The notes under the pieces: model-generated
Seen by the model: only the letters and a program-made list of their open reading frames with translations
Told to the model about the DNA's origin: nothing
Databases searched by the model: none
From: Candidatus Poseidoniales archaeon
GTDB lineage: Archaea; Thermoplasmatota; Poseidoniia; Poseidoniales; Thalassarchaeaceae
Length of the DNA: 64,000 bases
Direction of reading: 5' to 3'
Assembly: GCA_012960975.1 (NCBI GenBank)
Contig: DUAE01000039.1
Coordinates: 13,437-77,436, forward strand
In this document: positions 1-64,000 of the stretch, one piece after another
Layout: the number at the start of each line of letters is the position of its first letter
How positions within the stretch are numbered: the stretch's first letter is position 1
Made by a program: the position numbers and the translations under genes

Positions 1-1213
1 CAGCGTGGTAATTTCCGATGTTGAGGAAGTAGAGTGCTGAGCCTAATCCAGTGAAAATGTAAGCTAATTGTGACATTGTCGAATAAGCCAAGACTTTCTT
101 GATATCGTTTTGTACAAATGCGATTGAAGCAGCCATGAAAGCAGTAATTCCACCGATATATGCTACCATAATTCCGAAATCTTCCAAACCTGCGATTCCG
201 TGGTGGTGAATATCGACAAAAGGCATCATTCTCGCAACTAAGTAAAGTCCAGCATTTACCATAGTCGCAGCGTGAATAAGAGCTGAAACAGGAGTAGGGC
301 CTTCCATTGCATCAGGCAACCAAACATGTAATGGGAATTGTGCGCTCTTCCCAATAGCGCCAATGAATAACATCGTCAGAGCCCAAAACATTTGGCCGGA
401 ATCGACGAGGGCTCCACCGACTCCAGTCGAAGGATCATCGAATACAACAGCAAACTCGAGAGAACCGTAGATATCGTAGAGAATGAATAGACCGACCATC
501 AAGAAAACGTCACCGACACGAGTTGTCAAGAAAGCCTTCTTTGCTGCCTTAGCAGCACTATCTTTCCAATAATAAAATCCAATGAGAAGGTATGAACATA
601 GACCCATTATTTCCCAGAAGATGAAGAGCCAAAGGAAATTGTCAGCAAGAACCATTCCGAACATACCCATGCTGAACAGAACGAATTCAGCGAAGAACCG
701 ATGATTACTATCCTCGTTGATTGGATTTGTGGTCATGTAACCGATTGCGAACCAGCATATTAGGAAACATAGGAAAGTTGCGACGAACAACAACATCAAA
801 GTCAATGAATCAATCCACACACCCATCCCAAGAATCCGAGTTTCAGTCATCGTGTAATCAGCTTGTAGAACATCGAAGGATATCCATTCTAACCAATGCG
901 ATACCGAATGGTTGGCAAAGTGTGCAGTTCCATTCAGATAATCAAAGAGAATCCAAATTGCGGCGCTGAGGGAAACACCCAAAGCGCCGATACCAAGAAT
1001 TCCTCCTTCTTTCCAAGTGTTTTTCCAAGTCTTATTTTTGTTGTAGACTTGACCGAGAATTAATATTGTTGGAAATGCGACAAATGGTGCTGCGACGATA
1101 AATATCGCTGCATCAATTGATTCCCATCCTTGCACTATCGCAAGATACGGAATTATTGCCAAGATTGGCACTAGAGGCAAGAGAAGTTTGTATTCATTTT
1201 TTGTTTCACTCAT
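1..1213 (-). CDS. nuoL: NADH-quinone oxidoreductase subunit L, N-terminal ~404 aa (3' end lies beyond the left window edge)
   Basis: Absent from the ORF track because it is truncated. My translation from ATG 1213-1211 gives MSETKNEYKLLLPLVPILAI... The in-frame signature AIGKSAQFPLHVWLPDAMEGPTPVSALIHAATMVNAGLY (nt ~358-242) is typical of antiporter-like NuoL. A GAGGTGAT SD lies upstream and the gene follows nuoK. Confidence 0.9.
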   Translation of the reverse strand, partial: MSETKNEYKLLLPLVPILAIIPYLAIVQGWESIDAAIFIVAAPFVAFPTILILGQVYNKNKTWKNTWKEGGILGIGALGVSLSAAIWILFDYLNGTAHFANHSVSHWLEWISFDVLQADYTMTETRILGMGVWIDSLTLMLLFVATFLCFLICWFAIGYMTTNPINEDSNHRFFAEFVLFSMGMFGMVLADNFLWLFIFWEIMGLCSYLLIGFYYWKDSAAKAAKKAFLTTRVGDVFLMVGLFILYDIYGSLEFAVVFDDPSTGVGGALVDSGQMFWALTMLFIGAIGKSAQFPLHVWLPDAMEGPTPVSALIHAATMVNAGLYLVARMMPFVDIHHHGIAGLEDFGIMVAYIGGITAFMAASIAFVQNDIKKVLAYSTMSQLAYIFTGLGSALYFLNIGNYHA

Positions 1214-1222
1214 AATATCACC

Positions 1223-1525
1223 TCAATTATTCAGAGTGCTCGCTTCATCGAGCGAAATCGTCTCCTGAGTGGAGTACAAGGAAAGGAAAATAGCTAGTCC
1301 TATTGCAACTTCTGCAGCCGCGATTGCAATTGCAATCGCAGTGAAAACCCAACCGTTGACATCACCGTAATGCGCAGCACCGGCGACGAAGTTTAGATTA
1401 GCAGCATTTAGCATAACTTCGATACACATCAATACGATGATTCCATTGCTTCGGCTAAAGGCACCGAGTAATCCAATTCCAAAGAGAATTACGCCAAGTC
1501 CGGCTATCCAACTTGGATCGATCAT
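1223..1525 (-). CDS. nuoK: NADH-quinone oxidoreductase subunit K
   Basis: 100 aa with 3 TM segments. Motifs LGAFSRSNGIIVLMCIEVMLNAANLNFV and AAAEVAIGLAI are typical of NuoK. ATGA overlap with the upstream gene. Confidence 0.9.
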   Translation of the reverse strand: MIDPSWIAGLGVILFGIGLLGAFSRSNGIIVLMCIEVMLNAANLNFVAGAAHYGDVNGWVFTAIAIAIAAAEVAIGLAIFLSLYSTQETISLDEASTLNN

Positions 1526-1788
1526 TCGACATCACCGCCCATATCCCAGATGAGGTTTATCAGGCGTTCGTCGCGAACCAAATAGGACGCTCCAATCATT
1601 GCCATAGCCAGTAAAAGACCTAAGATTACAGTCGCCATAGCCCATTCTCCATAGAGGGAGAGAGCAAAGTCAAGCGTAGATGGTGCAGAACCTGAAGCAT
1701 CCCACATCGAATGCGACATCACTTCACCTAAGACGATTAGAATAAATGCAAAAACACCAAATTTTGAAAGAATTGATAGGGCCTTCAT
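1522..1788 (-). CDS. nuoJ: NADH-quinone oxidoreductase subunit J, C-terminal half (nuoJ2-type small membrane protein)
   Basis: 88-aa hydrophobic protein between nuoJ1 and nuoK, with ATGA overlaps on both sides. The position matches the split nuoJ1/nuoJ2 arrangement known in euryarchaea. Confidence 0.65.
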   Translation of the reverse strand: MKALSILSKFGVFAFILIVLGEVMSHSMWDASGSAPSTLDFALSLYGEWAMATVILGLLLAMAMIGASYLVRDERLINLIWDMGGDVE

Positions 1789-2063
1789 TCGATATCACCT
1801 TCCTGGATTTGCCGGCGAGTGAGCATCACACCGAATTGAACAACCAACATCACCGAACCGAGATAAACGAGAATTTGAATCGCTGCTAACATCTCAGCTT
1901 GTGCGAGGATCATTACCGCAGCAACAGCCATGAAAGTCAACATCAGAGAAAGAAGAGAATGCGCAACTCGGCGCGCGTATACGCAACCAAGAGCGCCGAT
2001 TATTGCAGATGCTGCAAAAATTACAAATGCAAATGCTTCTGGATCAAATGCCATTAAAATCAT
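1785..2063 (-). CDS. nuoJ: NADH-quinone oxidoreductase subunit J, N-terminal half (nuoJ1-type)
   Basis: 92 aa. FAFVIFAASAIIGALGCVYARRVAHSLLSLMLTFMAVAAVMILAQAEMLAAIQILVYLGSVMLV matches the NuoJ N-terminal pattern. ATGA overlap with nuoI. Confidence 0.8.
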   Translation of the reverse strand: MILMAFDPEAFAFVIFAASAIIGALGCVYARRVAHSLLSLMLTFMAVAAVMILAQAEMLAAIQILVYLGSVMLVVQFGVMLTRRQIQEGDIE

Positions 2064-3037
2064 GCCTCCGCCGCTGCTTTAGCAGCCTTCGCAGCCTTTT
2101 TTGCACGCTTCTTCTGCTCTTTTTGAGCGCGTTTTGCTAATTCCATATCGACACGCTCTTGGTGAACTGCTGGAAGTAAGCGAGTTCGGCTCGCATCCAT
2201 CCAGAGATCTTCGCGTGTATAACCAGTCATACCATCGTACTCATTTGTCATGAAGAAAGATTCGAATGGGCATGATTCTGCACATAATCCACAGAACATG
2301 CATCGGCCAAGGTCAATTTGACCCGATACGATATCAACCTCTGCTGGTGATAGTGATGCGGAATCGAGAGTCTCGATACCTGACCCATCCTGCCAGCGAA
2401 CTGTCGCCTTATTACCAGAAATATCGATTATTTCTGCAAAGTCGTATTGTTGAGGAGCATCCACATGATCGAACATTAAATTGTGATTTTCAGCGAGTTC
2501 AGCGAAATCTTCTTTCTTACGAGCCGCCAATCCGCCGGCTTCAATTTCACTGCCGAAACCGTGCCATTCATCGCCTTCTTCGGCAGTGTCGAGAACATTA
2601 ATGCGGGTTTCTGTGGTCATGTGAAGGCAATCGTTTGGACAAGCCTTAACACATGCTTTGCAAGCAGTACAAGTCTCCCAAACAATTCCTATTCTGCCAT
2701 TGTAATTACCTGGAACGAAAAGCCAAGGTTCGATATCTTCGAGACGCTCATACGGATACATTACAGTGACTGGGCGTTCAAGGAAAGGCATTACATCGGT
2801 CGATTCACGATCGGGAGCGTATTGATGGCCGTGGCTTGGATGATCACTGCCAATTCTTTCAGCGGTAAAATCATCCATCATCACCGCTTCTTGAGCATGA
2901 TAATTATTTTTCAAAAACTTCGCTTTACCCAGATATGGGACTGTTCGCAAAGCGGTTTTCATCGTCATCCACATTGGTTTTAAAACCAAATTGCGGAAGT
3001 TGGGTGTAGCATGAGGGTGTCCAGTATTGTAATCCAT
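2060..3037 (-). CDS. nuoI: NADH-quinone oxidoreductase subunit I (2x[4Fe-4S] ferredoxin-type), unusually long (325 aa) with insertions and a Lys/Ala-rich tail
   Basis: Two CxxCxxCxxxCP motifs: CTACKACVKACP and CMFCGLCAESCP. I chose ATG 3037 (MDYNTGHP...), which has a GGGGTGA SD directly after the nuoH stop. The track ORF start at 3145 would overlap nuoH by ~100 nt. Confidence 0.85.
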   Translation of the reverse strand: MDYNTGHPHATPNFRNLVLKPMWMTMKTALRTVPYLGKAKFLKNNYHAQEAVMMDDFTAERIGSDHPSHGHQYAPDRESTDVMPFLERPVTVMYPYERLEDIEPWLFVPGNYNGRIGIVWETCTACKACVKACPNDCLHMTTETRINVLDTAEEGDEWHGFGSEIEAGGLAARKKEDFAELAENHNLMFDHVDAPQQYDFAEIIDISGNKATVRWQDGSGIETLDSASLSPAEVDIVSGQIDLGRCMFCGLCAESCPFESFFMTNEYDGMTGYTREDLWMDASRTRLLPAVHQERVDMELAKRAQKEQKKRAKKAAKAAKAAAEA

Positions 3038-3047
3038 TATTTCACCC

Positions 3048-4541
3048 CTATTCCTTATGTCTCCCTGGATATGCTTTGTCTGAAGCTTGAATATTGTAAG
3101 GTCGACGAGAGTAAGCCAGTGCATCTTTATCCTCATCAATTGCATAAATTATGAACAGTGCTAGAGCGATTAAACTCAGAGCAGGTGCAGTCCAAACAGG
3201 CCAGGATTCACCTGTCCAAACCTCTAGGCGTAGATAGATTGCAACGCCTAGATTTACGATTGAAAGTGGAAGTAAATATCTCCAACCAAATTCAAGAATT
3301 TGGTCGGTCCGGACTCGGTGAAGTGATGCGCGAACCCATACGAATCCAGCGAACAAAACGTAAGCCTTCGCGATTAACCAGACCACACCAGGCACCAGTG
3401 AGAGAATGGTTGCTATTGCTCCACCTATCGTCGGTAAACTCGCGAGGGTGTCTTCGAATGGGAATTGCCATCCCCCGAGGAAGAATAGTGCGAATAATAG
3501 ACACGCTGCGTATGATCTCATATATTCCGCAGCGAACATAAGTCCCCAGCGCATACCGCCATATTCAGTCCACCAACCCTCAACTAATTCTGCTTCCGCC
3601 TCTGGCATATCAAAGGGAATGCGCTCAACTTCAGCAATCATTGTAATTAAGAAAAGTGCTCCACCAAGAGGCAATAGGAAAATATTCCAAGTATCACTTT
3701 GTTGGATTTGAAAGTCAACGATTTCGATGATGTTGAATGACCCACTCAAAACAGCGACGCCGAGAACAGTGATTAGTAGAGGAATCTCGTATGCGGTAAG
3801 TTGGGCTGCTGATCTCATTCCACCAATCAAGGTATATTTGTTGTTAGATGACCAACCGGCGAAGAAAACACCGAGTGGGGCAATTCCAAAAATTGCCATC
3901 ATGAAAAGCAAAGATAATTCTGGGTTTGCCGCCCAAATATGCGGCCCAAACGGTATAAATGCAAAAACCATAATCGTTGTAGCTAGAATGATAACCGGGG
4001 CGATTTCGAAAACAAATTTATCAGCCTTTTCTGGGACAATGTGTTCCTTTGAGGCGAATTTGATGAAATCTGCAACATTTTGAAACAATCCAGGAAGTAG
4101 AAACCATATTCCATGATAACCACGATTATTGACTCGAGAAATCGTCTCTAATTTGTGGTCATTACCTGCAATTGAGTTTAGAATTCCATTGAGCCAGCCA
4201 ATAGGTGCTCCGATTCCAAGTGGTAATTGATTCCACCAATCACCTGCCGTCACTCCACTTTCACCAACCCATAGGCTTCGTAGAGATGTTGTAGCACCAA
4301 ATCGGTCCATAAGACGCCCAATGAATTTTCGCTCAATCCAAGTGAGGGCGAGCAATGTAGTCATCATCAATCCGAAAATTATTGTGCATATTATCGATGT
4401 TGAAATCAAAGTTTCCAACATCGGCTGCACTGAAGCAAATTCGGATTGATAGAATGGAAGTAAATCATGGACTGTATCCATCGAAAATTCAACAAGCGAG
4501 ATAACCCAACCGTTGATGTCTAACCAATCTGTACTTGCCAT
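3048..4541 (-). CDS. nuoH: NADH-quinone oxidoreductase subunit H, long form (497 aa)
   Basis: Carries the WIERKFIGRLMDRFG ... GLFQNVADFIKFASKE motif pair (canonical ERK..Q.R.GP / LQ..AD..K...KE), plus YEIPLL, AEVERIPFDMPEAEAELV.GW and EYGGMRWGLMF.AEY signatures. Confidence 0.9.
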   Translation of the reverse strand: MASTDWLDINGWVISLVEFSMDTVHDLLPFYQSEFASVQPMLETLISTSIICTIIFGLMMTTLLALTWIERKFIGRLMDRFGATTSLRSLWVGESGVTAGDWWNQLPLGIGAPIGWLNGILNSIAGNDHKLETISRVNNRGYHGIWFLLPGLFQNVADFIKFASKEHIVPEKADKFVFEIAPVIILATTIMVFAFIPFGPHIWAANPELSLLFMMAIFGIAPLGVFFAGWSSNNKYTLIGGMRSAAQLTAYEIPLLITVLGVAVLSGSFNIIEIVDFQIQQSDTWNIFLLPLGGALFLITMIAEVERIPFDMPEAEAELVEGWWTEYGGMRWGLMFAAEYMRSYAACLLFALFFLGGWQFPFEDTLASLPTIGGAIATILSLVPGVVWLIAKAYVLFAGFVWVRASLHRVRTDQILEFGWRYLLPLSIVNLGVAIYLRLEVWTGESWPVWTAPALSLIALALFIIYAIDEDKDALAYSRRPYNIQASDKAYPGRHKE

Positions 4542-4550
4542 GATATCACC

Positions 4551-5687
4551 TCAACGATCCGTCTCCCCGATACATGGGTCGAAAGAGCCCATAATCGCAG
4601 GAATGTCTGCAACCTTGTAACCGATCATGGTCTTTGCAGCATATGGAATTGTAATGAACATTGGAGAGCGGATTGAAACTCGGTATGGTTTCTTTCCTCG
4701 GCCCTCACCACCGCCGGCGATGTAGAACATCGACTCACCCCGACTATCTTCAAAATGATGGCTTCCAGAAGTTCCTTCAGGTGCACGAGAAGGAGATTTT
4801 GCGAGAATCTTTGGATCACCAGGTTCGTGATATGTTTCCGCGCCACCTGGAATTTTATCGAGAGCTTGTAAAACTAGATTTGCACTGTTTCGCATCTCTT
4901 CCATTCTAATCCGATAACGATCGTAACAATCAGCACCCTTGATCGAAGAGCGCTCGACGGCAGGCTCCCAATCTAATTCTGAGTAAACTGAGTAAGGGTG
5001 AGCCGAGCGAATGTCATAATTGACTCCAGCCGCTCGAATGTTAGGACCGGATACACCAGCGTTGATCATTTCTGCTGCCTTGGTATATCCGACACCTTGG
5101 CTACGAATCAAGAAAATCGTGCTCTCATCGAAAAGTGCTTCATATTCTTGCATTCGATTCAAGAAGAGTTTGACCTTATGTCGTGCACGAAGAGCGAATC
5201 CGGTCGGTAAATCTCGCTTTACACCACCGATTCGAGGGAAATTGTAGTGCATTCGGGAACCTCCCAGTTCCTGAAGCAAATCCATCATCATCTCTCTCTC
5301 TCGAAGACACCAAACCATCGCGCTGAGATTTCCAATATCTGGGCCATATGCTCCAAGCCACATCAAGTGACTCGCCAATCGCTGCAATTCTATAGCAATC
5401 AATCGAATGTATTCCGCACGTTCTGGAACTTCGACGCCGAGTAAATCCTCTGCGGCGTAAATGTAAGCGTGCGACCAGGTATTTGCTGAAGCGTAACAAA
5501 GTCGATCACAATAGGTTGTAATCTGAGTGAAATCTCTCGATTCACAAATTTTTTCGACACCACGATGAATGTAACCCAATTCGGGCTCGGTGTCGACGAC
5601 AGTTTCACCATCGACCTTAATTTTCAAAGTCCAAAGACCATGTGTCATTGGATGTTGAGGCCCCATTGATATCCACATTTCTGCCAT
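4551..5687 (-). CDS. nuoD: NADH-quinone oxidoreductase subunit D (49-kDa subunit)
   Basis: MGPQHPMTHGLWTLKIKVDGE.V, ELGYIHRGVEK and RMHYNFPRIGGV are typical NuoD motifs. Confidence 0.93.
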   Translation of the reverse strand: MAEMWISMGPQHPMTHGLWTLKIKVDGETVVDTEPELGYIHRGVEKICESRDFTQITTYCDRLCYASANTWSHAYIYAAEDLLGVEVPERAEYIRLIAIELQRLASHLMWLGAYGPDIGNLSAMVWCLREREMMMDLLQELGGSRMHYNFPRIGGVKRDLPTGFALRARHKVKLFLNRMQEYEALFDESTIFLIRSQGVGYTKAAEMINAGVSGPNIRAAGVNYDIRSAHPYSVYSELDWEPAVERSSIKGADCYDRYRIRMEEMRNSANLVLQALDKIPGGAETYHEPGDPKILAKSPSRAPEGTSGSHHFEDSRGESMFYIAGGGEGRGKKPYRVSIRSPMFITIPYAAKTMIGYKVADIPAIMGSFDPCIGETDR

Positions 5688-5696
5688 TATCTCACC

Positions 5697-6350
5697 TCAT
5701 TTTACCTTGCCAACATCAGTTGGCTTTCTCATGAATCCTTGTGCATCATCATACATTTCTTCGTGATCATGATAACGTAATTTGTGCTGTTTTTGCAACG
5801 GATGGAATCCCGCAGGGGATTCGTGTGGATTCAATACTCTACGCATTCCTTTGTGACCTTCAAAGACGATTCCAACCAAATCCCAGGTTTCCTTCTCGTT
5901 CCAATCTGCACCTACCCAAATATCTTGCACACTTGCAACACTTGGAGTTCTAGTCTCCCCTAATATTATTGAAATTTGTAATTCAAGTGGAACATTCTTA
6001 CCCTTTACTTTACTAAAATCGACGATATTTGGGACTACTACTCCTTCCTCGATGGCAGGATCGGTGACACCAGTTCGTAGGAAATGGTAAACAATTTCCC
6101 AAGTTTTTTCTTCTGATTCTGGCCAATGTATTCCTGTGATCATCGAGCAATAATCAACCTCGTGATCATTGCGAAGTGATTCTGCGGTCGCACGCCAATT
6201 TTCAACATCGACATCAACAGTAACGATGTAGCGATTTTGGGTACCATTCGTCCTCTCATCGACGCTGGCTTTGACGCCATCCATCGTCGAAAGTGATCGG
6301 GCAATTTTTTCAGCTACTGCTGATTGGGTTTTTTCTGAAACTACTCTCAT
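5697..6350 (-). CDS. nuoC: NADH-quinone oxidoreductase subunit C (30-kDa subunit)
   Basis: Position between nuoB and nuoD. The ...VGADWNEKETWDLVGIVFEGHKGMRRVL... motif is NuoC-like. Confidence 0.85.
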   Translation of the reverse strand: MRVVSEKTQSAVAEKIARSLSTMDGVKASVDERTNGTQNRYIVTVDVDVENWRATAESLRNDHEVDYCSMITGIHWPESEEKTWEIVYHFLRTGVTDPAIEEGVVVPNIVDFSKVKGKNVPLELQISIILGETRTPSVASVQDIWVGADWNEKETWDLVGIVFEGHKGMRRVLNPHESPAGFHPLQKQHKLRYHDHEEMYDDAQGFMRKPTDVGKVK

Positions 6351-6359
6351 TGAAATCCC

Positions 6360-6959
6360 TCAATCATCTCCAATAATAATCGGTGAGCTCCCATCAATTC
6401 GAGCATGGCTCGGCATCGCCCCGATACGAATAATCTTCTCACGTAATTTTCCGAATCCATCGATTAGTGCTTCTGGGCGAGGAGGACAACCTGGAATGTA
6501 AATATCGACAGGAATGATTGTGTCAACCCCTTCGAGAATGTTGTACGACTGGAAGTACGGCCCACCTGAAATTGCACACTCACCCATAGCGATGCACCAT
6601 TTTGGCTCTGGCATTTGTTCCCATAATCGAGTGATTGGATCTGCGAATTTTTTGCTGATTGGGCCGTTGACGAGAAGCACGTCGCATTGACGAGGGCTTG
6701 AACGGAAGAATACCCCGAAGCGCTCTGCATCGAAACGGCTAGCTCCAGCAGCTGCCATCTCAAGGGCACAACATTTGATACCGAGATGGAGAGGGAAAAG
6801 AGATTTTCTTTGTCCCCAATTAAATAATCGTCCGGCTAGAACACCAATTATTTCCTTCATTCCACTAGCCTTGAGTGCATCGTCAGTAACATCGCCAATC
6901 GTATCGACGAGGATTCTGCTACTGAACATAGAATAATTTTGTTCTTCGTCAGACATCAT
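6360..6959 (-). CDS. nuoB: NADH-quinone oxidoreductase subunit B (20-kDa, N2 cluster subunit)
   Basis: Motifs LGIKCCALEM, SPRQCDVLLVNG, AMGECAISGGPY and YIPGCPPRPEAL. Two adjacent ATGs (6959, 6956); the second gives the 9-nt stop-start spacing seen at other nuo junctions. Confidence 0.93.
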   Translation of the reverse strand: MMSDEEQNYSMFSSRILVDTIGDVTDDALKASGMKEIIGVLAGRLFNWGQRKSLFPLHLGIKCCALEMAAAGASRFDAERFGVFFRSSPRQCDVLLVNGPISKKFADPITRLWEQMPEPKWCIAMGECAISGGPYFQSYNILEGVDTIIPVDIYIPGCPPRPEALIDGFGKLREKIIRIGAMPSHARIDGSSPIIIGDD

Positions 6960-6965
6960 ATCACC

Positions 6966-7412
6966 TCAAATGTAAATTTTCCCACGCTTTCGGAAAACAT
7001 GCCAAACTCCCAAACTCATAAGAGAAATGAATATCGTCATCGTCGCTAATGCACCCCAAATGTCAATATCGCCACCTGATTCCTGAATTGCGACTATCCC
7101 CCCGAAAGCTAGGAACATGAAGGCAATATCGAAGACTAGGAAAATGATAGCATACCAATAGTACTGGAAATGAAAATTGATGAACGCGTCACCAACTGGT
7201 GCGGAACCGCATTCATAGGTACTATCTCGACGAACATAGAGAGTCTGATCGGTCTCATATCCTGGCAGTAACCATGAACTGACTTTTGTTGGGTCATTTT
7301 GATTATACGAAGGACGAAGGAGCTTCGATAGAATGAAACTTCCAACGGGAAATCCAATTCCAACCAATGTCATTATCGCAACTGCGAGATATGCTTCTGA
7401 AACTGTCTGCAT
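6966..7412 (-). CDS. nuoA: NADH-quinone oxidoreductase subunit A
   Basis: YECGSAPVGDAFINFHFQYYWYAIIFLVFDIAFMFL is NuoA-like. The track ORF begins at GTG 7421. I prefer ATG 7412 (MQTVSEAY...), which has an AGGTG SD 6 nt upstream. Confidence 0.85.
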   Translation of the reverse strand: MQTVSEAYLAVAIMTLVGIGFPVGSFILSKLLRPSYNQNDPTKVSSWLLPGYETDQTLYVRRDSTYECGSAPVGDAFINFHFQYYWYAIIFLVFDIAFMFLAFGGIVAIQESGGDIDIWGALATMTIFISLMSLGVWHVFRKRGKIYI

Positions 7413-7425
7413 GTCGAACACCTGA

Positions 7426-7442
7426 CGGTACCATAGGTACCG
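7426..7442 (-). promoter_or_regulatory. Perfect hairpin CGGTACC-ata-GGTACCG in the nuoA 5' leader / downstream of the surface-protein gene
   Basis: 7-bp perfect inverted repeat with a 3-nt loop, read directly. It lies 13 nt upstream of the nuoA ATG and immediately 5' of the AGGTG SD. Confidence 0.5.
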
Positions 7443-7465
7443 ATAGTACTGGCGATAAAAAAGTT

Positions 7466-7474
7466 GAATATAAG
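7466..7474 (-). promoter_or_regulatory. Candidate TATA box (CTTATATTC on the minus strand) for the nuo operon
   Basis: AT-rich TATA-like element ~54 nt upstream of the nuoA ATG. It would place the TSS near the 7426-7442 hairpin. An adjacent T6 run (7457-7462, minus strand) could terminate the upstream gene. Confidence 0.3.
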
Positions 7475-7504
7475 TGTAAGCAGGTTGAGACGGTGAGTTT
7501 TGAC

Positions 7505-10198
7505 TTAGTCTTCATACTCAAGTTCGAGCGCCTGAAGAATTTGTTGGTTTTCTGAACGTGATCTGAAATACAAAACTACAACGAGCAGTACCCCGATTCC
7601 AATCGAAATATACCCTACATACTGAACCATTTCGTCGGAAAGGAAAATAAAAGCTGTTGGCATTTCAGCCGTCACAGATAAGTCGAGAGGTTGTCCGGCG
7701 ACAGGCAACCCTTTCGGCATTACCGTGATGGTAAATTCATAGGTATCATCGTTGAACATATCGCTCGGAGGAGTAACACGAACCTCGACTTCTTGAGTCT
7801 CACCAGCAGCAAGAGCAAACTCTTCCTCAACGATATCGACGGACCAGAATCGGAGTGGATCTGATGATTCGATTACAACCGTTTCTTTGACATTTCCATG
7901 ATTGGTAACGAAGATAGTGAATACACCCTTATTCGGATACGTGACTGTTTTGTGAGATTCATCTTCAAGTGTAAATTGCAAATCGTGAATAGTAATTACA
8001 TCGACGATTAAATTGACTGTTGTGCTCTGAATAGCATTCAACTCACTAGCTGCAGTTACCCTCATTATTCCTGATGCTCCATTCGAAATTCCTTCCAAAA
8101 CTTCGAAATTAAGAGTAATCATAACTCGGTTTTCAGCACCGATGTCGACGTGGAATGGCTCGCTCATCTCAACACCCTCAACTAGCACGGTTCGGATTAC
8201 AGAAGAGTCCATGCCAGTGACGGTTATCACTGCATTATCCCCGATTGGGAAATCTCCTGTATTTTCAACCCAGAATGATGCTGAACCCACTCCCCCTGGA
8301 GGAAGGCTGACTTGTAATTGACCAGATACTTCACCCGGTTCTACAGGAGTAATGCTCATTCCATAATTGAAATTTGATACTTCGACTTGAACTGTATGAT
8401 CTGCCGACTCACTGGTACCGTATATGGCGATTCTTGCAAGGATTGAGGCCCTATCACCATTCTCTTCTCCCTCGGCAGTTACATCTAAGAAAATGCGTTC
8501 TGTTTGACCAGGATCAATGACAATTTGTGAAATTGAATTACCCTCTTGGTCAGTGAATGATGAATACCAAAGTGGGGGATTGCATCCAGTCTGATCGCCA
8601 GGATCACAAGCCTGTAATTTGAAGGTGTCTCGGATATTTCCAGTATTGCTAATATCGATCGGATATTGAACGATTTGTCCTGATTTTCCTTTTTGAGAAG
8701 TGGACACAATCGATGTACTCATATCATGACGGGCTGCGACGGAAACCGATAATGAAACGGTATCATATGGAGTTGTGCCGCCGCCCTTTCCAACGCTAAA
8801 TGTAATCTGAGTTTGATCCTCTGCGCTTGCATCTGCTGGAACATTGACATCGATGCTCACCGTGTCCTCATTATTCCCTGAATGCACACTACCAATGGTC
8901 ACGGAAGGCTGTGAGAACGATACTTGCCAGCCGCCGGGGACACCTTCTGAATTCAAAGAAAGAGTTTCCATCCCATTACCATTATTTTCGACGGTTAATA
9001 TCACTCTCTTCGTCGTCCCTGGCTCGACATTTGAGATACTAGATTGACTCAAGGAGAGGCTGGCATCATGAACTTGACCAACCGTTAGGAGGAGAATTTT
9101 TTCGCATCCAATATCTGTTCCTGAACGGCCTTGTATTTTGATTGGAACTTGGCTGTCAGCCTCTACCGAATCATCTGGAGATACATCAAAATCAAATGTA
9201 TGAGTATCCGTAGTAGAGCCTGGCTCACCAAGAAGAGAAGAAGTTGGAAAATCTACCGAAATCCATTCACTTACATCGAAATTGTCTGCGGTTGCCTTGG
9301 CACTTACCGTCCAATCGGTATTACCAGTATTTGTCACAGTGAAGCTGTTACGCCCTACTTCACCTGGATCTAAACTCATAGAAGTGAATTGCAGAGTGCT
9401 ATCGCATTCTTTGACTTGAGGAATTATGATAGTCAATGTCAAATTATCTTCAGCGGAATCTGCGATATTTGGATCATTGCTCACGGTAGCATCGAGAATG
9501 AAACAATGTGAACCGGCTTCTGTTGCTGGCCCATTTGGAATCTCCACGGTGACTTCAACAGTTTCGCTATCACCTGATTCTAATTGGACTTGGGTAGGTT
9601 CAACCGTCGCATCTAATGTATCAGATTCACAATCTGAATCTGAATTAATCTCGAGTTGAATCGTCTCTTGATTCTCACCGGTATTTTCGACATCGACATC
9701 CCAGGTGAATTCATTCGAATCACCATCGTATGTGACCCGATCTTCATCGACAGTGAGTTTTACCGCATACAGTCCACCACCATCTCCAGCGGTCGTCGTC
9801 ACAGTGACATCTGCGGTTTTTGGCTGACCCGGAGTTCCGGCAGCATTTGCTGTAGCGGTGACCGTTGTTTCACAATCTCCATTCGCCTGATCATTTACGG
9901 TAACGGTGAGAGTTACGGTTTCACTAGTTCCTGCATCGACGGTTCCACTAATTTGTTCGACATTCGATGTAAAGCCATTACAATTTGAAGGATCTTGCGA
10001 AGTCGCTAAATTCACCGTCATATCATCATCACCAGTATTTGAAACGGTGATGCTGTACTCTGCTGGATTATCTGCATCGGCTTCTTGAGCCATTGGAGAT
10101 GCTGAAATAGCCACTTCGAACGATGCTGAAACCATCGGAGAGATAAAAGAAAAGAGTAACAGAATGAAGACTAAACGCGTTGATGTGGCGTTCTTCAT
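7505..10198 (-). CDS. Secreted, C-terminally membrane-anchored surface protein with ~7 CARDB/NEW3-like beta-sandwich repeats (S-layer/adhesin-like)
   Basis: Signal peptide MKNATSTRLVFILLLFSFISPMVSA. A recurring [VI]xNxG[ND] motif (SNTGDDD, ENTGENQ, TNTGNTD, ENNGNGM, SNTGNIR, ENTGDFP, TNHGNVK) appears every ~100-130 aa. C-terminal TM VGYISIGIGVLLVVVLYF plus a short charged tail. Acidic, Thr/Ser-rich composition. Confidence 0.75.
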   Translation of the reverse strand: MKNATSTRLVFILLLFSFISPMVSASFEVAISASPMAQEADADNPAEYSITVSNTGDDDMTVNLATSQDPSNCNGFTSNVEQISGTVDAGTSETVTLTVTVNDQANGDCETTVTATANAAGTPGQPKTADVTVTTTAGDGGGLYAVKLTVDEDRVTYDGDSNEFTWDVDVENTGENQETIQLEINSDSDCESDTLDATVEPTQVQLESGDSETVEVTVEIPNGPATEAGSHCFILDATVSNDPNIADSAEDNLTLTIIIPQVKECDSTLQFTSMSLDPGEVGRNSFTVTNTGNTDWTVSAKATADNFDVSEWISVDFPTSSLLGEPGSTTDTHTFDFDVSPDDSVEADSQVPIKIQGRSGTDIGCEKILLLTVGQVHDASLSLSQSSISNVEPGTTKRVILTVENNGNGMETLSLNSEGVPGGWQVSFSQPSVTIGSVHSGNNEDTVSIDVNVPADASAEDQTQITFSVGKGGGTTPYDTVSLSVSVAARHDMSTSIVSTSQKGKSGQIVQYPIDISNTGNIRDTFKLQACDPGDQTGCNPPLWYSSFTDQEGNSISQIVIDPGQTERIFLDVTAEGEENGDRASILARIAIYGTSESADHTVQVEVSNFNYGMSITPVEPGEVSGQLQVSLPPGGVGSASFWVENTGDFPIGDNAVITVTGMDSSVIRTVLVEGVEMSEPFHVDIGAENRVMITLNFEVLEGISNGASGIMRVTAASELNAIQSTTVNLIVDVITIHDLQFTLEDESHKTVTYPNKGVFTIFVTNHGNVKETVVIESSDPLRFWSVDIVEEEFALAAGETQEVEVRVTPPSDMFNDDTYEFTITVMPKGLPVAGQPLDLSVTAEMPTAFIFLSDEMVQYVGYISIGIGVLLVVVLYFRSRSENQQILQALELEYED

Positions 10199-10239
10199 AT
10201 TTACTCCGAGACTATTGCCCCTCTAAGGTCTTCGTGTGA

Positions 10240-10258
10240 CGCGACCCTTAGGGTCGCG
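10240..10258 (-). repeat. Perfect hairpin CGCGACCC-tta-GGGTCGCG (CCCTTAGGG-core palindrome)
   Basis: 8-bp perfect stem with a 3-nt loop, 6 nt downstream of the S8 protease stop codon and 41 nt upstream of the next gene start. Confidence 0.6.
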
Positions 10259-10264
10259 GAAATT

Positions 10265-13200
10265 TCAGGCTTCCAGGAGTTGCTCAATCTCTGCATCGCA
10301 ATGCAAACAATGTCCTTTCGCGATGATGTCACAACCAGAAACTTGTCCACTCATGTGGTAGCGAGCTCCGCATTCCCCACAAGCCCAGGTTTCGCCGATA
10401 ATGACATCTTGGCTACAAATCCAGCAAGGAATTCCGCTACTTTCTTCCGGCCCTTCATTGAATCCGAGCTTATTGGAGATTTGTTCAATAGTTTCGTTAG
10501 GAATAATCGATTTCAAATCCCCTCCTTTTTGAACATAAAACAAGGCTCCTAAACTACCAATAATAGCGAATAATAGAATGACTATTAATGCCGTTAGACC
10601 TGCTGAAATACTGCTTCCGGAATCAGCAGCAGGTAAGACATCAACCGTAACAACAAATGAATTCCCTTCTATGTCTGAAGCACCCTTAAGCCGAATTTCG
10701 ATATCTCCATCATCTCCACTATTTGGAGTGAATCCTAACTTAACCGAGCGGGTTTCTCCCGGTCGCAAATCGACGAATAATCCATCGAGAATAATAACAT
10801 CCCAGCCATCTGGCCCACTGACTTCAAGAATTTCTGAAATGTCAGAATTCCCAATATTTTGAAGTTCAACCGAGAAGGTATTCTGATAACCTTCTGGAGA
10901 TCGGAATTGTTCGGTTATAGTCCAATCTACTTTATTAACAGAATCAACGAGAAGTGATATCGTCTCAGTAATCTCAATACCGCTTCCTACCATCACTAAA
11001 TCAATACTAGGTTCGGAACCACTCTCAACAGATAGTGGAATTATCACAGTGCACCATACATTACCACTTCCACCCGCCGAGATCATTGTCGGGCCAGTGC
11101 AGGAATAATCCCAGGATTCATCTGGTAAATTCATCGATATCGTCGGCCGCCAAGTCATCGAACCATCATTATGGATTATCCAACCCAAATCAAATCCAGG
11201 AGGACCTACTGGATGGGGTCCAGCACCTAGAGGTGAATCTGAATTGGTCCCATCAGGTAATGCTACCTGATAGAATTCTAGGCGTGGAATAGCTCCAGAA
11301 CGAACATCAATGGTTCGACTCCAATCGATGGTAAATCCATCGGGAGTGGCTAATCTGATTTTCAATTCGCCACTTGAAGCCAATCCATTGCCTTCAATTG
11401 AAAATTGCCAATTAATAATTTCTCCAGATGGGACTACAAATTGATTCAATCCGCCATCAACAGTCCAACCGCCTGGAATTGATAGTAAATAGGGGGTGAA
11501 TTCCATCTCTCGATTCCCTTGATTATTTAATAAAATTGAAATGTTTAGATAATCATTTGGCTCGACCTGGTGCTCGATTCCACCCGAAATTGGAGTAATA
11601 CTTACCTTATCGATGTTTGCGACGGTTAATGGAATGTCGAGCACCCATAATTCGGAACTAACTCTCGATGATACCTGAATCGCTGCTTGGAACACTGAAC
11701 CCGCAGGAATCATTGCTCCGGGTGGATTCACAGTAATATCGATTGTCCGGGATTCTCCGCTAGCCAAGGTTCCTGTGGAACCGTGAGAAGATCCTACAAA
11801 AGCACCAAGGAAATCGAGACCGAGATGCCAGCCAGAAGGTGAAATCATCTCGACATCATATGTCTGAGCACCATTTCCATTATTTGTCACCTGAATTTGC
11901 AGGGTTGAAGCATTGAGAGGATTTACAATTATTTGCCCTGGAGGGAGAAGGATTTCGGCTTGAGATAGTAGAGGCACATCAAAATATATCTCCAACTCTG
12001 ATTCAATCTCATTTTCTGTATCGGTTCCTTTCACTATCATTCGATATAGGCCAGGTTCCGGCGGAGCCGGATGGATTACTATCAAATCGACATTAGTCGA
12101 TTCTGCCGGATCGAGATTGAAAGTATTCGATGTAAACGACGAAAACCAGTCAAATTCTACTCCATCTTGCATCCGTACCGGTTCAGAAACAGCGATTGTT
12201 GCATTTGTCTCAAACAAAGCAGTATTTGTCAATATTAAATTCCAAGTCGTCGAACTATCAGATGAATCACTCAACGTCATTGTCGTTGTATCACTAGTTA
12301 CTCTAACGCCAGGAATACTGACAATGAGTATTTCCTGATAAGCATTATTTGATTCGGATAATTCTTCGACATCATCATTAGGATCAATATGAATCATAAT
12401 GGTGTTATCGCCTTCTATATCGGGCGTCCATAACCATTCTAATGTAGCGATCTCACCTGCTGACATGCTGAGTGTTTTGATATCTAGGGTAACGCTATTA
12501 ACAGATGCTAAAACCTTCAATTCTGCAATTGAACCGGCACCTTGATTGATGATATCAATCGAAAAACCAACCTCTTCACCAATTTGAGGGATTGGTACGG
12601 AAACATCAAAAGTATCTGCAATAAATGTTGGATCAGGGCTCAAATCATTCACATTTACACCACGCACTGCAATTGAATATGGTTGGTAAAAACGACTTCC
12701 ACCGTGAGAGGAGTCCTTCACTCGAACAATCCATACTCCAGTCATCGCATTGTCGATTAATGCAACCTCGACATTGTTGACTGAATCCTTGCTTCCTCCG
12801 ACGACTGAGCGGCCATTGTTGAAATTATTTCCATAGTATACTTGACCGTTAGGATTGATTACTGTCAGATCAAGGTCATTCCTTAATTGAGAATTTGAGG
12901 AAGAAGAACCTGGATAATCCGACCATACAAGAACTATCTTTAGCGGCTCACCTACTCTCGAGACATCGAATGTATATTCCGATTGTTGACCAGATGATAA
13001 TCTGGATCGATCATCGACAAAAATACCAACATCGTCATCTGGGACGAGGGAATTAACCAAATTTACTCGGCCCCATCCTTCATTATTATTTGGAATATCT
13101 CGGGTTCCCATGTCGATTGCACCAAGAATTAACAGTGCCTTGATGAGAGCTGCTTGTGGAGCAGGGCGTCCCGCGATTTCCATCAAATATTCCCGAACTA

Positions 13201-14749
13201 ATGCTGCTGAACCAGCAGCGGCTGGAGTAGACATTGATGTTCCACTGTATTCCAAATACCATGTATTGTTCCAAGTACCTTCAGCATCTGAAGCCTCTTG
13301 GGCTCTGCAAGAACGCACATAATCTCCAGGTGCGGTCAAGTCCGGCTTGATTCTACCATCGTCAGTAGGACCTATGCTGCTCCACCAATACATGTCATCA
13401 GGAGCACCACCATATCGATTTACATGACCACCGATGGTAATCACATTTTTTGCAGTTCCAGGAGGTGAAATACCTTCATTACGCTCATTTCCAGCAGCAA
13501 AGAGAACTGTCATCCCCTCATATTGCCAATATTCATCCCATATTGAAACTCGGTCATCTGCATCTTCGGATTGAGTCGAATAACTGCCGTGGCCGGATTG
13601 AGCCCCCCAGCTATTTGTGTGAATTCTTGAAAAAGCATTGTAGGCTGAGTTCAGCATGCTATTAATTCCATATGAGTAAAGGGCTCCGGTGTCATCATCT
13701 TCCATTGCTTGGAAATACAAACTCGCCTCTGGCGCAATTCCTTGGTAAGTACCAGCGCTTCTCATTCCTGAACCCAAAACCGTGCACGCAACGTGAGTTC
13801 CGTGTCCATTCGAAGGGTCTGCAGTCGAGGAATCCCCCGGAGTTACCGAAGTTAATCCCGCTACCCTACCATTGAAATCGCCGTGGTCATTATCTAAGCC
13901 GGAATCACCGACTGCGATTTTCTGTCCTGAGCCGTTCAGACCGGTAATGAATGTATTTTCAACCGAATTTATTCCCATGTGATTTCGAGCGTTATTATTC
14001 ATTAATTCCAAAATTGGAACTGGAGAAATATATGCGATAGAAGGGTGTGTAATTATTTCACCGAGATTTTCGGTCGATATCTCTCCCCACATTCGTCCAA
14101 TATCAGGACTCCAATAATCGACTAGCCATTCACTCGCTGCATCCTCTAAGGAGTCCTCAAATAATTCCGTCTGATATTGACGAATCAAATCTGCGTTTTT
14201 CCAACCGACGATTTCGACTATTAGAGTTTCGTCTGCTGGAGCATCTCGAAGTACTGGGTGGACAAATAATCCAGCCGGAACTTCGTGAACCGATTTGATC
14301 GAATCGACATCATCCAGCAATTTTAGTTGGTCGAAAGTCCCTTGCACAAGATATCCTGATGGAGGGATTGTCGAGCGAATTTCGACATTTGCCGAATCGA
14401 GAATTTCTAATCGAGCATCCCATAATCCAGTTTCGCCATCTACGATAACGATGGCTAAATCTATTCTAGAATTTGCTAAATTTTCGTTTAAAAATTCATT
14501 TGGAATAAGGCCTGAATGTGTGAACATTCCAATCGTTGATTCTGCGGTTTCGTCTCGAATCTCTTCTATGCCCTCAGTGGTTGCTGGCTCACCCCAATCG
14601 AGAATGCTGTTAGGATTAGGGGATATCTCGATTCTTCCGGATAAAGATGCAAGGTTATCGAACTCTGTATGCTCCTCAACGAGGTCATAAGAAGGAAGAT
14701 ATGGAAGTAAGAGCACTGCTAAAATTAGAGTTGCGGTACGCTTCGCCAT
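10265..14749 (-). CDS. Giant secreted subtilisin-like serine protease (S8) with CARDB-like repeats, C-terminal TM anchor and cytoplasmic zinc-ribbon tail
   Basis: Signal peptide (M)AKRTATLILAVLLLP. Subtilase triad motifs VGDSGLDNDHGDF (Asp), NGHGTHVACTVLGSG (His) and GTSMSTPAAAGSAALV (Ser). Repeats with xNxGxG motifs (INQGAGS, TNNGNGA, NNQGNRE, QNIGNSD). TM LTALIVILLFAIIGSLGALFYV, then an 88-aa tail with CWIC...CGEC...C...CLHC. The track ORF starts at TTG 14755; the first ATG is 14749. Confidence 0.9.
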   Translation of the reverse strand: MAKRTATLILAVLLLPYLPSYDLVEEHTEFDNLASLSGRIEISPNPNSILDWGEPATTEGIEEIRDETAESTIGMFTHSGLIPNEFLNENLANSRIDLAIVIVDGETGLWDARLEILDSANVEIRSTIPPSGYLVQGTFDQLKLLDDVDSIKSVHEVPAGLFVHPVLRDAPADETLIVEIVGWKNADLIRQYQTELFEDSLEDAASEWLVDYWSPDIGRMWGEISTENLGEIITHPSIAYISPVPILELMNNNARNHMGINSVENTFITGLNGSGQKIAVGDSGLDNDHGDFNGRVAGLTSVTPGDSSTADPSNGHGTHVACTVLGSGMRSAGTYQGIAPEASLYFQAMEDDDTGALYSYGINSMLNSAYNAFSRIHTNSWGAQSGHGSYSTQSEDADDRVSIWDEYWQYEGMTVLFAAGNERNEGISPPGTAKNVITIGGHVNRYGGAPDDMYWWSSIGPTDDGRIKPDLTAPGDYVRSCRAQEASDAEGTWNNTWYLEYSGTSMSTPAAAGSAALVREYLMEIAGRPAPQAALIKALLILGAIDMGTRDIPNNNEGWGRVNLVNSLVPDDDVGIFVDDRSRLSSGQQSEYTFDVSRVGEPLKIVLVWSDYPGSSSSNSQLRNDLDLTVINPNGQVYYGNNFNNGRSVVGGSKDSVNNVEVALIDNAMTGVWIVRVKDSSHGGSRFYQPYSIAVRGVNVNDLSPDPTFIADTFDVSVPIPQIGEEVGFSIDIINQGAGSIAELKVLASVNSVTLDIKTLSMSAGEIATLEWLWTPDIEGDNTIMIHIDPNDDVEELSESNNAYQEILIVSIPGVRVTSDTTTMTLSDSSDSSTTWNLILTNTALFETNATIAVSEPVRMQDGVEFDWFSSFTSNTFNLDPAESTNVDLIVIHPAPPEPGLYRMIVKGTDTENEIESELEIYFDVPLLSQAEILLPPGQIIVNPLNASTLQIQVTNNGNGAQTYDVEMISPSGWHLGLDFLGAFVGSSHGSTGTLASGESRTIDITVNPPGAMIPAGSVFQAAIQVSSRVSSELWVLDIPLTVANIDKVSITPISGGIEHQVEPNDYLNISILLNNQGNREMEFTPYLLSIPGGWTVDGGLNQFVVPSGEIINWQFSIEGNGLASSGELKIRLATPDGFTIDWSRTIDVRSGAIPRLEFYQVALPDGTNSDSPLGAGPHPVGPPGFDLGWIIHNDGSMTWRPTISMNLPDESWDYSCTGPTMISAGGSGNVWCTVIIPLSVESGSEPSIDLVMVGSGIEITETISLLVDSVNKVDWTITEQFRSPEGYQNTFSVELQNIGNSDISEILEVSGPDGWDVIILDGLFVDLRPGETRSVKLGFTPNSGDDGDIEIRLKGASDIEGNSFVVTVDVLPAADSGSSISAGLTALIVILLFAIIGSLGALFYVQKGGDLKSIIPNETIEQISNKLGFNEGPEESSGIPCWICSQDVIIGETWACGECGARYHMSGQVSGCDIIAKGHCLHCDAEIEQLLEA

Positions 14750-14782
14750 AATCAATCGCCACTTCCGACCTGTTTTGAGTAT

Positions 14783-14801
14783 ATGGGTTCTATGAACCCA
14801 T
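14783..14801 (-). repeat. Perfect hairpin ATGGGTTC-tat-GAACCCAT
   Basis: 8-bp perfect stem with a 3-nt loop, in the 82-nt spacer between the 185-aa gene and the S8 protease gene. Confidence 0.6.
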
Positions 14802-14809
14802 GAAATGTC

Positions 14810-14818
14810 AAAAAAAAA
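14810..14818 (-). terminator. T9 run on the minus strand (oligo-T archaeal terminator candidate, or part of an AT-rich promoter for the protease gene)
   Basis: A9 on the plus strand, 20 nt downstream of the stop of the 185-aa gene. Archaeal RNAP terminates at oligo-T tracts. Confidence 0.4.
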
Positions 14819-14837
14819 TATTCAAAAATTATGTCAA

Positions 14838-15395
14838 TCAAAGGAAATGATATTCGGTATCATCACTAAAAGTTTCCATCGTCCATTGTCCTACGTCATG
14901 AGTCCAACGGACATCAATATTACCATCATAATAGCCGTAATTTAACAAAATTTCAATAGAATAATTCTCCCATACTGATTCTCCGGTTATCAATAATTCA
15001 AGTTCATCTCCTGCGATTGATGTGTGAGCTGCAAGTTGTTGTTTGTCGAATGAAGTCCGATCGATTTCAATGCCATCAGAATCGAGGAAGCGGATATCGA
15101 TGTGAATATCTTCAATCATCCTCGAACCACGGTTATCCAGTTCTACTAATACAATATGCCCTGGGCCTCCTTGTCGGTAAACCACGTCGACATTGACCTT
15201 CTCGTATGGAACGATCCAGACGAGTGCGACCAGAGTTGCTGTCAGGATTAATAATGCAGCAATAGATGCAAAAATCACTCTGGTAGGTGATATTAAATCG
15301 ATAGACTCTTCAATATGAACAAGTATATCATGAGCGATTTCTTCATCCAATGTTTCCTCGTAATCTTGGTCACGAACCTTCTCTAATAGTCCCAA
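14838..15395 (-). CDS. Type-II (N-in) single-pass membrane protein with ~120-aa beta-rich ectodomain, function unknown
   Basis: Acidic N-terminus, TM VIFASIAALLILTATLVALVWIV, then an ectodomain. The only possible start is TTG 15395, 2 nt after the TAA of the upstream 1456-aa gene (GGC TAA tt TTG), which suggests translational coupling. Confidence 0.55.
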   Translation of the reverse strand: MGLLEKVRDQDYEETLDEEIAHDILVHIEESIDLISPTRVIFASIAALLILTATLVALVWIVPYEKVNVDVVYRQGGPGHIVLVELDNRGSRMIEDIHIDIRFLDSDGIEIDRTSFDKQQLAAHTSIAGDELELLITGESVWENYSIEILLNYGYYDGNIDVRWTHDVGQWTMETFSDDTEYHFL

Positions 15396-15397
15396 AA

Positions 15398-18300
15398 TTA
15401 GCCACCCCCTAAAGTCGTTGCAAGAATTGTAAGAATCCCAGAACTCAGCGGTTCAGGCACAAGTAAATGATGGGTCGAACCAGTGAGACCTGGAATCAAA
15501 TTCAACAAGGAAAGATCCGAGGCTAGACCATTAACCCCAAGAGTAGTTCCAGTGGGTATGCCACCAGTCATTTGAGCATCAAACATCACTCCTCGCAAAT
15601 CGACATCATAACCTTCGATCTGGGCTGAAGCACGTGCAGAAACGATGATTCTTCCACCGTCAACATCTTCGATTTCGATGACGCTATACGGGCCGATTAT
15701 TTCTCTGACATGAATAGTTGCGCTGCGAATATTTTCGCCCATCGCTTCCAACTCTTCCAGGATAATTGGAGGTGAAACTGGTACATCTGTCATACGAACA
15801 TAGAGTTTCTCAACACCAACACCTCCTGAGCGAATAGCCAATCCATAGGATGATGTTGGTTTGATTATCATACGGTCAGTCATACCCTCGGCGAGAAGTA
15901 TCATATCGCCTCGACTATTTATCGCTCGACCAAATGCTTCGATGTAGAGGGACATTCCATTATCAGATGCGGTGAAATCTAGAACTGGGGTTCCTTGAAA
16001 CGCTAGATTTTTTGTAATATCAAAATTCAAATCCGGTTCTGTTGTCAGATTGATATAGCCAGGGATATCGGTTAAGAAAACCGTTGCAGGCCACCATGAA
16101 TCATCCAACCATTGCATCTGTTGCAGCATGATGGATCCGACAGCCGAGCCGTCTCTACGATACATATCAGGCACACTCATGTCGAGAGAGATTGCATCGC
16201 CAATGCTAGCTTGAAGAGCAATAGCTTCAGGAATATCTGTGATTAACATCTCGGTTCGGCTCTTTGATTCACGATTTACTAACATTGCATGAACCCAATC
16301 TAATCTCTCACTGAGTGAAAATTGGGTCGAGGTTGAAACTTCAGTAATCTCGCCTACCGAACGAACTTCAAAGGTACTGTCAACGAATAATGAAGTAGAT
16401 TCACCAACGTCCAGCCCTTGCAAGGTTAAGAGTAAATCCTGGCCATTGATTCCATAGGCGTGAACCATAAACTCTTGACGAGCCGGAATCCAACCATCTA
16501 GGCCTAATTGCAAAGACCAATCTTGTCCATCCTGTACAGGTGAGCGAGTTATCGACATATCAATTTGAGGAGGCATTCCAGGCAACCATGCTTTGAGGTG
16601 AAAGCCTTCAGAAATTCCCAACGTTGACGAATGAAAAGATATGCCATGTACCCAAGGTGGTTCCTCATCGACTGGATCACCATGTACTGCCTCAATTACG
16701 ATATCGAATGAGGATTCAGCATCCAGTTGCATAGCATAGGAAAATGCATCATCATTCGATTCTGAGCCGGTCGAAATATCGCTAGTGAATCCAGCAAGTA
16801 CCGAATTAACAGATCGGCCTAGATCTGCGAATCCACCGATGAAAAAGGCAACTCCCGACATACCATTCGACATATTGAATTCAGGGATATCAATCTGAGA
16901 ACCGCCATCACCACCGGTCGGAATTTGCGCAGATAGTGTCGATGGCATTGGGTCGATTAATGCATGTGCAGTAAGACCTGCATAATCGAGAGTGGGGGCA
17001 TGGTTGACATTGATACTCAGCGGCCGGTCTCCGGCTGCAGTCATAAATGCCGTTCCTCTTCCTGCAGGACCATTAGCACCTTGCTCGACTGGCTCAATCC
17101 AACCTATTTCTTGCAAGCCTGTTAATCTCGCGGAAATCGACGAAGTCCCATCGTTTGGATCATGATCGAATAAGAAATGGTCGCCACTCATAGTAATAGG
17201 ATCTGTTGAATTACTAACTTGGATTTCGAGTGTCGATATTGGTGAAGTTCCACGCCATCGCGTACGCTCGCCAAATTCCATCGAAAATTCAGCAGGTAAA
17301 TCATGAATGTTTGCCCCCTGTCGCTGATCAGCATCAAGGCCAAGATAAGTTATCTTTTCGATACCGGAACTAGCACTATAAGTCATTGAATCAGGAGTAA
17401 GAGTAACGGTTAAATTATTTGGAATATCTGAGAGAGTTAGACTTTGGTAAGATGATTCATTAAGAGATTCTCCACTATGTTCGATGAATGTAAATGTTAG
17501 CGGATTAATTGAATCGGTCTGAAGGTTTACGAATTGAATATCAGTCTCATCATTATCGTCAAACACAAAGGAAATTAGGCCACTGAAACGTATACTCGCA
17601 GCAACTGGCACGATTGGATCTCTAAGACCGAATTCACCCATCACCTTCTCTAAATTCTGGTCTTCAGCCAGAACCACGTGGTCACCCGGAATAATTGGAT
17701 GTGGGCTTGAACCAATTTCAACATTGATTAAGTCAATCGCTAATGGTTGTCTTTCTATTGTCCAATCATCACTCATCAACAAACTGACCTTTCTGCCATC
17801 GAGAGAACTCGAACCAGTTACTCCTCCACTAAGAACCGATACGACTTCGCTGGGAATAGTATTCAAGACAGTACCTACATCGAGGAAAAGATCAACAATA
17901 TTCAAAATTGCAGAATCGAGTATTCTTGATAAAAAGTCTAAATTTTCAGATGAATCCAAACTCATATCAGCATTATCAGAATCTCCTAACTCAAATGAAC
18001 CAAATAAGACGATTGCTGTCGGAATTGAACTCGCTTCAATATGCAGTCGACTATGATCGGTAGCAATTCCTCCTCGTTTATGCCAAGAATTGTAATCGAT
18101 TGATTGTATGGATTGAACCGAACGAAAGAGGACCAATGATTTTGGTGGATAAGCCGGATTTACTGGTAGTGTTGAGTCATCGACGTTTTGAGAGGTATCT
18201 CTCGTGAAATTTTTGATTGCAACTATCAACCCGAGTCGCTCAGGCTGTCCCCCAGGCAATTCTGGCGATGATTTAGAACCGAGCATGGTGAATATCCTAT

Positions 18301-19768
18301 CTATCTCCTCTGCCGATAATGATCCGGCTGGCATACCACGTAGCCACCCGAGTGAATTGGTAATATTTCCATGAGAACCATCGGGCATCTCAGAAGGACC
18401 ACCCGATCTATCTTCGTGGAAATGAACATGAATATCGGCTCTTCGATCTGCCCAATATTCGATTGAAGTCAGAGCATCCTCACCACCGAATCCAGTTCCA
18501 TCAGCGAGGGTAGAATCGGTACGAATGACTATTTCAACCACATTAGGTAGAGTCGTAGAAACTCCATTAGGATGTATTGCTACCTCGATATAGGCAACTT
18601 CCCAAACATCTCGGTCTCCATCGATATCAGGTGGAGAGAAGTGAATATAGCCTAAGCCAGCTGTAACTCCACAAGAAATTTCATTCGATGGTAAAGTTGT
18701 CAATTCAATTGGTAAATACCTAGATGGGCAATTAGATTGCCCATCATTAATTACTCGAATTGAATATGGGGCTGAAATACCAATGAGGCTGATATCTGAT
18801 TCATCAGCGGATAAATCTAGAAGGCCTCCGGTGAGTAAGGAAAATAAGCTAGTGACCAAACCTGTTCCTGCATTACTTAAATCAAAGAATACTCTCTCAA
18901 AACCTACTTTAATAGCGAAATTATTAGGTTTTGTTGTAAATGAAGAGTCGACGACCCAAACATAACTCTCACCTTCGCTCAATATTCCTTCAGAATAACC
19001 GAACGCCTTCATGAGGGAAACTTCCAATGTATCTAGATTAGCCCAGTCAGTATCGGTCGCACTAGAGTCAAGTGCTTTCACTGTATAATCAATCGCAGGT
19101 TGAACCCACAAAGTATCTCCTTCAATACCCCACCCGTCAGAAAAATCCCAACTGACCTTTAATCCAACTTGAATATCATCATCACCATCATTATCGATAT
19201 CGATTGCATGCAATAGAAAATCTGTTTCTGGGTCCAATAAAGAGAGGAGGGAAACAGTGAATGAAACGATTGTAAATTCTTCATGAGTATTTCCATCTAG
19301 ATCTACATATTTTGTCCAAATCACATAATCGGTCAGATTGAACAAGGTTGCCCAAATAGTAGTCACATCCCCTGGTGGTACATTTTCAGGATTTATCAAC
19401 AATTCATACGGACCTGGATGGACTGTAGTGGGTGGTGTTGTATCGACAAAACTTGCTTGATCCAACATTTCTTCAACACCATAGAGTGGATCTGCTGATC
19501 CGGTTGGAACGATTCCATTTCTGACGCTTTCAAGCTGAGGATTTGCTAACTGGTCGACTGAATTAGAATCGAGGACATTTTGTCGATTCGCTAAAACATT
19601 TGATAGATCGTCAAGAATTTCAAAATCATCTGCCTCGATTCGTGCTTCAGCATTAACGGCAGCAATTGGTGAAAATATAGGCACTAAGAATAGCAAAACA
19701 AGCAATATGGTTTGCGAATTAATTGCTTCCGGCGCTTTCGAAATTAACCGAACTGCACCATTGGACAT
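15398..19768 (-). CDS. Giant (1456 aa) secreted/membrane-associated acidic protein, no domain recognised by eye
   Basis: N-terminal hydrophobic segment TILLVLLFLVPIFSPIAAVNA (signal or anchor). Asp-rich DxDxDG-like patches (DIDNDGDDD, DIDGDRD). Long uninterrupted ORF with composition like its neighbours. Confidence 0.7.
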   Translation of the reverse strand: MSNGAVRLISKAPEAINSQTILLVLLFLVPIFSPIAAVNAEARIEADDFEILDDLSNVLANRQNVLDSNSVDQLANPQLESVRNGIVPTGSADPLYGVEEMLDQASFVDTTPPTTVHPGPYELLINPENVPPGDVTTIWATLFNLTDYVIWTKYVDLDGNTHEEFTIVSFTVSLLSLLDPETDFLLHAIDIDNDGDDDIQVGLKVSWDFSDGWGIEGDTLWVQPAIDYTVKALDSSATDTDWANLDTLEVSLMKAFGYSEGILSEGESYVWVVDSSFTTKPNNFAIKVGFERVFFDLSNAGTGLVTSLFSLLTGGLLDLSADESDISLIGISAPYSIRVINDGQSNCPSRYLPIELTTLPSNEISCGVTAGLGYIHFSPPDIDGDRDVWEVAYIEVAIHPNGVSTTLPNVVEIVIRTDSTLADGTGFGGEDALTSIEYWADRRADIHVHFHEDRSGGPSEMPDGSHGNITNSLGWLRGMPAGSLSAEEIDRIFTMLGSKSSPELPGGQPERLGLIVAIKNFTRDTSQNVDDSTLPVNPAYPPKSLVLFRSVQSIQSIDYNSWHKRGGIATDHSRLHIEASSIPTAIVLFGSFELGDSDNADMSLDSSENLDFLSRILDSAILNIVDLFLDVGTVLNTIPSEVVSVLSGGVTGSSSLDGRKVSLLMSDDWTIERQPLAIDLINVEIGSSPHPIIPGDHVVLAEDQNLEKVMGEFGLRDPIVPVAASIRFSGLISFVFDDNDETDIQFVNLQTDSINPLTFTFIEHSGESLNESSYQSLTLSDIPNNLTVTLTPDSMTYSASSGIEKITYLGLDADQRQGANIHDLPAEFSMEFGERTRWRGTSPISTLEIQVSNSTDPITMSGDHFLFDHDPNDGTSSISARLTGLQEIGWIEPVEQGANGPAGRGTAFMTAAGDRPLSINVNHAPTLDYAGLTAHALIDPMPSTLSAQIPTGGDGGSQIDIPEFNMSNGMSGVAFFIGGFADLGRSVNSVLAGFTSDISTGSESNDDAFSYAMQLDAESSFDIVIEAVHGDPVDEEPPWVHGISFHSSTLGISEGFHLKAWLPGMPPQIDMSITRSPVQDGQDWSLQLGLDGWIPARQEFMVHAYGINGQDLLLTLQGLDVGESTSLFVDSTFEVRSVGEITEVSTSTQFSLSERLDWVHAMLVNRESKSRTEMLITDIPEAIALQASIGDAISLDMSVPDMYRRDGSAVGSIMLQQMQWLDDSWWPATVFLTDIPGYINLTTEPDLNFDITKNLAFQGTPVLDFTASDNGMSLYIEAFGRAINSRGDMILLAEGMTDRMIIKPTSSYGLAIRSGGVGVEKLYVRMTDVPVSPPIILEELEAMGENIRSATIHVREIIGPYSVIEIEDVDGGRIIVSARASAQIEGYDVDLRGVMFDAQMTGGIPTGTTLGVNGLASDLSLLNLIPGLTGSTHHLLVPEPLSSGILTILATTLGGG

Positions 19769-19771
19769 AAC

Positions 19772-19790
19772 CGCACCTCTGAGAGGTGCG
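19772..19790 (-). promoter_or_regulatory. Perfect 8-bp hairpin CGCACCTC-tca-GAGGTGCG (minus-strand sense) whose 3' arm is the Shine-Dalgarno of the 1456-aa gene
   Basis: The minus strand reads CGCACCTC TCA GAGGTGCG GTT ATG. GAGGTG lies 5 nt before ATG 19768 and is fully paired in the stem. Confidence 0.55.
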
Positions 19791-19841
19791 CTAAAGGGTA
19801 TTGCCCTTCACGAGCATTCGATACATCGAGTTCGTTTCGCC

Positions 19842-22376
19842 TTATTCTAGACGAACGGTTTCGACAGATTCACAGTGAGGGCAAGCAGTTCGAGCTGCAT
19901 TTACCCCTTTTGGCATATCAACTTCGAATGTTTTTTCACAGCTTGAACACGATTGTCTAACCGTTCGATTTTCATCTTCTGTTTCAGGTGTTTGTTCAGC
20001 ATCTAAAACATCAGTTGTTTCTGTCTCAATCGGGGGTGAAGATTCTGTCTCTTTTTCGATTGTTTTTTCTACTATTGTATCTATGGGTGGAACAGGGATC
20101 GGAATTGTATCCTCTGCCACCTCTAGAGGAGGTGAAGGTAAATCGAGCTCTTCACTCACTGGAGGTTGCCAAATACCTTCAGATAATGGAACAGAATCAT
20201 CATCGAAATTAACTTCAACCTCTTCACGAGGCACTGCATCATCTTCTTCGAAGGCCGCCAATAAATTATGTGCTGAGCTAGATCTCGCATCATTGGTTGG
20301 GGGTGGTGAGGCGGAAATCAACTCTGCAAGGTCCGGATCCATCTCTGCTACGGGAATTTGAGCACCATGAGTTGCTTGGCCAGAAGAAGGTGGAATTGGC
20401 AACCCAGACATACCGCTGGACAAGCCGCCGAGTTGCGATTGTTGAGTAATCTGATTGAAGGCATCGGCCTGAGTGGAATCCGCTCCTCCCCACATCGCTT
20501 TTTGTTCATTGACTGAAGGTTGAACGACATCTTTACTCGCCAATTCTTCAGCTTCTGCTGCGGCAAGTAAAACCGAAATTCTTCGATTTTCTAATGTACG
20601 CCAAATCGTGAAGCATATCAGAGCGAGAAGGCCTATGACCCCAGTGGTAATTCCCGCTATCATTACAATACTCATCGAACTAGTTTCCCCACCATCTGAG
20701 ATAACCTGAATTTGGATATCAACTTGAGTTTCAAGTCCTGCATCATTAGTGATTGTACATCTGACCCATGCACTGCCTTTGGTATCGAAAGAGTGGATTA
20801 TTGAAGACCCTGTTCCATCTGAAATTCCATCTTCATCAAAATCCCAAGCATAAATTAAATTTCCAGATTCTTCATCTGAAACATTTACTGAAAAGTCATG
20901 GCTCTGGCCTGCTATTAGTTTCAATGTAGTAACTTGGGTTTGGGAAATCACAGGTGGAGTTGAATCGTAGAGATCCAAGGGGGCATTGTCCACGGTAACC
21001 ATGCCGGATAAGTCGGTAACACGCAGTATGATATCATGATTTCCAGCATCATAAGAAGCATCGAAAATATGAGTGAATCTGTCTGCATTAGAAAAGTCCG
21101 ATTCATAAGATTCGATGATTTCTCCATCTACTAGCCACTCAACTTTTGCAACCCCCCAATTATCAGAAAAATCACCACTCAGAACAAGAGTTTCTCCAAA
21201 TGAGCGGCGAATCTCTGCGTTGACATCGATATTAGCCAAGGGGGCGGAGATGTCCTTTACTTCGATTTCCTTGTAGATGCTAACGCTTCGAAGATCGGTT
21301 GAAACCGCCGTTAAGCGAATTGAGATATTGGTGGGTTCCGACCAGCTAACATTGATCATCGAGCCAACCGTATCATCGATACCATCGGCATTAGTGTCCC
21401 AACCAAATCGGAGGATTTGGTTAGAAAAGTTTGGGGTCGAACCAGCATCGAGCACCACCAGAGTCCCAATGTCGACAATATCGAGGGAGGCTGCATCGGA
21501 AAGAATTGGATCAAGGATTGGAGTTAGGGATGAAATAATTGTAGAGGCGACTATATTTGTCCCTGCACCACCACCACCTGCGCGGTTATCTGCGAGCAGA
21601 TACAAAGCAACACCCTCATATTGAATAGAAACAGTCCAAACCGTACTACCTGTCGAAGTAACCGCCAAAAGGTCGGCCGGATTTATGCGAGAGGCGGCCG
21701 TACCACCTTCACTGGCAGCTTGCTCGTAAGCTTGCATTTGAGTTTCAGTCATCAAGAAAATGTCGGGGGCACCCTCCATCGTTTCTGCCTGTATAGAAAT
21801 CTGTGTACCAGCATCGAGCATGAAAGGACCTGCTACGAACTCGTGGTCATTAATATCCAATCTAACAATCGTATCAACTATCAAAAAAGCAGGAGAAACA
21901 ACTTCGAAAATGTCCATTGTAACATTCGTGGCCGAACCACCTTGACCTCCTTCTCCACCATCCTGAGGGTGAGCGAGGTTATCGAGGACGAGGTACCAGT
22001 GAGTCATCGGCCGATCATCGGGGACCGTCCAATGCCAGACACCTTCTCCACTGAATAATTCGAACACAGATTCCGATTCCCAAATCGTTTCACTACGATA
22101 ATTCTGCTCATTTTGATAAGTATTTATCGCATTGGATGTGAATAGAAGAATATCGATGGCAGAATCAGTTGCGATATCCATCGACAAAGTTGTTCCTGGA
22201 TTTAATTCGCCCAAATGTATTCTTACACACGATTGATCGGTGATTTCCCAATTTGCCGGCATCATATCTAAATCAGCGTTTGTACAAAAAATTGTACCTT
22301 TCGCATCAGCTGTGACCAAAGGTGCCGCACTGGCGATAATTATCACAATGAAAATAGTGGTCGAGACACTTCGCAT
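19842..22376 (-). CDS. Secreted PKD-domain surface protein with TM anchor and 252-aa disordered cytoplasmic tail ending in a zinc ribbon
   Basis: Signal peptide MRSVSTTIFIVIIIASAAPLVTADA. PKD-like segments (FGWDTNADGIDD..., YAWDFDEDGISDGTGSSIIHSFDTKGSAWVRCTITNDAGL). TM SIVMIAGITTGVIGLLALICFTIW. Pro/Glu/Ser-rich tail ending in CSSCEKTFEV...ACPHCES. Confidence 0.8.
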   Translation of the reverse strand: MRSVSTTIFIVIIIASAAPLVTADAKGTIFCTNADLDMMPANWEITDQSCVRIHLGELNPGTTLSMDIATDSAIDILLFTSNAINTYQNEQNYRSETIWESESVFELFSGEGVWHWTVPDDRPMTHWYLVLDNLAHPQDGGEGGQGGSATNVTMDIFEVVSPAFLIVDTIVRLDINDHEFVAGPFMLDAGTQISIQAETMEGAPDIFLMTETQMQAYEQAASEGGTAASRINPADLLAVTSTGSTVWTVSIQYEGVALYLLADNRAGGGGAGTNIVASTIISSLTPILDPILSDAASLDIVDIGTLVVLDAGSTPNFSNQILRFGWDTNADGIDDTVGSMINVSWSEPTNISIRLTAVSTDLRSVSIYKEIEVKDISAPLANIDVNAEIRRSFGETLVLSGDFSDNWGVAKVEWLVDGEIIESYESDFSNADRFTHIFDASYDAGNHDIILRVTDLSGMVTVDNAPLDLYDSTPPVISQTQVTTLKLIAGQSHDFSVNVSDEESGNLIYAWDFDEDGISDGTGSSIIHSFDTKGSAWVRCTITNDAGLETQVDIQIQVISDGGETSSMSIVMIAGITTGVIGLLALICFTIWRTLENRRISVLLAAAEAEELASKDVVQPSVNEQKAMWGGADSTQADAFNQITQQSQLGGLSSGMSGLPIPPSSGQATHGAQIPVAEMDPDLAELISASPPPTNDARSSSAHNLLAAFEEDDAVPREEVEVNFDDDSVPLSEGIWQPPVSEELDLPSPPLEVAEDTIPIPVPPIDTIVEKTIEKETESSPPIETETTDVLDAEQTPETEDENRTVRQSCSSCEKTFEVDMPKGVNAARTACPHCESVETVRLE

Positions 22377-22435
22377 TGCTGTAGCGTAAACACATTACTT
22401 TTGAATCGTATCGTGGCAATGTTTGTTCTTGCATC

Positions 22436-22444
22436 AATATATTT
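22436..22444 (-). promoter_or_regulatory. Candidate TATA box (AAATATATT, minus-strand sense) for the surface-protein cluster
   Basis: Strong TATA-like 9-mer ending 59 nt upstream of ATG 22376, immediately after the PRC-barrel gene stop. Confidence 0.35.
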
Positions 22445-22698
22445 CAAGGTTTTTGTGGGATTGGAGTTGGGGGGAACCATCGTAAAATCACTACATCTCC
22501 AATCGAGCGAACCCAATTCCATGGTATTGCAACATGAATCCTACCCTCTACCAAATCTGCTGAAGGGTCGGAAACAAATATGTGAGATGTTGACCAATTA
22601 TCAGTTTCAAGAACGGTGTCGTGAACTGTCCCAAGTAGTCGCCCATCCGGTAAAACAACCGGCAGACCTCGAATTTCACTGACCGCACACTCTGCCAT
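22444..22698 (-). CDS. PRC-barrel domain protein
   Basis: 84 aa from the first ATG. EIRGLPVVLPDGRLLGTVHDTVLETDNWSTSHIFV...VAIPWNWVRSIGDVVIL is the typical archaeal PRC-barrel pattern. The track start (22725) is a TTG. Confidence 0.7.
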   Translation of the reverse strand: MAECAVSEIRGLPVVLPDGRLLGTVHDTVLETDNWSTSHIFVSDPSADLVEGRIHVAIPWNWVRSIGDVVILRWFPPTPIPQKP

Positions 22699-22905
22699 CA
22701 AACGATAGGAAATGCATCGATGCAATGAATCTTCGGACTCCTTTCACTTTTGCGTACGTGATTTAGGACCACTTGATCCATCTCGAAACCAATTTTTATT
22801 GATTGTAATTCTCGAGAGATATCGATTGTAGGTAACGTTGAATGAACCGATTTTCACTGAGCACTGCGGGAACGAAGGTGCCTGATGTTTCATCTAAGAG
22901 GATGT

Positions 22906-23499
22906 TTACTTTCCTCGATTCTTGTTTGCCTTCAAGGATGGTCGCAACTTCTCTGCACCCTTACCCTTGTTCATCAAACCGCGACCACGCTTTCCAGCAC
23001 TTGTCTTTCCACGGAAAGCACGGCCTGTGTGGCTGTTTCCTTCTGCAACCCACTTGTATTGTTTGTCGGCCTTGATGACAGGATGGTTTGGGTCGAGTAG
23101 AATTACTTCGAAGAATTTGTTTTTTCCATCTTCTCCAACCCAGTATGAGTTCAGAACTTCGAGATTTGGATATCGGCGTGAAACGCGCTCTTCTGCGATT
23201 CTCTGGATTGACTTTGCCATAGTAATCTTGGTGATACCAGCCTTACTTGGCTTTCGCTTCATGTGGACCTTACCCTTGCGAAGTCCTCCACGGCGAACGC
23301 GGGCTCGTACTACGACGACACCTTGTTTTGCTCGGTAACCGACTCGTCGAGCTGCGTCAATACGGGTTGGTTTATCGATTCGCTGGAAGACTGGATCATT
23401 TCTCCAATCCGCCATTCGAGCGACTCGATGACGAGGTTCCATAGTCGCCTTTGGATTCTTCCAAGCGTCACGAACGTACTGTGTTACACCCATAATCAT
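22906..23499 (-). CDS. rpl15e: 50S ribosomal protein L15e
   Basis: YVRDAWKNPK, RIDKPTRIDAARRVGYRAKQGVVVVRARVRRGG and EVILLDPNHP are L15e hallmarks. SD GAGGGATGATT precedes the ATG. Confidence 0.95.
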   Translation of the reverse strand: MIMGVTQYVRDAWKNPKATMEPRHRVARMADWRNDPVFQRIDKPTRIDAARRVGYRAKQGVVVVRARVRRGGLRKGKVHMKRKPSKAGITKITMAKSIQRIAEERVSRRYPNLEVLNSYWVGEDGKNKFFEVILLDPNHPVIKADKQYKWVAEGNSHTGRAFRGKTSAGKRGRGLMNKGKGAEKLRPSLKANKNRGK

Positions 23500-23555
23500 C
23501 CCTCGTAGCGACTCGCCGACTTGCCACCCCTTTATGAGTCTATATCTTAGACACC

Positions 23556-23577
23556 GAACCCTTAGGGTTCAAAAAAA
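23556..23577 (-). terminator. Hairpin GAACCC-tta-GGGTTC abutting a T7 run (minus strand): candidate terminator of tRNA-Tyr
   Basis: The minus strand reads GCATTTTTTT GAACCC TAA GGGTTC, ~95 nt downstream of the tRNA 3' end. The oligo-T is the usual archaeal termination signal. The hairpin belongs to the CCCTTAGGG-core family. Confidence 0.45.
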
Positions 23578-23671
23578 TGCTCAGATAGATTTGAATCGGC
23601 ATTTTTTTACTAAATTATGACTTTTTACAATTATTCAGAAGCACGAACCAACTGAAAGTGATTGCAATTGT

Positions 23672-23775
23672 TGGTCCGCGCTCCCGGACTTGAACCGGGG
23701 ACCCCCTGATGGCTGCCTACAACCATGTGTTTTCAGTCTACAGTCAGGTGCTCTAGCCAACTGAGCTAAGCGCGG
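23672..23775 (-). tRNA. tRNA-Tyr (GUA) with a 27-nt intron at the canonical 37/38 position and a genome-encoded CCA
   Basis: Hand-folded reverse complement:
- Acceptor CCGCGCT/AGCGCGG (C1-G72, the archaeal Tyr identity pair).
- D arm GCTC-AGTTGGCTA-GAGC.
- Anticodon stem CCTGA/TCAGG.
- Anticodon loop CTGTAG|intron ACTGAAAACACATGGTTGTAGGCAGCC (23711-23737)|A.
- Variable loop GGGTC.
- T arm CCCGG-TTCAAGT-CCGGG.
- Discriminator A, then CCA. Confidence 0.9.
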
Positions 23776-23798
23776 TACGAGTCGGTCGAGCGAACTTC

Positions 23799-23806
23799 TC
23801 TTTATC
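23799..23806 (-). promoter_or_regulatory. Candidate TATA box (GATAAAGA, minus-strand sense) of tRNA-Tyr
   Basis: Spans -24 to -31 relative to tRNA position 1, matching the archaeal TATA position. An A-rich BRE-like stretch lies upstream. Confidence 0.45.
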
Positions 23807-24003
23807 TCATTTTGCGGTGGCAAGTCGGAAAAAAACGCATCAAATTTTATCGTAATTTACCATATAATACTCATCCCGCCACCGATAATCAACCATGATA
23901 ATCGGCTTTCAGCCCCCACCCCTTCCCTCAACGGTTAATAATGCCAAGAAATGCACTCGACAATGTAAGGCAGTAATGCTGGGGATGCACGGAGTGATTG
24001 ATT

Positions 24004-25119
24004 ATGGTAGGGACACCTCTCGGAACAGAAGCCGCTTCTACCCTCGGACGTATCCCCACTACTCTCACAGATGATGAGTTAGAGTCCTTCGGCCCTCCCG
24101 ATCCACGTATTCTTGTATGCGGCTGTGGAGGATCTGGAAATAATACAATGAATCGGATTACTCACATCGGTGTTGAGGGAGCAATAACTGTTGCAATTAA
24201 CACCGACAAACAGCATCTCGACCACACGCGTGCGATGCAAAAATTACTCGTCGGTCGTCATATTACACGCGGATTAGGCGCCGGTGGCGACCCAATATTG
24301 GGTCGTCGTTGTGCAGAAGCTGGTCGAGATGTAATCTCAAAAATTGTCAGCGGTGCTGATTTAGTCTTCGTTACCGCTGGATTAGGGGGCGGAACTGGAA
24401 CTGGAATCGCACCGATTGTTGCTGAAGAAGCGAAGCGGTCTGGCGCGCTTGTTGTCGCCGTGGTCACAACACCATTCACTGTCGAACGTCGTCAGAGAAT
24501 GCAACGCGCTCTCGAAGGACTCGACCTGCTGCGAACAGCAGCAGATGCAGTCCTCGTCCTCGACAATAATCGACTCCTTCATTTTGTTCCAAATTTACCA
24601 TTAGAAGAAGCATTCAGCATAATGGATCAACTCATCGCAGAAATCGTCAAAGGAGTTGTCGAGACGATCACTTTGCCGAGTTTAATCAATCTCGACTTTG
24701 CCGACGTTCGCTCGATAATGAAAGGCGGCGGCGTCACTATGATGCTATACGGAGAATCGGATCAAGGTCCAGAAGAAGTTGTTCACGAATCACTCAATCA
24801 CCCCCTATTAGACATCGAAATCGACGGGGCAACAGGTGCGCTAATTCACGTAACAGGAGGGCCGTACATGACCCTTGAACAAGCTAACCAGGTTTGTGAA
24901 TTAATGACTTCAAGAATCTCTCCGAATGCGAATGTAATCTTCGGAGCTAGACAAGACCCCGCCTTCGGTGATACCATCAAGGTGATGTCAATAATTACCG
25001 GAGTTGCGAATAAACGTCTTGAAGCTGAAATGATGAGCGCAGATATGCTCGGAGAAGCCCTAAATATTGCGAGAAAAGGCAAAAACCCAACATCTGGTGG
25101 ACTACAAAGATTTGACTAA
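24004..25119 (+). CDS. ftsZ: Cell division GTPase FtsZ (paralogue 1)
   Basis: GCGGSGNNTMNRI, tubulin signature GLGGGTGTGIAPIVAEEAK, NTD and DFADV motifs. ATG 24004 follows a GGAGTGATTGATT SD. The track start 23998 is a TTG. Confidence 0.93.
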   Translation: MVGTPLGTEAASTLGRIPTTLTDDELESFGPPDPRILVCGCGGSGNNTMNRITHIGVEGAITVAINTDKQHLDHTRAMQKLLVGRHITRGLGAGGDPILGRRCAEAGRDVISKIVSGADLVFVTAGLGGGTGTGIAPIVAEEAKRSGALVVAVVTTPFTVERRQRMQRALEGLDLLRTAADAVLVLDNNRLLHFVPNLPLEEAFSIMDQLIAEIVKGVVETITLPSLINLDFADVRSIMKGGGVTMMLYGESDQGPEEVVHESLNHPLLDIEIDGATGALIHVTGGPYMTLEQANQVCELMTSRISPNANVIFGARQDPAFGDTIKVMSIITGVANKRLEAEMMSADMLGEALNIARKGKNPTSGGLQRFD

Positions 25120-25172
25120 ACACCGTTCAGAACATCGCAAGTATCAAACGAGGCAAGTATTGACCCTGCTTC

Positions 25173-25988
25173 ATGACCGACACGCTTAGGGTGCAATCAG
25201 CTGCACTTGTTCTACTCCTTCTCATCGGATCAATCGGTGCGCCAGCTAGTGCTCAAGAAGCAGCTCAAGACCCCAAGCAGCCATCTGTAGATAATCCGCA
25301 CATGCATTTTTGGGGATCTAGTGATATCTCAAATTGCTATACTCACTTTGATGGAAATGATTCATCTGGATCTGCAGCTGAAGGCTATGGGCAGCGAGAT
25401 TTCAGCCAAGGCCAGCAAATTGAAATCGATTATACTTGCAGAATTTCAGATAATTTCAAGCAAGATATGCTTCTTAACTCAAATGGCACGATTATGTTAG
25501 AATTTGTTTTCAATATTGACTCAAATGATTGTACTGACAGTCAAGATTGTACCAATTTAACAATAACACTAAGCAAGGGCTCTCAGGCAGTTTCACAATT
25601 GATTGTTCCTGTCGAAAGCGTGAACTCTGGAAGTGATGAGTCCGTCCGCTGGGATATTCCGGTCAATGAAACGATGGAAAGATGGAATAAAAGCATTGAT
25701 GAGCCAGAAATCAATATCAAATATTCTGCCCCAGGATACAATGATATTACCTGTATTATTTTCGATTGTTCTGCTCATTTCCGGATGTACTATTCTAACA
25801 ATGAAGAAAATTTGACCGTTGAAGCAAACTTCCCTGTCGTCAACGCAACCGTCCCTGGAGGCGGTGGTGGAGATGGTGGAGCGATTGACATTGCCAAGGA
25901 TGCTCTTCCAGGATTCGGCCTACTCGCTGGAATCGGGGCACTTGCACTCGCTGCAGTTGGTGCTAGTAGATTCTCTCACGAAGACTAA
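25173..25988 (+). CDS. Secreted protein with PGF-CTERM archaeal sorting signal, function unknown
   Basis: Signal peptide LLLLIGSIGAPASAQEA. Cys- and Asn-rich ectodomain with several N-x-S/T sequons. C-terminus GGGGDGGAIDIAKDALPGFGLLAGIGALALAAVGASRFSHED has the PGF motif, a TM helix and a basic tail. Confidence 0.7.
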   Translation: MTDTLRVQSAALVLLLLIGSIGAPASAQEAAQDPKQPSVDNPHMHFWGSSDISNCYTHFDGNDSSGSAAEGYGQRDFSQGQQIEIDYTCRISDNFKQDMLLNSNGTIMLEFVFNIDSNDCTDSQDCTNLTITLSKGSQAVSQLIVPVESVNSGSDESVRWDIPVNETMERWNKSIDEPEINIKYSAPGYNDITCIIFDCSAHFRMYYSNNEENLTVEANFPVVNATVPGGGGGDGGAIDIAKDALPGFGLLAGIGALALAAVGASRFSHED

Positions 25989-26410
25989 TCTTCTTCTTTA
26001 CCCATCCACCAATCTGAAGATTCTTCAACTTCAGTATCTTCATCATTATCTGAATCATCTTTGGCGACTTGGGTAAGAGGTGTAAAACTTGACCCCGATG
26101 GTTTGAAATGTGATTTTATAGGTTTAGAGGTCCTAAGTATCATTTGGTTATCACTTGTAATGACCATCTGACCAACACCCAAAAAATGCTTTATGAATTG
26201 AGGAAGAACGGCTATTACTGCTAATGTTAGTGGCAATCCACAAGCAATCAGAGGGATTATTGTACCTTCTTGAATATACATTATATAGAACATAACATCA
26301 AAAATAGAAATTACAAAAACAATCGTAAATGTTTGTTTAATGACCTCAATTGAGGTCATTTTTTTATCACCCTTCTTCAAATTAATTTTAGAAATCTGTG
26401 CTCTCTCCAT
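25985..26410 (-). CDS. Small membrane protein (2 TM) with acidic C-terminal tail, function unknown
   Basis: 141-aa ORF. Hydrophobic segments FTIVFVISIFDVMFYIMYI and IIPLIACGLPLTLAVIAVLP. Convergent 4-nt overlap with the PGF-CTERM gene. The start could instead be Met18. Confidence 0.45.
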   Translation of the reverse strand: MERAQISKINLKKGDKKMTSIEVIKQTFTIVFVISIFDVMFYIMYIQEGTIIPLIACGLPLTLAVIAVLPQFIKHFLGVGQMVITSDNQMILRTSKPIKSHFKPSGSSFTPLTQVAKDDSDNDEDTEVEESSDWWMGKEED

Positions 26411-26422
26411 AAAATTGTCAAA

Positions 26423-27679
26423 TCAAAGAGATTCGATATCTACGTCAGTTTCTTCGCCGGTGAATAAATTCTTGATTCGGACTTTGCCTTCTTCCCATTC
26501 GTTTGGCATAACCAAAACTAATCGTTCAGCGCCAGTTCTTTCTGCGTGTTTGAATGCCCATTTCATCTTCTTTTGTTCAAGAATTAAGTCAACTGAACGC
26601 CCATTAGCGCGCAGCGCTGAAGCAACAGACATCGCTGCGCCACGAAGTTCAGTAGAATGAGCAAGAACGATGTCGTCATTTCCACTGACGAGTTCTGGAA
26701 GTAATCCTTTCTCGGTGAGTAATTCCATAATCACCATATCTCCGAAACCAAACCCGGTTGCCGGTAAATCCTTACCACCTAAAGTAGAGAGAAGTTTGTC
26801 ATAGCGACCGCCACCACAAATCGCTCGTAATTCTCCAGCACGATCGCGAACTTCGAAAACCATGCCAGTATAATATGCAAGTCCTCGAACAATCGAAGCA
26901 TCGAATTCAATCCAATCAGATATGCCATAATCCGCGGCTGCTGCGAATAGGGAAGCGAGTTCGGCAATCGCCGCACTTTCCTCTCCAAGAGCACTTCTCA
27001 ATTCATCAAAATTAGAAATTAATAGTGTTGATTGAATTGTCGAAATCGCTTCAGAACTAAGTCCGAGTTCGGTCAATTGTTCAGCGATTACATCTGCTGA
27101 CAATTTATCCATTTTATCAATTACAATACAAGTTGGAGCAAAATTTTCTCCAGAAATTCCCAGTGACCCAAGAACTTCCTCGAGCACTTTTCGGCTGCTC
27201 AATTTGATGACTAAATCATCTGGTGTCAAACCGACCGCATCGAAGAAATTTACCAAAACAGAAAGTAATTCCACATCGGCCTCAATAGATTCGGTTCCCC
27301 AAATGTCGACATTCCATTGGTAATGCTCACGACCTCGCCCACGTTGTGTTCGCTCGTATCGCCAACATTGTGGGATTGAAAACCACTTGATTGGCATTGG
27401 TAATGCACCCGCCCGCGCCATCACCATTCGAGCTAGTGATGGTGTCATCTCTGGTCGCAAAGTGACAGCTCGCCCGCCCTTATCTTCGAAATTGTACAAC
27501 TGTTGAGTAATCTCTTCTCCAGCTTTTCTCGTGTAGAGTTCTTCACTCTCGAGCACCGGTGCGTCATATTCCTCAAAACCGTGCAGACGCGTCGCGTCGA
27601 TGAAGTGGTCGAACAGCCAATTTCGCATGCGCATGTCTTCTGGATAGAAGTCACGCGTGCCACGAACGCCTTGAGTCAC
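26423..27679 (-). CDS. hisS: Histidine--tRNA ligase
   Basis: GTRDFYPEDM, LRPEMTPSLARM, QCWRYERTQRGRGREHYQWNVD and GGGRYD are class IIa HisRS motifs. Confidence 0.93.
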   Translation of the reverse strand: MTQGVRGTRDFYPEDMRMRNWLFDHFIDATRLHGFEEYDAPVLESEELYTRKAGEEITQQLYNFEDKGGRAVTLRPEMTPSLARMVMARAGALPMPIKWFSIPQCWRYERTQRGRGREHYQWNVDIWGTESIEADVELLSVLVNFFDAVGLTPDDLVIKLSSRKVLEEVLGSLGISGENFAPTCIVIDKMDKLSADVIAEQLTELGLSSEAISTIQSTLLISNFDELRSALGEESAAIAELASLFAAAADYGISDWIEFDASIVRGLAYYTGMVFEVRDRAGELRAICGGGRYDKLLSTLGGKDLPATGFGFGDMVIMELLTEKGLLPELVSGNDDIVLAHSTELRGAAMSVASALRANGRSVDLILEQKKMKWAFKHAERTGAERLVLVMPNEWEEGKVRIKNLFTGEETDVDIESL

Positions 27680-27703
27680 AGCACTCCCACGAACAAACCC
27701 ACT

Positions 27704-28183
27704 TCAAGCCCTACGGCGTTCTTTGAAGTCTTCAAGCCGTTCTTGGCGTGTTATTCTACCATCGGAAAGAGGGAAAGCATAGATTCGTAGTGCCAAGAAA
27801 GAAATGAATCCTAAAACGGTTGTATCGGCTGCCCAGACATAGTAGTGATGATAACCTAACGTGTCAGCAAAATATGATTGTGAGGCGGTTGTAATAATCA
27901 ATGATATCGAGTATATCCAGAACATTGTCATCAAGCTTTTTTTATAGTCAGAAGTTGATTCAAAAGTAAATAATTTGTGAGTAAAATGTGATTGCCAAGT
28001 ACTGAAAACAAAGGCTGGCGCCCATGCTGAACCGGAAGGATAACTTTCACTAAGATTCATCTTGTACAGATAACTGTAAATTAGAAAGAAAACTGCAACA
28101 TTAAATATTCCAACGAAACAATACATGGCATACTCTCGTAGTAACTTGGACCAAGGATATTCGTCACTTACGAGTTTAGACAT
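27704..28183 (-). CDS. GtrA-like small integral membrane protein (tentative)
   Basis: 4 predicted TM segments. The YCFVGIFNVAVFFLIYSYL start resembles GtrA family proteins. ATG 28183 avoids overlap with the upstream transporter, whereas the track start is 28246. Confidence 0.4.
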   Translation of the reverse strand: MSKLVSDEYPWSKLLREYAMYCFVGIFNVAVFFLIYSYLYKMNLSESYPSGSAWAPAFVFSTWQSHFTHKLFTFESTSDYKKSLMTMFWIYSISLIITTASQSYFADTLGYHHYYVWAADTTVLGFISFLALRIYAFPLSDGRITRQERLEDFKERRRA

Positions 28184-28202
28184 TTTGTTCACAGTTTTAC
28201 AA

Positions 28203-29990
28203 CTATTGCGTATGAAGCGTGTGAGTTTTTGTTTCACCATACTCATTTACGAATGTTTCAGGAATAGTTTCTCCTGCTTCTACTATGAATGGATCAATTC
28301 CACCGGGTAATTCCTTAATCGATACTTCCGCACCTTTTGGAACATTTCTATAAAGTGGGCGCGGTTCTAATTCCCAATTACTGGGCCAGAAAGAGCCATT
28401 TCTAGAGGTTACACGATTTATCAAGATATATTTGTTCATACTAATGAATAAACCAGCTGTAACCCCCCAGAATAAAAGAATTATCATAACCCCATCAGGA
28501 TTTGTTGGGTTCCAAGGATTGTGTTCTGCATTGAATATTAAGTCACTGAAATATGACAACATCAAAACACCGAACATTAGCGGGAATCCAAGATACATGA
28601 TATAATCCCACCAACGGCCAATCCACCAATCATTATCTCCAGTATTAATGAAATCATCACGGAATGGAGATACTCCATTATCTAGATATTCTCTGAAATT
28701 AAATCCGGTAATCTCATTTTCATCTTGCCAAGCACGGTATTGAGCCCAGCCATATTTCCAAATTGAGTAAGCGATAAACAACCCGCTGAACATTAACCCA
28801 TATCCCCAGATGTGATCTTGAACTTCTAAGAATTGAGGGAATGCAACACCTGAATCGGAGTCTACAAGAATCCATAAACCAGCACTAGGTAAACCAAACA
28901 AAAAGATTGCAAGAGTAGTGAAACCTACTGCTTTTTCGCGTTCAATACCATGATCTACGAAGTTTCTTACGCAAAGTTCGACTGTTGAAATCATTGAAGT
29001 CAAAGCAGCAAAGGAAAGTGCTAGGAAGAACATTGTAACCATTAGAAGTTGAACAACTGGACCACCGGGTGCTTGTGCGAAAACTTCTGGAAGAACTAGG
29101 AAAGTGATTGCGCTACTACCACCACTTACAGCGGCTAGAGGATCGTCACTAACTGAGAATACTGCCATCATTACAGTCAAACCTGCAATTATAGAGATAC
29201 TATTGTTTGCAAGGCACATAGTTGCAGCGTTAAGAGTAGTATCCTCGTCTTTACGCATGTATACGGAATAAGTAATTGCCATACCCATACCTGCAGAACA
29301 AGACCAAGCAGATTGAGAGAGTCCATTTATCCAAGTTTCAGGTTGACTAAGGTATCCTGGTTGAATGCTAAACATGTAAACAAATCCATCTAATGAACCA
29401 TCATCTAAGTCCATAACAAATGAAAGGAATAGTGCTGCGAATAAAAGAATGAAAAGAGAAACCATCAATGTAACATTGACTTTCTCAATTGCCTTGGCTC
29501 CCTTCCAAATTGCAGCCATTGTAATTACAACTGCAATTAATTGAAAGAATACTACTTGATGCCAATTTTGTAAGAAATCATTCCATACCTGAACTGTGTC
29601 TACTTCAGAACCCAAACCACCACGTATCGCAGTTTGGAAATAATTGATACACCATCCTGTAACAACTGCATAATAGAAACCAATTGCTGTAGAAATCCAA
29701 GCGGTCCAAAGACCCATCCAAGCAAATTTTTTTCCTGCGAATATACGGAAAGTACCGACTGTACCAGTACGGCTTCTTTTACCCAATGCGAATTCAGCAA
29801 TGATTAGAGGTATAGACCATAAGAATAGGAAAATTAACCAAGGCACAAGGAAGGAACCGCCCCCATTTGCACCAACCATTCGTGGGAAACGCCAAATGTT
29901 CCCTGTACCAATAGCAGCACCGATAGTAGCGAAAATTAATCCTAACCTTCCACTGAACTCATCCGAAGTTGGTTCATCTTTGGATTGCAT
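28203..29990 (-). CDS. Sodium-dependent neurotransmitter/amino-acid symporter family (NSS/SNF) transporter
   Basis: The N-terminal signature GLIFATIGAAIGTGNIWRFPRMVGANGGGSFLVPWLIFLFLWSIPLIIAEFALGK is diagnostic of NSS. About 12 TM segments. The start ATG overlaps the TGA of the M14 gene (TGATG). Confidence 0.88.
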   Translation of the reverse strand: MQSKDEPTSDEFSGRLGLIFATIGAAIGTGNIWRFPRMVGANGGGSFLVPWLIFLFLWSIPLIIAEFALGKRSRTGTVGTFRIFAGKKFAWMGLWTAWISTAIGFYYAVVTGWCINYFQTAIRGGLGSEVDTVQVWNDFLQNWHQVVFFQLIAVVITMAAIWKGAKAIEKVNVTLMVSLFILLFAALFLSFVMDLDDGSLDGFVYMFSIQPGYLSQPETWINGLSQSAWSCSAGMGMAITYSVYMRKDEDTTLNAATMCLANNSISIIAGLTVMMAVFSVSDDPLAAVSGGSSAITFLVLPEVFAQAPGGPVVQLLMVTMFFLALSFAALTSMISTVELCVRNFVDHGIEREKAVGFTTLAIFLFGLPSAGLWILVDSDSGVAFPQFLEVQDHIWGYGLMFSGLFIAYSIWKYGWAQYRAWQDENEITGFNFREYLDNGVSPFRDDFINTGDNDWWIGRWWDYIMYLGFPLMFGVLMLSYFSDLIFNAEHNPWNPTNPDGVMIILLFWGVTAGLFISMNKYILINRVTSRNGSFWPSNWELEPRPLYRNVPKGAEVSIKELPGGIDPFIVEAGETIPETFVNEYGETKTHTLHTQ

Positions 29991-32164
29991 CAGGAATCCC
30001 CCTTAGTACGCATTTCTGCAGGTAAACCAAGGGCATCACGATCATCATTAAACATCTCTTTCAGAGTATACCCAAGACCACCCCAAACCATTGTGGCGAT
30101 GAAGGCGAACATCATCAGAGACAAAATCGTCGAGCCGAAACCAGCCCGATAAGGAATAGATATTTCATAGTAATTTCCACCTTCCTCAAGAGTAGGATAT
30201 GTGAATGGGAATGCTCCATTTGTAGTTCCCAACATCGCCTTGTAGTGGATTTTACCGACAGATGTATCCGGAACAGGAATGCCTGCTTCGACGATCGTTC
30301 CATTGCTTCCATCCAACAAAATGCAAGTGGCAGCCGATTCAACAAAGGCTGATTTTTCCCATTCAACCGCAATCCATTCGGTCGGACCAAAGTCATCTTG
30401 TTGGCGTGTTGGCTCGACCAATCGCCACATCAAATGTGTGCGATTAATGTCTGTTGTAAAGGGGAAAGTAGTATCCAAACAAAGCCCAATTGGAATATCA
30501 CCATTCTTTGGAACGTGGATTTCGTCCGGCGAAGCTAACCATTGGGAGCTGGTTGTATTTTCAATACCGACAATAGCGCGATAGCGCGGGTCATCAGCGA
30601 TTTCAATCATATAGAACGGGACTCCGAGGTTTCGAACAGCAGTATGAGCGATGTCCTCGGGATATTCGTGGAAGGCATTACCAATCTCAATAGTGTAGCA
30701 ATAGGAATTGTGAACGCCATAATGCCAATCACAGAAATCTCCAGTTGTTGGGTAAAGGTCTGAAGATTGCATTGGAGCATAATTTGTCATATCGCCCATT
30801 ACTTGACCGTGGTATACGAGGTATTCATCATCTGGAGAATAACAATTTGTGCAGTGCCCCCAAGGCCACAATACTAGTTCAGAGAAAGAGTGCCAAGTCA
30901 ATGAAACCTTGAATTCGGAAGCTCCATCGCCATCATCGTCATTCATTTCTGTTAAATCTTGAATGAATTTTGTTTCGGGTTCAGAATTACCACCCATCCA
31001 ATCTTCATCGATGAGTCCGTCAGCATCATCGTCCTTGCCGTCGACGTGATCTTCGTTCAATTTACCATCTTCATCCTGATCGACGGTATCAACTGGCCCA
31101 TTGTAGACATCATTATTCGGCCCGCTAGCATAACACATTCCAGGAAACAATGGGCCGGTTGCGCCGAGTGGGGCACCCCACTCGAATTGGAAATTTCGAT
31201 TTAGATCAACACCGTCACATCCCTCATCGACCTCTTCATCGACATCCGGAATAGGTGTGACTCCAGTGACGGTGTTGTCACGCAAATTCTTGCGCCATCC
31301 GCTGGTTCGGCAATTCTCCCAAGCGGATTCGCCACAGTATTCTTCTCGGTCATACCGATTGCCATCAACATTCAACATTGGTATGATGTAGATTTCACGA
31401 GTGTTAATCATATCGGTAATGAATTGCTCTGAGAAATCTTCGTCAACGCCGAGGTCGCCTGGACCACAAGCAACTCCGTCTCCATTACTATCTTGGTTTG
31501 AAGAGTTTAGACTAAGACAGTCTCCGTCATTATCAATACCGTCCCAGCCATCTTCATCGACCAAGCCATCACCATCATTGTCGACTCCGGCCATGCCGTA
31601 ATAGTAAACAACGGTCTCGATGAACATCATCGGAACTTCGTAAGACATCCACTCCCGTGCATGATGATTTCCGACTAACATGACATCTGGGCGGTCTGCG
31701 TAATTTCCACAATCACCAACGTAAACGTTACACTCACCTCCTGCTACATCACCTGTAATCTTCAACCAAGGACTTGCATGATTGTAAAACCAACCTTCGT
31801 AATCATCAATTCCCATCTGATTGCCACGAGCGTTGACTCCGCCGACCAAACCTTCGTGGAAAGAAATGAATTCTGAGTTTCGGTCGGCAAGGGTTTGCAT
31901 TCTCTCCTTCATGGAAAAGTAATCATGATATTCTCGAAATTGCAGTTTATCATTGCCATACCATGGAAATACCTGATTCAGATAATCATCAGACCAGATA
32001 TCTTCTGGTGACACTTCATTGTCTGCTTCTTGGGCATTGGCTGGACCGATTAGAGCAATCGGTGCAAATATCGACAATAATAGCGGTAATAGTAGTGCAA
32101 TCGCTGGCACTCTACGAGGGTTAGAAATCAATCTAAATTCAGAACTGTAGTTGCTGGACGCCAT
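29990..32164 (-). CDS. Secreted, membrane-anchored zinc carboxypeptidase (M14 family) with Asp-rich calcium-binding-type repeats
   Basis: Signal peptide AIALLLPLLLSIFAPIALIGPANA. M14 zinc motif VGNHHAREWMSYE (HxxE), then MLNVDGNRYD. DxDxDG-type repeats (DNDGDGLVDEDGWDGIDNDGD, DQDEDGKLNEDHVDGKDDDADGLIDED). C-terminal TM ILSLMMFAFIATMVWGGLGY. Confidence 0.82.
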   Translation of the reverse strand: MASSNYSSEFRLISNPRRVPAIALLLPLLLSIFAPIALIGPANAQEADNEVSPEDIWSDDYLNQVFPWYGNDKLQFREYHDYFSMKERMQTLADRNSEFISFHEGLVGGVNARGNQMGIDDYEGWFYNHASPWLKITGDVAGGECNVYVGDCGNYADRPDVMLVGNHHAREWMSYEVPMMFIETVVYYYGMAGVDNDGDGLVDEDGWDGIDNDGDCLSLNSSNQDSNGDGVACGPGDLGVDEDFSEQFITDMINTREIYIIPMLNVDGNRYDREEYCGESAWENCRTSGWRKNLRDNTVTGVTPIPDVDEEVDEGCDGVDLNRNFQFEWGAPLGATGPLFPGMCYASGPNNDVYNGPVDTVDQDEDGKLNEDHVDGKDDDADGLIDEDWMGGNSEPETKFIQDLTEMNDDDGDGASEFKVSLTWHSFSELVLWPWGHCTNCYSPDDEYLVYHGQVMGDMTNYAPMQSSDLYPTTGDFCDWHYGVHNSYCYTIEIGNAFHEYPEDIAHTAVRNLGVPFYMIEIADDPRYRAIVGIENTTSSQWLASPDEIHVPKNGDIPIGLCLDTTFPFTTDINRTHLMWRLVEPTRQQDDFGPTEWIAVEWEKSAFVESAATCILLDGSNGTIVEAGIPVPDTSVGKIHYKAMLGTTNGAFPFTYPTLEEGGNYYEISIPYRAGFGSTILSLMMFAFIATMVWGGLGYTLKEMFNDDRDALGLPAEMRTKGDS

Positions 32165-32265
32165 GTTAACACTCTATCGAACTGTCAGGAGGTCTTGAAA
32201 GCCTCGCTTTTCCGGTCCGCAGGACCGTAGACGGTTTGATAAGGGGCTCTTTGGGCGATAGGCCT

Positions 32266-33339
32266 ATGGAGAAACTCAACGAGTTCATGAATGGAGAGGA
32301 AATATTACTCGGTTTTTCGAGTGGGACTTTAATCATATTTTTGGCCACAGCATTGATTAGCATCTCGATTGGAATGTTTGCTAGTAAGCTAGTTTTCCCA
32401 ATTGTGATGAATCTATTTTCGAAAACCGAAAGAATCGATGGCGGGACATTAATCGCACCGAATTCACTAGGGTGGATGATTGGTGCTTATGCATATAGTG
32501 AATCGATGAATTATATATTATTGAATCTTGACCCGGTTTGGGATACGTCTCTTGTCGAAACCATCACCGCATATGTTTACGCTGGTTTCGTCATTCTAAT
32601 GCTAATCGCAGCTTATCGTCTCGTCGACTACCTCGATGCTTTCATCGTTGTCGAGGGCGAAGATATGGCTAGTCGACGCTCGCTTGCGAGTGTCGCAGAA
32701 TCAGTCGGCCGAGTAATAGTCGTAGTCCTTGGTGCATTCGTATTGGCAGGATTGGCAGGAGTGCCACTCGCCCCAATCATCACCGGTTTGGGTATCACTG
32801 GATTAGCTCTAGCATTGGCAGCTAAGGATTCAGTCGCCAATATTTTCGGAGCAATTTCAATTCTAATTGATCAACCATTCAACATTGGTGACTGGATTAT
32901 TGTTAAGGGAGTCGAAGGTGAAGTAGTCAATATTGGTCTGAGAACGACACTAGTGCGCACATCGGCTGATACGATGGTTACAGTACCGAATGCGCGATTG
33001 GTTAATTCGCCAGTAGAAAATTTCAGTAAGCGAAGATTCCGAAGAATTAAACCTAAATTTGCCTTTGAAGAAGATAGTAAACCAGAGACTCTAAGACAAT
33101 TTTGTGATAAACTTTTGATCGCCACGAATGAGGATGCACGCTCTATGAAAGAGGGAGATTCTTGGGTTAAAATCCAATCATATGGTACAGCAATCGTAAC
33201 AGTAGGTGGAAATTTCTACTGTATCTCCTCTGGATCGATTCAGCGAGAATTGACAGAAGACATCTTGATAATGGCTCGAAAAATTGCAGCAGAGCTAGGA
33301 CTCAAATTCCATGAACCTCGTGTCCGCAGTAACCTTTGA
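32266..33339 (+). CDS. mscS: Small-conductance mechanosensitive channel (MscS family)
   Basis: AAKDSVANIFGAISILIDQPFNIGDWIIVKGVEGEVVNIGLRTTLVRTSADTMVTVPNARL is the MscS pore-helix/beta-domain signature. The first ATG is 32266; the track start 32236 is a TTG. Confidence 0.88.
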   Translation: MEKLNEFMNGEEILLGFSSGTLIIFLATALISISIGMFASKLVFPIVMNLFSKTERIDGGTLIAPNSLGWMIGAYAYSESMNYILLNLDPVWDTSLVETITAYVYAGFVILMLIAAYRLVDYLDAFIVVEGEDMASRRSLASVAESVGRVIVVVLGAFVLAGLAGVPLAPIITGLGITGLALALAAKDSVANIFGAISILIDQPFNIGDWIIVKGVEGEVVNIGLRTTLVRTSADTMVTVPNARLVNSPVENFSKRRFRRIKPKFAFEEDSKPETLRQFCDKLLIATNEDARSMKEGDSWVKIQSYGTAIVTVGGNFYCISSGSIQRELTEDILIMARKIAAELGLKFHEPRVRSNL

Positions 33340-33950
33340 GCGTGAATAGATTGGCAAGATTAGTCCTCATCAGACATGGGCAATCCGTCTGGAATGCTGA
33401 GAATCGATTCACCGGCTGGACCGATGTTGAACTATCTGAAAAAGGTGAGAAAGAAGCTGCTGAAGCAGGCGAGCAATTGGCTGATTTTGCCTTCGACATT
33501 ATCCATACTAGCGCTCTTGTTCGCGCTCAGCGAACCGCCGTAATTATCATGCAACACAACCGTGCTTCAGGAAAAATTCCAACACGCGAGGATCAGCGGT
33601 TGAACGAGAGGCATTATGGGGCTCTTCAAGGATTGAATAAAGCTGAAACCTCTGAAAAACATGGCGCTGAACAAGTCCACATCTGGCGCCGCTCTTTTGA
33701 TGTTGCACCGCCAGAAGGAGAGAGTTTGGAAATGACGGCGGCGCGAACCATTCCTTATTTCACAGACGAAATTTTAAACGATTTAAAATCGGGAAAAAAT
33801 GTTCTATGTGCAGCGCATGGAAATTCTCTGAGATCGATAGTGATGCATATAGAGAACCAATCTCCTGATGAAATTGTAAAATTGGAAATTCCAACCGGAG
33901 TCCCGAGAATTTACGAATATGATTCTGGAAAATTCCAGCGAATCAATTGA
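33336..33950 (+). CDS. gpmA: 2,3-bisphosphoglycerate-dependent phosphoglycerate mutase (histidine phosphatase family)
   Basis: LVLIRHGQSVWNAENRFTGWTDVELSEKG, ERHYGALQGLNK and AAHGNSLRS motifs. The start is ambiguous (TTG 33336, GTG 33342 or TTG 33351) and there is no ATG before the RHG motif. Confidence 0.85.
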   Translation: MSVNRLARLVLIRHGQSVWNAENRFTGWTDVELSEKGEKEAAEAGEQLADFAFDIIHTSALVRAQRTAVIIMQHNRASGKIPTREDQRLNERHYGALQGLNKAETSEKHGAEQVHIWRRSFDVAPPEGESLEMTAARTIPYFTDEILNDLKSGKNVLCAAHGNSLRSIVMHIENQSPDEIVKLEIPTGVPRIYEYDSGKFQRIN

Positions 33951-33964
33951 TTCCTCGAAAATAA

Positions 33965-35230
33965 TCAATCCTTGAATGCAACGAAAATTGGTTTTTCAGG
34001 TGGCGGAGCCGATTTCTTGTAATAATAGAAGAATCCAAAGGAGAATATTGCAAAAGCAAAAGCTACTGGTAAAATAATGCCCGTACTATTTCCTATAGCC
34101 ACCTGATATAATGAAGATGCACTGAAAAATCCGAACATGTACGAAAAGGCGGCCAAAATACGTGAATTAAACATGGATTTTTGCATACTAGGTATGTATT
34201 TGATAATCGAAACCGCTGGTTCTGGTTTTCCAGATTGATGTGAAACAGCTTCCAATACATCGAGCAACATTTGCTCGTATTCCCAGAAAAATACACCACC
34301 ACGAGGTGTGTAAAATGCCTTTTCAGAACACCATTGAGGCGGTGCTGTCGACCTCCAACCTTCGATTAGACTGGAGCGAAGATTGGTTAGATCGAGTTGA
34401 GATCTAGAATCATAGTGAAGGCGATTCAGATCATGAAGTAAAGAGGCGAAATCTCGAATCGCAGGAAATTCACAATTTGGTTTTGCTAAACAATCTGCCA
34501 ATCGAGGTGGCCCAATTCGAATTTCATATTTACCATCATCATCGGCCTCTAAATCAGAAAAGCGCACATCACCAAGCGATGGCATACACATAGTTTGCTT
34601 GGTGTGTGGAGCACGCCAAATCGTATTGGCACGTAATCGTGCTTCAAGACCTTCCATCCGCTTATTCCAGCGTTGAGAATCCGGAGGCGTTACACGCCCC
34701 GATTCAGCCGCAGAATGATATCGACCCAATGCGGTTGCAGATCTAAACAAAATATCTTTCGCAACCTCAGAATCATTAGACTGAAGGGCTGTTTCCAACT
34801 CATTATTAGCAGTTTTTCCTCGTTCTGTCCACTCGCGAACCAAAATGACATCGCGCTCGCCAGAAACAAAACCTCCACTTGGAACGCAATTGGATTCGGG
34901 AGCTAAAGAAATACGAGCGCGCAAGCGTCCATCGCTTCCCCAGGGTAAAAATTCAGCACACCAAAGTTTTCCAGATGAACTCAATTTGAGAACCAATCCT
35001 CGATCGGTCGAAATTGTCTCTTCGATAATGACTTCACCTTCTGGAAAATTACCCCAAGATTCGAGCCCAGCGATCATAGAATTCCAATCACTAGCATCGA
35101 TGGGCTCGATAAATTCTGCTTTCATCCCGATTCCAGCGACTATGATGTGCTCAAATCCTTCAGGTGCTTCAGAATCGGACTCAATCTGCCGCATCGCGGC
35201 AGGCCGCCAAACAGATTCTGTCACGGACAT
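33965..35230 (-). CDS. Hypothetical protein with C-terminal double-TM anchor (possible degenerate kinase-like fold)
   Basis: 421-aa ORF. Soluble ~340-aa N-terminal part, then C-terminal hydrophobic segments ILAAFSYMFGFFSASSLY and GIILPVAFAFAIFSFGFFYYY. No clear motif recognised. Confidence 0.55.
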   Translation of the reverse strand: MSVTESVWRPAAMRQIESDSEAPEGFEHIIVAGIGMKAEFIEPIDASDWNSMIAGLESWGNFPEGEVIIEETISTDRGLVLKLSSSGKLWCAEFLPWGSDGRLRARISLAPESNCVPSGGFVSGERDVILVREWTERGKTANNELETALQSNDSEVAKDILFRSATALGRYHSAAESGRVTPPDSQRWNKRMEGLEARLRANTIWRAPHTKQTMCMPSLGDVRFSDLEADDDGKYEIRIGPPRLADCLAKPNCEFPAIRDFASLLHDLNRLHYDSRSQLDLTNLRSSLIEGWRSTAPPQWCSEKAFYTPRGGVFFWEYEQMLLDVLEAVSHQSGKPEPAVSIIKYIPSMQKSMFNSRILAAFSYMFGFFSASSLYQVAIGNSTGIILPVAFAFAIFSFGFFYYYKKSAPPPEKPIFVAFKD

Positions 35231-35295
35231 TGTGTCAACCCGACACCCACGAAGTGGTATCTGACTTCATGGAATCGGTAGCAAATCCTTGAAAC

Positions 35296-35859
35296 ATGGA
35301 AGGACTAGGCAGGTCTATGGCAGAGGTATCCGACATCCCCCTCGCTGTCGATATGGACGGTACTCTAATCCTTAGCGACATGAGCTATATCAGCATCACC
35401 CGTGTACTCTTCCGTCGCCCGTGGATGCTGGTTGGAATACTTGTCAACGAATTTATAGGAAAGCGAGCGCAATGGAAGCGCGACCTTGCCACAAAACTGA
35501 ATTTTGATCCGGCTGAACTTGAATATCATACGGCTTTTCTCGACTGGCTAACCGGTGAGGCAGCTCGTGGTCGCACGTTAATTTTAGCAACTGCATCAGA
35601 TAGAATCGTTGCCGAGCAAATCGCAGCACATGTTGGATTATTCTCCGATGTGATGGCTTCAGATACCAAACACAATCTTCGCTCGCACAAAAAAGCCGAA
35701 GCATTGGTCGCTCGTTACGGTGATGGGGGCTTCGGTTATTGTGGAAATTCTAAGCATGATTTGGCTGTTTGGGAGCGGGCGGGCCAAGTAATTGTGGTCA
35801 ATCCTGAACGTGGTTTGCTAGAGAAAGTTGGCGAATCTGCAGACATCGTTTTTGAATGA
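35296..35859 (+). CDS. HAD-superfamily (subfamily IB-like) hydrolase
   Basis: Motif I AVDMDGTL, motif II LILATAS, motif III/IV K..A.....GDGGFGYCGNSKHDL. Confidence 0.65.
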   Translation: MEGLGRSMAEVSDIPLAVDMDGTLILSDMSYISITRVLFRRPWMLVGILVNEFIGKRAQWKRDLATKLNFDPAELEYHTAFLDWLTGEAARGRTLILATASDRIVAEQIAAHVGLFSDVMASDTKHNLRSHKKAEALVARYGDGGFGYCGNSKHDLAVWERAGQVIVVNPERGLLEKVGESADIVFE

Positions 35860-35904
35860 TTCGCAATCCGACGACTTTAGGCACAGCGCACATTCGGTAG
35901 TATC

Positions 35905-36786
35905 ATGGGTCGTGCGCGGAAATCAGCTGGTCGCCGCCTCGACAGGTTCGCAAAATGGCTTCTAAAATTCAGAATCGTCGCAATTCCGGCGGCAAAAATC
36001 GCTAATTCTAGCACCGCCTGGAGTTTTATTTCCAGAACTGATCGAGTCAGAGTAAATCGATTACGTGATCGAATCAAGCAAGAAATTCTACCCGAGCACA
36101 TATCAATAATCATGGATGGAAATCGGCGCTTTGCATGGAATGAAAATGTCGAGAAAAACATCGGTCATACTCAAGGAAAAGAGAAATTGAAAGAAGTTAT
36201 GGATTGGATTCTTGACCTAGAAATCAAATATTTCACAGTCTATGCTCTTTCAACAGAAAATATCTCAGAGCGCGACCCAGACGAACTCGATGCGCTCTAC
36301 GACCTCTACGTCAAAGGACTTGACGAAATCGCAACTGACCCTCGAATTCACTCAAAGGGCGTAAAAGTGCAAGCGGTCGGACGCACTGAATTGCTACCCG
36401 ACCACGTACAAGAGGCGATTCAGCAGGCTGAATCGAAAACAAAAAATTACTCAAATTATCTATTCACTGTTTGTTTAGCCTACGGTGGGCGAGAGGAAAT
36501 TGTCGATGCGGTAAGAAGAATTGCAAGAGAGCATGCGAGTGGGGATCTGGATTTGGAAGAAATAAACACTCAGCAAATATCTGAACGGCTTTACACCGCA
36601 AATTTACCCGATCCTGATTTAGTCATCCGAACGAGTGGAGAAGAGAGAATTTCGAACTTTTTACTTTGGCAAATCGCCTATGCTGAACTTCACTTCACCG
36701 ATGTCCACTGGCCTTCATTTTCTAAGCAAAATTTGTACGAAGCCATCGATGATTTCCAAAAAAGGAGACGGCGATATGGCCAATGA
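35905..36786 (+). CDS. uppS: cis-prenyltransferase (undecaprenyl/tritrans,polycis-polyprenyl diphosphate synthase)
   Basis: [45 protein letters not shown] and F....L..A...FQKRRRRYG are UppS hallmarks. It has a ~60-aa N-terminal extension, so the start is uncertain. Confidence 0.88.
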
Positions 36787-37228
36787 GCAATGCCCAGAAT
36801 GTGGTAGAGATGGCTACCATAGCCCATCTATTACCGTCGATGCTGTCGCTGTTCGAGACGGTGAATATGGACTGGAAGTTTTGATGATTAAACGTGGACC
36901 AAAACCAGCAGAATGGGCGGGAATGTGGGCTTTTCCAGGTGGTTTCGTTGATTATGGAGAGGATCCAGAGGATGCGGTTTTGCGGGAACTCAAAGAAGAA
37001 ACCGGCGTTGAAGGAAGTAACCCAATCGCATTGACAATTCTCGGTGCACCGGGGCGAGATCCTCGCAAACATTGTGTTGGAATCTTTTATTTGGTCGAAG
37101 TCGATTATACCGCTGTCCCTATCGGAGCAGATGACGCGGTCGATGCAGCTTGGTTGCCAATTGACAATTTAGGTGTGGAAAATGTAGCTTGTGATCACGC
37201 ATCGGTGGTTGATTTACTGCGTGAATAA
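36776..37228 (+). CDS. NUDIX hydrolase
   Basis: Nudix box [27 protein letters not shown] 36776 ([10 protein letters not shown]...) overlaps the uppS end by 11 nt. The longer track ORF (36635) lies inside uppS in another frame. Confidence 0.85.
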
Positions 37229-37258
37229 TCCTATGACCTCAAGGTGTCTCGGCGAGTC

Positions 37259-37639
37259 ATGACAAAAAAAGAAGCAATCGATCTCGGAGGCATGCGCCTC
37301 GCCCCGTACAGCCCATGTGTTAGTGTAAAAGACCACATTTGGGTTGCCGGACAAATCGGCACTGATGGTGGAGACACACTGAAAGAACAAGCGGCTAAAT
37401 CACTTGAGAAAATCGATGGGCTGCTCGCTGAAGCGAATTCATCGAAAGCAGATTTAGTAATGGTCACTGTCTTGCTAACTGATATGGCTGATTTTGGAGA
37501 TTTCAACGAAGTTTACGGTGCATGGTTGGAAGGCACAATTCTACCTGCACGCGCAGCCTTTGCTGTCCGAGAATTACCCGGTGGAGCCTTAGTAGAAATT
37601 GTTGCAGAAGCATTCCGTGGTTCCGGTAGCACAGAATAA
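37259..37639 (+). CDS. ridA: RidA/YjgF/UK114 family enamine/imine deaminase
   Basis: APYSPCVSV.DHIWVAGQIG, the ...ARAAFAVRELPGGALVEIVAEA C-terminal signature, and a size of ~126 aa. The track start GTG 37244 is also possible. Confidence 0.85.
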   Translation: MTKKEAIDLGGMRLAPYSPCVSVKDHIWVAGQIGTDGGDTLKEQAAKSLEKIDGLLAEANSSKADLVMVTVLLTDMADFGDFNEVYGAWLEGTILPARAAFAVRELPGGALVEIVAEAFRGSGSTE

Positions 37640-37688
37640 TACAGCAATTCCACGATGGAATCATCAATGAGAAGGTGGAGGATTGGCT

Positions 37689-39077
37689 ATGAGCGTATTC
37701 AAGGCTTACGATATTCGTGGTCTTGCTGGAAGCCAACTCGATGCTGAATTTGCCGAGCGCCTCGGAAAGGCGCTCGCAACACATCTGGATGCTAACACAG
37801 TTGCAGTTGCCCGAGATATTCGTGAATCAGGACCTGAACTTCACGCAGCATTTCTCGCTGGTCTCACCTCGACTGGTGCGAGTGTTCTCGATTTAGGAGT
37901 CACAACAACAGGTGTACTTTACCGAGCTACCGTCGACTTACCGGTTGATGCAGCCGTAGTTATTACCGCCAGCCACAATCCACCTGAATACAATGGATTC
38001 AAAATTTGTCGAGGGGCACTACCGATGGCTGGTGAAGAATTACAAGAATTGAAAGCAACTTTTGATGCAGGAAAATTCCGAGTCTCAGAAAACTCTGGAG
38101 TTATTACCGAAATGCCTGAATTTGAATATCAATATTTGGCAACGGTTATCGAAAATGCTGGTAAACCAGTTCGTTTAGTAAAAATTGCAATCGATTGTGG
38201 AAACGCAGTACCAGGACCGCTTACTCTTCAATTAATGGAGCGTCTCGGAGTTGAAGTCATTCCAGTTTACTGTGATTGGGATAACCAATTTCCAAATCAC
38301 CCTCCAGACCCGACTCGACCGAAAAATATGGTCGATCTCGCAGCAACAGTAGTCGAAAATGGCTGCGAGTTTGGAATTGGCATGGATGGAGATGGTGACC
38401 GAATTGGAGTTGTCGATGAAGCCGGTCGATTTATCCACCCTGACAGATTGATGGCAATTTTTGCAACCGATATTTTGAGTGAACGAGTCAACGGAACCGC
38501 GGCGGAAAGAACCGTGTTTTTCGATGTAAAATGTAGCATGGCTTTGGAGGAGGTGATTGTTGCCGCTGGTGGAATTCCGAAAATGGTTCGAACCGGACAT
38601 TCATTCATGAAACGCGAATTGCGAGATAACCCAGATAGTCCGCTTGCCGGAGAAATGTCAGGCCACTTTTTCCTGCACGATCGTTGGCCAGGATTTGATG
38701 ATTCATTGTACAATACCGCCAGACTACTCGAAATTATTGCCCGTGATCCAAGCCCAGATAATGGTGGACCGACCTTTTCTTCACGGTTTTCAAACCTTCC
38801 AAATTATCCCTCTACTGGCGAAGCAAAAGTACCTCTTCCTGGTGAGCGTGAAACCGTCATGTCCGCAGTTGAAGCCGCCTTTTTAGACATGGAAAAATCA
38901 ACCGTCGATGGAATTCGTGTGAAATATTCTGACGGTTGGTATCTATGCCGACCGAGTAATACTGAGCCAATCCTTGTGATGCGTGCGGAAGGGCGTAATC
39001 AAGCTGCGCTCGATACGATAATCGCAGACGTTAATCGACGAATTGGTGGAATGATTGACTTAGAAAATCTAGTCTAA
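37689..39077 (+). CDS. Phosphoglucomutase/phosphomannomutase family protein
   Basis: FKAYDIRG, active-site loop ITASHNPPEYNGFK, Mg site GIGMDGDGDRIGVVD and sugar loop GEMSGHFF. ATG 37689 is preceded by a GGTGGAGG SD. Confidence 0.92.
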   Translation: MSVFKAYDIRGLAGSQLDAEFAERLGKALATHLDANTVAVARDIRESGPELHAAFLAGLTSTGASVLDLGVTTTGVLYRATVDLPVDAAVVITASHNPPEYNGFKICRGALPMAGEELQELKATFDAGKFRVSENSGVITEMPEFEYQYLATVIENAGKPVRLVKIAIDCGNAVPGPLTLQLMERLGVEVIPVYCDWDNQFPNHPPDPTRPKNMVDLAATVVENGCEFGIGMDGDGDRIGVVDEAGRFIHPDRLMAIFATDILSERVNGTAAERTVFFDVKCSMALEEVIVAAGGIPKMVRTGHSFMKRELRDNPDSPLAGEMSGHFFLHDRWPGFDDSLYNTARLLEIIARDPSPDNGGPTFSSRFSNLPNYPSTGEAKVPLPGERETVMSAVEAAFLDMEKSTVDGIRVKYSDGWYLCRPSNTEPILVMRAEGRNQAALDTIIADVNRRIGGMIDLENLV

Positions 39078-39623
39078 TTATTCCATTCCACCGTTTGACA
39101 TCAACAGCGGAATTGCAACAATTAATCCACAGATAGCATAGAAAAATATCCCACAAAAACCAGAAATTCCTGCTAATGCTACACCTCCTGAATCTCCCAT
39201 CCCCATCGAATCTCCTAACAAGAGAGGTGAGACAATTGATCCAATCCAAGAGACACCGAAAGCAGCGAAGATAAACCAAACCCCTTGTTTTTCATATTTC
39301 GTCATCTTATATCCACCAAGAATCGAAAGACCGCTTGAGGCCAATCCGAAAAGCACAGTTACAATTTTGTAAGTGACAGAGGTTGTGATTGGGTTACCAT
39401 TCATATCGGCCGCCCCAAAATCAAACAATGTTAATGGTATACTCAATACCCCAAATGCTCCCAGAATTATTAAAATCCAACCAATTATAACAGCTGCAGA
39501 ACTTTTCGGGCCGATCAATGGATCACCGGAGACAAAGATTGTTTTAGGGGTAGATTGGTCGGCTGTTGGAGTTCCTTCAAACCAAGGTTGTTGGGTTTCT
39601 GCATCAGGAGATTTTTCTTCCAT
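39078..39623 (-). CDS. Integral membrane protein (4 TM), function unknown
   Basis: 181-aa ORF. Soluble acidic N-terminus followed by four hydrophobic segments. Convergent with the PGM gene, with stop codons adjacent. Confidence 0.5.
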   Translation of the reverse strand: MEEKSPDAETQQPWFEGTPTADQSTPKTIFVSGDPLIGPKSSAAVIIGWILIILGAFGVLSIPLTLFDFGAADMNGNPITTSVTYKIVTVLFGLASSGLSILGGYKMTKYEKQGVWFIFAAFGVSWIGSIVSPLLLGDSMGMGDSGGVALAGISGFCGIFFYAICGLIVAIPLLMSNGGME

Positions 39624-39720
39624 GATATTTGGATATTGAAAATTGCCTTAATCATTTGGCCGGCACAAAAGTAATAATTACAGATTTCCTTATGCAGAAA
39701 TCTTTGGTGGCCGCGCTGTT

Positions 39721-39797
39721 GCTACTGTAGCTTAGCTCGGTATTGCATCTGATTCGTAATCAGAAGATCGGGAGTTCAAATCTCCCAAGTGGCTCCA
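39721..39797 (+). tRNA. tRNA-Thr (CGU), 77 nt with encoded CCA; atypically weak D stem
   Basis: Hand fold:
- Acceptor GCTACTG/AAGTGGC (6 of 7 pairs, with U3-G70 wobble and a G7-A66 mismatch).
- Perfect anticodon arm TCTGA-TTCGTAA-TCAGA.
- Variable loop AGATC.
- Perfect T arm GGGAG-TTCAAAT-CTCCC.
- Discriminator U, then CCA.
- D arm GCTT-AGCTCGGTA-TTGC has only 2 Watson-Crick pairs. Confidence 0.65.
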
Positions 39798-39807
39798 TAT
39801 AAAGAAA

Positions 39808-41124
39808 TCAAGGATTTTTTGTCTCGAGTGAATCAAGAATTGTTGCGTATTTCGCCTTGGAACGCTCCAGTGCATCGATTACCGGCATAAATTCACCAGA
39901 TAATAACGACAAAACCGAGCCCCCGCCAGTACTATTGTGAGTAACTTGGTCGGCAACACCGCGATTGCTAACCAGCGCACTCGTGTGACCACCACCAACG
40001 ATTGTCACAGCGGAAGTCTCACAGCACATATTCAAAATTTCAATCGTTCCAAAGGCGAAGCCAGATTTTTCAAAGTAAGAAGCCGGGCCGTTCCATAAAA
40101 TACAACCAGCATCCAAAATCAATGGGCGCATCGCCATCATCGTCGCGATTCCAATATCATAAATTGGATATTCAGTCGGTAAATTTTCGATGCTTTTTGC
40201 AACGCGCTTATCGTCGACACAAATTGCAACATCGATTGGAAGCAAAAATATCTCAGAATGATTCTCTATCAAATAAACTGCCATTTCCCAAGTCGATTCA
40301 AATATCTCACCATGTGCATTTCGAATGAAATTTTTATTCCACTCTCCAATATCAATTCCACTCGCCCAGAGCATTAAATTTCCAACTACTCCGACTACAG
40401 GAATTGTGTCGACGATTCCCTTGTCAATGAGATTTTTTGCAACCCTCAATGAATCATCGCATTTCGTCCCGCCGAGTACGGCAACATATGGGCGGGGTGG
40501 GTCATTAACTGCAATTTGCAGACAGTTTACTTCAGCTGCCATCAATCTTCCTGCTACACATGGAACAACTTCGGCAAAGCCAGTGAGTGAAGGTGAATTT
40601 CTATGGGCAGCAGCGAAAGCGTCTGTGACATAAACATCAATATATGGAGCTAATTTTGTGACAATTTCTGAACTTGCAGTGACTTCTGGTGATGCCTTTT
40701 TCATCGAGTTTTCATCATCGTGAATTCTGATGTTATCGAGGAATAAAATCTCACCAATATTCAATTCTTCAATCGCTTTAATCGCTTCATCACCACAAAT
40801 ATCGGGAACGAATTTAACCGTTTTTCCAAGCAGTCGAGAAATTCGGTCAGCATGTTGAGACATGTTGGTAAAATCTGATTTACCTGGTCGGGATTGATGA
40901 CCAATCATGACAATTTTTGAATTATTCATTGATCGTAAAGTAGGTAAAATCGCACGTAATCTACTGTCATCCAAGAAGGCCCCAGTAGATGGTTCGAGAG
41001 GAGAATTTACATCAACGCGATAGAATATACACTTGCCACCAAGGCGGACATCGTCGAGTGACAGAACGCCTCCCACGATTACCGCGAAAAGCCGACACCC
41101 TTTGACCGTAATGGATGCTCCCAC
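39808..41124 (-). CDS. pgk: Phosphoglycerate kinase (archaeal type)
   Basis: LDDVRLGGKCIFYRVDVNSPL, IGHQSRPG, AAHR and GGGHTSA motifs. The longest ORF starts at GTG 41124. An internal GTG at 41076 would give a more typical N-terminus. Confidence 0.88.
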   Translation of the reverse strand: MGASITVKGCRLFAVIVGGVLSLDDVRLGGKCIFYRVDVNSPLEPSTGAFLDDSRLRAILPTLRSMNNSKIVMIGHQSRPGKSDFTNMSQHADRISRLLGKTVKFVPDICGDEAIKAIEELNIGEILFLDNIRIHDDENSMKKASPEVTASSEIVTKLAPYIDVYVTDAFAAAHRNSPSLTGFAEVVPCVAGRLMAAEVNCLQIAVNDPPRPYVAVLGGTKCDDSLRVAKNLIDKGIVDTIPVVGVVGNLMLWASGIDIGEWNKNFIRNAHGEIFESTWEMAVYLIENHSEIFLLPIDVAICVDDKRVAKSIENLPTEYPIYDIGIATMMAMRPLILDAGCILWNGPASYFEKSGFAFGTIEILNMCCETSAVTIVGGGHTSALVSNRGVADQVTHNSTGGGSVLSLLSGEFMPVIDALERSKAKYATILDSLETKNP

Positions 41125-41156
41125 CTTGAATTGCCTTCCCCAATGATATTGTGTCC

Positions 41157-41170
41157 GTGGGTTAACCCAC
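41157..41170. promoter_or_regulatory. Perfect 14-nt palindrome GTGGGTTAACCCAC between divergent pgk and M24 peptidase genes
   Basis: Read directly. It ends 4 nt before ATG 41175 and lies downstream of a TATA-like ATGATATT (41142-41149). Possible operator or 5'-end hairpin. Confidence 0.3.
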
Positions 41171-41174
41171 CTGT

Positions 41175-42428
41175 ATGAACTGGGATGTGGGCCGTTTGTC
41201 CGGGCACGATGGTGCCGATTGGCGCGTGCCCGTTTCAGAGTTGGAAGAACGCCGAAGTAAGTTGGCTTCTGCGCTAGCTAAGTCAGGATTTGAGTCAGCC
41301 TTAATCGATGATCCTGTAGAATTGTATTATCTGACCGGTGGCCGGCAAAATGGTATTTTGTTGGTTGGTGCTGAAGGTTCTGCTGTCCAAACTACGCATT
41401 TTGTTCGTCGCTCTCTCGAGAGAGCTATTTTTGAATCAGGAGGAAGTGATGCTCCCGATCCGATTGTTTCTCAACCTCGCATGGGTGAATTAGCAGATAC
41501 TATTCGCTCACTTGGCGGCACTCGTACTCCAGCGATGTTGGCTGGAAAATTGCCGCAAAATCGCTGGAATTATTTTACGAATAAATTATCTTCTCTTTCG
41601 GATGAAATAGGCGACTGCACACCGATTTTGTATGGATTACGCGAAGTAAAATCGATGTGGGAAATCGAAATGATTCGTGAAAGTGGCCGGATTAATCAAG
41701 CGATGTTCGAATCAGTTCTAGCCGGTGGCGGTTTGGGTAAAACCGAACTTGAGTTGGCAGCGATGGCCGATTCTGTTAGTCGCGAAGCTGGATTCGGAGG
41801 GCGCATTCGAATGAGAAAATGGCCGATGGATTGCGATCGGGTCGTAGTTGTTGCTGGCAAATCTGGTGCAATCCCTTCCTACTTCGATTCCGCCATCGGT
41901 GGAATCGGTGCGAGTCCTATATCTTCCCTGGGCGCTGGCCATGGAAAAGTCGAATCAAACTCTCCAGTCGTCGTCGATATCGTTCACGTTCACCGTGGAT
42001 ATGTTTCGGATTGCACGCGAATGTTTTCAGCCGGCTCATTAAGTGAAAAATGGTTGAGCCGGCTTGATGATATGGTAGAAATTCGTAAAGCGGTCACAGC
42101 AAGCCTCGGCCGTGGTGAAAATTGCTCAAAAGCTTGGGAAATCGGCAATGAAATGGCCTCTGAAATGGGTCATTCTGACAATTTAATGGGAATGCTCCCT
42201 GATAAATCGTACTTTCTCGGTCATTCTGTCGGTCTCGAACTCGATGAAACTCCGGTAATCGCTCAAGGATTTGACCGACCATTGCCAATAGGTGGGGTGA
42301 TGGCAATCGAACCAAAAATTATCCATCCAGAAGGTTGTATTGGTACGGAAGATCTCTTTGTACGCACCCCCGAAGGTATGGAATTTTTGACAATGGGGGA
42401 GAAATTTCCAATCCATTCGGTCTGGTAA
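41175..42428 (+). CDS. M24 family metallopeptidase (Xaa-Pro aminopeptidase/creatinase-like)
   Basis: N-terminal creatinase-like domain followed by a pita-bread domain. Motifs include LREVKSMWEIEMIRESG, VVDIVHVHRGYVSDCTRMF, GHSVGLELDE and MAIEPKI. Confidence 0.8.
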   Translation: MNWDVGRLSGHDGADWRVPVSELEERRSKLASALAKSGFESALIDDPVELYYLTGGRQNGILLVGAEGSAVQTTHFVRRSLERAIFESGGSDAPDPIVSQPRMGELADTIRSLGGTRTPAMLAGKLPQNRWNYFTNKLSSLSDEIGDCTPILYGLREVKSMWEIEMIRESGRINQAMFESVLAGGGLGKTELELAAMADSVSREAGFGGRIRMRKWPMDCDRVVVVAGKSGAIPSYFDSAIGGIGASPISSLGAGHGKVESNSPVVVDIVHVHRGYVSDCTRMFSAGSLSEKWLSRLDDMVEIRKAVTASLGRGENCSKAWEIGNEMASEMGHSDNLMGMLPDKSYFLGHSVGLELDETPVIAQGFDRPLPIGGVMAIEPKIIHPEGCIGTEDLFVRTPEGMEFLTMGEKFPIHSVW

Positions 42429-42575
42429 TATGTCCAAAAAACCAAACGTTTCAGTGTTAGGCTCTAATAATCTCTCCTCAGTATCTGAAATTGAGAAATT
42501 AGTCGAGGACTAAATGGTTGATTACGACACTAAACTTGTGAAATCATTGATGTTCTCTTACCCTGCCGACAAGTT

Positions 42576-42869
42576 ATGTCCCGAGCCAGTCAAGCGACTC
42601 AGCGCCGTCTGGCTCGTATTCTCAGAGATCGAAAAGAGCCGCATGGAAAACCTTTCACAGATGAAGGAATCTTGCGTGGAGTCGAAATTGACGATGCGGG
42701 AATTGTCGAGTTATGGGTTCGACCAAGTCAGCCACATTGCCCTTGTTGTCTCGACGATTTGATTAATTTAAGAAAAGAGATTGTAAAGGCAAAAGGTATT
42801 CTCGCTTGCCATATCGAAATTGTCGGAATTCCTCATTCGGAACGTTGGACTGCTGCTGTAAACGAATAA
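42576..42869 (+). CDS. DUF59/MIP18-like Fe-S cluster assembly-type small protein (tentative)
   Basis: 97 aa. GILRGVEIDDAGIVELWVRPSQPHCPCCLDDLINLRKEIVKAKGILACHIEIVGIPHSERW follows the DUF59 pattern (G.v..v.i....v.v.....CP....i...i....gv..v.v..v..p.W). Confidence 0.5.
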   Translation: MSRASQATQRRLARILRDRKEPHGKPFTDEGILRGVEIDDAGIVELWVRPSQPHCPCCLDDLINLRKEIVKAKGILACHIEIVGIPHSERWTAAVNE

Positions 42870-42881
42870 TTTTCAAGATTT

Positions 42882-43040
42882 CTACTCTTCTTCATTTTTG
42901 TGCCACGCTTTTTCTTGTCGTTTCTCGACCTCGGAAATTTTTGATTTAACTCGCCCACCAAGCCACCATATTGCAAATGAGAGGCCGAGAATATCAAAGA
43001 GGATAAAAGCCATCAACTTTCCATTGGTAAAATCAATCAT
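42882..43040 (-). CDS. Small (52 aa) single-TM protein, hypothetical
   Basis: Below the ORF-track size cutoff. My translation is MIDFTNGKLMAFILFDILGLSFAIWWLGGRVKSKISEVEKRQEKAWHKNEEE. It starts 10 nt after the ferredoxin stop, and a GAGGT SD overlaps that stop. Confidence 0.35.
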   Translation of the reverse strand: MIDFTNGKLMAFILFDILGLSFAIWWLGGRVKSKISEVEKRQEKAWHKNEEE

Positions 43041-43050
43041 TTCTCAAACC

Positions 43051-43338
43051 TCATAATGGTGGAATTACATCGATATCACATGCACCTTCCGGTTCCATAC
43101 AGCATGCGAGAATGCCGCCATCTTCAATCAAAAATTCATCGAGACCAGGCGGCAATGGATTTGGATATTCTATTTGGCCAAATTTCAATCGTACCAGACA
43201 GGTTCCACAGTTTCCAGATGTGCAATTAGTTGGAATATCAATGCCTGCTCTCTCTGCAATCTCAACAATCGGCTCGTCTTCGGTGATTTCAGCGGAGCCG
43301 ATTAACAACTCCCCGCGAAAGAATCGAACGATTGCCAC
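43051..43338 (-). CDS. [2Fe-2S] ferredoxin (plant/vertebrate-type Cx4Cx2C...C)
   Basis: 95 aa. The NCTSGNCGTCLVRL ... ILACC cysteine pattern and small acidic protein fit this family. Confidence 0.8.
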   Translation of the reverse strand: MAIVRFFRGELLIGSAEITEDEPIVEIAERAGIDIPTNCTSGNCGTCLVRLKFGQIEYPNPLPPGLDEFLIEDGGILACCMEPEGACDIDVIPPL

Positions 43339-43422
43339 GAGCCTGCGAGAAGCCTTCGATTCTTCAATTGCCGCATCGACATCAAGTTAAAATCAGTAAT
43401 AAAAAGGCAGACAATTGGCTAA

Positions 43423-44517
43423 TTAACGATCTTCCCAGCGTGTCCAGCGACCGGTTTGCTTATTGAAGTAAAGTCCAGCTTTCTTCATCCACTTGTTGAA
43501 TTTCGTTGCACCCGCTCCTGTTGCTAGAATGAATTCTTCTCGGTGTTCTTGCGCTTGGATGTAACCCTTTGCAGCAATTGTCTGGTCAATCCAATCTTCG
43601 ATACTCATCAAGCCGCCAGATAACTTGCTAGCTTCGACCGCGGCTTCAAGTTCTGCTACGCTGGCACCAGTAGACTCCAAATCTCGCATCAATAAATCGG
43701 TAACGCTCGAGACATCGGTCTTTTTCGGAGGTTGGACAACCTTCAGACGTGGGCCTGAATTTGGATCGATTGTGATTCTGCTTCCATTACTCAATTTATC
43801 CTCTACAAATTGCGCCATTGGTGCGCGGAATTCTGTCTCACAATCCCAGCAAATGAGCGAAAAATCACTCAAATCTTCCTGAATATTGCCACCACGAGGA
43901 TCCATTTCTTCACCACATTTAGGACACGCGTGCAAACAAAGAACTGGAGCGATTTTTCGACGGAAATCCACAATATCTTGCGGAGTTCCGACTAAACCCA
44001 ACAACTCGTGGTCACGAGCAGCTTCCAAGCCACGTGTTTCTAATTGATCCTTTAATTTTGATCGCTGATTGTTTTCGTCCGCTTCATCAAAAATAGTCTC
44101 TAATTTGACGATGAGTTCAATCGTTTTCCCGAGTCGGTTCATCACAAGCTTACGCTCGCGAAATTGTTCGACTTGAGCAATTCGCAACTGCTCTTTCTTT
44201 TCAAGCAGTTCAGTATGCAAATCCTTCTGCTCGCGCTTGAATCGCTGTTCCTCAATCTTATCGACTTTCTTTTTCTTGCCTGAATCGGAGAGAACATCGG
44301 CTAGAAATCGCTGTTGAGAAGAAGCGCGCGGACCAGATTTTACTGCATCGAGAACAGATTTTGCAATCTCTTCTTTCAATCCGTAATTATTGATTAAAGT
44401 TTCAACGTCGAGAGATTTCAAATCACCAACTTTAATTCCACCATCCGAAAGAATCTGGGCGGTCTTGGTATCGATACCTCGACGCAGTAGCGCCAGATAG
44501 GTGTCCTTCTTTGCCAT
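43423..44517 (-). CDS. Hypothetical protein: N-terminal helix-hairpin-helix-like module, Lys/Glu-rich coiled coil, internal zinc ribbon
   Basis: 364 aa from ATG 44517 (GAGGTTG SD). Contains GIDTKTAQILSDGGIKVGDLKSLDVETL (HhH-like), KKKKVDKIEEQRFKREQKDLHTELLEKKEQLRIAQVEQFRERK, and CPKCGEE...CWDCETEF. Confidence 0.55.
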   Translation of the reverse strand: MAKKDTYLALLRRGIDTKTAQILSDGGIKVGDLKSLDVETLINNYGLKEEIAKSVLDAVKSGPRASSQQRFLADVLSDSGKKKKVDKIEEQRFKREQKDLHTELLEKKEQLRIAQVEQFRERKLVMNRLGKTIELIVKLETIFDEADENNQRSKLKDQLETRGLEAARDHELLGLVGTPQDIVDFRRKIAPVLCLHACPKCGEEMDPRGGNIQEDLSDFSLICWDCETEFRAPMAQFVEDKLSNGSRITIDPNSGPRLKVVQPPKKTDVSSVTDLLMRDLESTGASVAELEAAVEASKLSGGLMSIEDWIDQTIAAKGYIQAQEHREEFILATGAGATKFNKWMKKAGLYFNKQTGRWTRWEDR

Positions 44518-44606
44518 GACAATCAACCTCGGTTAGCAGATTGGCGTGTAGCCTCCGCTGTGTCCTGCCCAACCAAGCATCGGCTATGAATGCGTGGTTT
44601 ATTCGG

Positions 44607-45518
44607 TCAGAAATCTCCCTCAAATGACGAAATTGCATTTGCAATCATCACCCATTCTTCCGGTTCCATTACATCTGGCCTTTCCTCGAACCATTCAGAA
44701 TCCAATCCCTCTGGTGTATTCTCATAAATATGGTTCATCGCCGCGTTCCATCTCGCCTTATGCCAGCCCTTAACTCGACTCAATCGTCGCGGCGGCTTCG
44801 CAAGCAGAGAACGCAATTTTTTGCGTCTGCTAGCAAAACAATGTTTTGTGATAATTTTAAACATTTTTCGATCAATTGTTCCAACTTCTTCGAGACGATT
44901 GACTGGATTCAAAACGACTAGCCGCGAATTGACCCGTGGTGCTGGACTAAATGCACCCCCTGGTACCTTTCTGTCCAGTTTTACATCAAAATCTAACCAA
45001 AGTGAGAGCCCGAGTGTGCTGAGTGAACCAAAATGATCCATTGACATTCGCTCAGCAAATTCATCTTGAACGAGTAAAACAACAACATCAAATGGATTTT
45101 TTGCATGATGTTGTTGAATTTTTTCTAAGATTGGACTTGAAATTTGATATGGTAAATTAGCAATTAGATGCGATGCTTTTTCAGGCCATTTTATCTTCAA
45201 TGCATCGCCTTCAATTATTGCTAATTTTCCAGAGCCATCTCCGAAAACACGATTCAAATGGGCGATTGCTTCGACGTCGATTTCTAACCCTGTCACAGTT
45301 GCACCAGAGCGAAGTAATTCCAGTGTCAATGAACCGGGACCGGGGCCAACTTCGATGACATGAGCGCTTTCACCTAATGGAAATCCTGCTTCATCAGCTA
45401 ATTCAACCGAGCGAGAAATTACAGATTTATCTAAAAGAAAATGTTGTCCTAAACTTCTGTCTGGGATGATTCTGTCGCGCAGTAAATCAACTAATAATCG
45501 TGAGTCGAGATCTTCCAT
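44607..45518 (-). CDS. ksgA: 16S rRNA (adenine1518/1519-N6)-dimethyltransferase KsgA/Dim1
   Basis: LGQHFLLD, SAM motif VIEVGPGPGSLT and NLPYQISSP. Confidence 0.93.
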   Translation of the reverse strand: MEDLDSRLLVDLLRDRIIPDRSLGQHFLLDKSVISRSVELADEAGFPLGESAHVIEVGPGPGSLTLELLRSGATVTGLEIDVEAIAHLNRVFGDGSGKLAIIEGDALKIKWPEKASHLIANLPYQISSPILEKIQQHHAKNPFDVVVLLVQDEFAERMSMDHFGSLSTLGLSLWLDFDVKLDRKVPGGAFSPAPRVNSRLVVLNPVNRLEEVGTIDRKMFKIITKHCFASRRKKLRSLLAKPPRRLSRVKGWHKARWNAAMNHIYENTPEGLDSEWFEERPDVMEPEEWVMIANAISSFEGDF

Positions 45519-45529
45519 GTCAACACCGT

Positions 45530-46132
45530 TTAATTATCGGTGCGAATCATTAAATCCAACAATCGCAAATTATTCGACGGATCTTCCATCTCTCGATGAT
45601 ATCGTTCTGCCAAAAGGCGAATGGAATCAATTTCACAGGCTGCATCCACTTCTTCAAAACTCATCCAACCCGCGCTACCTCTTGATTGGACCATTTTTTG
45701 CGCCTTCGAACTACCAATTCCTCCCAATAATTGGAATGCATGAATTTTCAATGAAATTGCATTCGCTCGATTGTAGAAATTCAAATGTCGCTCAGGGTCT
45801 GCTTCGATTAAGCTGGCGATTTCATCGATTAATGAATCGGAAGCGACAGAGCTCAAATCACGAAATCGTAGCCTCGAAATTGGACCGATTTGGGAATCAC
45901 CCAATTCGATTCTTGAAGATGTAGTCAATTCACCTGGATTGTCGACACGTGCGCGGATGATGTAAAGTCGCGGCTCAGAAATCGCTTGCAATTCAGATCC
46001 AAACGGGCGTCGGTCAGTGATATCCAAAACTCGAATATGGGTTTCATTGGCTAGAGGGTCTTCCTCATCTGCCGAATCAAACGCTCCGCCCGCATGCATG
46101 ACACTCACCCTTTCAGACTGGTTATCCCTCAA
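45530..46132 (-). CDS. DUF655-family putative RNA-binding protein (OB + HhH)
   Basis: It sits in the conserved archaeal L21e-rpoF-DUF655-ksgA cluster. The C-terminal HhH-like segment is GIGSSKAQKMVQSRGSAGWMSFEEV. Confidence 0.7.
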   Translation of the reverse strand: MRDNQSERVSVMHAGGAFDSADEEDPLANETHIRVLDITDRRPFGSELQAISEPRLYIIRARVDNPGELTTSSRIELGDSQIGPISRLRFRDLSSVASDSLIDEIASLIEADPERHLNFYNRANAISLKIHAFQLLGGIGSSKAQKMVQSRGSAGWMSFEEVDAACEIDSIRLLAERYHREMEDPSNNLRLLDLMIRTDN

Positions 46133-46170
46133 GAAAGGATTCGTTGAGGGTAATCACCATTTTCCTACGT

Positions 46171-46524
46171 TCAGAGAACATGTTGGCGGATTGTAGTGAT
46201 GATTTCCTCGATTTCTGAAGTATCCATCGCAATCCGCTTGCTGGAAATAATCACGCGAACGTCGGAAACTCGCATTGGAGTTAATTCGGCCAATTTTGCG
46301 CAAATTTCGGGATTATTTACAAGCTTTTCATTTGAAGTTAAATCATTGTAAAGAGCGGTGAAAATTTTAGGGTCGGTCTTCATTCCACCACGGTTGGTGG
46401 AAGCTGCCCACTCAGCGTGTTGTAGAGCCATTATCTGCTCGTATGAGAGTTCTCCACGGCGTTCGTTTGCATCTGCGAGTAAATCGCGAACGGTTGCGTA
46501 ATCAATAAATTCTCGCTCATTCAT
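46171..46524 (-). CDS. rpoF: DNA-directed RNA polymerase subunit F (Rpo4)
   Basis: 117 aa. The position after L21e and the patterns ...YATVRDLLADANERRGELSYEQIMALQHAE... and ...AKLAELTPMRVSDVRVI... match RpoF. Confidence 0.8.
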   Translation of the reverse strand: MNEREFIDYATVRDLLADANERRGELSYEQIMALQHAEWAASTNRGGMKTDPKIFTALYNDLTSNEKLVNNPEICAKLAELTPMRVSDVRVIISSKRIAMDTSEIEEIITTIRQHVL

Positions 46525-46529
46525 CTAAA

Positions 46530-46826
46530 TCATTCCTGGATTGGCCTTAGGTGCTCTGGACGAGCTACAACGGTTTTTGACATGTTTTGATCCTTTACAC
46601 TAACGATGTAAGCGCGACCTTGTTCACCAGCTATTAAGCCGGTCTTGCCTTGAAAACGACGGTGGGGCATACCCTTGTGTTGTGCGCCGTCGAGAACGAT
46701 TGCAACGCGATCACCAATCTCGTATTGATGCATAACACGATTAATGAAAATGCGTCCACGCTCAGACTTGCTTTTGCGTAGAATCGAGCGCGTACCTTGG
46801 CGCTGTCCGTGTGTGCGGGTAACCAT
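46530..46826 (-). CDS. rpl21e: 50S ribosomal protein L21e
   Basis: MVTRTHGQRQGTRSILRKS...YEIGDRVAIVLDGAQHKGMPHRRFQGKTG.I is the L21e pattern. SD AAGGTGA. Confidence 0.93.
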   Translation of the reverse strand: MVTRTHGQRQGTRSILRKSKSERGRIFINRVMHQYEIGDRVAIVLDGAQHKGMPHRRFQGKTGLIAGEQGRAYIVSVKDQNMSKTVVARPEHLRPIQE

Positions 46827-46905
46827 CTTCTCACCTTACTGACCATAGGTCGTGGAAGCGGGCGACCTGCCTCGTATTCTTAAGGACTCGGATTTGCAAA
46901 ATATT

Positions 46906-48345
46906 TCACTCCGAGTGAATTTCCTGTACATCGAGCCACAGCACCTCACATTCGAGGTCTCCGAGTACGCTTCGAACCGAAGGCACCGTTCTGCCCTCGT
47001 CCGAATGAATCAGTTCCTTGACGTAAGTTCCAGCCTCACATTGTAATGTGAATTGGACTTCGTTGCCGTCGACGATAACGTCGCTAACTGAATTGACCAT
47101 TCGATGGCGAGTTTTGGCGGCTCTTCGATGAGAAACTCGCTTCGGAGTCTCTTGAGCTAATTTTACACCTGAGAGACCCAAAATTGACTCGATAACGAAG
47201 TCTTCCTCTGGCATTTCTTCGACACGGAATCGAATAGTGTAGGATTTTTCTGAACGAGTTTCTTTGACGCGTCGGACCTCAACACGATCCGACCAACGTA
47301 AACTATTGATTTCAACGCGATCCTCTGCACTCAAATTAATAGCTTTTTGAATTTCTTCGATATCGATACGACGACGTTGAGGTCGCTTAATTTCCATGAC
47401 AAAAGGACGACCGCGGCCCAAGCAGCGGACATCAATATCTTCACGGCCCATTCCGTGGAATGAAGTATCTTCAGCGTCGAGAGCAATTCGCAGTGGTTCA
47501 CCAATCAAATCCTGCACAGAATCAAGATATTGCAAGCCAGTTCCTGAACATGATTCACAACCACCTCCACGCCCACGGCAGGCACGACAAGGCCATCTCG
47601 TCTGGGGAATCCCACGCTCTAATTTGAGATAGCGGCCGAACAAAAATACCGGCCGTATATCGACTGAAACACGAAGTGTGAGCCCGTCGACTAGAATCAT
47701 TAAATCAGGTTTTTCTTTGACAAACTGCACTTCGTTAACACTTGTCAACAAAGCATCTTGAATCGCGTCAACAAAAGCTGATTTCATCGGTTGAGAACCG
47801 GGGGAACCATGGCGAGTGCGTATTCGATCTTCCTCTTCAACCAGGTCTTTTGGCAAATGAATTCCGAATTGAATAGAGGAATACTCAACCTCACCTGTTT
47901 GGTCGATGATGCGAATTACAATATTCTCTACATCATCGAATAAATCTTCACAAAGTGGACATAAATCAGGCTTCTCTAAAGACTCCAAATCTAAATTTCG
48001 GGCGCGGGCTTCAGAGCGAATTATAGCGCCACCAGCCGCGCCCTTCGCGACTGTTCTACGACCAGCAAGACGCTGCAAACAATGGTCGCATGAGCCTATC
48101 CGAATCAAATGTTCAATCCCAAGAGGTGCCGGGCAAGGTGGTGCATCCCAGTTGATCACAGAGCCTTGAAATTCAAAATCGTCACCATCAAACCACTCAT
48201 CTTTAGAGGGTTCTACGGTTTCGACAGTCTCATCAGTATCAACTACAGAATAAGCGTAGCCAGCGCTGGCATAATTCGACCAATCGTCTTCATCAGAATC
48301 CGGATTGCCCTGGTTAGAATCATTTGAATTGGATTTGTCTGGCAT
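46906..48345 (-). CDS. pus10: tRNA pseudouridine(54/55) synthase Pus10
   Basis: Zinc motifs CDHCLQR...CPLCEDLF, a THUMP-like middle region, catalytic GREDIDVRCLGRGRPFVMEI and C-terminal YVKELIHSDEGRTVPSV. It has a ~70-aa acidic N-terminal extension if ATG 48345 is the start. Confidence 0.88.
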   Translation of the reverse strand: MPDKSNSNDSNQGNPDSDEDDWSNYASAGYAYSVVDTDETVETVEPSKDEWFDGDDFEFQGSVINWDAPPCPAPLGIEHLIRIGSCDHCLQRLAGRRTVAKGAAGGAIIRSEARARNLDLESLEKPDLCPLCEDLFDDVENIVIRIIDQTGEVEYSSIQFGIHLPKDLVEEEDRIRTRHGSPGSQPMKSAFVDAIQDALLTSVNEVQFVKEKPDLMILVDGLTLRVSVDIRPVFLFGRYLKLERGIPQTRWPCRACRGRGGGCESCSGTGLQYLDSVQDLIGEPLRIALDAEDTSFHGMGREDIDVRCLGRGRPFVMEIKRPQRRRIDIEEIQKAINLSAEDRVEINSLRWSDRVEVRRVKETRSEKSYTIRFRVEEMPEEDFVIESILGLSGVKLAQETPKRVSHRRAAKTRHRMVNSVSDVIVDGNEVQFTLQCEAGTYVKELIHSDEGRTVPSVRSVLGDLECEVLWLDVQEIHSE

Positions 48346-48455
48346 AATATCACCGATCGCTGGAACGGAGGGAATCCGTATCTACGACGATTGAGCGAAA
48401 GAAGGGTCACCTTTGAGCGCTTCGATTCAGAAAATCAAAAATCAAAAATTCATAT

Positions 48456-48797
48456 TCACTGTTTATCGGGCATATTCTGACCGCCAGCATCGCAAATTTG
48501 TCTAAGCAATTTGAATGAATATAAACCACTTGAACAGCCGCTTGGCCACTCGAATCTTATGGCATATCTTCCTATTAATCCGACCATCGGCTTGGTCATT
48601 TGCATGCGCATCAGAGATTCCTTAAAATCAAGAATTAATTGTTGGTTTTCTTGTCTTGGCCTGCATGATGCACATGGGCAAGCTAGTCTAACTTTGATAT
48701 AGTCTAGTTTGAATGATTTTTTGTCGGCGAATCTCAAAACACAGCTTTCTTCACCGCGTTCAATGTCAGTTAGTAAATTCTGATTTTCGTCCGACAT
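48456..48797 (-). CDS. DUF971 domain protein
   Basis: 113 aa. LRLACPCASCRPR...GRYAIRFEWPSGCSSGLYSFKLLRQIC follows the DUF971 pattern (C.CA.C ... YA....W.DGH..GIY....LR). Confidence 0.6.
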   Translation of the reverse strand: MSDENQNLLTDIERGEESCVLRFADKKSFKLDYIKVRLACPCASCRPRQENQQLILDFKESLMRMQMTKPMVGLIGRYAIRFEWPSGCSSGLYSFKLLRQICDAGGQNMPDKQ

Positions 48798-48851
48798 AGA
48801 AAAAACTCCACCCTATTGTGTATCTCACTCAACTGCTCGGCTTGAACCCAC

Positions 48852-51800
48852 TCATTCAATCGCCACGATACTCGAGGTGTTTTTTGATTGGGGTCGCGCG
48901 CCCGATATTCTCCATCGCGCTAGCGCTCCGAGCATTGCAGGTGTGGTAATCATGCTTGCAAATAATGACAATCCAATCATCACTGCACAGAAAAGTCCGA
49001 AGCTTGCAAAGAAACCCATAGCAGATTGCCCGATGATTAGGAAGCCAGTTACATCCGAGACCGCTGATCCGACAAGCGCCAATCCGGCTGCCCCACCAAT
49101 CGCTCGTATCGAATTATCAACACTAGCTCCCTCACTTCGCTCTTCCCGATATCGCTCGACGACGTGAATAACATAATCGATACCGACACCCAGTGACATC
49201 GCTGCGATGGCTACAGTCACCATATTCAATCCATATCCCGCCATCGCAATTATCGCATAAAGCCAAATCACAACGATGACAATCGGGGTTGTCGTAAACA
49301 TCGCTAGTGAAAGTGAACGAGCACTCCAACGTCCGGCGCCATACAATAATAGAAGCCCAAGAACAGCTGCAAAAGTTGAGTTTACCGTGAAGTAAACATA
49401 AAACAGAATTGCGACGATTATTGGCATCGAAATTATCAAATCACGCAGCGAATATGCAATCCTTCCGGCACCTTCGACAGAAACTGGTCTAAATCCCCAC
49501 CAGAGCATGATTAAACAAAACAAAACTCCGAGCAGCAAAGATCCTTGCAGCTCTTTTTGCATGCTCGACGATGCGATATATCGGGTAACCGGATCTCCAG
49601 TTGGAATCGCCCAAGTCACTGGGAATTCTTCGCTTGTAGAATCTAATTTCGCGCGCTCGGATATATCGCTAGCCGCCAATTCTTGGAATGGTTGCATATC
49701 GATTTTCAATTCAGCCAATACCAATCCCACCAGGCTGAATTGCTCAGCGTTGGATATTCCCCAACGCATTGTCATCCGCTGGTATTCAGGCAATTCTCCT
49801 CCCTCGCATAGGTGCACAGCAGCCTGGTCTAGTACACAATTTGGTAAGATATAGAGGGCAGAAATACTCGCTGGAATCTCAGGGATTATACCACCAGCAG
49901 GAACACCATAAGTGAATAAAAATCCATACAAAAACCGTAAACAATCACGGTCGGTCTCGTCTGGCAAACCTGTTGGTTCAACCGAACAATCTAACGATTC
50001 TGAATTCCAACCGGCATTCTCGAATGGCGTGGAATCAATTGCCATACTCCCCTTCGCGAACCAAATTAGTTCATCGATTGCATGCATCTCAGGCGTACCC
50101 AACGGCGTCTTCGTATACTTACCTGGATCATTTTCTGATTCGTTCATCATGTTGACTCGAGTGGCCTGTATTGCTGCGTAAACTCTCGGGTCAAGCATGT
50201 CGCCTTCGATAATTACTGCAGCCGGTTCACCCTCATCGCTAAATCTTGTATTTACCAAAATGATTCCTTGGGCAAAGTCGGATTCTTCTGCAATGAAATC
50301 TTCGACTTTGAAGTCGCCTTCTAAACTCATCATCACCGGTACTGCGAAGGCGGTTGAAACGAAAATTAACACTAGAGAAATTGTTGAATACTTGGAAGCA
50401 GTTGTGGCGATATTTGCCAACCAATCCTCTTTGACCATATGGACTTTCGTTGAATCTTCTTCGACGAGTTTACCTCGCTTTTTCATAAATAAATCCAAAT
50501 CCATTCTGATGATTGGACCCCATAAACCAGTTAGAACAAATGCGGCTCCAACACCAAGAGCTGCTTCGATTCCGAACGATCTTAGTGCAGCAATATCAGA
50601 GGTGAGATTGGCAGCGAAGGCTGCCATCGTAGTGAATGAAGTCAGCATTATCGCTCGACCAACACGTGTGAGCGAAGCATGTGCTGCACCTTCAGGAGAT
50701 TTGCCATCTCGTCGCTCCTCTTTGTAACGGTGTAATGCATGAAGGCTATCGTCGATTCCCAGTGCTAATACTAAAATTGGTAATAAATTTGAAAATTGAC
50801 TTCGACTAATTATTTTGATTCCGAGCGCATCTCCACCAATAATTCCCCAGCCGATTAATCCCTGCATCCAAAGTAGGCTGAAACCTAAAGTTGCAGTTAC
50901 GATTGCAACATCAGAAAATCGTCGCAAACTAAGCCACAAAAGTCCAATTATTGCAACTACCATCATTACCATCAAGATTAAAGATTCCTGTAATTCACGA
51001 TTAACTTCAACGTTAATTCCTTCACCTATCAACATCGAGATTGTTAAATCATCAGAACTTCTAATGCTCGCTTCCATCGCCATCAAAGCCCACTCAACAC
51101 TACATGGTGCCTCGCCAGATTCGACTGCTGTGCGGCATTCATCCACCGTATTGAGCGGTGGTGTAGTCAAAAGGTTCGAGCCATAGTAAGAATATCCCTC
51201 TGGCTCGGAAGCCGCATCAATCCACGAATATGTGAATCCATTATCCTCGAGAGAATCTCGTCCGAGCTGAACTAAAATCCAAGTTGTCGAAGCCGACCAT
51301 CTTCCAGGACCCCATTCGATATCATTGGCAAATGTCCCTTCAGAATTCATTTTGCCTCCAATCGGGCCAATTACCGGACTGGACTCATCATAGGTGAAGC
51401 CGCGATCAGTCGACATCCATCTCAACATCGCACCATCAGAATGCATAATCATGCGATGTACTACCAAATCGATGTGAGATTGAGTCAGATTTGGATCATC
51501 GAATTGCAGACATTCGAGCTCCCCGCAATCATTCCAATTCGTCTTAGCCGGAATCGGCTGGCCGAATAGGTTGACAGTATCGCGTGTGAGCATCGATTCA
51601 TTTGCCATAAATGCGCGGAAATTATCCGGAAGGGCAAGAATCCCGTAAGCGCCCTTTCCGGTCAATTCCGAAACTATCGGACGAGTAAATTCAGCGAGAG
51701 GGTTCATATTCGCCCGAGCGACTTTAGTATCGATTTCACGCAACACACTCAGATTCAAAATACCGCCAAGCGGCACTCCTTCACCGACCAATCCTGTGGA

Positions 51801-52148
51801 TTCTCCAGGGTAATCTATACGCTCAAGAGAGGTGGGGAGTTCGTCAAAAAGAACGTTCCCCTCATCATCCAAGTGAGGTGCAATGTTGCTATTATCAATG
51901 TTTGATGGGTCGCGAATTGTGACCATAATTCCATACGAAACTTCAGAGGAAGCGAATTCTTGATTCAACACTTTATCTGCAGTTAATTCTGGTGATTCCA
52001 TATCATATGCTTCAATATCAATCGGCGTCAAACTCGCTGCTAATCCAGGTAACATCAGCAAAGAAATTACCAATATCGAGGTATGAACTATTTTCCGGTG
52101 AGGCAGTAATAAATTTGCTACTGACTCAAAATCACGAACTTCGTGCAC
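48852..52148 (-). CDS. RND-superfamily exporter (MMPL/COG1033-like), 12 TM with two large extracytoplasmic loops
   Basis: 1098 aa. Two blocks of ~6 TM segments, with SSD-like segments (ALGIDDSLHALHRYKEER and SLGVGIDYVIHVVERYREER), each preceded by a large soluble loop. GTG start. Confidence 0.8.
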   Translation of the reverse strand: MHEVRDFESVANLLLPHRKIVHTSILVISLLMLPGLAASLTPIDIEAYDMESPELTADKVLNQEFASSEVSYGIMVTIRDPSNIDNSNIAPHLDDEGNVLFDELPTSLERIDYPGESTGLVGEGVPLGGILNLSVLREIDTKVARANMNPLAEFTRPIVSELTGKGAYGILALPDNFRAFMANESMLTRDTVNLFGQPIPAKTNWNDCGELECLQFDDPNLTQSHIDLVVHRMIMHSDGAMLRWMSTDRGFTYDESSPVIGPIGGKMNSEGTFANDIEWGPGRWSASTTWILVQLGRDSLEDNGFTYSWIDAASEPEGYSYYGSNLLTTPPLNTVDECRTAVESGEAPCSVEWALMAMEASIRSSDDLTISMLIGEGINVEVNRELQESLILMVMMVVAIIGLLWLSLRRFSDVAIVTATLGFSLLWMQGLIGWGIIGGDALGIKIISRSQFSNLLPILVLALGIDDSLHALHRYKEERRDGKSPEGAAHASLTRVGRAIMLTSFTTMAAFAANLTSDIAALRSFGIEAALGVGAAFVLTGLWGPIIRMDLDLFMKKRGKLVEEDSTKVHMVKEDWLANIATTASKYSTISLVLIFVSTAFAVPVMMSLEGDFKVEDFIAEESDFAQGIILVNTRFSDEGEPAAVIIEGDMLDPRVYAAIQATRVNMMNESENDPGKYTKTPLGTPEMHAIDELIWFAKGSMAIDSTPFENAGWNSESLDCSVEPTGLPDETDRDCLRFLYGFLFTYGVPAGGIIPEIPASISALYILPNCVLDQAAVHLCEGGELPEYQRMTMRWGISNAEQFSLVGLVLAELKIDMQPFQELAASDISERAKLDSTSEEFPVTWAIPTGDPVTRYIASSSMQKELQGSLLLGVLFCLIMLWWGFRPVSVEGAGRIAYSLRDLIISMPIIVAILFYVYFTVNSTFAAVLGLLLLYGAGRWSARSLSLAMFTTTPIVIVVIWLYAIIAMAGYGLNMVTVAIAAMSLGVGIDYVIHVVERYREERSEGASVDNSIRAIGGAAGLALVGSAVSDVTGFLIIGQSAMGFFASFGLFCAVMIGLSLFASMITTPAMLGALARWRISGARPQSKNTSSIVAIE

Positions 52149-52253
52149 GAGCCGGCCTAATGCGCTTTACATTTCACACTACCTTATGGTACCTGATGTG
52201 GCTACAGCCCAGACTGTCAAACAACTTGCAGCCCAACTGAAGAAGAGTAATTC

Positions 52254-52487
52254 TCAAATCGATGTACGAATACCCATAGCGCGCACAACGCACCATCCTG
52301 CACGGGCCTCCCACATGCAGAATGCACCGCCGAAGATACTTCCTGTTACAGGGAGCCAGAATATTGGCGAAGAGAGTACACCGAATACCATCATGAGTCC
52401 AAGAATGATTCCTCCAGAGACCAAAACGATTCCAATTTTCAAGCGAAAAGCTTTGCCAGCAGCACCAATGTTGCAGGTTAATGCCAT
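52254..52487 (-). CDS. DUF2892 (YgaP-like) small membrane protein
   Basis: 77 aa with two TM segments. The C-terminal ...GGAFCMWEARAGWCVVRAMGIRT resembles the DUF2892 G..G.C..Y...GI.T motif. Confidence 0.5.
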   Translation of the reverse strand: MALTCNIGAAGKAFRLKIGIVLVSGGIILGLMMVFGVLSSPIFWLPVTGSIFGGAFCMWEARAGWCVVRAMGIRTSI

Positions 52488-52539
52488 GAGTTACCGTTTT
52501 TATTTGTAGTATATCAACAAATGTTTTTTCAAATAAGCG

Positions 52540-53574
52540 TCAAAGACCTGAATCGCGTAATTTTTTTAATACGGCACGCTGAGCTTTTGTCAGTTTTTCT
52601 GGCTCAGATAAGACGAATTCGATGTCGAGTGGCCCACCGTCGTGACCATGCCCTTGCAATCGGCGGCGGTCACCAATTCGAGTGCCCTCAGGGACTTCGA
52701 TTTGCACTCGTTTTCCAGTCGGAGTCATGATGCGAACATTTCCGCCTAGTTGCATCATTGTGAACGGAATTTGAACTTCTTGAACGAGGCGGCCATCCTC
52801 CCATCGACGACCTTCTTCTGCATCTAATCGAATCTTGATTAGAAGATCCCCAGGCTCACCGGATGGGTGTTCATGACCCATTTTCTTCAATCGCATTTGT
52901 TGGCCATGTGTAGCACCGGATGGAACCTTGACTGTGATAGTCGATGTCTTCGAACTTACTCCAATCCCATTACAGATTATGCAACCTTTTGCACTACCAA
53001 ATGATTCACCATTACATTTGCTACATTTTCGTAATCGACGATGACTAAATTTCACTTCAGTGCCATTCAATGCATCGATTAGACCGATATCCAAGCCAGA
53101 TTCGATATCTGCTCCACGAAGGGATTCAGCAGCCTCATGACCGGCTTGTTGACCAGCGGTTTGGCCACGCCGTCCTCGTTGGTTCTGCCTGCCACCTGTA
53201 ACATTTTGATCGAATCCAAATCCAGCAGATCCTGAAGGTGCGCCACCGCGTGAGCCCATGAATTGAGAAAAAATATCTGACAGATCAATGCCGCCGCCGC
53301 CAATTCCTCCTCCACCAAATGGATTGCCGCCGAAAGGTCGACTACCTCTGAACATATTTTGCATACGTTTCTCTTCGTCAAATTTCTTGCGCGCCTCAGC
53401 CGAGCCTACCTGTTCGTGAGCGGCTTGAATCGCTTTGAATCGCTCTTCTGCAGCAGCATCTCCAGGGTTACGATCTGGATGATGCTGGCGAGCTAACTTG
53501 CGATAAGCACGCTTGATTTCAGCATCAGTAGCATCCTTCCCGACGCCTAAAATTTGGTACGGGTCATCGGACAT
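52540..53574 (-). CDS. dnaJ: DnaJ-like co-chaperone (J domain, G/F region, single zinc centre, C-terminal substrate-binding domains)
   Basis: J domain DPYQILGVGKDATDAEIKRAYRKLARQHHPDRNPGD. Gly/Phe-rich linker. Only two CxxCxGxG-type repeats (CSKCNGES, CIICNGIG). Confidence 0.85.
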   Translation of the reverse strand: MSDDPYQILGVGKDATDAEIKRAYRKLARQHHPDRNPGDAAAEERFKAIQAAHEQVGSAEARKKFDEEKRMQNMFRGSRPFGGNPFGGGGIGGGGIDLSDIFSQFMGSRGGAPSGSAGFGFDQNVTGGRQNQRGRRGQTAGQQAGHEAAESLRGADIESGLDIGLIDALNGTEVKFSHRRLRKCSKCNGESFGSAKGCIICNGIGVSSKTSTITVKVPSGATHGQQMRLKKMGHEHPSGEPGDLLIKIRLDAEEGRRWEDGRLVQEVQIPFTMMQLGGNVRIMTPTGKRVQIEVPEGTRIGDRRRLQGHGHDGGPLDIEFVLSEPEKLTKAQRAVLKKLRDSGL

Positions 53575-53662
53575 TAGCCATTGTCGGGAAGCCGAGATTA
53601 TTCAACTCTCGGAATGAAATCACTAAAATTTTCAGAAGAAATGTCAAATTGAGAGAAATGAA

Positions 53663-54301
53663 TTGCGATTAAGTCAAGATATTGAGCACGTTCGCGAAAG
53701 CATGGGATTGGGTTGGTGTTGTTTTCGAAACTATGTCGCACACGCAAAAGAGATTGGTGGGGATATCTCGGAATACCCTCGTTTTTTCCTCAAACCTGCC
53801 AGCTCACACGTTGAAGCGGATGAGAATGGAAACAATGTAATCGAATTATTACGAGGCGATGAACATATCGACCATGAAGTCGAATTGGTAGTTCGCCTCG
53901 ATAATAACTTGCAGCCAGAAGCGATGTGCATCGGCTGTGACACAACGAACAGAACTAGGCAAACCCACGCAAAAGGCAAGGGATGGCCGTGGACAGAAGG
54001 CAAGGCATTCAGAGGTAGTGGGGTGCTCGGAACTTGGACGCAATACGACGAATCTGCTGTACAATTGACACTTTCAGTGAATGGCGAAATAAGACAAAAT
54101 GACTCAACAAAATTGATGATTCACTCAGTTGCAGAGATTATAGAATTTCTCAAAGAATGGTATGACCTCAGTCCAGGTGACTTAATTTGGACAGGCACAC
54201 CAAAAGGAGTTGGCCCGATGAAAATTGGCGATGAAGTGAAAGCAGAAATGCGAAATTCAGGCGGCGAAATTATCAGTAAATTTTACGCCATCTGCCAATA
54301 A
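53663..54301 (+). CDS. Fumarylacetoacetate hydrolase (FAH) family protein
   Basis: CFRNYVAHAKE, DHEVELVV and the C-terminal LSPGDLIWTGTPKGVGPMKIGDEV signature. The track start is a TTG, and ATG 53702 is an alternative. Confidence 0.8.
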   Translation: MRLSQDIEHVRESMGLGWCCFRNYVAHAKEIGGDISEYPRFFLKPASSHVEADENGNNVIELLRGDEHIDHEVELVVRLDNNLQPEAMCIGCDTTNRTRQTHAKGKGWPWTEGKAFRGSGVLGTWTQYDESAVQLTLSVNGEIRQNDSTKLMIHSVAEIIEFLKEWYDLSPGDLIWTGTPKGVGPMKIGDEVKAEMRNSGGEIISKFYAICQ

Positions 54302-54356
54302 TAACAACAGGAATTATTGGGACGTATTCAAAAAGGACACCACGAACGCCGAGTCG

Positions 54357-55046
54357 ATGAAGACCGATTTTGAGTTCAGTCCAAGTTTTACAATGATGAC
54401 CGCCCACCTAGCTCCTGGCGAGCAAATGAAGGTGGAACCAGGAGCTATGGTGGCTCAATCACCAAGCGTTAACATGAAGTCCGGGATGTCCGGCGGATTG
54501 ATGAAGGGATTATTCAAATCAATGGTTGGTGGAGAGTCATTCATTTTGAATACATTCACCGCTGATAATTCAGGCGGCTGGGTGTCAATCTCACCGGGCA
54601 CACCAGGCGACATCAAGTCATTCGACCTCGCCCCGGGTCAGAATCTATTCATGCAGGGAGGAGCATTCATCGCTTCGACTGCAAATGTTGAAACCGACAC
54701 AAAATTCCAAGGAATGAAGGGAATGTTTTCCGGAGAAAGCGCATTCTTCCTCAAGGCTAGCACTACCGGAGGAAATGGCACAGTATTCTACACCGCATAC
54801 GGTGCAATCAAGGAAATCGATGTTACACCTGAAAATCCAGTTATTGTCGACACCGGTCATGTTGTTGCATTCAGCGACAACGTCGGTTACAAAATCGGCA
54901 AAGTCGGTGGATTAGGATCTTCATTAGTCGGTGGAGAAGGCCTCGTAATGAACTTCAGCGGCAACGGAAAAGTTTGGATTCAAACTCGAAATATGCAATC
55001 TCTTGCAGCCAAGTTGATACCATTCTTCCCCACTCGGTCTAATTAA
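54357..55046 (+). CDS. TIGR00266/AIM24 (DUF124) family protein
   Basis: 229 aa. ...MKVEPGAMVAQS...SF.LNTFTA..GGWVSISPG.PGDI...L....L.MQGGAF.A... is the typical pattern of this family. Confidence 0.7.
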   Translation: MKTDFEFSPSFTMMTAHLAPGEQMKVEPGAMVAQSPSVNMKSGMSGGLMKGLFKSMVGGESFILNTFTADNSGGWVSISPGTPGDIKSFDLAPGQNLFMQGGAFIASTANVETDTKFQGMKGMFSGESAFFLKASTTGGNGTVFYTAYGAIKEIDVTPENPVIVDTGHVVAFSDNVGYKIGKVGGLGSSLVGGEGLVMNFSGNGKVWIQTRNMQSLAAKLIPFFPTRSN

Positions 55047-56065
55047 TGATGTACACGCGAAAATCTATTGCAGCGGCTCTGTTGCTACTGTTAATCGTAG
55101 CACCACTCTCAGGCTGCTTCGGTGGCACGAGTGACTCAGACTGCGCCGAAACGGGATATTGGATAGATATCTCGGTGGATTCACCTTACCCTGGACTTGC
55201 CTGTGAATCAGGCCCTTCCAAGACACTTGCAATGACCATTTTCGTCTACAGAGATAACGATGGAGTCGAGTGGCTCATCAACGAAACTTCGATTGACACC
55301 GGAATAGTACTCATCAACTCGATTTACAATCCATCAGGAATCCACTTTGTTCTCGATGAGATAATCTGGATTGATGAAGCATTTCCAGATGTCCAAGACA
55401 ATGATGATGGGGAAGAGAGCGAGAAACCAAGTCAACTGAACAATTCGGGGGAAAACGGAGCGGATTTCGGTGACCAAGTCCAAATCTCACAACTCGGTGA
55501 GGAATTCACTCAGAATTATAATCCAGCCAATGTCAACATCGTTATGCAAAGCACTGGCTGGGGTGCTTACAGCATGTTCCCGTGGTATACCCGGGAGTAC
55601 TACTTCAGTATGGTGCGCGCTTCGACATTCGCAACAAGCCCTGTTCCGAGCCACGAACTAGGGCACTTTCTCGGGCTCTACCACACTCACCAGTTCCATG
55701 ATGACCCAAATTCAGATTCGGACCTCGCACTAGCCTTCGTTTGGGCGCAGGACTGGGTTGAACCAACCGAACAATGCTTCCGAACTGGCGATTTCATTTG
55801 TGAGACACCTTACGATTGTTACATCTGGTGCGAGGAGGTCATCAATTGTACCGCCAACGCCTACGAGAGCGACAGGCCGGATCAAGAACCAAGTGAATTT
55901 GAAAACTGCACTGAGGAGCAACATAATCCTTCACACGTCAATCTGATGAGTCGCTACGGGGATCGCAGTGAAATTACAGTAGATCAGGGGGCACGAGCCC
56001 GTTACTTCATCTTGTATATGGTCGAGAACGAACGTGATGGAAACCAACTCGTTCTTGTTGAATGA
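55046..56065 (+). CDS. Secreted (lipobox-like) zinc metalloprotease, M43/pappalysin-like
   Basis: The signal peptide ends LSGCFGG. Zinc motif HELGHFLGLYHTH (HExxHxxGxxH). Cys-rich C-terminal part. The ATG overlaps the upstream TAA (TAATG). Confidence 0.72.
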   Translation: MMYTRKSIAAALLLLLIVAPLSGCFGGTSDSDCAETGYWIDISVDSPYPGLACESGPSKTLAMTIFVYRDNDGVEWLINETSIDTGIVLINSIYNPSGIHFVLDEIIWIDEAFPDVQDNDDGEESEKPSQLNNSGENGADFGDQVQISQLGEEFTQNYNPANVNIVMQSTGWGAYSMFPWYTREYYFSMVRASTFATSPVPSHELGHFLGLYHTHQFHDDPNSDSDLALAFVWAQDWVEPTEQCFRTGDFICETPYDCYIWCEEVINCTANAYESDRPDQEPSEFENCTEEQHNPSHVNLMSRYGDRSEITVDQGARARYFILYMVENERDGNQLVLVE

Positions 56066-56092
56066 ACCTCTCGCACGGCTCGGAGGTATCGA

Positions 56093-57370
56093 ATGTCCGG
56101 TGCGCAGCAAGCAGGTGAGATGGGTGCGCGCCGCATTACCAACACTTGGCTGATCGACCACGATGGGCAAATCCAGCACGGTGATTTCATCCTCAACGCA
56201 GACGGCTCGTATGCGACTAGCAAAGGCGACGAAGATGTTTTGGAAATTATTGACGGTACCGACCGACTAATCACCCGCTCATTCCAGAACTGGCACACCC
56301 ACCTTGCGATGATTCTCAATCGTGGAATGGGTGAAGGTCTGCCATTGATGGAATGGCTTGAATCAGCAATTTTTCCAGTCGAAACTCGACTAAAACCCCA
56401 ACTCATCGAAATCGGCACGCGTGCAGCGGCAGCAGAAATGATAGCGACAGGAACTACATTCGCCTGTGACATGTATTTCCACACTGGAACAATTGGACAT
56501 ACACTAGCTGAAACGGGTGTCAGAGCAATTCTCTGTGGCCCGATTACAGACGGACTCACACCAAACTTCGCGCCCGGTTCAGGCGATGCTTTACGACACA
56601 TGGAGAATCTTATTTCCAACCCTTCCCCACGACCCGGGCGCATTGAGTACGGGGTGGGAACACATTCGGTTTACGTGTGTGACGAGGAGATTTTACTCAA
56701 GGGTTCAGAACTTGCTAAAAAAACTGGGGCTATGCTTCATATTCATACTTCTGAGACAAGGAAGGAGGTTGCGGATTGCCACGCAGAGACGGGGATGTAT
56801 CCTGTCGAATACCTCGATTCACTCAATTATTTCACCGATGGAACCACCGTTTGTGCGCACTGTGGATGGTTGACCAAACGCGAGATGAGAATACTCGCTG
56901 GCCACGATGCACACGCGGTTCACTGCCCTACCTCAAACCAGAAACTCGCCTGCGGAGGGACAATGTCCTATCCAGCGATGAAGGATGCTGCAGTCGATGT
57001 GAGGTTGGGAACAGATGGTTCGGCGAGCAATAACTCGCTCGACATGCGAGCCGAGGCAAAAAATGCAAGCTTGATTCAAAAACACGATCATTGGAATGCG
57101 AGAGTATTGGATCCAATTGCGACTTGGCAATTGGCGACAAAGGAGTCCAAAGATTGGGTGACTTGGGATTTAGATGATATTCGTATGAAACCTGTTGGCA
57201 GAAATGGACGCCGCCTATTGGCAAATGTGCTGTATTCAGGCGGGCGTGTGATGGATGTTTTTGTCGAGGGTGAGGCGTTGCGACGGAATGGTAGGACATT
57301 GACAGTTGATGAGCGGGCGGCTGGAGAAGCACTCGATGAGGCAGTCATTGATTACTACGCTGACCTCTGA
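56093..57370 (+). CDS. Amidohydrolase-superfamily nucleoside/nucleobase deaminase (MtaD/SAH deaminase-like)
   Basis: Metal ligands FQNWHTHLAM and LHIHTSET, then AHC.W, and GTDGSASNNSLDM. Confidence 0.82.
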   Translation: MSGAQQAGEMGARRITNTWLIDHDGQIQHGDFILNADGSYATSKGDEDVLEIIDGTDRLITRSFQNWHTHLAMILNRGMGEGLPLMEWLESAIFPVETRLKPQLIEIGTRAAAAEMIATGTTFACDMYFHTGTIGHTLAETGVRAILCGPITDGLTPNFAPGSGDALRHMENLISNPSPRPGRIEYGVGTHSVYVCDEEILLKGSELAKKTGAMLHIHTSETRKEVADCHAETGMYPVEYLDSLNYFTDGTTVCAHCGWLTKREMRILAGHDAHAVHCPTSNQKLACGGTMSYPAMKDAAVDVRLGTDGSASNNSLDMRAEAKNASLIQKHDHWNARVLDPIATWQLATKESKDWVTWDLDDIRMKPVGRNGRRLLANVLYSGGRVMDVFVEGEALRRNGRTLTVDERAAGEALDEAVIDYYADL

Positions 57371-57441
57371 ATCAAAGGGTAGGGAATGAGTCACTCACGT
57401 CGAGTCGCAACTAGAGAGGGTCCAAGTGCTGCGGTGATGAT

Positions 57442-58569
57442 TTAAGGGTGAAAGAGGAAAGCCGCACCAAGGATGGCGTAAGCACCCAGAAGCATAGCTC
57501 CCTCAAGCCAATTGGATTTACCATCCGCAGCAATCAAATTAACTATCATCACAGCGAGAAACACAGACACTGTCTCAAGTTTCCCGAATTCAAAAGTTAG
57601 AGGCACCCCCAACGCCCACGCAATCAATACCATCAATGGAGCGACGAATACTGCAATCTGCGTCGAGGAGCCGATCGCAATTGCGAATGAGAGATCCATC
57701 TTGTCTTTGGCTGCCACCGACACGGCGGTGAAGTGTTCAGCAGCATTACCGAATAATGGCAAAAGAATCACTCCGATGAAAAGGTGTGGTAAGCCAACAT
57801 CATCAGCAGCAAATTCCACCGAACGCACGAGAATCTCAGCCATCCAAGAAACCATAATTGTTGCCAATACCAATAATAGAATTGCATTACGTTGAGTCAT
57901 CACAGGCTCTTCACTATGCTGACCTTCGGTGGCGAACAAATGTACGTGAGTCTTGAATTGAAATAATAAAAATAAACCATAAAGTGCCAAGAGAATCACT
58001 GCTGCAATATGACTGAGATTTTCAACGCCAGCATTGCCTGCATCCCCTCCAACCGCCGAGTGGAAGACTGTAGGGACAACGAGGACCATCACAGCGAGGA
58101 GGAGAAGGGAGCCGTTGGCGCTGACTTGGGTCTCGGAGAATTCCTGTTCTTGAAAGCGGATACCTCCCCACACGAAAGAAAGACCCATTACCAGTAATAA
58201 ATTCCCCAAAATACTGCCAATCAGACTAGCTTGCACCAGATGCACCATCATATACGCAGTCTCACTACCAATACCGACTTTGTAGGCTGTCCAAATCGCG
58301 AGGAAAGCGATTATCATCTCAGCAGCATTTCCGAAGGTGGCATTGAGGAGGCCCCCTAGAGACTCAGATGTCCGCAGAGCTATTTCCTCGGTTGCTCGTC
58401 CCATCAAGAAAGCTAGCGGCATTATGGCTACCATCGAGGTGAAGAAAGCCATAGTTGGATTATCTGCAAGGTATGCATAGTAGCAGGCGATAGGTACCGC
58501 AAGCAGAAGTAAATTGAGTTTTGTTTCCCGTGGATCTATGGCCTTCATCAGGCTGACACTCTCGTCCAT
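57442..58569 (-). CDS. Ca2+/H+ antiporter (CaCA/CAX family)
   Basis: Two alpha-repeat signatures, GNAAEMIIAF and GNAAEHFTAV. About 11 TM segments. Confidence 0.88.
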   Translation of the reverse strand: MDESVSLMKAIDPRETKLNLLLLAVPIACYYAYLADNPTMAFFTSMVAIMPLAFLMGRATEEIALRTSESLGGLLNATFGNAAEMIIAFLAIWTAYKVGIGSETAYMMVHLVQASLIGSILGNLLLVMGLSFVWGGIRFQEQEFSETQVSANGSLLLLAVMVLVVPTVFHSAVGGDAGNAGVENLSHIAAVILLALYGLFLLFQFKTHVHLFATEGQHSEEPVMTQRNAILLLVLATIMVSWMAEILVRSVEFAADDVGLPHLFIGVILLPLFGNAAEHFTAVSVAAKDKMDLSFAIAIGSSTQIAVFVAPLMVLIAWALGVPLTFEFGKLETVSVFLAVMIVNLIAADGKSNWLEGAMLLGAYAILGAAFLFHP

Positions 58570-58624
58570 GCCCCTGCGCCTGCACCATTATGGGTCAATG
58601 TTGCGCCTGCCTCTCGATGCGTTC

Positions 58625-59194
58625 ATGGCTTCCTCCACTCGCCCAAGACTCGTGGAGAACACCTTCCGACTGGCTCTGACCGGCACTCCCGGCACTGGCA
58701 AGACCACTATTGCAGCACTGCTTTCCAAAGAGGGTTTTGTGATTGTTACAATTGAAGAATTGGCTGAAATCGCTGGCGCTCTGGGCGAGGTTGATCCCGC
58801 GGATAATGCTCACCCGGTAGACCTCGATTTACTTTGTGACTATCTCGCTGAAACATGGGAATCGGCTCCTTCCTCACCGATATTGATTGATGGACACCTT
58901 TCGCACCATCTCCCCGCTGACGCTGTCGTGGTGCTCCGCTGCGACCCAGAAACCCTGCGCGGACGCCTTGAGAATCGTGGTTATTCTGCGGCAAAAACCG
59001 AAGGGAATCTCGAATGGGAATTGCTTGGTGGTGCGTGGAACGAGCGTGAGGGTAAGGCACCATGGGTCGAATTTGATACTAGTGATGAGAGTGCTGAAGC
59101 AATTGTTGCTGATATTTCCAAATGGATTTCAGATGGCTTCAAACCGGCCGGCCCTGAGGCTGAGATAGATTGGATAGCGAGGATGGATGACTAA
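58625..59194 (+). CDS. Adenylate kinase isoenzyme 6-like NTPase (Fap7/AK6 homologue)
   Basis: P-loop LTGTPGTGKTT, IDGHLSH and VVLRCDPETLRGRLENRGY. I chose ATG 58625 because earlier in-frame starts overlap the divergent CAX gene. Confidence 0.75.
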   Translation: MASSTRPRLVENTFRLALTGTPGTGKTTIAALLSKEGFVIVTIEELAEIAGALGEVDPADNAHPVDLDLLCDYLAETWESAPSSPILIDGHLSHHLPADAVVVLRCDPETLRGRLENRGYSAAKTEGNLEWELLGGAWNEREGKAPWVEFDTSDESAEAIVADISKWISDGFKPAGPEAEIDWIARMDD

Positions 59195-59871
59195 TGTTCG
59201 AGAAAATGCGAGATACCTGGACAAAAGCCATTCAACCCCTCGTCGTACGGATGGGAGACCTCGACCCGAGTGTTCTGACATGGACTTCACTGGTGATCTC
59301 TCTTGCTGCGTTTTACTTGCTTGCCATCGCCGGCTTGGACAGCACCGGATCGATGATGATCATCGGTGCTGTTATCCTCGTTTTGGTAGCAGGTGTGCTC
59401 GATGCTATGGATGGGGCTTTGGCCCGCCACCAAGGCACTGCGGGGCCTTATGGCGACTTTTTGGACCATTCGATTGATAGGATTGTCGACATCGGGCTTA
59501 TCGTTGCTATTGGCTATAATACTGCATTTGTAATCGATCCAATAGCCGGTTATGCTGCTGCTTTGCTAACCTTACTTGGATCATATATGGGGACTCAAGC
59601 ACAGTCGGTTGGCTTGGGTAGATTGTATGGTGGATTTAGCCGAGCCGACCGTCTGGTTATCACCTTGGCTGGATTGCTTTGGGCTGCTTATCAAGCAGGA
59701 ACCGGTAGCGCAGGAATTGATATTTCTGGTATTCATGAATATGCGAATTGCGCTCTTCTGGGTAATGCTGAATTGAATGGCATGACACTTGCTTTAGCTG
59801 TTTCATTTTGGGGTGGAATCTACACATTCCTTGTACGTTTTATCGAAACTCGCAAGCGCCTCTTGGCTTGA
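59194..59871 (+). CDS. CDP-alcohol phosphatidyltransferase family protein (archaeal lipid head-group synthase)
   Basis: The signature DAMDGALARHQGTAGPYGDFLDHSIDRIVD matches D(x)2DG(x)2AR(x)8G(x)3D(x)3D. Multi-TM. The ATG overlaps the upstream TAA. Confidence 0.88.
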   Translation: MFEKMRDTWTKAIQPLVVRMGDLDPSVLTWTSLVISLAAFYLLAIAGLDSTGSMMIIGAVILVLVAGVLDAMDGALARHQGTAGPYGDFLDHSIDRIVDIGLIVAIGYNTAFVIDPIAGYAAALLTLLGSYMGTQAQSVGLGRLYGGFSRADRLVITLAGLLWAAYQAGTGSAGIDISGIHEYANCALLGNAELNGMTLALAVSFWGGIYTFLVRFIETRKRLLA

Positions 59872-59888
59872 TAATGGACTATCTAAAA

Positions 59889-59905
59889 TGAGCCCTTAGG
59901 GCTCA
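59889..59905 (+). repeat. Perfect hairpin TGAGCCC-tta-GGGCTCA (CCCTTAGGG-core palindrome)
   Basis: 7-bp stem with a 3-nt loop, 18 nt downstream of the CDP-alcohol transferase stop and 46 nt upstream of ftsZ2. Confidence 0.55.
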
Positions 59906-59951
59906 ATTCAAAGGGGAAGCATTATGCTTGTTTTAGAGCGCGAGAGAGATT

Positions 59952-61070
59952 GTGAAGCATCTGATTGACCGTGTTTTAGAATTACAGGATGACGAAGGGC
60001 TGCCTTCTGCTCCGGTCAAAACAGAAAATGATTCGGAATTAGCCACCTTACTTTCTAGTCTTCAACCACGCATTCGTGTATATGGATGTGGAGGATGTGG
60101 TTCAAACACCGTTGCTCGATTAGAACACGAGGGACTTTTCGATCAAACCTATGTTCGTGGCATGGCGATTAATACCGACGCACAGCATTTGCTCCGTGTT
60201 GGTGTCGAAAATAAAATTCTAATCGGAAGATCTGCACGTGGCCGTGGTGCTGGCGGTGATCCCGAGAAGGGAGAACAGGCTGCTTTCGAATCTGAGCGTG
60301 CGCTGAAAGCTGAAGTTGAAAATTGTGATTTAGCTTTCATTACCGCTGGGCTTGGTGGAGGAACTGGAACCGGTTCCGCTCATGTTATCGCTAGGCTTGC
60401 AAAGTCTGCTGGCGCACTGACTATCGCTGTTGTTTCTTTTCCATTCCTTTCTGAAGGCGCTCTTCGCCGTCAGAATGCTGAGTGGGGGCTTGAGCGCCTT
60501 CGCGAGATTTGTGATACGGTTATTGTTTTACCGAACGAGCGCCTGCTAGAGGTTGATGGTGTTCGAGATTTACCTCTCGATGCAGCTTTCCGAGTGGCTG
60601 ATGAATTGATAATGCGCTCGATTAAGGGCGTATCCGAAATGATTGCGAAAGAAGGAATTGTCAATCTTGACTTCCAAGATTTGCGCGCCGTTATGGAAAA
60701 TGGTGGCGGAGTTGCGATGATTGGACTTGGCGAAGCGAGTGGGTCTAATCAAGCGGCTGAGGCAACAAAAGAGGCGCTGTACTCACCTCTCCTAGACCTC
60801 GACATTTCCGATGCGCGGGGCGCTCTCATCAATGTCGTTGGTGGACCGGGCCTTTCACTTGGTGATACCGAGGCTTGTGCAAAGATTATTCGCGACCAAA
60901 TCAATCCTTACGCTCGCATCATTTTAGGCGCTACGACAGACCCTACAATGGGTGATGAAATCCGCGTGCTGCTCGTCTTAACCGGTGTTAAGTCTGATCA
61001 GATTCATGGTGCTGCATTACACACTCAAATGCGCAATCTGCGCACTCGAACAGTTGAATTCATCAATTGA
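59952..61070 (+). CDS. ftsZ: Cell division GTPase FtsZ (paralogue 2)
   Basis: GCGGCGSNTVARL, GLGGGTGTGSAHVIARLAK, NTDAQHL and DFQDL motifs. GTG start. It lies upstream of secE-spt5, as in many archaea. Confidence 0.92.
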   Translation: MKHLIDRVLELQDDEGLPSAPVKTENDSELATLLSSLQPRIRVYGCGGCGSNTVARLEHEGLFDQTYVRGMAINTDAQHLLRVGVENKILIGRSARGRGAGGDPEKGEQAAFESERALKAEVENCDLAFITAGLGGGTGTGSAHVIARLAKSAGALTIAVVSFPFLSEGALRRQNAEWGLERLREICDTVIVLPNERLLEVDGVRDLPLDAAFRVADELIMRSIKGVSEMIAKEGIVNLDFQDLRAVMENGGGVAMIGLGEASGSNQAAEATKEALYSPLLDLDISDARGALINVVGGPGLSLGDTEACAKIIRDQINPYARIILGATTDPTMGDEIRVLLVLTGVKSDQIHGAALHTQMRNLRTRTVEFIN

Positions 61071-61164
61071 GTTTAGCCAAACCATTCATTTTGCAAACCC
61101 TTTGGGTTTTCCCGGCGTGCTTAAAGAGGGATGGTTGGTCGCCGGGTCGCTAAGAGGGTCAGTT

Positions 61165-61431
61165 ATGTCTATCGAGAACTCAAACACAAGTCCCATCGAG
61201 GATAAAGTTCAGGGTTGGCAAGATAATATTGAGGCTCGAATTCGTGGAATCCAAACCAGTCCTTACGCACGAATTTTGAAAATGGCCCGTAAACCTTCCA
61301 AGGAAGAATTCCGCCAGACTGTAATCGTTTGCGGAATTGGAATGTTCATTCTCGGAGGAATCGGTTTCGGAATGCTATATTTGATGGATAATTTGCTTCC
61401 ATCATTCTTCGCTTGGCTTATCGGTGCATGA
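61165..61431 (+). CDS. secE: Protein translocase subunit SecE (Sec61 gamma)
   Basis: 88 aa from ATG 61165 (AGAGGG SD). ...ILKMARKPSKEEFRQTVIVCGIGMFILGGIGFGMLYLM is the SecE amphipathic helix plus TM pattern. The position between ftsZ and spt5 is conserved. Confidence 0.85.
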   Translation: MSIENSNTSPIEDKVQGWQDNIEARIRGIQTSPYARILKMARKPSKEEFRQTVIVCGIGMFILGGIGFGMLYLMDNLLPSFFAWLIGA

Positions 61432-61440
61432 GGTGAAAAA

Positions 61441-62307
61441 ATGTCAGACACATTTACTGTTTATCTTCGTAATGACGAGAAAATTTTACTGATGCAGCGC
61501 GCCGACGAAGTCGCCGATTACCCAGGTGCTTGGGATGGAATATATGGTAACGGAGATCCTAATGATATCGATACTGTTGTCGCTCGCATCACCGAATCTA
61601 CTGGAATCCCAGCAGATCAACTCGAGTATGTTCGCTCCGGTGATGCTCGAGGCCTCGCGTTTGGAAACCGCTTGAATGATGTCTCCCCACTACTATTCCT
61701 CTCAGGAACTAACGAAGTTACTCCAAAGACTCTCTACAAGGGCTTCGAGTGGGTTGATCCTGGTACTATTGGTCAGAAGGAATACGCAACTCCAAAGTTG
61801 CGAGAAATGTACGGTGACGTTGCTTCTTACCTCTATATTCTCAAGACTAGTATAGGTCAGGAACAAAACGTAGCTCGAGAGATTCAAGCACGCCTTTCTG
61901 GTAGCGGATCTCTCGAAGACATTCAGGGTGAAATTTTTGGTGTTCTTTCACCGAATTTTATGCGCGGATATATTTTCGTTGAAGCTTCTGCACTACATCA
62001 CGTCGAGAAACTCATCGGACGCGTTGGAGTCGCTGCGACTCCAATGAAAAATTGTAGAAAAGTTCTCGACGGAGAATCACCGCTAGAAGATGTTCTTCCA
62101 TACTTAGAACCGAAAGCTGCTACAGCTGGAATAGAAGAAGGCTGTATCATCGAAATCAGTGGTGGCGCATTCAAGGGTCAACCGGCTCGTGTAGTTCGCG
62201 TTACTGAATCCAAGGAAGAGGTCACAGTCGAGCTGTTTGAAGCTCTAGTACCGGTCGCTCTGACTGTGCGCGCTGACCAAGTTCGCGTTACCCAGCGTGT
62301 TGAGTAA
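61441..62307 (+). CDS. spt5: Transcription elongation factor Spt5 (NusG) with a ~128-aa N-terminal Nudix-fold-like extension
   Basis: C-terminal 160 aa: NGN domain (YLYILKTSIGQEQNVAREIQ...MRGYIFVEA) plus KOW domain (GCIIEISGGAFKGQPARVVRVTESKEEVTVEL). The N-terminal 128 aa are in the same frame with no stop. A strong GAGGTGA SD sits 6 nt before ATG 61441. Confidence 0.85.
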   Translation: MSDTFTVYLRNDEKILLMQRADEVADYPGAWDGIYGNGDPNDIDTVVARITESTGIPADQLEYVRSGDARGLAFGNRLNDVSPLLFLSGTNEVTPKTLYKGFEWVDPGTIGQKEYATPKLREMYGDVASYLYILKTSIGQEQNVAREIQARLSGSGSLEDIQGEIFGVLSPNFMRGYIFVEASALHHVEKLIGRVGVAATPMKNCRKVLDGESPLEDVLPYLEPKAATAGIEEGCIIEISGGAFKGQPARVVRVTESKEEVTVELFEALVPVALTVRADQVRVTQRVE

Positions 62308-62391
62308 GCAATTTACAGGAGAACTCGTTGAATCAATCACTCTCAAATAGTGAAGGTAGGTCGGCGAGGCACAAATACAGGAGGTAAGCAC

Positions 62392-62670
62392 ATGTCAGCA
62401 AGAAATGAGACACCACACAAAGTGAATCAAGCTCTTGGCGTAGAGAGGTGCAACGGCTCCTGGGAAGAAGCATCTGAAAACTTGACAATGGTTCAAGTTA
62501 AGCAGCTTGCTGAGGATCAAAAGGACCGATTAACCGGTGCTGATTTGTACGCACGAAGCCGCGAAATTATGGGCACGTGTGTTTCTATGAGAGTCAAAGT
62601 TGAGGGCTTCGAACCAAAAGAAGCACTCAAGCGAATGAGCGAGGGGGAATTCAGCGAACACTTTAGCTGA
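62392..62670 (+). CDS. rpl11: 50S ribosomal protein L11, C-terminal (rRNA-binding) domain only (92 aa)
   Basis: NLTMVQVKQLAEDQKDRLTGADLYARSREIMGTCVSMRVKVEGFEPKEALKRMSEGEF matches the L11 C-terminal domain. CAGGAGGT SD before the ATG. There is no coding space for the N-terminal domain upstream. Confidence 0.8.
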   Translation: MSARNETPHKVNQALGVERCNGSWEEASENLTMVQVKQLAEDQKDRLTGADLYARSREIMGTCVSMRVKVEGFEPKEALKRMSEGEFSEHFS

Positions 62671-62682
62671 ATGATCACGAAG

Positions 62683-62711
62683 CGTGGGAGAGGGAAACCT
62701 CGTAGACCACG
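62683..62711 (+). promoter_or_regulatory. Stem - asymmetric internal loop - GAAA-tetraloop structure abutting the L1 Shine-Dalgarno (candidate L1 autoregulatory site)
   Basis: CGTGG-GA-GAGG-GAAA-CCTC-GTAGA-CCACG folded by eye. It is followed directly by GAGGTGAGATAA ATG (L1). Confidence 0.3.
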
Positions 62712-62723
62712 GAGGTGAGATAA

Positions 62724-63368
62724 ATGCAGAAAAATATCACAACAGCAATTGGACAAGCACTTGAGAACTCCCCCGAACGTAAGTTCGTAGAATCGATTGA
62801 AATGTCGATTACACTGAAGGATGTCGACCTAAAGAATCCTACAAACCGTATCCAAGAAGAAGTTCGTCTTCCTTCCGGTCGAGGTAAGGTCGTCCGTATC
62901 GCAATGTTCGCTGGTGGCGAGATGGCTGCGAAGGCACGTGCTGCTGGACTCGACGTTATCGAGCCTTCTGAGATTGAAGACCTTGGTGGGAACCGTCAGA
63001 AAGCACGGAAAATTGCTAATCAATACGACTTCTTCCTATCAGAAATCCCGCACATGGGAACCGTCGGACGATACCTCGGTGTTGTCCTCGGTCCGCGTGG
63101 TAAGATGCCACGCCCAGTACCACCGGCTCTAGACCCTGCAAATATCGCAACTGGCCTTCAGAGCACGGTTGTCGTGCGCTCGCGTGATAAGGTCACATTC
63201 CACACACTTCTAGGCTCACGTGAACTAAGTTTGGATGAAATAATTGCAAATGCAATGGCAGTTTGGAACCGTGTCATCAGTAGACTAGAGCGCGGTGCAG
63301 GAAACATTCGTTCATGTTACATCAAGACCACCATGGGTCCTGCTATCAAAGTCGAGGTGATTGAGTGA
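62724..63368 (+). CDS. rpl1: 50S ribosomal protein L1
   Basis: FVESIEMSITLKDVDLKNP, the ...PHMGTVGRYLGVVLGPRGKMP... motif, and its position between L11 and P0. Confidence 0.93.
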   Translation: MQKNITTAIGQALENSPERKFVESIEMSITLKDVDLKNPTNRIQEEVRLPSGRGKVVRIAMFAGGEMAAKARAAGLDVIEPSEIEDLGGNRQKARKIANQYDFFLSEIPHMGTVGRYLGVVLGPRGKMPRPVPPALDPANIATGLQSTVVVRSRDKVTFHTLLGSRELSLDEIIANAMAVWNRVISRLERGAGNIRSCYIKTTMGPAIKVEVIE

Positions 63369-64000
63369 TTGATTCTAAGGTTGCACCTTGGAAGCGAGAT
63401 CGTGTTAGCGAGCTCGCTGAAATTATCAACTCCGATGGAGTTGTAGGTATCGTCGATATCGGCGGAGTTCCAGCAGGAAATATGCTCAACATGCGCAGCG
63501 ATCTTCGTGGAAAATTAACCATGACCATGGCAAAGAAGACACTCATCAAGTTGGCTTGGGAACAATCCGGCCGTTCGTTGGATGAACTTGATACACTTTT
63601 CGATAATGCGGTTCAACCAGCTATTGTCCATACTAATGCACTCAACCCCTTCGAGTTATTTAGTGAATTAGAGAAAACTCGACAAGGTCGTGCTGCAAAG
63701 GAAGGCGAACTCGCACCTATGGACATCGTTGTCGAGCAAGGACCTACTTCATTTGGACCAGGTCCAATCGTCGGAGAGTTCAACGCTGTTGGAATTCCAG
63801 CAAAAATCGACAGAGGTAAAGTCGCAATTCAGAAAACTTCTACCGTTGTAAACCAAGGAGAGGCAATTTCTGCAGACCTTGGAATCATGCTAGCGAAGTT
63901 GGATATCTTTCCAATCGAAATCGGTCTAATATTGACCGGAGCAATCGAAGACGATTTCCTATTCCCAGCATCTGCTTTGAATCTCGATTTCAAGAAGTTC
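63365..64000 (+). CDS. rplP0: 50S ribosomal protein L10/P0, N-terminal 212 aa (runs off the right window edge)
   Basis: My translation from GTG 63365, which overlaps the L1 stop, gives VIDSKVAPWKRDRVSELAEIINSDGVVGIVDIGGVPAGNMLNMRSDLRG.... This is the typical P0 N-terminus (PeWK...V.EL), in the conserved L11-L1-P0 order. Confidence 0.85.
   Translation, partial: MIDSKVAPWKRDRVSELAEIINSDGVVGIVDIGGVPAGNMLNMRSDLRGKLTMTMAKKTLIKLAWEQSGRSLDELDTLFDNAVQPAIVHTNALNPFELFSELEKTRQGRAAKEGELAPMDIVVEQGPTSFGPGPIVGEFNAVGIPAKIDRGKVAIQKTSTVVNQGEAISADLGIMLAKLDIFPIEIGLILTGAIEDDFLFPASALNLDFKKF

What the first reader, a model, noticed from the sequence alone, without database searches (positions are those of the whole stretch)
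62308..62670. L11 gene encodes only the C-terminal domain; the N-terminal domain is absent from the conserved spt5-L11-L1-P0 locus
**What the ORF looks like.** The ORF after spt5 starts at ATG 62392 with a CAGGAGGT SD. The longest in-frame extension reaches only GTG 62350.

**What it aligns to.** From my memory of Haloarcula and Methanocaldococcus L11, its 92 aa align only from the interdomain linker onward:
- TPHKVNQALGVERCNGS aligns with PPTAELIKDEAGFETGSG.
- ENLTMVQVKQLAEDQ...IMGTCVSMRVKVEG aligns with ADLSVDQVKQIAEQK...VVGTCTSLGVTIEG.

**What is missing.** The ~65-70-aa N-terminal domain carries the PGPPLGPxLG motif and forms the GTPase-associated-centre/thiostrepton face. It has no coding space here. 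Only 84 nt separate the spt5 stop from the ATG, and I found stop codons in all three forward frames of that spacer.

**Why it matters.** A CTD-only (or split) L11 would be an unusual ribosomal stalk-base architecture.
Basis: partly seen in the sequence, partly recalled or inferred. Interest (0 to 1): 0.7.

Follow-up and report, generated by a model that had tools for sequence, protein, structure and literature searches.

The report
Ribosomal protein L11 missing half
In this marine archaeon and in hundreds of related Marine Group II species, the universal ribosomal protein L11 is encoded as only its RNA-anchoring half, so these abundant free-living microbes probably translate without the L11 domain that normally contacts translation factors and binds thiopeptide antibiotics.

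Summary
The ORF at 62392-62670 (+) encodes 92 aa. It matches only the C-terminal RNA-binding domain of uL11 (Pfam PF00298) and starts at the interdomain linker (residue ~73 of Pyrococcus L11).

- **Not an assembly error.** The same 92-aa gene, 58-86 nt after Spt5, is present in 93 of 93 loci examined. 340 GTDB species genomes carry it, including single-cell genomes and long-read MAGs, all Marine Group II (Poseidoniales).
- **Functional gene.** dN/dS is about 0.05. It has a conserved Shine-Dalgarno sequence and a conserved promoter-like block. The AlphaFold model superposes on M. jannaschii L11 CTD (TM 0.86).
- **No N-terminal domain found nearby.** Six-frame HMM and profile-profile searches of 1.7 Mb of MGII sequence around the locus found nothing. 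These loci sample under about 10% of a genome, so a relocated NTD gene or a full-length paralogue is not excluded.
- **Other lineages.** Other MGII subclades have 93- and 101-aa versions. Several DPANN lineages (Woesearchaeota, Aenigmarchaeota, Micrarchaeota) carry similar CTD-only genes.
- **Literature.** No paper in the searchable library mentions this.

Best reading: a lineage-wide loss of the NTD, a new variant of a known protein. It is moderately to highly interesting.

The parts
61441..62307 (+). Spt5 (NGN + KOW) carrying an N-terminal extension of about 130 aa that resembles a NUDIX domain. It is the upstream neighbour of L11.
   Evidence: Pfam Spt5-NGN E=4e-11 and TIGR00405 E=3e-32 on residues 132-286. 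Residues 1-130 give a weak NUDIX match, E=6e-4, that spans the full profile. The extension is conserved across MGII.
62308..62391 (+). The 84-nt Spt5-L11 spacer. It has stops in all three frames, a conserved promoter-like block at about 62336-62369 (ATCACTC TCAAATAG ... AGGTCGGCGAGG), and the Shine-Dalgarno sequence CAGGAGGT at 62378-62385.
   Evidence: The sequence is. Spacer length is 58-86 nt in 93 loci. The block is highly conserved at nucleotide level, and RNAalifold finds no consensus RNA structure. The promoter assignment is an inference.
62392..62670 (+). uL11 gene encoding only the C-terminal rRNA-binding domain (92 aa, MSARNETPHK...SEHFS).
   Evidence: Domain and structure evidence:
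- PF00298 is the only Pfam match.
- The protein aligns to L11 residues ~73-159.
- The AlphaFold2 model has pLDDT 87.
- The top Foldseek match is 5d8h_C, M. jannaschii L11, with TMq 0.86 and rmsd 1.4 A.

Conservation evidence:
- 144 clusters at 90% identity were found, almost all 92 aa.
- 340 GTDB species carry the gene.
- dN/dS is about 0.05.
62683..62711 (+). Conserved hairpin in the L11-L1 spacer (CGUGG GAGAGG-GAAA-CCUC GUAGA CCACG) that ends just before the L1 Shine-Dalgarno sequence. It is probably the L1 autoregulatory binding site.
   Evidence: RNAalifold on 33 divergent MGII spacers gives -16.8 kcal/mol. The outer helix covaries (GCGGG/CCGC versus GUGGG/CCAC). Assigning it as an L1 site rests on resemblance to the GGGAG...GACC L1 sites of Methanococcus, recalled from memory and not tested.
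62724..63368 (+). Ribosomal protein uL1, full length (214 aa).
   Evidence: Pfam Ribosomal_L1 E=1e-44. NCBIfam PRK04203 scores 260 bits against a cut-off of 203.
63365..64000 (+). Ribosomal protein P0 (uL10). It starts at a GTG that overlaps the L1 stop and runs off the end of the window.
   Evidence: In the identical locus L001 the complete gene is 341 aa. It has Ribosomal_L10, RL10P_insert and an acidic tail, and it is followed by P1. It carries no extra domain that could stand in for the L11 NTD.

Best explanation
The 92-aa ORF is the orthologous, functional uL11 of this Marine Group II archaeon (family Thalassarchaeaceae). It has lost the whole N-terminal domain by a deletion that ends at the interdomain linker. 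The loss became fixed early in MGII evolution.

**Shown here.**
- The gene sits in the canonical Spt5-L11-L1-P0-P1 position.
- It has its own Shine-Dalgarno sequence and a conserved upstream block.
- It is under strong purifying selection.
- Its product folds as the three-helix L11 C-terminal domain.

**Inferred from established L11 biochemistry.**
- The C-terminal domain alone binds and stabilises the 58-nt H43/H44 RNA of the GTPase-associated centre beside P0.
- The surface normally formed by the NTD is therefore simply missing. That surface makes the contact with aEF2, aEF1A and release factor, acts as the moving 'switch', and forms the protein wall of the thiostrepton/micrococcin pocket.
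- MGII ribosomes should therefore have an open stalk base and be intrinsically insensitive to L11-dependent thiopeptides. Factor recruitment would rest on the P0-P1 stalk and the sarcin-ricin loop.
For: - **Only the C-terminal domain is present.** Domain content is CTD only, starting at the linker. The fold is confirmed.
- **The locus is the same everywhere.** The ORF is exactly 92 aa and the spacer is 58-86 nt in 93 of 93 loci. The exact protein occurs on 22 contigs from separate assemblies. 340 GTDB species genomes carry this type, including SAGs AG-447-I14, AG-313-L18 and AH-273-K03 and long-read MAGs.
- **Other MGII subclades are also CTD-only.** They carry 93-aa and 101-aa versions.
- **The gene is under selection.** Median dN/dS is 0.047, with synonymous sites saturated in most pairs.
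- **No NTD was found nearby.** An HMM that scores real archaeal NTDs at E=1e-10 to 1e-32 finds nothing in all six frames of the window and 98 loci, 1.7 Mb in total. HHalign of the NTD profile against 106 conserved MGII gene families gives at most 1.7% probability.
- **Neighbouring stalk proteins are ordinary.** P0, P1 and L1 have normal length and domain content.
- **Literature.** L11ctd is the domain that binds the 58-nt GAR RNA. L11ntd raises thiostrepton affinity 100-1000-fold (PMC1802607). B. subtilis with rplK deleted is viable, slow-growing and fully thiopeptide-resistant (PMC11731312).
Against: - **Whole genomes were not searched.** The loci I could fetch sample only about 106 conserved gene families, which is under about 10% of an MGII genome. 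An NTD-only gene or a full-length paralogue elsewhere is therefore not excluded.
- **A possible conflict with Rinke et al. 2019.** They list 11 CheckM markers absent from all 270 MGII MAGs, and PF03946 is not among them. PF03946 is one of CheckM's 43 phylogenetic markers. I could not establish whether it is in the lineage marker set they screened. One contaminated MAG with a bacterial L11 would also keep it off an 'absent from all' list.
- **No direct evidence was available.** I had no expression, proteomic or ribosome-structure data, and no MGII 23S rRNA sequence to check H43/H44.
Confidence: 0.7

Rival explanations
1. Split or relocated gene. The N-terminal domain is still made, from a separate gene elsewhere in the genome or fused to another protein. 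It joins the ribosome in trans, so the stalk base is functionally complete.
For: The CTD gene starts exactly at the domain boundary, as split genes do. Whole genomes could not be searched. PF03946 is not on Rinke et al.'s list of markers absent from all MGII MAGs.
Against: - No NTD was found in any frame of the 64-kb window or of 1.7 Mb of orthologous loci from about 90 MGII genomes. Profile-profile comparison with 106 local gene families also found nothing.
- None of the adjacent stalk-operon proteins (Spt5, L1, P0, P1) carries an extra L11_N-like segment.
- In DPANN lineages with CTD-only L11, the gene abuts or overlaps Spt5, and no NTD lies within 10 kb.
- From established L11 biochemistry, the NTD is held on the ribosome mainly by its tether to the CTD. 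A free NTD would therefore bind poorly.
Confidence: 0.15
2. Paralogue. A canonical two-domain L11 exists elsewhere in MGII genomes, and the 92-aa protein is an extra copy that is specialised or works outside the ribosome.
For: The sequence is very divergent: 26 bits against Pfam, and 53 bits against a cut-off of 162 for NCBIfam. PGAP names it 'hypothetical protein'. Whole genomes were not searched.
Against: - It occupies the canonical orthologous slot between Spt5 and L1-P0-P1 in every MGII locus.
- From general knowledge, L11 is single-copy in archaea.
- Purifying selection is strong.
- It retains the GTCxSM RNA-binding helix and the archaeal C-terminal tail.
Confidence: 0.07
3. Artefact or decaying gene. 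On this reading the truncation is either an assembly or binning deletion, or the ORF is the remnant of a pseudogenised L11.
For: None was found. The idea was raised only because the source is metagenomic.
Against: - The architecture is identical in 93 of 93 loci and in 340 species, including SAGs and long-read assemblies.
- The length is an invariant 92 aa, with no frameshifts.
- dN/dS is about 0.05.
- The Shine-Dalgarno sequence and upstream block are conserved.
Confidence: 0.01

Closest known systems
Canonical archaeal uL11 (Pfam PF03946 + PF00298; NCBIfam NF002232/PRK01143), for example M. jannaschii L11 in the P-stalk base structure 5d8h and H. marismortui L11 in 1s72/4v9f
   Same: - Same operon position.
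- Same C-terminal three-helix RNA-binding domain (Foldseek TMq 0.83-0.86, rmsd 1.4-1.7 A, 33-36% identity).
- Same archaeal C-terminal tail (...EG.F.E.F).
- Same GTCxSM motif.
   Different: - It lacks residues 1 to about 72 entirely, that is the N-terminal domain with the PGPPLGP motif.
- The loop that is EKGSGxP in canonical L11 reads KCNGSWE here.
- The canonical SMG reads SMR here.
- It scores far below the equivalog cut-off, 52.9 against 162 bits.
L11-C76 / L11ctd, the engineered C-terminal fragment of bacterial L11 used for the L11-58-nt rRNA structures (1hc8, 1y39) and for NMR
   Same: Same domain boundaries and the same fold (TMt 0.79-0.84). The fragment shows that the CTD alone is the domain that binds and stabilises the GTPase-centre RNA (PMC1802607).
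   Different: L11-C76 is a laboratory construct. Here the truncated form is the natural, selected gene product of a whole archaeal order, and it carries the archaeal C-terminal extension.
L11-deficient or L11-NTD mutant bacteria selected by thiopeptides (B. subtilis with rplK deleted, Pro22 deletions, truncated S. aureus L11)
   Same: In both cases the NTD surface at the GTPase-associated centre is lost, which is tolerated and gives thiopeptide resistance (PMC11731312).
   Different: The bacterial mutants are laboratory-selected, costly, and usually lose the whole protein. MGII keeps the CTD under strong purifying selection and is an abundant free-living lineage.
CTD-only L11 genes in DPANN archaea (marine Woesearchaeota 89 aa, Aenigmarchaeota 138 aa, Micrarchaeota 93 aa, Ca. 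Tiddalikarchaeum 194 aa)
   Same: The gene starts at the linker, directly after Spt5, and no NTD lies within 10 kb.
   Different: They belong to separate sequence families. The DPANN versions keep a canonical EKGSG loop, and some add low-complexity C-terminal tails. They occur in reduced-genome lineages where loss of ribosomal parts is less surprising. The losses are probably independent, but I did not test that phylogenetically.

Membership tests
uL11 (ribosomal protein L11) family | C-terminal RNA-binding domain (Pfam PF00298) with the L11 CTD fold | tested here: met
   PF00298 scores 26.2 bits against a cut-off of 21.4. The AF2 model matches the L11 CTD of 5d8h_C with TMq 0.86.
uL11 (ribosomal protein L11) family | N-terminal domain (Pfam PF03946, PGPPLGP motif) joined to the CTD by a Pro-rich linker | tested here: not met
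   There is no PF03946 hit. The protein starts at the linker. No NTD was found in any frame nearby.
uL11 (ribosomal protein L11) family | Orthologous genomic position, Spt5/NusG - L11 - L1 - L10(P0) - L12(P1) | tested here: met
   Searches show the same order in all loci of this type. In the MGII 93-aa subclade, three membrane-protein ORFs are inserted between Spt5 and L11.
uL11 (ribosomal protein L11) family | Full-length equivalog score for archaeal L11 (NCBIfam NF002232, cut-off 162 bits) | tested here: not met
   The score is 52.9 bits, and only model positions 79-158 of 164 are matched.
uL11 (ribosomal protein L11) family | Binds H43/H44 of 23S rRNA in the assembled large subunit | not testable with these tools
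   This is inferred from fold and motif conservation only. No MGII 23S rRNA was present in the fetched loci, and no ribosome structure or proteome was available.
Split ribosomal protein gene (two genes encoding the two domains) | A second gene encoding the missing domain in the same genome | tested here: inconclusive
   None was found in the 64-kb window or in 1.7 Mb of orthologous loci. This covers under about 10% of the gene complement.

The most novel reading that the evidence does not exclude
Marine Group II archaea are among the most abundant free-living archaea in the surface ocean. On this reading, they and independently several DPANN lineages run translation on ribosomes whose GTPase-associated centre has no uL11 N-terminal domain at all. 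That would mean this universally conserved factor-contacting 'switch' domain is dispensable in nature. It would also mean these ribosomes are intrinsically immune to L11-dependent thiopeptides, perhaps as an adaptation to antibiotic-producing bacteria on marine particles. Compensation would lie in the P0-P1 stalk, the rRNA or the factors.
Probability: 0.6. Interest if true: 0.7.

Novelty: new variant of a known kind. Interest (0 to 1): 0.62.

Why it matters
- **A natural experiment on a universal protein.** uL11 is one of the universally conserved ribosomal proteins. Its N-terminal domain is the textbook contact point for elongation and release factors and the target of thiostrepton-class antibiotics. 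A whole order of abundant, free-living archaea that has dispensed with this domain shows what the domain is really needed for.
- **A testable prediction.** MGII ribosomes should show intrinsic thiopeptide insensitivity.
- **A practical consequence for genomics.** PF03946 is one of CheckM's 43 phylogenetic markers. The 92-aa protein fails NCBI's L11 equivalog model, so PGAP calls it 'hypothetical protein'. Completeness estimates, marker-gene trees and annotation of MGII and some DPANN genomes are therefore systematically affected.
- **Apparently unreported.** I found no paper in the searchable library that links L11/uL11 with MGII/Poseidoniales.

Tried and rejected
1. **Mis-assembly.** Rejected. 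The locus is identical in 22 contigs that carry the exact protein and in 93 of 93 loci from 340 species hits.
2. **NTD hidden upstream, in another frame, or inside Spt5.** Rejected. The six-frame HMM search is negative, the spacer is only 58-86 nt, and the upstream in-frame extension is not conserved.
3. **The Spt5 N-terminal extension as a relocated L11 NTD.** Rejected. It is a NUDIX-like domain covering the whole NUDIX profile. HHalign against the NTD profile gives at most 1.7% probability.
4. **Conserved MGII-only ORFs downstream of P1 as NTD substitutes.** This led nowhere.
   - The ORFs are 164 aa, 225 aa and a 92-aa membrane protein. None has a Pfam hit.
   - The 164-aa protein is MGII-specific. 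Its AF2 model has pLDDT 71. Foldseek gives only weak START/Bet v 1-like matches with TM about 0.3.
5. **The three ORFs between Spt5 and L11 in the 93-aa MGII subclade (L099).** They are membrane proteins, not an NTD.
6. **P0135 as a possible sister-lineage (MGIII) form.** This search was wasted. Its C-terminal two-thirds is eukaryotic L12e-like, so it is probably a chimeric or eukaryotic fragment. Whether MGIII has a full-length L11 remains unknown.
7. **An RNA structure in the Spt5-L11 spacer.** None was found, so I read the conserved block as a promoter or operator.
8. **Looking for an MGII 23S rRNA in the fetched loci, to inspect H43/H44.** None is present.
9. **Supplement of Rinke et al. 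2019.** It holds no mention of PF03946, PF00298 or L11.

Full report
**1. The observation**

The window between 59.9 kb and its end encodes FtsZ, SecE, Spt5, a short L11-like ORF, L1 and the start of P0, all on the + strand.

- Spt5 stops at 62305-62307, and the next ATG with a Shine-Dalgarno sequence (CAGGAGGT, 62378-62385) is at 62392.
- The 84-nt spacer carries stop codons in all three forward frames: TGA 62329, TAG 62348 and TAA 62385.
- The longest in-frame extension begins at GTG 62350.

**2. What the ORF is**

All profile matches are to the C-terminal domain of L11.

- Pfam finds only PF00298, the RNA-binding C-terminal domain of L11 (26.2 bits, cut-off 21.4). It finds no L11_N.
- The NCBIfam archaeal L11 equivalog matches only its positions 79-158 of 164, at 52.9 bits against a cut-off of 162.
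- A profile built from 20 orthologues aligns to residues 73-159 of P. furiosus L11, 76-158 of M. jannaschii L11 and 75-156 of H. marismortui L11. The protein therefore begins at the interdomain linker.

The predicted structure agrees.

- An AlphaFold2 model (pLDDT 87, pTM 0.79) superposes on the C-terminal domain of M. jannaschii L11 in the P-stalk-base crystal structure 5d8h (TMq 0.86, rmsd 1.4 A over 87 columns).
- It also superposes on H. marismortui L11 (TMq 0.83), and on the isolated bacterial L11-C76 fragments 1hc8 and 1y39.

**3. It is not an artefact, and it is not confined to this genome**

- A protein search returned 144 clusters at 90% identity. Almost all are exactly 92 aa, and they come from Candidatus Poseidoniales / Thalassarchaeaceae (Marine Group II) assemblies, including a 1.6-Mb contig.
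- The exact window protein is on 22 contigs from separate assemblies with identical gene order.
- A scan of one genome per GTDB species found 340 genomes that encode this type. The 80 best are all MGII and include single-cell genomes and long-read MAGs.
- In 93 of 93 loci the ORF is exactly 92 aa and starts 58-86 nt after the Spt5 stop. The in-frame upstream extension varies from 3 to 198 nt.
- The N-terminus MSARNETPH is nearly invariant.
- Median pairwise dN/dS is 0.047, and synonymous sites are saturated in most pairs.

The spacer holds a strongly conserved sequence block (ATCACnC-TCAAATAG-GGARAGyAGGTCGGCGRG) with no consensus RNA structure. I read it as the promoter/operator of the L11-L1-P0-P1 operon, which is an inference. 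Together these results show an expressed, selected gene whose start was fixed long ago.

**4. How wide the trait is**

An exhaustive HMMER search of 1.84 billion representative proteins found further CTD-only families. Two are also MGII.

- A 93-aa form (MPKPWTSH..., 272 members on more than 300 contigs) is named Poseidoniales.
- A 101-aa form is named Thalassarchaeaceae.
- In the 93-aa subclade, three membrane-protein ORFs lie between Spt5 and L11, but L11 is still CTD-only.

Outside MGII, CTD-only genes that start at the linker occur in several lineages.

- Marine Woesearchaeota have an 89-aa form that overlaps the Spt5 stop and is found on 141 contigs of up to 447 kb.
- Aenigmarchaeota have a 138-aa form directly after Spt5.
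- Such genes also occur in Micrarchaeota, Ca. Tiddalikarchaeum and one Aigarchaeota MAG.

Loss of the domain therefore looks recurrent. MGII is the large, free-living, non-reduced group in which it is fixed.

**5. Is the N-terminal domain elsewhere?**

This is the one part of the claim I could not settle.

- I built an NTD HMM from 21 sequences. An earlier five-sequence version scored real archaeal L11 NTDs at E=1e-10 to 1e-32.
- The 21-sequence HMM finds nothing in six-frame translations of the window plus 98 fetched loci, 1.7 Mb in total.
- HHalign of the NTD profile against alignments of 106 conserved MGII gene families from those loci gives at most 1.7% probability.
- L1, P0 and P1 have normal lengths and domains. 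The Spt5 extension is NUDIX-like, not L11-like.

However, the loci are all neighbourhoods of the same gene and sample under about 10% of an MGII gene complement. The tools did not let me read whole genomes.

One caveat comes from Rinke et al. 2019. They list 11 CheckM markers absent from all 270 MGII MAGs, and PF03946 is not among them. PF03946 is one of CheckM's 43 phylogenetic markers. I could not determine whether it belongs to the lineage set they screened. A single bacterial contaminant contig among 270 MAGs would also keep it off an 'absent from all' list.

From established L11 biochemistry, the NTD is held on the ribosome mainly through its tether to the CTD, so a trans-acting free NTD is mechanistically unattractive. 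I therefore put true loss at about 0.7, a relocated or split NTD at about 0.15, and a full-length paralogue at about 0.07.

**6. How it most likely works**

Shown here: the gene is the positional orthologue of L11, is under selection, and folds as the L11 CTD.

Inferred:

- The CTD binds and stabilises the H43/H44 58-nt RNA of the GTPase-associated centre next to P0. This is the established role of L11ctd (PMC1802607).
- The NTD lobe is absent. That lobe contacts elongation and release factors and forms the protein side of the thiopeptide pocket.
- L11ntd raises thiostrepton affinity 100-1000-fold, and ribosomes without L11 are far less sensitive (PMC1802607).
- B. subtilis with rplK deleted is viable but slow-growing, and it is completely resistant to a thiopeptide (PMC11731312).

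MGII ribosomes are thus predicted to be intrinsically insensitive to L11-dependent thiopeptides, and to rely on the P0-P1 stalk and the sarcin-ricin loop for factor recruitment. Whether rRNA, P0 or the factors carry compensating changes is unknown. A selective link to thiopeptide-producing marine bacteria is speculation.

**7. Comparison with what is known, and novelty**

- The closest known entity is canonical archaeal uL11. This protein meets the family's CTD, fold and synteny criteria. It fails the NTD criterion and the equivalog score.
- Functionally it resembles the engineered L11-C76 fragment, and the NTD-defective or L11-less thiopeptide-resistant bacterial mutants.
- Six literature searches found no paper linking L11/uL11 to MGII/Poseidoniales or describing natural CTD-only uL11. 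Subscription-only literature was not searchable.

I classify it as a new variant of a known kind: a clade-wide domain loss in a universal ribosomal protein.

**8. Verdict**

The trait is lineage-wide in a globally abundant archaeal order and recurrent in DPANN. What remains open is a whole-genome search for PF03946, which is a simple computation on public genomes. Interest is about 0.6. The finding is surprising to a ribosome specialist and directly testable. It is a domain loss rather than a new system, and total absence of the NTD is not yet proven.

Noticed in passing
window 61441-61830 (N-terminal 130 aa of the Spt5 ORF 61441-62307): Spt5 carries an N-terminal NUDIX-like domain (Pfam NUDIX E=6e-4, full profile coverage). 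The domain is conserved across MGII, where Spt5 is 271-316 aa, against 149 aa in DPANN. The Nudix box looks degenerate (...GIYGxGDPxDLDxVVARIxExTGI, lacking the REUxEE glutamates). A Nudix fold tethered to the RNA polymerase elongation factor is unusual.
   Followed up: partly
window 62683-62711 (L11-L1 spacer): A conserved hairpin, CGUGG-GAGAGG-GAAA-CCUC-GUAGA-CCACG, lies immediately before the L1 Shine-Dalgarno sequence. The outer helix covaries across MGII. It resembles the GGGAG...GACC L1-binding site of archaeal L1 mRNAs and 23S rRNA, so it is probably the L1 autoregulatory site. Rfam gave no match.
   Followed up: partly
window 62336-62369 (Spt5-L11 spacer): A sequence block, ATCACnC TCAAATAG GGARAGyAGGTCGGCGRG, is highly conserved across about 80 MGII species and has no predicted RNA structure. 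It is probably the promoter (TATA-like TCAAATAG) plus an unusually conserved stretch between the TATA-like element and the likely transcription start, which might be an operator.
   Followed up: partly
L001 12510-13004 (just beyond the window end, after P1); orthologue at L099 12536-13051: An MGII-specific protein of 155-170 aa is conserved in synteny right after the P1 stalk gene in both MGII subclades. It has many invariant Trp, Pro and Arg residues and no Pfam domain. The AF2 model has pLDDT 71, with only weak START/Bet v 1-like fold matches (TM about 0.3). Its function is unknown.
   Followed up: yes
window 23675-23775 (-): Rfam calls a 101-nt tRNA here (56 bits, full model). ARAGORN does not report it. 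This is consistent with an intron-containing archaeal tRNA.
   Followed up: no
P0147 (139 aa, from the representative search; not in the window): This L11 variant keeps the first ~25 residues with the PPLGPAL motif and then jumps straight to the linker and C-terminal domain. It may be an intermediate form of N-terminal-domain reduction. It is a single sequence of unknown taxon.
   Followed up: no
PMC6461757 (Rinke et al. 2019), methods: The CheckM markers reported absent from all 270 MGII MAGs include several translation-related ones: TIGR03677 (which I recall as L7Ae), PF01287 (eIF-5A domain), PF01849 (NAC) and TIGR00422. This suggests the MGII translation apparatus is divergent in more than L11.
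   Followed up: no
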